From IMG/VR virus record IMGVR_UViG_3300028840_004599: a DNA stretch of 20,000 nucleotides; one strand, given 5' to 3'. Both the position numbers and the translations under genes were made by a program. The DNA comes from an uncultured virus (IMG/VR IMGVR_UViG_3300028840_004599) (taxonomy: Duplodnaviria > Heunggongvirae > Uroviricota > Caudoviricetes). Positions 1 through 20,000 of this stretch are shown piece by piece (the first letter of the stretch is position 1; each line of letters opens with the position of its first letter). The notes under the pieces were generated by a model, which was given only the letters and a program-made list of their open reading frames with translations, had not been told where the DNA came from and ran no database searches.

Positions 1-1
1 G

Positions 2-505
2 GCTACACACATAAGTCGCCTCGCCAACATAACCATGTATTTTCTAAAACATCACTACCACGACACCTTACGAAAGCACGTAGAGTACGAAATAGAGGGT
101 GTAACAAAGGATCGTGTAGTAACACAGCAGGAGCTTTACGAAGCAATACAGCGCGGGTTTGTGCGGATGGAGCCTAGTTTTCAAAGACATGCCACGGTTG
201 CCATTAACATGGCTCGCTCCGTTGGTTCCATTTATGCCATGCACAGACAGCGTGTGGAAGCTTTTGAGTTTGTGGCACTTCCTGGATGCTGTGTTGTCTG
301 CGCCGAGTTATCCGGCAAAGTATTCACAATGTCATCTGCTTTATCAACATTAGATGCAATAATGTACTCTGACAACCCAGAAGATATTAAAATAATCTCC
401 CCGTTCATCCACACCCTAAGTGAGTTGGCTGGACGTGGCGACCAATTCATACTCATACCCGTGCATCCTAATTGCCGTTGTTACTACCGACCAATTATCC
501 TGTAG
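2..505 (+). CDS. Phage head morphogenesis / minor head protein (SPP1 gp7 / Mu F-like), 5'-truncated by the window edge
   Basis: The frame is open from position 2 (GCT ACA CAC ...) through the ATG at 35. It carries CCVVCAELSG and the C-terminal HPNCRC motif typical of Mu F/gp7 proteins, and lies just upstream of protease and capsid genes. Confidence 0.8.
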   Translation, partial: ATHISRLANITMYFLKHHYHDTLRKHVEYEIEGVTKDRVVTQQELYEAIQRGFVRMEPSFQRHATVAINMARSVGSIYAMHRQRVEAFEFVALPGCCVVCAELSGKVFTMSSALSTLDAIMYSDNPEDIKIISPFIHTLSELAGRGDQFILIPVHPNCRCYYRPIIL

Positions 506-600
506 ATAATAAAAATCATCCGTTACTTATCCTACCATTATTCAAATATCTGCATGGAATACCTGCCTATTATCCCCCATCTTCAACCAATATGTGACCG

Positions 601-630
601 TTGCTTGTTCCTCCATTGCGGTGTTACACT
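601..630 (+). promoter_or_regulatory. Putative sigma70/sigmaA-type promoter for the head-tail operon
   Basis: TTGCTT (601-606), 18-nt spacer, TACACT (625-630), with an extended -10 TG at 622-623. It sits in the largest intergenic gap, about 30 nt before the GGAGG/TTG start at 660. Confidence 0.45.
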
Positions 631-659
631 AAACATGTAAACCTATATGGAGGGTATCC

Positions 660-1700
660 TTGCCCGTAGATAGAAAACGATTCCTTATAACCGATCTCGA
701 AGTAACCGCAATTGGCTTAACCAAGCCCCCCACAGCACACGATGGGAAACAACCCGCTACTGGGTACGGTATAATCTTGCGCACTGCTGATGGCGGGGAC
801 AGAGAAATCCAAACAGACCCAATAGTAACTTGCAAGCTAGACAAGATGCGCCAGATGGTTTATAGCGTCGTTTACTCACCCGGTAGATGGGATAGTCAGA
901 ATCAGGGCGTAGCGAAAGAAGACGCGCAGGTAATTTCCAAAGCAGCACACAATTTCATTTCTAACGGATTCGCACGAAATATCGATATCCTCCACGATAG
1001 GAACACCAACATAGGTGCTCGCGTTGTGGAGTCGTGGGTCACTAAAAAGGAAGGTGATCCATTTTTTAATCCCCCTGAAGTGCCTGTGGGTTCCTGGGCT
1101 GTTGGTATCAAGATAGATTCTGATGATCTTTGGGGCAAAATATTGGCGGGTGAGTATGGGGGAATTTCACTATTTGGGCTTTCCCAAGTAAGAGAGTACG
1201 ATGGAGGAAAAACTATGGAAAAGACGGATTCTAAACAAACCGATACTGTGCAGGTTGCCAAGAGTGCCGATGTGGAACCAAACACGGTTTTGCAAAGCCT
1301 TGCCAAGCTCGTCTCGAAGATTCTTGGCAAAGAGCAAACCGATGGGCGGGTAGAGAAAACGGCAGAAAACCAGACACAGGAAAATAAGGAGGTTAGTAAC
1401 GTGGACGAAACTCAATACAAGGAGCTTGTCGACGGTTTGAACAAGCTTACGGAGAAGATAGCTGGCATAGAGGCAGCCATTGAGGAAACCAAGAAAAGCC
1501 TCACAGCCAAGTGTGCGGAAATAGACTCCGTTGCGCAGGAAGCAAAGAAAACCGCCGAAGATGTAACCCCGCGAGTGGAGGCTTTGGAGGGGCGTCGGCA
1601 GGACACGTCCAAGACCTCTGAAAGGGACATAAAACAACCAGAGAAGGCGGACCATGGGTTGTTTTCAAACCTCATACCGGCTGAGTACAGACCCAGCTAA
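660..1700 (+). CDS. XkdF-like prohead serine protease with C-terminal coiled-coil scaffold region
   Basis: Motifs QMVYSVVYSP..DSQ, ISKAAHNF, IDILHD, ARVVESWV, GSWAVGIKI and LWGKILAGEYGGISLFG match the PBSX XkdF (peptidase S78-like) pattern. The C-terminus is heptad-rich (LVDGLNKLTEKIAGIEAAIEE). GGAGG precedes the TTG start, and the gene is directly upstream of the capsid gene. Confidence 0.85.
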   Translation: MPVDRKRFLITDLEVTAIGLTKPPTAHDGKQPATGYGIILRTADGGDREIQTDPIVTCKLDKMRQMVYSVVYSPGRWDSQNQGVAKEDAQVISKAAHNFISNGFARNIDILHDRNTNIGARVVESWVTKKEGDPFFNPPEVPVGSWAVGIKIDSDDLWGKILAGEYGGISLFGLSQVREYDGGKTMEKTDSKQTDTVQVAKSADVEPNTVLQSLAKLVSKILGKEQTDGRVEKTAENQTQENKEVSNVDETQYKELVDGLNKLTEKIAGIEAAIEETKKSLTAKCAEIDSVAQEAKKTAEDVTPRVEALEGRRQDTSKTSERDIKQPEKADHGLFSNLIPAEYRPS

Positions 1701-1732
1701 CGAAATAAATAGAGAATAGGAGGAGAGATATA

Positions 1733-2650
1733 ATGAGCGACCAACTTTTAAGAGCTGCACTAAAGACGGATACCTTGATTACTTCGGGGACTACTATTGC
1801 CAGTTATGGAAAACTGAATGCTGAGCAGCTTGACAAGTTCATGCAGTGGATCATCGAACAGGAAAACATACTGAAGATGATTGATGTTATTGACATGAAC
1901 GGTCCAACGCTTGACTTGGACTCTTTCGACATTGCCGAACAGAGTTTGAGAAAGGCTACTGAGGGTACGGCGTCCGATGCTGTGGGCATCACAACGGCAA
2001 AGCGATCCCTGAGCACCACAGAGGTTGTCCTGCCATACAAACCCTCGTACAGCTTCGTAGAGGACAACATTGCCAAGCGGGGAGGTGTAGACCAGATCAT
2101 TCGTGGCTTTGCCACGTTGTTCTCCAATGACCTCGCAAACCTCGCCATCAACGGTGACGGGTCTACTGGTAACTTTTTCTCGATTGAGAAGGGATTCATC
2201 CAGTTGATTAAGGATGAGGTTGGAAGTTCCCACATTTACGACCACAACGGAAGCACATCGTACCTGAGCACGGTTTTGCCTAATATCTTGGCTGAGTTAC
2301 CGTCGAAGTTCAAGGCGAACTTTCCCAAGCTGCGTTTTATTGTTTCCTACGCTACATACGAGGCAATTGCCAAAGAAGTAGCTAACCGCAGCACTGCACT
2401 CGGCGACGCTATCCTGCTTGAGGGCAAGCCGTTAAAGTATGGCGGTATCACCATTGAACGCGTGCCATATTGGCCGGACGGAACTCACTTGCTGTGTGAT
2501 CCCAAGAACTTGGCAATTGGCGTTCAAAGAAACATCCTTTTCGAGACTGACAAGGATATCGAAAAGCGATTGCACATCTATGTGATGACGTCCAGGATTG
2601 ATTTTCAGATTAAAAACCTGGATTCCCTGGTCATCTCCTACGATGCATAA
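1733..2650 (+). CDS. Major capsid protein, HK97 fold (XkdG-like)
   Basis: 305 aa with GKLNAEQLDKF, LSTTEVVLP..SYSFVEDNI, NDLANLAINGD, LPSKFK, DPKNLAIGVQRNI..E and MTSRIDF, all typical of XkdG/HK97-family capsids. Strong AGGAGG RBS. Confidence 0.92.
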   Translation: MSDQLLRAALKTDTLITSGTTIASYGKLNAEQLDKFMQWIIEQENILKMIDVIDMNGPTLDLDSFDIAEQSLRKATEGTASDAVGITTAKRSLSTTEVVLPYKPSYSFVEDNIAKRGGVDQIIRGFATLFSNDLANLAINGDGSTGNFFSIEKGFIQLIKDEVGSSHIYDHNGSTSYLSTVLPNILAELPSKFKANFPKLRFIVSYATYEAIAKEVANRSTALGDAILLEGKPLKYGGITIERVPYWPDGTHLLCDPKNLAIGVQRNILFETDKDIEKRLHIYVMTSRIDFQIKNLDSLVISYDA

Positions 2651-2682
2651 TAACATGCGAAAGAATAAGGAGGATATGAACA

Positions 2683-2976
2683 ATGCCTAAACCCAAACCG
2701 CCCACAGACGTGGTGATCGAGAATCCCCCAAAACCCAAGAAACCCGGTTTCGATGTGACCTTTGTTGGTAGTGGGTCAATGAAAGTAACTTCTGTTACGG
2801 GAAGCGGAAATGTGGATGAGGGGAAGAACTACCACTTCACGCGTGCCGGTGCTGATCCGGCAAAACCCGTGTTCGTTGTTGAGGAAGATATTGGGAAGTT
2901 CGAGAACATCAACGACGTTGTTGATCTCAAAAAAAACCGCCCGTTCGATATCAAGCGTGTAGGGAAGGGGGACTAG
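2683..2976 (+). CDS. Hypothetical protein with Pro/Lys-rich N-terminus (possible capsid accessory)
   Basis: 97-aa ORF with AAGGAGG RBS immediately after the capsid gene. Function inferred from position only. Confidence 0.65.
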   Translation: MPKPKPPTDVVIENPPKPKKPGFDVTFVGSGSMKVTSVTGSGNVDEGKNYHFTRAGADPAKPVFVVEEDIGKFENINDVVDLKKNRPFDIKRVGKGD

Positions 2977-2978
2977 TA

Positions 2979-3647
2979 ATGAGAATGAAACATGTAGCGT
3001 TTCTTATCTCACTCTTTCTCGTGTTTTCCTTTCTGTTCACTTGCGCGTATGCAGAAATGGCGTTTGTGGAAAAGGAGTTCACGGTTTCTTCCGGATCGGC
3101 TAGTGGCAGCGTTACCCTTGAACCCAACTTCATGTTGTATGAGGTGCGATGGAAGACGAACGGTATTGATGCTGGTGACTCGGTAACGTTGTCCCTTGTG
3201 GACAACTTTGCCAATTATACCGTTTGGACAGCTACCGATTCCACGATAGTTGCTGGTATAGGCGAGGTATGTGTTCTTTCCAATATCTGGGATTATACTA
3301 TCACAAATACCAGTACTACCACAACCACATCCGGGAATACGGCAACAAGTTCTAATAGTGGCACTAGCACCGGCACAAATACATCTACAGCTACAATGAC
3401 CGATGTTACATCTGGAACACTCTCAACCATCACATCTACAGTCACCACAACCGATACTGTAACAAATACCGTAAGTGACTCTGTTACCACATCCGGAACT
3501 ACCACGAACGTGGCTGTTGTCGAGAATATCAGCTCCGCATCAACCACGAGGTACTTCGGATGCGGTCCTACTATGTTTACAATCACTTTCTCAAGCACAC
3601 AGGAAGCTGATCGTGTTATCCGGGTGAAGTTGTTAGGCAAGGAATAA
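2979..3647 (+). CDS. Signal-peptide protein, beta-rich, with a 71-aa Thr/Ser-alternating insert
   Basis: N-terminus MRMKHVAFLISLFLVFSFLFTCAYA has basic n-region, hydrophobic core and AxA cleavage site. The insert at 3297-3509 has 33 Thr and 13 Ser in 71 residues. TAATG overlap with the next gene. Confidence 0.75.
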   Translation: MRMKHVAFLISLFLVFSFLFTCAYAEMAFVEKEFTVSSGSASGSVTLEPNFMLYEVRWKTNGIDAGDSVTLSLVDNFANYTVWTATDSTIVAGIGEVCVLSNIWDYTITNTSTTTTTSGNTATSSNSGTSTGTNTSTATMTDVTSGTLSTITSTVTTTDTVTNTVSDSVTTSGTTTNVAVVENISSASTTRYFGCGPTMFTITFSSTQEADRVIRVKLLGKE

Positions 3648-4129
3648 TGAAGATCGAACTAAAACGACTCATTGACGTACTTTTTGTTTTGTTCCTTTTT
3701 GGAGCTTTACTACGACCATCAGTTGCACAGGACGATTATAGGTTGGATAGGAGTGTGCCCGGTTTTGCTGGGTACACTCTCTCCTATCCTGTTTTTGGCG
3801 GGACTTATAATCAGGCATCCTTAACAACTACTACGGTAGCTACCATAGCCAGTGATTTGAGCTCAGCAACCGTACAGTATAATATTACATCCACAGATAC
3901 GCTCACCGTTTCGGAAGTGTGGATTCAAACCTCTGTAGATTCCAGATGGACGTTGGACAATAACACAAACCCAACATCTGTTACTGGTATCCTACTGTCA
4001 GCCGATGATACCTTGAAGCTCCCCGGGAACAGCGCACGATGGTTGCGTATTATAGGGGTAAGCTCTTCTGGTTACATCCGCAAGCAATATTTTGGATGGC
4101 CTACCTCATATTATTACCCTTGGGAGTAG
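3647..4129 (+). CDS. Signal-peptide protein, small beta-sandwich (possible capsid decoration-like fold)
   Basis: N-terminus MKIELKRLIDVLFVLFLFGALLRPSVA|QD is Sec-like. The C-terminal SRWTLDNNTNPTSVTGILLSADDTLKL resembles an 'R.T.DGT.PT...G..L..GD' pattern I associate with small phage structural proteins. Coupled by TAATG overlap. Confidence 0.7.
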   Translation: MKIELKRLIDVLFVLFLFGALLRPSVAQDDYRLDRSVPGFAGYTLSYPVFGGTYNQASLTTTTVATIASDLSSATVQYNITSTDTLTVSEVWIQTSVDSRWTLDNNTNPTSVTGILLSADDTLKLPGNSARWLRIIGVSSSGYIRKQYFGWPTSYYYPWE

Positions 4130-4132
4130 ATT

Positions 4133-4774
4133 ATGTCAGTAGCATATTGCGCTATAGCTGATGTTTCTGCCCTACTCCCAAGTGGAGCCTCTTACACAGA
4201 CGACGAAATACAAACAGTAATAGATTTTGTAAAAGAGCAAATTGACTTATTTATGGAGGAAGCGGACTGGTTTGGTTCTGTTTCCTCCCAAACTATTATA
4301 ATGGACGGGTCTGGCACAAGCAAGCTCATGATTCGTGATGAGGTTCGTCCATTGGTGTCTATTACATCCATCTTAATAGACGAAGTAGAGATCAGTACAG
4401 CATATTTGGAAGAGATGGAATATGACAGCAAACGGCATATCATATACTCTCCCAGCTTGGAATTCTACAAAGGTACTAGGAATATAGATATAACGGGCAC
4501 GTTTGGATATGCCAGTGTGCCCGGTTTGCTAACACACAAGGCAGCAAAGACCTGTGTTAAGATTCTTCGTGCTGGTGGTGTTGGCGATTGGTTGGAGAGC
4601 AATAGTTCCAGCTCCTCTGGTTCCCATGTAAAAAGCGTAAAATTTGATGATGCAACGGTTGATTTTGATTCGACTGAAAACGCAACAGACACAACGCACA
4701 CGACCGGAGATTCTGAACTTGATGATATTTTGTGGAAGTATAAATCACTGTACCCGTTGGGTGGCATAGTATAG
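4133..4774 (+). CDS. Head-tail adaptor/connector protein (HK97 gp6 / SPP1 gp15-like)
   Basis: Starts with AYCAIADV, then helix IQTVIDFVKEQIDLF, beta insert PLVSITSI, NIDITGTFGYASVP, VKSVKFDD and ILWKYK; this is the usual adaptor layout. Synteny supports it. Confidence 0.8.
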   Translation: MSVAYCAIADVSALLPSGASYTDDEIQTVIDFVKEQIDLFMEEADWFGSVSSQTIIMDGSGTSKLMIRDEVRPLVSITSILIDEVEISTAYLEEMEYDSKRHIIYSPSLEFYKGTRNIDITGTFGYASVPGLLTHKAAKTCVKILRAGGVGDWLESNSSSSSGSHVKSVKFDDATVDFDSTENATDTTHTTGDSELDDILWKYKSLYPLGGIV

Positions 4775-4818
4775 TAATTTTCGTGAGTAGTGGATTTTCA
4801 GCATAGTAGAGGTGTATC

Positions 4819-5202
4819 TTGCTGGGTTATGTAAAACCTGAGGTGCTTTCAGCCTTTTATGATGTTTGGAGTCTGAAAGGAAAGCAATATGTGAGCATCG
4901 AGAGGTACTCGGAAGTTGGTGGGGCTGCACAATCCGGAATAGCCCCAACAAGAACACAAGTTTCCGGTTTATCCAGTTTAAAGGCAATCGTTCGTCGTGT
5001 TACTCAGAAAATGATCCGCGAGTCTGGTCAGGTTCTTCAGCAAAACGACCACAAATTCAAAATATTAATGCCTACCAGCTCCATCCCGATCACTAGGACA
5101 GATAAAATTTCCTGGAATAGCCAAACGTGGGAAATAGTTGGGATAAGCATGAGTGACGCCTCCACAGGACTATCCCACGTATATGCGAGGGCAGTTAAAT
5201 AA
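4819..5202 (+). CDS. Head closure/stopper protein (SPP1 gp16-like)
   Basis: 127 aa, beta-rich, ending ITRTDKISWNSQTWEIVGI, typical of stopper proteins. TTG start with GAGGTG RBS; follows the adaptor gene. Confidence 0.7.
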   Translation: MLGYVKPEVLSAFYDVWSLKGKQYVSIERYSEVGGAAQSGIAPTRTQVSGLSSLKAIVRRVTQKMIRESGQVLQQNDHKFKILMPTSSIPITRTDKISWNSQTWEIVGISMSDASTGLSHVYARAVK

Positions 5203-5651
5203 TGCGAGTACACTTATCTACAAAATTAAAAGCCGTAGCCAGTTTTTTAGATAAGCGGTATGGTGCGTTGTACGGTTTTCGCGCCTATGCTGATTGGGTG
5301 GCTGAGAGAGCATTCAATATGATAAAGAATAGCACCCCAAGACGGTCTGGCAAAACAGCAGACTCTTACTCGTTGGTCGTGGAGGATACACACAGTGGAA
5401 GACGCTATTCGATCTGTAACGAGAATAAACAAGTAATCGAGTGGTTGTCAAACGGCACACCCGCTCATGGTCCGGTGACTGCCTCCTTTATGCAGTGGGT
5501 AGAGAAGCATCACCCACTATATAAAGGTTTTTGGAGAAAGGCATGGGTACGCGGGATTAAACCGCACCCATTTGTATTGGATACAATAGAATTTGTGATG
5601 CAGGCAATGATGATGGTTGGGGAGGACGTAAGAGTAATATCCTACGTGTAG
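5202..5651 (+). CDS. Neck/tail completion protein (HK97 gp10-like)
   Basis: TPRRSGKTADSY, WLSNGT..H and VRGIKPHPFV match the gp10-family pattern (TP..TG.L..S ... E.GT ... G.K..PF). Confidence 0.75.
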   Translation: MRVHLSTKLKAVASFLDKRYGALYGFRAYADWVAERAFNMIKNSTPRRSGKTADSYSLVVEDTHSGRRYSICNENKQVIEWLSNGTPAHGPVTASFMQWVEKHHPLYKGFWRKAWVRGIKPHPFVLDTIEFVMQAMMMVGEDVRVISYV

Positions 5652-5656
5652 TTTAA

Positions 5657-6136
5657 ATGGCGCTTAATGCAGCTAGCAAATCTGAGAACTTGCTACTTTC
5701 CTTCTGTAAGCACCTTTATGACAATGTGGGAGCTTCTTTCAGGAACAAGATAAACTACTTACAGGAGCGATGGAGTCCGGAAAACCAAACAACGTGGGCT
5801 GAGGTAGATTGGTTAAAGGGTGCAGACGGTTATTGTAAAAAGCCCTGGTTGGTTTCCATAGTGGTCTACTCCAGACCCGAGGAAGATGAATTTGCTCACG
5901 CACACAGGGAACTGATGGATGTTATAAAGGCTGCCCTGAATTCTACATCTGTGAGTATCTACGACTTTGGAGCCACTGATCTGACTCGTGCCAATCCCGT
6001 AGACACGACGTTGAGTTTCTATCCCCTACCCAATGGTGGTGAGGAACCCGTATCTGATTTGGTTGGTGGAAACATACGGGGAACCCGTATAGTATATAAA
6101 TGTTTTTCAGTGCGTCCTGATATGTGGGGCGCATAA
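5657..6136 (+). CDS. Putative tail terminator protein
   Basis: 159-aa alpha/beta ORF between the gp10-like gene and the tail tube candidate, with VSIVVYSR followed by a helix. Mainly a synteny call. Confidence 0.55.
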   Translation: MALNAASKSENLLLSFCKHLYDNVGASFRNKINYLQERWSPENQTTWAEVDWLKGADGYCKKPWLVSIVVYSRPEEDEFAHAHRELMDVIKAALNSTSVSIYDFGATDLTRANPVDTTLSFYPLPNGGEEPVSDLVGGNIRGTRIVYKCFSVRPDMWGA

Positions 6137-6149
6137 GGAGGAAATATAA

Positions 6150-6962
6150 ATGGGAGCTACGATTCCGGAATTTGGTCACGACACGGAAGCAGAAACAATA
6201 AATATAGGTTACACGCGGGAACCTATAGAACTGCTGGATGGTCTTGGAAAAACGGATTACACGAAGAGCCTTACAACCACGTTTACAAAAACACAACCCG
6301 TATGTGCTGCTATTGGCATTGCATCGAGCACCTCTGAGGCTAATATGATAGCAGCTGCTGCAATTGCAGCTGTCATAAGTGGGGCAACACTTACAGTAGA
6401 GGAGGAAGTAAGCATCCTTCGTGGACCCTCAACAGATTTCCAGGTAGAGGGTGGTTATGCTCCCAGCTCTGAAGACAAGCTCATGTACGTTACCTGTTGT
6501 AAGTGGAAACGCGTGCGTGTTCGTTTGGAGATAAAAGGCAAGGGGCGTATCCCGTCCGAGTTCCTCACAATGGGTGATGATTTTCTGTCAGCTTCGGCAG
6601 CCATCACTATCCAGTCTGGAACAGACGCAACCACAAAAATAGTAACATCAGCTGTTTATGGGGAAACGGGTGTTGATCTCAAAATAACAGATGTACAGCG
6701 TAATGAGGAGAACGAAGATTGGGGTGGTTGGGCTGTGACACTGGAGGGGTGGGTAGACCCAGGAACGTACACTACTTCCCCATTAAAAAGCAGTTTGGAG
6801 TTTTTTGGCGAAGCTGGTGCAGACCTTGATGGTGAGACGGGGTATAAGATCACAATTCAAGAAACTTATTCGGAAGATCAGCATGTCATGAGAACTGAAA
6901 CTGTCGAGGTTTACGATGATGCAGCATCGAGCACAGTATCTGCAATCTCATATCCTGCGTAA
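6150..6962 (+). CDS. Putative major tail (tube) protein, divergent
   Basis: 270 aa, acidic, Thr/Ala/Gly-rich and beta-rich. Very strong TAAGGAGG RBS. Lies between the terminator and chaperone genes. Confidence 0.55.
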   Translation: MGATIPEFGHDTEAETINIGYTREPIELLDGLGKTDYTKSLTTTFTKTQPVCAAIGIASSTSEANMIAAAAIAAVISGATLTVEEEVSILRGPSTDFQVEGGYAPSSEDKLMYVTCCKWKRVRVRLEIKGKGRIPSEFLTMGDDFLSASAAITIQSGTDATTKIVTSAVYGETGVDLKITDVQRNEENEDWGGWAVTLEGWVDPGTYTTSPLKSSLEFFGEAGADLDGETGYKITIQETYSEDQHVMRTETVEVYDDAASSTVSAISYPA

Positions 6963-6976
6963 GGAGATAACATCTC

Positions 6977-7255
6977 GTGGCAGCTCTTGTAGTCGTACAT
7001 GATCTTGGTAAACGACCAAGGAAAACAGTGTCACCACAATGTGATGGTAATGACTTGGTTACGACTCATGGGTATGTGCATAGAAAGGTTGTTGTAATCT
7101 CCTGGGCTGAAACAGCTGAGATAGAATCGAACATTGTGTCGAACGAGACTGGTGGATTTAGTAGGGATGGGGATTACCGTGCATATCCGGCGATTGCAAG
7201 AGAGTTCCCTTTATATAATGTGGAGGCAAATCTGGTAAAATACACGGATACGTAA
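6977..7255 (+). CDS. Hypothetical tail-module protein
   Basis: 92-aa ORF, GTG start with TAAGGAG RBS, tightly packed in the operon. Confidence 0.6.
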   Translation: MAALVVVHDLGKRPRKTVSPQCDGNDLVTTHGYVHRKVVVISWAETAEIESNIVSNETGGFSRDGDYRAYPAIAREFPLYNVEANLVKYTDT

Positions 7256-7265
7256 GGAGGCATAC

Positions 7266-7880
7266 ATGATACGCAATCTTAGAGAAGGAGAACAGATACC
7301 GGAGGAGTTTGCAGACGTTTTGAAGCTGGCTCCTGAAGAGAGGAAGAAGCTCATCATCCTAGGTGATAAACGGATGTGGATTTTCCCGCCGACCAAGGAA
7401 GAGGTCGACAAGATCATAGATGCGTTGAAGAAGTACCTGCTATTTCAGGACAATAACGAAGACGTGGTCGATTCCATACTCAGGGACTTTGTTCCAAGCG
7501 CATTAAAGTCTATCGGAATAAACGAGACAATCCTTGCCAAGGCAACACCCGACCAGATTATTCATGTCGCCTACACCGTATACGACTTTATATTCGGGAT
7601 GGAGGGGCTTGGTGAAGGCATACGAAAAAACGTGAAGAGCCTCTGGGGAACACTTCGGCAGATGCTGTCACTAACCCCGGAGGCAGAAGAAAACATGAAG
7701 ACCTTATCCGATCATTTTTCCCGCACACCGGAAGCAGCGCAGAGGGCTATGTCTGCGAAACCTTCGGATACTCCCCCGCCTTCGTCCGAGGAAGGTATTA
7801 CATTCGGTGCGCGGATACTGGAAATCCCTGTTGTAGATGCAAAGGGAAAGACGGGGGACGACGGTGTGAAAACGCCATAG
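7266..7880 (+). CDS. Tail assembly chaperone (gpG analogue)
   Basis: TAAGGAGG RBS, helical protein, located upstream of the tape measure gene. Contains in-phase slippery heptamers at 7625-7631 and 7844-7850. Confidence 0.7.
   Translation: MIRNLREGEQIPEEFADVLKLAPEERKKLIILGDKRMWIFPPTKEEVDKIIDALKKYLLFQDNNEDVVDSILRDFVPSALKSIGINETILAKATPDQIIHVAYTVYDFIFGMEGLGEGIRKNVKSLWGTLRQMLSLTPEAEENMKTLSDHFSRTPEAAQRAMSAKPSDTPPPSSEEGITFGARILEIPVVDAKGKTGDDGVKTP
7625..7631 (+). other. Programmed -1 ribosomal frameshift site A_AAA_AAC
   Basis: CGA AAA AAC in the chaperone frame fits X_XXY_YYZ. The -1 frame opens 9 nt upstream and runs to 8386. Confidence 0.65.
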
Positions 7881-8386
7881 TTGCGTTAGAGGGACTCACG
7901 TATACAGAGTTCGTGGTTCTATATAGATGTGCCCTATTCAATCACTACAACAAGCTCCGGGACTTCATGCAACAAATAGGTCTTTTGGTTGGGTGGAAGC
8001 CGAAAGGAAAACCGCGTGGCGACTCCTTGGAAAACTTCCCAAATGATGTGGATTATTTTGGTGAGGAACAGATACGAAACCACCTGAAATATTGGAAAAG
8101 GATATTAAGCAAGAATAATAATGTAAAGGACATAGGTAGGATTTGGGATGATCGACGGGCTTCTGCATGTAGGGGTGAGATGGGACAGGCAGCCCGTCGT
8201 TGTTCTATGGACGATAGACTTTGGATGATGTATATAAATTCTGTGAAGGTGGGAACGGAGCCGGATATGGGATTGGTTAAACACTGGTTCTCCATACAAT
8301 ATTACTCGTCCAAGGCAAAAACACATCCGGACAAGGAGGAGAGGGATAAGGCGTTTGCTACGCTTAGAGCCCTTATCAGGAGATAG
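7625..8386 (+). CDS. -1 frame extension of the tail assembly chaperone (gpT portion of a 373-aa G-T fusion); includes track ORF 7913..8386
   Basis: The -1 frame is open from just after TGA 7613-7615 to TAG 8384-8386, checked codon by codon. The upstream part reads ...EGYVCETFGYSPAFV...EGLTYTEFVVLY, resembling gpT-type segments. GTG 7913 has no good RBS. Confidence 0.7.
   Translation, partial: KKREEPLGNTSADAVTNPGGRRKHEDLIRSFFPHTGSSAEGYVCETFGYSPAFVRGRYYIRCADTGNPCCRCKGKDGGRRCENAIVALEGLTYTEFVVLYRCALFNHYNKLRDFMQQIGLLVGWKPKGKPRGDSLENFPNDVDYFGEEQIRNHLKYWKRILSKNNNVKDIGRIWDDRRASACRGEMGQAARRCSMDDRLWMMYINSVKVGTEPDMGLVKHWFSIQYYSSKAKTHPDKEERDKAFATLRALIRR
7844..7850 (+). other. Second candidate -1 frameshift site G_GGA_AAG
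   Basis: AAG GGA AAG in the chaperone frame is the same heptamer and phase as the lambda G-T site, about 30 nt before the chaperone stop. Confidence 0.45.
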
Positions 8387-8388
8387 AT

Positions 8389-10080
8389 ATGAGTACTGAT
8401 GTAAAACGCACTATATTCCAATGGGATTCACAAGGGCAACCCAAAGTTCTATCCGATCTTCTTGGTTTGAAAGCTGCCGTGGACAAGCTCAATGCTGCCA
8501 TTGGGAAACTAAACACAAACATGGGAACACTGGCTAGCAGGAGTCGCGGAATAAAAACAACCGAACCGGGGTGGGCGTATGGTGGTGATCAGAGTCGGCT
8601 AAGCTTGATAGGACAGCCGTATGGGAGAAGGGAGCTCCCATTTGGCAAGGTATTTAACGGCATCGAGTCATTCAGTAGTAAGCTATGGAAAGCAAGCATA
8701 CACATACTTGCAATCACATACCTACTCCGTAGAATCACAATACCCATAAAACGAATCATACGTGCAGGAATAGGTGCTGGTGCTCTTACACTGGAAAAAT
8801 CCGATGCTTGGTTCAGGCAAAAAGTAGCCCTGTCAGAGATGCTTGGAAAAGAGCGTGGCGAACATGCTATAAGATATGGGTGGAGAAAAGCTGCTGTAGA
8901 GATGGGACAGGCTACGGAGTTCATGGATTTGATCCGTACTGTAGCTGCATTAAATACAGAAATACGAGATGCCATGCGTTCCAACACACAGACAGCAGAG
9001 CGCATCTGGAACAAGATGGTTCATACCGTCCAGGCAATGGTAACAGTCTTCCCGGAATATTCCATTGGTCAGGCTACCTCTGCTCTTTCCCGTGCTATAG
9101 CTGGTCAATACATAACAATGGCTCGTACATTCCGCGCTCCAAGAAGGGTAATCGAGTCGGAACTTGGACGTCCTGTTGGAACTGGCATGGCTGCGATAGA
9201 AGACCTTCACAAGTTTTGGTCGCAACGTATATCGCAAAGTGCCATCGAGTCCATCGGTGGATCGTACAGAGAACAAAGCAATAACATACGTCGTCAGCTT
9301 GGGGAGCGTTTTCCCTTTCGCATAGGTGAGATGGGATTCCGGCAACAGGTATCCGGGAGCCTTTTCAACCTGAACACCACAATAAACGAGATGATGAAGG
9401 CTGGCAAGTACGACAGGTTCTTTCGTCAAATATCTGATAAATTCATGGGTGTGTGGAGTGATATTACAGATGCCGTATCGACGCTGGTTATAGACATAGA
9501 CATATCCGAAGATTCCCTGGCTGCTATGATTAACAAGATGGTAGACCAGATGGGGAAAGCTGCGCCAAAATTAATGAAGACCTTGTTGTACTCTGTGGGT
9601 GACGTAGCCAAAGAGCGTGGTGGCAGCTTGGGATTTGTTGCTGACTTATCTGCCATGAGTAATGCTTCAGCTAAAGTAATTAGAGACGCAATACTACATG
9701 ATTATGGTTCTATGAGAACAACGATTCCCCAGCTAGGGGCACTGTTTCAAAGTACCAACGCCCCGCCAGGAACAGCGTTCTCCGAATACATACGCGAGAT
9801 GTACAGGGAGCCTCCTCCAGGATACACGGACAGGTGGATGGGTGATGAGAGCTTAATCCAGAAAATACGTGGCAGTGTAGGGGCTATGGAATCTTACCGT
9901 ATGTTTGGAGAAGAGGGGCTTTCGCAATACGTAGCATCCCAAGGAGGGAAAATACCACAGAGCTCTCCCGAGGAAATAGCAAAATACCTGGCTAGGATAG
10001 CCGAGGCAACAGAGAAGCTGGCACACGGCTCAGAGAGAGATGCAGCATTTGCACACACAATATGGGCAGATACTCCATAA
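8389..10080 (+). CDS. Tail tape measure protein (short, 563 aa)
   Basis: Helical and Ala/Met/Gly-rich. Contains QATSALSRAIAGQYITM and GGSYREQSNNIRRQL, resembling the tape-measure N-terminal domain. Follows the chaperone pair. Confidence 0.75.
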   Translation: MSTDVKRTIFQWDSQGQPKVLSDLLGLKAAVDKLNAAIGKLNTNMGTLASRSRGIKTTEPGWAYGGDQSRLSLIGQPYGRRELPFGKVFNGIESFSSKLWKASIHILAITYLLRRITIPIKRIIRAGIGAGALTLEKSDAWFRQKVALSEMLGKERGEHAIRYGWRKAAVEMGQATEFMDLIRTVAALNTEIRDAMRSNTQTAERIWNKMVHTVQAMVTVFPEYSIGQATSALSRAIAGQYITMARTFRAPRRVIESELGRPVGTGMAAIEDLHKFWSQRISQSAIESIGGSYREQSNNIRRQLGERFPFRIGEMGFRQQVSGSLFNLNTTINEMMKAGKYDRFFRQISDKFMGVWSDITDAVSTLVIDIDISEDSLAAMINKMVDQMGKAAPKLMKTLLYSVGDVAKERGGSLGFVADLSAMSNASAKVIRDAILHDYGSMRTTIPQLGALFQSTNAPPGTAFSEYIREMYREPPPGYTDRWMGDESLIQKIRGSVGAMESYRMFGEEGLSQYVASQGGKIPQSSPEEIAKYLARIAEATEKLAHGSERDAAFAHTIWADTP

Positions 10081-10090
10081 GGAGAAATGA

Positions 10091-12232
10091 GTGACAGACA
10101 TTAACAACATATTTGATATGGGTATTTCAGGCTCTACTGACTTCACATACCAGCACAACGAGAAAGAGCTTGGTCCAAGTATTGTTGTTGGAGGAAACTA
10201 TGCTGCTGGAAGTGTGCCGAATTACGAAAATAACGACATCATAACAATATCCCTACCCTACGGGCAGCGTGTTGTTGGTAGGGTCATAAACCCGCGAACT
10301 ATGGCAGAGCCGGACAAGTACCGTTTCACATTCGAAGTATTATCCGAACAGAGCCTATTCGTGAAGTCCTCCCCGTCGAAAGATGTCCGTTTTATGACAA
10401 TGACATGGGAACAATACGAACGTTGGTTAGACGGTATCGATTTAACCGTTATAGATTATGTTCCAAAGGTGCGTATATCCAATGACCCACACGGCAGGTA
10501 TGGTTGGGATAGCCACTCCATTATAGCTTGGGCTGCTATGCAGATGTCGGCACAGATACAAGGCGTCTGGATTAACACACACAATTACTGGTTAAAGGAT
10601 TTTCAGATATCTTATGGCTCCTCGTATTATTCTGCCATGCTCGGACTTGTTGGCATATTCGACCCGCGTATAGAATTTGATGGGTATAACCTATATATAC
10701 TGGACAGAGCTGTAAATAACGGGGAATTCGGAACAGTAAGTGTGGTTAAATCTGAGTTTATCAGCCAAGAGGAGCCGTGGTCGTCCAAGCCAAAATATGT
10801 GCGGGTTCTCGGGCAAGATAGTGAGTGGCGCGCAACCAAGTACAAGGGCAAAGTTGGTGGGTCTCTTACCTTTATAAACGTCCCCATGTACGATCTTACC
10901 GTCAAAGCTGGTTACTCGCACGGAACACCGGCACTAGAGGTAAAAAAGACAGACACCACGGAACCAGTAAAGAATGAGGAAAGCGAGAACATAATAGTAG
11001 CTGATGGAGACGATACAGAAACCATATACACCAGAACAGTAGAGATTAACTATTATCTTCGGGACGTCTTTGGCAATAAGGCAGAAATATACCTGTCCGA
11101 GAAGTTTGTATATAAGCGCATTGGTGATTACCCACCGTGGCCTTCGTACACAGCAGGTTCCACGTACACAGACCCAACAAATATGGAAACCGATTATCTG
11201 TACGAGTCTAAAATAGTCATACATTCCTACTCAGGCACAGGAACCAACTACGAGAAGCCCCGCCTGACCAGCACACACAACAGCGGACTTAACTATTGGG
11301 GATCGTTAGCAGTCCAACCACACACTGTGATAATAAATGGTCAGTATTGTTGGGAATCTTATGCTTCTGAAACAGGCTACGGTTTATCCGTATCCAAAAA
11401 ACAAACATACTACCCACTCGCCTCGGTAACGTTTAAAGGAACATCGTACACGGATGAATACAAGGATATGAGTACAGACCTCGTTTTGGATGGTGTGCCA
11501 TTTTATGATAGAGAAATAACCTACGCTCCAACGATATCGGACGGAAAAATAGATGATCTTGGCATCTTCTTACAGATAATGCCGAAGTATGCAATACAAG
11601 GAAAAAATTTCCCACTCAACGCATATGAGTTCCCAACAAAGGACACGGGTTTGGACGCGGATATGCCTATATCAGCCTCGAATCTAAAGACAGCCGATTT
11701 AATACGGGATGAGTGTATTGTGTCGATGAAAGAAACCACCCTAACCAACATCGATTTTAGGCATTACACAAAAAGAGTTCGTCACAAGGAACGAAATGTT
11801 AGGGACGGGTTGATACATTTTGTAGAGAATTCGACAAAGCATATATCCTCCCCACCGCCACAAGAACCTTATAGGATGAGAACGATGCAGGCATATGCGG
11901 AGGACGATACCATCCTGACGGAAACGCTCAATAATCCCCCGGCAGAAGTGGGCACGGAAGCAGTAGACTGGTACGATTTGGAAGAGATGCAACGAAAGGT
12001 AAAAAATAGACTACGTAGGGGCGTACTGCGTAGAAAGTACAGGTTTTCCTGCCATGTGCCCTTCGAGATAGGGCAATCTGTAACACTGTCTACATATTCG
12101 GGACCGGGTGGAGCCATAGTACATGAGCCGGGCACATATAAAGATGCTCGTGTTGTTGACATAAAAATAAATAGGGATGCCAAAACAGGAAAGGCATACA
12201 CAGATGTGGTAGTGGAGTGTGACGTAGTATGA
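10091..12232 (+). CDS. Baseplate hub / tail-tip protein (gp27/Tal-like) with large central insertion
   Basis: Follows the tape measure gene. Hub-like segments: SYYSAMLGLVGIFDPRIEFDGYNLYILDR, PKYVRVLG and C-terminal PFEIGQSVTL...ARVVDIKINRD..AYTDVVVE. Confidence 0.55.
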   Translation: MTDINNIFDMGISGSTDFTYQHNEKELGPSIVVGGNYAAGSVPNYENNDIITISLPYGQRVVGRVINPRTMAEPDKYRFTFEVLSEQSLFVKSSPSKDVRFMTMTWEQYERWLDGIDLTVIDYVPKVRISNDPHGRYGWDSHSIIAWAAMQMSAQIQGVWINTHNYWLKDFQISYGSSYYSAMLGLVGIFDPRIEFDGYNLYILDRAVNNGEFGTVSVVKSEFISQEEPWSSKPKYVRVLGQDSEWRATKYKGKVGGSLTFINVPMYDLTVKAGYSHGTPALEVKKTDTTEPVKNEESENIIVADGDDTETIYTRTVEINYYLRDVFGNKAEIYLSEKFVYKRIGDYPPWPSYTAGSTYTDPTNMETDYLYESKIVIHSYSGTGTNYEKPRLTSTHNSGLNYWGSLAVQPHTVIINGQYCWESYASETGYGLSVSKKQTYYPLASVTFKGTSYTDEYKDMSTDLVLDGVPFYDREITYAPTISDGKIDDLGIFLQIMPKYAIQGKNFPLNAYEFPTKDTGLDADMPISASNLKTADLIRDECIVSMKETTLTNIDFRHYTKRVRHKERNVRDGLIHFVENSTKHISSPPPQEPYRMRTMQAYAEDDTILTETLNNPPAEVGTEAVDWYDLEEMQRKVKNRLRRGVLRRKYRFSCHVPFEIGQSVTLSTYSGPGGAIVHEPGTYKDARVVDIKINRDAKTGKAYTDVVVECDVV

Positions 12233-12411
12233 ACGTAGCTGATTACATAATGCAGCGTAAGTCAGCACTTAGACGACGACGCCCCAATCTCGAAACGGAT
12301 GTTGCGGGGGAATGCGTACCTATAGGGGGCAGACCACACAGATCGGAAAGGGTTCTAATAGTGCCAGTAGGACACAGGAGATATGTGATTGGTGCTGTTG
12401 GTGTATCATAA
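12229..12411 (+). CDS. Small hypothetical protein
   Basis: 60 aa, ATGA overlap with the hub gene stop. Confidence 0.55.
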   Translation: MNVADYIMQRKSALRRRRPNLETDVAGECVPIGGRPHRSERVLIVPVGHRRYVIGAVGVS

Positions 12412-12449
12412 TGACACATATTGTACCATTTTAGAGGTAAACATACTAT

Positions 12450-12632
12450 ATGCAATACAAAAAGGAAACAGTAGTAGTAGAGTTATCGAGTCATTGTGTG
12501 CTCACACAGAGTGGCTATGTTGTTGAGTCTTCCGGTAGACCCGGGGATACGATAATTGTGCTCAAAATTGCAGGTTGTGTAAAGGGCACACACTTTACAG
12601 AGGTACTACGCAGACCGGATAGGGGGGAATAG
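12450..12632 (+). CDS. Small hypothetical protein
   Basis: 60 aa, GAGGT RBS, TAGTG overlap with the next ORF. Confidence 0.55.
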   Translation: MQYKKETVVVELSSHCVLTQSGYVVESSGRPGDTIIVLKIAGCVKGTHFTEVLRRPDRGE

Positions 12633-13003
12633 TGTTGTTAGACATACAAGACACGAACACATCGGACGATGAAAAGAGGATACAAACCAAGCGAACATTG
12701 GTTGTTAGTGGGAACAGCTATGAGAAGTCCTTACAGCATGGCACTGTGGCTGTAGAGTTTGTACGCGACTCCAACGGCAAGATACAAGTAGATGAGAACA
12801 ACGCGCCAATTGTCGAGTTGGACACAAACGGAAATCCCAAGCAGGGTCCTATACTATTACGGTGGAACCCAGAAGCGTATACAAAGGATGGGAAGACGTA
12901 TGGAGCCTGGGTATCCGATGATGGGATAGGGGGTAGTGGGGTAGCCGTAAACTACTACAACATAGTTTCCTTGGGATTTTGTATAGATGAGACGGAAGCC
13001 TAA
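12632..13003 (+). CDS. Hypothetical tail-tip-associated protein
   Basis: 123 aa, acidic and beta-rich, GTG start overlapping the upstream stop with a GGGGG RBS. Confidence 0.6.
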   Translation: MLLDIQDTNTSDDEKRIQTKRTLVVSGNSYEKSLQHGTVAVEFVRDSNGKIQVDENNAPIVELDTNGNPKQGPILLRWNPEAYTKDGKTYGAWVSDDGIGGSGVAVNYYNIVSLGFCIDETEA

Positions 13004-13081
13004 ATGAAGAAAGAACACAGAGTCGAAACCCTGTGCCCTCTCTTTTTTGGGGGTCAAATAAGGATATAGCAAGCAAGAATC

Positions 13082-14980
13082 GTGCCAGTTAGTACAACAT
13101 TTGCAGGAAATATACTAAATCAGGACAAGGTTGCTCTACCAAGACTTACTGGTGGCCAGTCCAATTTTGATGGATATCCTGGTATTTTTGGTCTGTTTGT
13201 TCCAGATTCATTTGTATCTGGGTATTGTTCAGCCTGCTGCAAGTGCGCTTCTCATGACGCAGCTATTATGGTTGGTGTTAAAGTAGGTAAGCACGCTCCC
13301 GAGGCTGTATTTTACCCAGAATACAGATATACGCATGAAGATTTGTTATATCTGCATAATGCGCTTTATCTGACATATTATATTTATTATGGGGTTGAGT
13401 ATGACCTTTTATACAACTCAGGGTGGACAGCTGACAATATTTCTCAACAACGAACATACACCATCGTAGACACGTCTTTGTCTGATCCGGTATTGAGCTC
13501 CAACCAGCTTCGGCTTCGGGGTGATAACCCGAGGCATTTGCAAACGGGCGACTCACAGCCTAACCCAGATTGGTATGGGAATGGGGGTGACGAGGGTAAT
13601 CGCCTAATTACGGTAGACTCATTCCACTGCTTGCCAATCGGTTCTATGGGAGTATTTCATTTCCCTTCCGTACTTAGACTAAAGCAGCTTCCATGCTTGA
13701 CAAAGGTTGAGGATGTGACGGCGGTTGGTGATGGCGAATACGAGTTTATAGCTACTCTGTCAAATGCCTGTTCGTATGCAAAGTACCCCGATGATCAGAA
13801 ATACGGTGACGTGTCTGAGTACAGTATAACATTCTATTATTATAAAACGACCCCAATGGATTGGCCTGACATACAGCCATCTCCGAATACTGGGTGGACT
13901 CGCGAGACAGTGAGTTTAGAATCTGGAGATTTGGTAGAGGGCGTCTATACAATATCGGATAGAATATTGTATCCAGGCTTGGTGGATGTTGGTGGTCTAA
14001 CGTTGTTTGGCTGTGTGGTTAGGGACGGACACAATAGGTATCCCGTATCCTTTGGCAGTTTATCAGTATCCACGCAACAATCTGGTGGTTCTTGGACGGT
14101 TCAAATAGACTTTTCTTCCATAACGTCTTTTGATACAATCGAATTAATGTATTTTAGGGAGGCTTCCGGAAGCGACGATGTGTGGTTCAGAACCCGATCA
14201 TCGTGTACAAATTCCAAGCGAGAGTGGTCTGGTTCATACACCCACGATACAAACAATTATTGTGCTGCTTATATAGGCTCTGATGGGAACCCACAATCGT
14301 CTGTTGCCCCATTCAAAGCAAACTTCTGTGACGAGTGTTGGCAACCGGAATGTCCAAATTTTACACTGACACCAGTATTTGATTGTAACGACCCTGCATG
14401 GCTTAATCGTTTTTGGAATAGTGTGGATATGGTCATGTCCCAAGGTATTCCTGGGTGTTCTAATCACAGAAATTTCTCTATAGACGTTGTTTCCATGCCA
14501 TCTTTACGGCAGGTTGCGGGTTTTTACGAGACTGCAACATCTACGGGTGTGGGACACGCAACAAAGTACTTATATCACGATGCTGCTTGCGGACAGCTTG
14601 AAGAGAGTAGCACCAGCTTATATCTTAGGCATGGAGCTCTTTGGGGCAGGGATGGCAATGGTGAAGAATTTGACATGGCAGATATGTTGAATTCCAGAGC
14701 TGGTTTATTTCCGGAAGACGTATCCGGTTATGAGACAAAAAAGGGACAATTGGGTCAAACGTACGATGATGATATAGATGCAACTGGTGCTTTACGCAGA
14801 TTCCCTTTCCACAATACAGGAGAAACGCACCTTTATCAATATACTACCAGTAATCATGGTTACTGTATGACTCAGGGTCGTAGAGAGAATATTCAGCTTA
14901 TTATTTCTGGTTTTAATGAGAATGATTATCTGACGGACGATCAAGAGCTAGACGTGGCAGATATAAGGAGCTTATACTAA
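13082..14980 (+). CDS. Cys-rich putative minor tail protein
   Basis: 632 aa, acidic, Tyr/Gly-rich, about 17 Cys including CSACCKC and FCDECWQPEC clusters. Start codon uncertain because the RBS is weak. Confidence 0.65.
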   Translation: MPVSTTFAGNILNQDKVALPRLTGGQSNFDGYPGIFGLFVPDSFVSGYCSACCKCASHDAAIMVGVKVGKHAPEAVFYPEYRYTHEDLLYLHNALYLTYYIYYGVEYDLLYNSGWTADNISQQRTYTIVDTSLSDPVLSSNQLRLRGDNPRHLQTGDSQPNPDWYGNGGDEGNRLITVDSFHCLPIGSMGVFHFPSVLRLKQLPCLTKVEDVTAVGDGEYEFIATLSNACSYAKYPDDQKYGDVSEYSITFYYYKTTPMDWPDIQPSPNTGWTRETVSLESGDLVEGVYTISDRILYPGLVDVGGLTLFGCVVRDGHNRYPVSFGSLSVSTQQSGGSWTVQIDFSSITSFDTIELMYFREASGSDDVWFRTRSSCTNSKREWSGSYTHDTNNYCAAYIGSDGNPQSSVAPFKANFCDECWQPECPNFTLTPVFDCNDPAWLNRFWNSVDMVMSQGIPGCSNHRNFSIDVVSMPSLRQVAGFYETATSTGVGHATKYLYHDAACGQLEESSTSLYLRHGALWGRDGNGEEFDMADMLNSRAGLFPEDVSGYETKKGQLGQTYDDDIDATGALRRFPFHNTGETHLYQYTTSNHGYCMTQGRRENIQLIISGFNENDYLTDDQELDVADIRSLY

Positions 14981-17900
14981 TGGGTCAAGCAGGATGTTCA
15001 TATGGGTTTGCAACGAAGCTAGTGCCCCCGATAAATATTGATGGGAAACAGTATACACTTTTGGTTCGTTTCCACGATTACCCATCATTGGGTAATGATG
15101 ATGAGATAGTATCTGGTGAGATAGAATCAGTTGTGGATATCGGCGGTGGTTACAAGAAAATTGTGTGTGCGTTGGGCAGATATTATTTTTCTCAAACTCA
15201 TGTGCTCGGTGCTGGCAACTCGTATGAGGAAGTAGTAATGTATTATGCTGGTGGAAACATTTGTATAGCACCTGAACCTGCCATAGGCTCATATTGTTAC
15301 TCGGATGCGAAGGCAACTACGGGACCCAACTCCGCAAATCGGGCACAGGACGGGCACACTCTTATATGGAATAATAAGAAGTTTCTTATAACAAAAGCCT
15401 TAGCATTTCATGAAGCTCCAGATAGTATTAGCTGGCAACTTGGCAATAGATCACAAGGGGAGCGTATAACAGTTGGGTTGGTTGGAGAGGATGATTTTAA
15501 GGGTTGGCAGTTCCCGTTAAGCACTTATAATGCAAATGATGTGGCAATAGATACGACACTTGGTGACATATACGACGATGCAGGAATAACGTGGGAGGAC
15601 ACAGCTGTTGAGTCCGGTTCGTGTTCACGAAAGATTTTTTTGTCATCCCCTGACTATTTCCCATCGGATGCTTGTTTGGACTTTGCAGAGTTTTGGTACG
15701 ACCCAATACACTACGGACTTCGTTTTTGCTCTACCAACGCTCTTCGCGCCGGTGATAGCAAGCCCTGGAGTGATGTAGACCTGCTCAAAGTGACTTGGTA
15801 TGCGCGGGATATACAAGGTGAGATGACGTTAGGCACGACAAAAGTATTTGCGTTCGAGGGTGACGGTGATGGTTTATCCGATTCCGGCGATAGTATAGCG
15901 ACAATATTCGATACCGTAGAGAGACCAGACCCATTTGCTCTCCATAGTCAGCAGATTACTATTGGCAAGTCTATTGGTAGTGAATCCGGCTTGATGTGGC
16001 GAGAAGATTATTCTGCCGATTCTCCATTTATTGCTTGGGTTTATGACGAGGACGGAAATGTTACACTTAAATATAGATTGTTGCAGGGAGGATCAATATC
16101 ATCCAACCCTGTATCGGGTACTCACCCAATCCCGGTAACACTAAAGCTTGAGGAGATATCCGCAGGCACAATCAGGGCATGGTATGATGTGGGGGCTGGT
16201 TTTGTCCTTCATGATACAATCTCGCTTGATCTCACATATTCGTGGTTTGGTGGTGTGTTTGGCTCCTCTGGCTCTTCAATACGGGCATATTTCAACGCAG
16301 ATACCGATGTTGAGGTTCTGCCCGTAGGCACAAATTCTGATTCTGGTGTTTTGTCATATCGTCTTGATAATGAGGTGTATACGCCATATGCCACAAAATG
16401 GTATTGGGAGCACGATAAGCCGTTTACAGGGGATATAGAAGAGATACGCAACGTATCAGCAGATGTGGATATGACATTGGTTGTTACGGGAACAGACCTA
16501 CAACGGGATACGTACATGATATCCGGGAGCACACTAATATTTAGTCAAGAAGCATTCGGTGATAGTGTAACAGCAACATATGATAGTGATGAATCTTTGT
16601 CTGCCCCGGGAAGATGCCCAGGCGGACCAAAGAACTTTTCAAATGACGATGGTGTGGTTGAGCACAATATAGGTCAATATCGGGATTGTCTATACGTTTA
16701 TGATCCAAATGGGGAGCTTACGGCAATAGGCGGTGAGGACTTTTCTGTGATAACCAGTTCGGGGTTTGATCCTAGGACAACATTTTCATTGTATTATGAC
16801 GAGGAAAACAACGCAAGTACGGATTTTACACAGATACCGGATGGGTCTCTTATAAAAAATGCCTTGTCACGCTATGTATTGGTTGAGGATGTTTGGGTGG
16901 AAAGCAACATATTTGCCAATAAACGATATTGTTTTGAAGGTGTTGGTTCAAGGTTTGTACGATTTAATGGTGCGTCCCCACGTTACCTTAATGAGGCTCG
17001 GGACTGCATACAGACATTAAATACTTGTCGTGTGTCTATAACACAGGGAGATGGTGCTCATATTTGCGGGGAAGGACAGATGTACCCGGTTCCCACTACA
17101 CGTTTTTGTGATGAGGAGGGCAACAATGTATGGGGAGGGTGGACTGTGGGCGTTACCGGTGCGCATGTTGATAGAGAAAAAGCGAATGCGTGGTTTCAAA
17201 AACGGTCTGGAACCCGGTGGTTTCAGGCTTTTTCTTATTTCGGTAACAGGATAGCGACACCAGGAATCGTCCTCCCGTATGGGTGGATGGAGATTGATGG
17301 AGTTCCTGAACAGGGCGATTTACATTACAATCTGGGTGGTATATGCCAAACGTATAAGGAGTATTATACGCAGTGCCCAGGGTTGGCTTTGCAGGGGATG
17401 TGTTCCGGTGGTGCGTTAAACCCTTCCGTGGGGTGGTGTTCTGACGGTTATTGCGGCGACCCACTTACACCCTCCGAATGGTATGAGGGTGATCGCGGTA
17501 TCACCAATGCCATGGCGACATTTTTCGCGTGGGCTTCCACAGGGGGGCAAGATTTTTGTGGGTGCAATTACTACGAGAGTTGGGCGGTGGGACATGAGGA
17601 AATATCTCCAGAGTTTAATTTTACGCCTACGTATTTCCAGCCGGGAAATCGGTTGAAGAGAATGCTGGATAACACCACAATAAATTGGGCGAAGATGGAA
17701 TTTGAGCTGAGTGGGGCTTGGCAACGGGTGAGAAACAAGGAATGGGATGCTACTGTTGTTGTGAACGATATTGATGGTATTGGGGAAAACTTCTCGTTCA
17801 GCCTCATGAAAATGAAGAAGGATTCGAGGAATTATGATCCTCCATGCCCCACTGATCCAAAGCCCCCGTATCAGAGTGAATTTGCCCTATTAGGTCAAGG

Positions 17901-18246
17901 TGGGGTAATAGGAGGAGCGATTAATCAGCAGGAGATAAGTGGTGTTATCGATTGTACAGGGATGATTCAGGCGTTGATTGACGATAAAGATTCCCCGTAC
18001 GGATATTATTTTTTATTCCCTAGTCAGGGAACAAGCTTGGTTCTGGGGGCTGATCAGTCTACGTTCTTGCGAGGTTTGCTGCCGGACAGCTACGGAGCTG
18101 CAAGCTCAACAGGATTATACTTTACAAACATGGTCATGCAGTATTGGGATACACTGAGTGTGAGCAACATCATTGTGAATTTTACACTGCCTAGTGGTGA
18201 GGAGAAAACAATAAGAGTGCCATATATAGTAAATGCTATAGAATAA
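14980..18246 (+). CDS. Large Cys-rich putative tail / receptor-binding protein with an internal ConA-like (DUF1349-like) module
   Basis: 1088 aa, about 23 Cys, TAATG coupling with AAGGAG RBS. Segment FEGDGDGL..DS...GLMWRE..SADS...PVTLKLE...IRAWY...FGGVF is lectin-like. Confidence 0.65.
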   Translation: MGQAGCSYGFATKLVPPINIDGKQYTLLVRFHDYPSLGNDDEIVSGEIESVVDIGGGYKKIVCALGRYYFSQTHVLGAGNSYEEVVMYYAGGNICIAPEPAIGSYCYSDAKATTGPNSANRAQDGHTLIWNNKKFLITKALAFHEAPDSISWQLGNRSQGERITVGLVGEDDFKGWQFPLSTYNANDVAIDTTLGDIYDDAGITWEDTAVESGSCSRKIFLSSPDYFPSDACLDFAEFWYDPIHYGLRFCSTNALRAGDSKPWSDVDLLKVTWYARDIQGEMTLGTTKVFAFEGDGDGLSDSGDSIATIFDTVERPDPFALHSQQITIGKSIGSESGLMWREDYSADSPFIAWVYDEDGNVTLKYRLLQGGSISSNPVSGTHPIPVTLKLEEISAGTIRAWYDVGAGFVLHDTISLDLTYSWFGGVFGSSGSSIRAYFNADTDVEVLPVGTNSDSGVLSYRLDNEVYTPYATKWYWEHDKPFTGDIEEIRNVSADVDMTLVVTGTDLQRDTYMISGSTLIFSQEAFGDSVTATYDSDESLSAPGRCPGGPKNFSNDDGVVEHNIGQYRDCLYVYDPNGELTAIGGEDFSVITSSGFDPRTTFSLYYDEENNASTDFTQIPDGSLIKNALSRYVLVEDVWVESNIFANKRYCFEGVGSRFVRFNGASPRYLNEARDCIQTLNTCRVSITQGDGAHICGEGQMYPVPTTRFCDEEGNNVWGGWTVGVTGAHVDREKANAWFQKRSGTRWFQAFSYFGNRIATPGIVLPYGWMEIDGVPEQGDLHYNLGGICQTYKEYYTQCPGLALQGMCSGGALNPSVGWCSDGYCGDPLTPSEWYEGDRGITNAMATFFAWASTGGQDFCGCNYYESWAVGHEEISPEFNFTPTYFQPGNRLKRMLDNTTINWAKMEFELSGAWQRVRNKEWDATVVVNDIDGIGENFSFSLMKMKKDSRNYDPPCPTDPKPPYQSEFALLGQGGVIGGAINQQEISGVIDCTGMIQALIDDKDSPYGYYFLFPSQGTSLVLGADQSTFLRGLLPDSYGAASSTGLYFTNMVMQYWDTLSVSNIIVNFTLPSGEEKTIRVPYIVNAIE

Positions 18247-18248
18247 AG

Positions 18249-18296
18249 ATGCGATTTTTATGTAAAAATGACACAAAAGTGGCATAAAAATTGCGT
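18249..18296 (+). promoter_or_regulatory. Intergenic inverted repeat / RNA hairpin
   Basis: ATGCGATTTTTATGT (18249-18263) pairs with GCATAAAAATTGCGT (18282-18296): 15 bp with three G:U pairs and an 18-nt loop. Confidence 0.5.
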
Positions 18297-18348
18297 GTTG
18301 TTGTAGGTATGTACATCATGGTGGCGTTCTTACGAATTACCTGATATT

Positions 18349-18573
18349 TTGGTGGTGGTTATGGGTATGAATAATCTTGTCCAGTATAAAGTCAAAAAAC
18401 AGAAGGTTTTAGAAGCTCTTCTTGCAAATATTACTCTTCCCGGCGATGCCAGGCTCGTGGGGATGTGGTATGATGTTCGCAATAAGGGAGCAGAGACACT
18501 AAATATATTAATTCAGTCAAAGGAGTTCAAACCTGTGGATTTTGAGGATATACCAGGGATCGAGGTAGTATGA
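18349..18573 (+). CDS. Small hypothetical protein (true start possibly ATG 18361 or 18367)
   Basis: 74-aa ORF whose stop overlaps the next start (ATGA). GGTGG lies upstream of the internal ATGs. Confidence 0.55.
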   Translation: MVVVMGMNNLVQYKVKKQKVLEALLANITLPGDARLVGMWYDVRNKGAETLNILIQSKEFKPVDFEDIPGIEVV

Positions 18574-19214
18574 GTCGAGCTGATGGAGCATACTTCAATA
18601 TATACTATCTTCCGGATGTAGGGTCGCCCGATTACAATGTCCCATATCGCACAATAGATCATGGGCTGTACGAGAGGGGCACAAACAGCGAGATCAAACT
18701 ACGTTTGTACTATGGGCGTGGTTTGTCTGCTTCCCCGTGGTTACAGCCAATATTTCGTGTACGTTTGGGGGTTGGAGAAACTGGTGGTGGTGCATGGAGG
18801 CACGGTACGGAGGTCGTGTCTCAAGGTTTTCACTACGTTCGTTTTGTGGGTGATCCTGCCTATACCCAATTAGATACCACAACAACGTTCGATTTGGGAG
18901 ATTTTACAGTTAATTCATATAAGGATTTGCAATTTAAATTTGCTATTCCTGATCCATATCCAATAGACGAGACTGGTAATATTCGTCATGGGGTAATGCA
19001 TTGGAGGCTTGTGTTCTCGGGCGGTACTATGATGTACGATCAGTCCAAAGCAGCCTTATTTGGCAACTTTACTTATGGAACACGGGTGTTCTTGCCCCGA
19101 GCTGAGAGACCGATATCCACAATTGGTGACAGTGTTACCTGGCTTCTGTGTAGAGCCAACGTGGTGACTGCCTCGGAGGGGACGATCCTATCCCAGGTTA
19201 TTTCAATATTGTAA
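18570..19214 (+). CDS. Hypothetical structural protein (beta-sandwich/Ig-like candidate)
   Basis: 214 aa, aromatic and beta-rich (FDLGDFTVNSYKDLQFKFAIP), GAGGT RBS. Confidence 0.6.
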   Translation: MSRADGAYFNIYYLPDVGSPDYNVPYRTIDHGLYERGTNSEIKLRLYYGRGLSASPWLQPIFRVRLGVGETGGGAWRHGTEVVSQGFHYVRFVGDPAYTQLDTTTTFDLGDFTVNSYKDLQFKFAIPDPYPIDETGNIRHGVMHWRLVFSGGTMMYDQSKAALFGNFTYGTRVFLPRAERPISTIGDSVTWLLCRANVVTASEGTILSQVISIL

Positions 19215-19227
19215 TGGGGGAAATATA

Positions 19228-19965
19228 ATGCGTGAAGAGGGAAAGTCGGTAAAACACCACAATGAACGTCGTGTACTAAATACAATATCTGGGGAATCTA
19301 TAACTGTTCCCGGGGCTGGTGGTCCGTGGGGGGATTATACTGTCAAGTTGGCAGAGACTCCACACGAAAGCTACGATGTAATAGTTGCTGGCGGGTTTAC
19401 AGAAACGGACACCTTGCCTGTAAGCGCAAATGAGTTTTATGTATACTACGAACAGGGTTTATTGGTATTTAACTCAGCTGATGCAGCTACAAATACAACA
19501 GTATCCTACAAGGGGCGTGGAACGAGTCCCGATGCCATAGATGCCAATGCGGTGCAAACACTTCTTTGTGTGCCTGTGGGTTGGGTAGGAGAACCGGTAG
19601 TAACGAGTGACGGCGATTATATGATAACTGTGCCACTGGCATCCACGGAGTCCGCGAGTGGTTTTGGCACGGCAGACCTATCTCAATTGGAAGCACAGGG
19701 TTTTTCAGTATTTTGTCAATCTCCGGATTTTGCATCAGCTGACACAACGTTTGTTCTATCCAACGCAAAAAAAGCCGGAGGTGGTGATACGCTTACATGT
19801 ACCCTGACACACACAGGAGCAGAGACAGATAGGAGGGTGTCTGCTCAAGGAAGCGTGGTATTCGATCTCACATCGGATGCCGTATATATATATTGTACTG
19901 CTGCCACATCCCCATGTCATGCCAATTTCACATTCTTTGTCTGGTTTAGGAGGGTTGCTCCGTGA
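19228..19965 (+). CDS. Putative tail fiber / appendage protein
   Basis: N-terminal module ESITVP...YTVKLAETP...EFYVYYEQGLLVFNSAD...VSYKGRG, a short helix DAIDANAVQT, then a beta-rich head. This layout resembles phage fiber-type proteins. GGGGG RBS. Confidence 0.55.
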   Translation: MREEGKSVKHHNERRVLNTISGESITVPGAGGPWGDYTVKLAETPHESYDVIVAGGFTETDTLPVSANEFYVYYEQGLLVFNSADAATNTTVSYKGRGTSPDAIDANAVQTLLCVPVGWVGEPVVTSDGDYMITVPLASTESASGFGTADLSQLEAQGFSVFCQSPDFASADTTFVLSNAKKAGGGDTLTCTLTHTGAETDRRVSAQGSVVFDLTSDAVYIYCTAATSPCHANFTFFVWFRRVAP

Positions 19966-20000
19966 CAGTAAAGACTACCGATGCTGTTAACATTGTGTAT

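Follow-up and report, generated by a model that had tools for sequence, protein, structure and literature searches.

The window, a stretch of 20,000 nucleotides, is the final 20 kb of a virus record of 66,191 nt, whose 144-nt terminal repeat closes it into a circle of 66,047 nt. Profile scans found genes for terminase, portal, family A DNA polymerase, helicase and integrase in the phage genome; the DNA polymerase (C1:38034-40754; L011:13034-15754) bears an N-terminal uracil-DNA glycosylase domain. The genes considered here lie in the head module, where the major capsid gene is followed by a leaderless 97-aa gene, gene 1, gene 2 and the head-tail adaptor gene, all on the plus strand (Table 1). 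The capsid protein shares ~25-34% identity with annotated capsid proteins in 229 phage records (tblastn). An XkdF-like protease is also encoded in the window, and the head-closure matches are weak. The earlier note described two consecutive genes whose signal peptides end in AYA (25 aa) and SVA (27 aa), and both ORFs are present on the plus strand with leaders that pass our rule. It also placed the pair between the capsid gene and the adaptor. This location was confirmed, although the 97-aa gene, which had no family match in Pfam, PHROGs or NCBIfam, intervenes after the capsid gene. The TAATG coupling was found between genes 1 and 2, but gene 1 itself starts 2 nt after the TAG of the 97-aa gene; the adaptor gene begins 3 nt after gene 2.

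Table 1 Features of the head-module locus and the tailspike-like gene (C1, coordinates in the phage genome)
Feature	Position	Strand	Basis or remark
XkdG-like major capsid protein, 305 aa, leaderless	1733..2650	+	phrog_1623, E 2.6e-62
97-aa gene, leaderless	2683..2976	+	ORF call; leader rule not passed
Shine-Dalgarno-like site, strong, before Met1 of gene 1	2964..2972	+	duplex -10.8 kcal/mol, spacing 6
Gene 1 (P0001), 222 aa: leader, beta-rich N part, Thr/Ser-rich insert, two C-terminal beta-type segments	2979..3647	+	
Predicted Sec/SPI signal peptide of gene 1, 25 aa, ends AYA	2979..3053	+	own rule
Thr/Ser-rich low-complexity insert, residues 107-180 of gene 1	3297..3518	+	33 Thr and 13 Ser of 74 (62%)
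Gene 2 (P0002), 160 aa: leader, short N-terminal arm, beta-rich RYxxDGTxPT-family domain	3647..4129	+	
Predicted Sec/SPI signal peptide of gene 2, 27 aa, ends SVA	3647..3727	+	own rule and relatives
Family domain, residues 60-149 of gene 2	3824..4093	+	HMM 26.7 bits; HHalign P 97.4%
Head-tail adaptor, 213 aa, leaderless	4133..4774	+	phrog_442, E 1.1e-8
790-aa tailspike-like protein	C1:249-2621 (L002)		late operon continued across the origin, past the window end

Leaders were recognized by a rule of our own based on the n/h/c layout (a positively charged n-region, a stretch of ten hydrophobic residues without charge, and small residues at −3 and −1). By this rule, genes 1 and 2 have the features of Sec/SPI-exported proteins, and neither has a later transmembrane segment. 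Only 5 of the 93 genome ORFs of at least 60 aa pass: genes 1 and 2, the gene of a 790-aa tailspike-like protein, a lipoprotein-like ORF and an antisense ORF that is probably no gene. The three that pass among the 28 ORFs of the late operon are genes 1 and 2 and the 790-aa gene, and they include no core head, neck or tail-tube gene. False positives numbered 16, 28 and 8 per 2000 whole-protein shuffles (~0.4-1.4%) and 6 among 1275 internal windows. The leaders of genes 1 and 2 are very probably real. Outside the late operon, a 91-aa ORF (C1:9795-10070; L010:3795-4070) has a lipoprotein-like leader and no family match.

The 790-aa gene combines a classical signal peptide, by the same rule, with a strong ribosome-binding site. 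Its product matches the YbhC family NF007822 weakly (E 0.00085, far below the family cut-off), which, together with the position of the gene, may indicate a pectinesterase-type beta-helix and hence a tailspike. Sequence searches found no full-length relatives of this protein, and no other tailspike was recognized among the phage ORFs scanned. The export route proposed below for genes 1 and 2 is likely to apply to it as well. The tail region (6150-19965, ~13 ORFs) is mostly without PHROG or Pfam matches; a 563-aa ORF is tape-measure-like by position, and two leaderless proteins without a family match (13082-14980 and 14980-18246) are rich in Cys (17 of 632 and 23 of 1088 residues). No endolysin was recognized in 78 ORFs of the genome scanned with PHROGs and mostly also with Pfam, and a two-helix membrane ORF (C1:2945-3229) may encode a holin.

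The start of gene 1 is preceded by a strong Shine-Dalgarno-like site, while Met27, just past the predicted cleavage site, has no such match. In gene 2, the stop-coupled Met1 has a weak Shine-Dalgarno sequence (−4.5 kcal/mol) against −4.0 and −4.3 kcal/mol for the downstream TTG33 and GTG37; these strengths are comparable, so that the assignment of Met1 rests on the relatives of the protein. The proposal that both genes start upstream of their hydrophobic segments thus holds for gene 1, whereas for gene 2 the Shine-Dalgarno strengths are indecisive and it is the relatives that favour Met1.

The leader of gene 1 contains Cys22, which lies outside a canonical lipobox. Cys98 and Cys195 are the only cysteines of the mature protein and flank the Thr/Ser-rich insert, around which a disulfide could possibly form after export. 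No relatives of gene 1 were found by word-index searches, tblastn of the phage collection, locus searches or among neighbour clusters of the family loci. The nearest Atlas clusters consist of 145-152-aa viral hypothetical proteins (score 0.86) and are a lead only. Profiles gave no support to membership of gene 1 in the RYxxDGTxPT family described below. A surplus of N-glycosylation sequons was also considered, but composition explains their number (4 against 4.07 expected in gene 1, 2 against 1.33 in gene 2 and 10 against 8.5 in the 790-aa protein). The Bacteroidota O-glycosylation motif was not enriched in gene 1 (4 against 1.56, p 0.066).

With the mature part of gene 2 alone as the query, three relatives were found among 1.84 billion representatives, 35-49% identical over the full length and located on contigs of 973-1743 nt. 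All three carry leaders, which differ in sequence; this bears out, for gene 2 only, the expectation that homologues keep the signal peptide. The n/h/c layout with small residues at −3 and −1 is found in all four proteins. Their only invariant columns before the cleavage site are Met1 and one Lys, and conservation begins at an Asp-Tyr pair just past the predicted site. Word-index searches with genes 1 and 2 returned only the genes themselves or the same three relatives of gene 2, and locus searches found the source phage alone; a match in the genome collection (L005) was a 15-residue chance match. Neither gene was assigned to a family by Pfam, PHROGs or NCBIfam. AlphaFold models of gene 2 reached pLDDT 32 from the single sequence and 46.5 from four sequences, with strands confined to the mature core.

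Two DNA motifs led to more distant relatives of gene 2. The first, derived from the four-protein alignment, was found in 8 viral stretches, one of them from the source phage; six of the other seven encode 91-144-aa proteins that score on the alignment HMM. The second, one residue shorter, was found in at least 120 viral stretches, and among the matches listed the protein motif is present in an ORF at 119 of 127 loci. From this second scan, 98 non-redundant members among the matches listed were used for a family HMM. The score of gene 2 on this HMM (Table 1) compares with a maximum of 6.3 bits in 1000 shuffles; masking the motif lowers gene 2 and its three relatives to 4.6-10.1 bits. The alignment of the gene 2 profile with the family profile covers 63 columns (HHalign E 8.9e-12). 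By these profile matches, gene 2 belongs to a large family, as yet unnamed, of beta-rich phage proteins of ~95 aa with the motif RYxxDGTxPT, for which no Pfam domain beyond the short shared motif and no solved structure were found. The Pfam matches to CHB_HEX_C_1 and Fn3_assoc (53 and 26 of the 98 members) comprise, where shown, the short DGTxP motif only. Two family members compared with 50,697 phage records gave one match each, to an uncultured phage, and no cultured carrier was found.

Among the matches listed, 17 of 103 non-redundant family members carry leaders and 86 are leaderless; this count leaves out one 697-aa chance-like match, and 2 of 19 proteins passing the rule were removed by eye. 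As 86 members are leaderless, the family domain would work from the cytoplasm in most phages. Judged from these sequences, gene 2 is very probably an exported form of a domain that in most phages is a cytoplasmic product of the virion module. Repeated gain of leaders in the family was considered but could not be upheld: the trees need 10-11 label changes and are poorly resolved, and the AU test did not reject a single leader-bearing clade (p 0.214).

The surroundings of the family members were scanned at the 53 of 74 flanked loci that have upstream ORFs of 250-470 aa (104 proteins, among the matches listed). At E 1e-8 and among the matches listed, a major capsid gene lies within 5 kb upstream at 19 of the 53 loci, and 10 further loci have terminase, protease, scaffold, head-morphogenesis or distal-tail genes; of the remainder, 4 have non-virion matches only and 20 have no match. 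All nine leader-bearing loci in this set have a virion gene upstream, which is a capsid gene in six of them (again among the matches listed). Leaderless and leader-bearing members are both found behind major capsid genes, and capsid family phrog_3437 is common to two leader-bearing loci (L013, L031) and a leaderless one (L017).

Leaders occur as cassettes across neighbouring genes. At one locus (L062:3980-5159), three consecutive small leader-bearing genes directly follow the capsid gene, two of them paralogous to each other and one belonging to the gene 2 family. Among the matches listed, a leader-bearing neighbour within four genes was found at 8 of 15 leader-bearing and 16 of 59 leaderless loci (p 0.07, one false positive included) and, in a test made after that one, within two genes at 7 of 14 and 10 of 60 loci, respectively (Fisher p 0.013), p-values that kinship among the loci inflates. 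A second large unnamed phage family of ~125 aa with the motif YDxxxxDxxGxDxxxG (L141-L260, viral contigs), gathered with a further motif as a possible home for gene 1, behaves in the same way: 24 of its 109 members carry leaders, and a leader-bearing neighbour lies within two genes at 11 of 16 versus 8 of 60 loci (p 3e-5, likewise inflated by kinship). Two members (L144, L197) have long Ser/Ala/Pro-rich inserts, and no solved structure was found for the family. Gene 1 could not be assigned to it: no HMM match exceeded those of shuffles, and the HHalign probability was below 1%, equalled by 15 and 8 of 150 shuffles.

Other phages that share this capsid family also have genes in the slot between capsid and adaptor. 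A single small leaderless gene, to which the 97-aa gene is equivalent in position, lies there in Vibrio phage HC and Bacillus phage B83. Streptomyces phage Enygma (PP358745, genes 50-53), which has the same XkdG-type capsid family as the source phage, holds four small accessory genes in this slot, one collagen-like and one annotated as ‘tail fiber’; none of the four has a leader, and tblastn of the phage collection gave no sequence match between this cassette and genes 1 and 2. The slot contents of these three phages, the ones examined of 229 records, indicate that the gene 1/gene 2 pair was inserted at a position that serves for head accessory genes.

A cultured phage offers a parallel. The proteins gp091-094 of Cellulophaga phage phi10:1 (KC821618) carry the annotation ‘structural protein, experimental MS/MS’. 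By our rule all four have leaders, and so has the pectate lyase gp095, whereas none of nine other tested virion-region genes does. Like the source phage, phi10:1 thus has late-operon proteins with Sec-type leaders and core head and tail genes without them. In contrast to genes 1 and 2, gp091-094 lie in the tail/fibre region and not in the capsid-adaptor slot; they have no sequence match to gene 1 or gene 2 (tblastn), and the record is silent on leaders. The annotation together with the leaders suggests that proteins encoded with leaders can reach virion preparations.

The head spike of RcGTA consists of the base Rcc01079, a pentameric jelly roll on the capsid vertices, and the head fibre Rcc01080, whose residues 2-10 form a hydrophobic docking peptide (PDB 6tb9; PMC7296036). 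It resembles the present pair in comprising small beta-rich accessory proteins, and its base domain of 84 aa is similar in size to the gene 2 family (~95 aa); unlike gene 2, the base is described there as attaching to the capsid via its own N-terminus. The base family was collected via RcapNL gp29, which matches PDB 6tb9 (62 loci, 56 non-redundant sequences). No profile link to gene 2 or its family was found: HHalign gave P ≤0.8%, within the range of column shuffles, and none of the 56 base members has a leader. The named clusters nearest to gene 2 by language-model features were PBSX XepA (PF27453) and DUF6385 (score 0.86); they are a lead only, as the score lies below the Atlas bar of 0.9 and the names apply to 23% (XepA) and 56% (DUF6385) of the cluster members. 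Neither Pfam family gave a match to gene 2, to the three relatives or to any of the 98 members. Foldseek and VIA searches with the low-confidence four-sequence model of gene 2 returned generic beta-sandwiches only; neither the RcGTA base nor XepA was among them, an absence that speaks against neither. In the available texts, signal peptides are mentioned in the methods only of a study on RcGTA loci (PMC5026251) and are counted in two Bacteroides phages without being assigned to proteins (PMC5723332); that of PMC13288928 held no relevant content. No description of Sec export of tailed-phage virion parts was found in the literature searched, most of it outside subscription journals and partly available as excerpts.

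We lean, with some reserve, towards the explanation that genes 1 and 2 encode outer-virion accessories which are exported, fold outside the inner membrane and attach to particles at lysis. Their late-operon products would enter the host Sec pathway, the leaders would be cleaved and the mature proteins would fold beyond the inner membrane, to bind finished heads as outer accessories once the membrane breaks at lysis. We favour this explanation because the rule finds leaders in 3 of the 28 late-operon ORFs, none of them core, at ~1% false positives; because leaders persist in all three divergent relatives of gene 2; because gene 2 matches an HMM of 98 independently collected viral proteins; because most family members lack a leader; because 29 of the 53 family loci scanned, including all nine leader-bearing ones, have virion genes upstream (among the matches listed); because leaders come as cassettes in both unnamed families; because the slot holds a leaderless accessory cassette in Enygma, with the same capsid family; and because gp091-094 of phi10:1 are leader-bearing and annotated from MS/MS. 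The steps differ in strength. The leaders argue strongly for export and cleavage of both products, and gene context makes a virion-surface role for the RYxxDGTxPT family moderately probable; late attachment to particles, at lysis, is the weakest step. One may speculate that the gain lies in chemistry outside the cytoplasm (a disulfide around the gene 1 insert, host glycosylation) or in keeping adhesive parts off assembling particles. The interpretation given in the earlier note is partly supported. None of the three results that it named as refuting was obtained: the leaders pass the rule, gene 1 starts upstream of its hydrophobic segment and all three relatives of gene 2 keep a leader. The pair also does not look like a moron, whereas export, cleavage and virion binding are what we infer. 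Of the three roles that it listed (decoration, envelope modification and membrane tethering), virion decoration gains most, because the gene 2 family is mostly leaderless and found in head modules.

An unlikely but serious alternative is that the two proteins are exported and never join the particle, former virion-accessory domains having been turned to periplasmic or cell-surface use late in infection, for receptor masking, delay of re-adsorption or lysis control, or being set free by lysis as soluble decoys or lectins. Sec export is established to part proteins from the cytoplasmic capsid, the Thr/Ser-rich insert of gene 1 resembles linkers of cell-surface proteins, and the integrase makes envelope functions of a lysogen type possible. 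Host Sec is likewise used by phage morons and by other exported phage proteins, such as periplasmic or lipoprotein exclusion factors and signal-peptide endolysins. In contrast to morons, however, the pair has no compositional contrast (GC3 of 0.47 and 0.43, GC and GC3 resembling the neighbours) and no promoter or terminator of its own: a consensus scan of the plus strand found no promoter-like site between 400 and 6300 and no terminator-like site around the pair. This agrees with the original view that it is not a typical moron. Unlike exclusion and lysis proteins, it matches no enzyme or exclusion family in Pfam, PHROGs or NCBIfam, and the gene 2 domain is otherwise mostly leaderless and located in head modules. 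Moreover, the tailspike-like gene, the only one recognized in the ORFs scanned, is leader-bearing too, and the leader-bearing proteins of phi10:1 are annotated from virion MS/MS.

It is considerably less probable that the hydrophobic N-termini are uncleaved anchors that tether head assembly to the inner membrane, or docking peptides. The cleavage of the leaders is predicted here, and the RcGTA head fibre inserts an N-terminal Ile/Leu repeat into its pentameric base (PMC7296036). A docking peptide should nevertheless be conserved, whereas gene 2 and its relatives keep the full n/h/c layout with almost no shared sequence, and Sec topology would make the mature domain face away from the cytoplasm even if uncleaved. 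Least probable of all, and hardly credible to us, is a working cytoplasmic virion protein made from an internal start with the leader dispensable, for which the in-frame ATG at codon 27 of gene 1 and the Shine-Dalgarno matches of TTG33 and GTG37 in gene 2 could be adduced, but this ATG lacks the match that Met1 strongly has, the conserved Asp-Tyr pair of gene 2 lies upstream of its internal starts and the leaders persist at 35-49% identity.

The common view is that tailed-phage particles are assembled entirely in the cytoplasm. If exported outer-virion accessories are the correct explanation for genes 1 and 2, many uncultured tailed phages may assemble from two compartments, with head, neck and tail made in the cytoplasm and Sec-exported accessories and the tailspike snapping on at lysis, a generalization on which we are evenly divided. 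The same domain in cytoplasmic and exported versions in the same slot suggests that the route would be switchable by adding leaders to a whole cassette. Export of accessory or host-recognition parts and their addition at lysis would be an assembly step absent from textbooks. It would open virion proteins to disulfide formation or to glycosylation by the host, and phage genes with signal peptides would then often have been wrongly classed as morons. The RYxxDGTxPT family, whose domain occurs with and without a leader in the same slot, provides a natural control pair, and phi10:1 is a cultured system for the same question.
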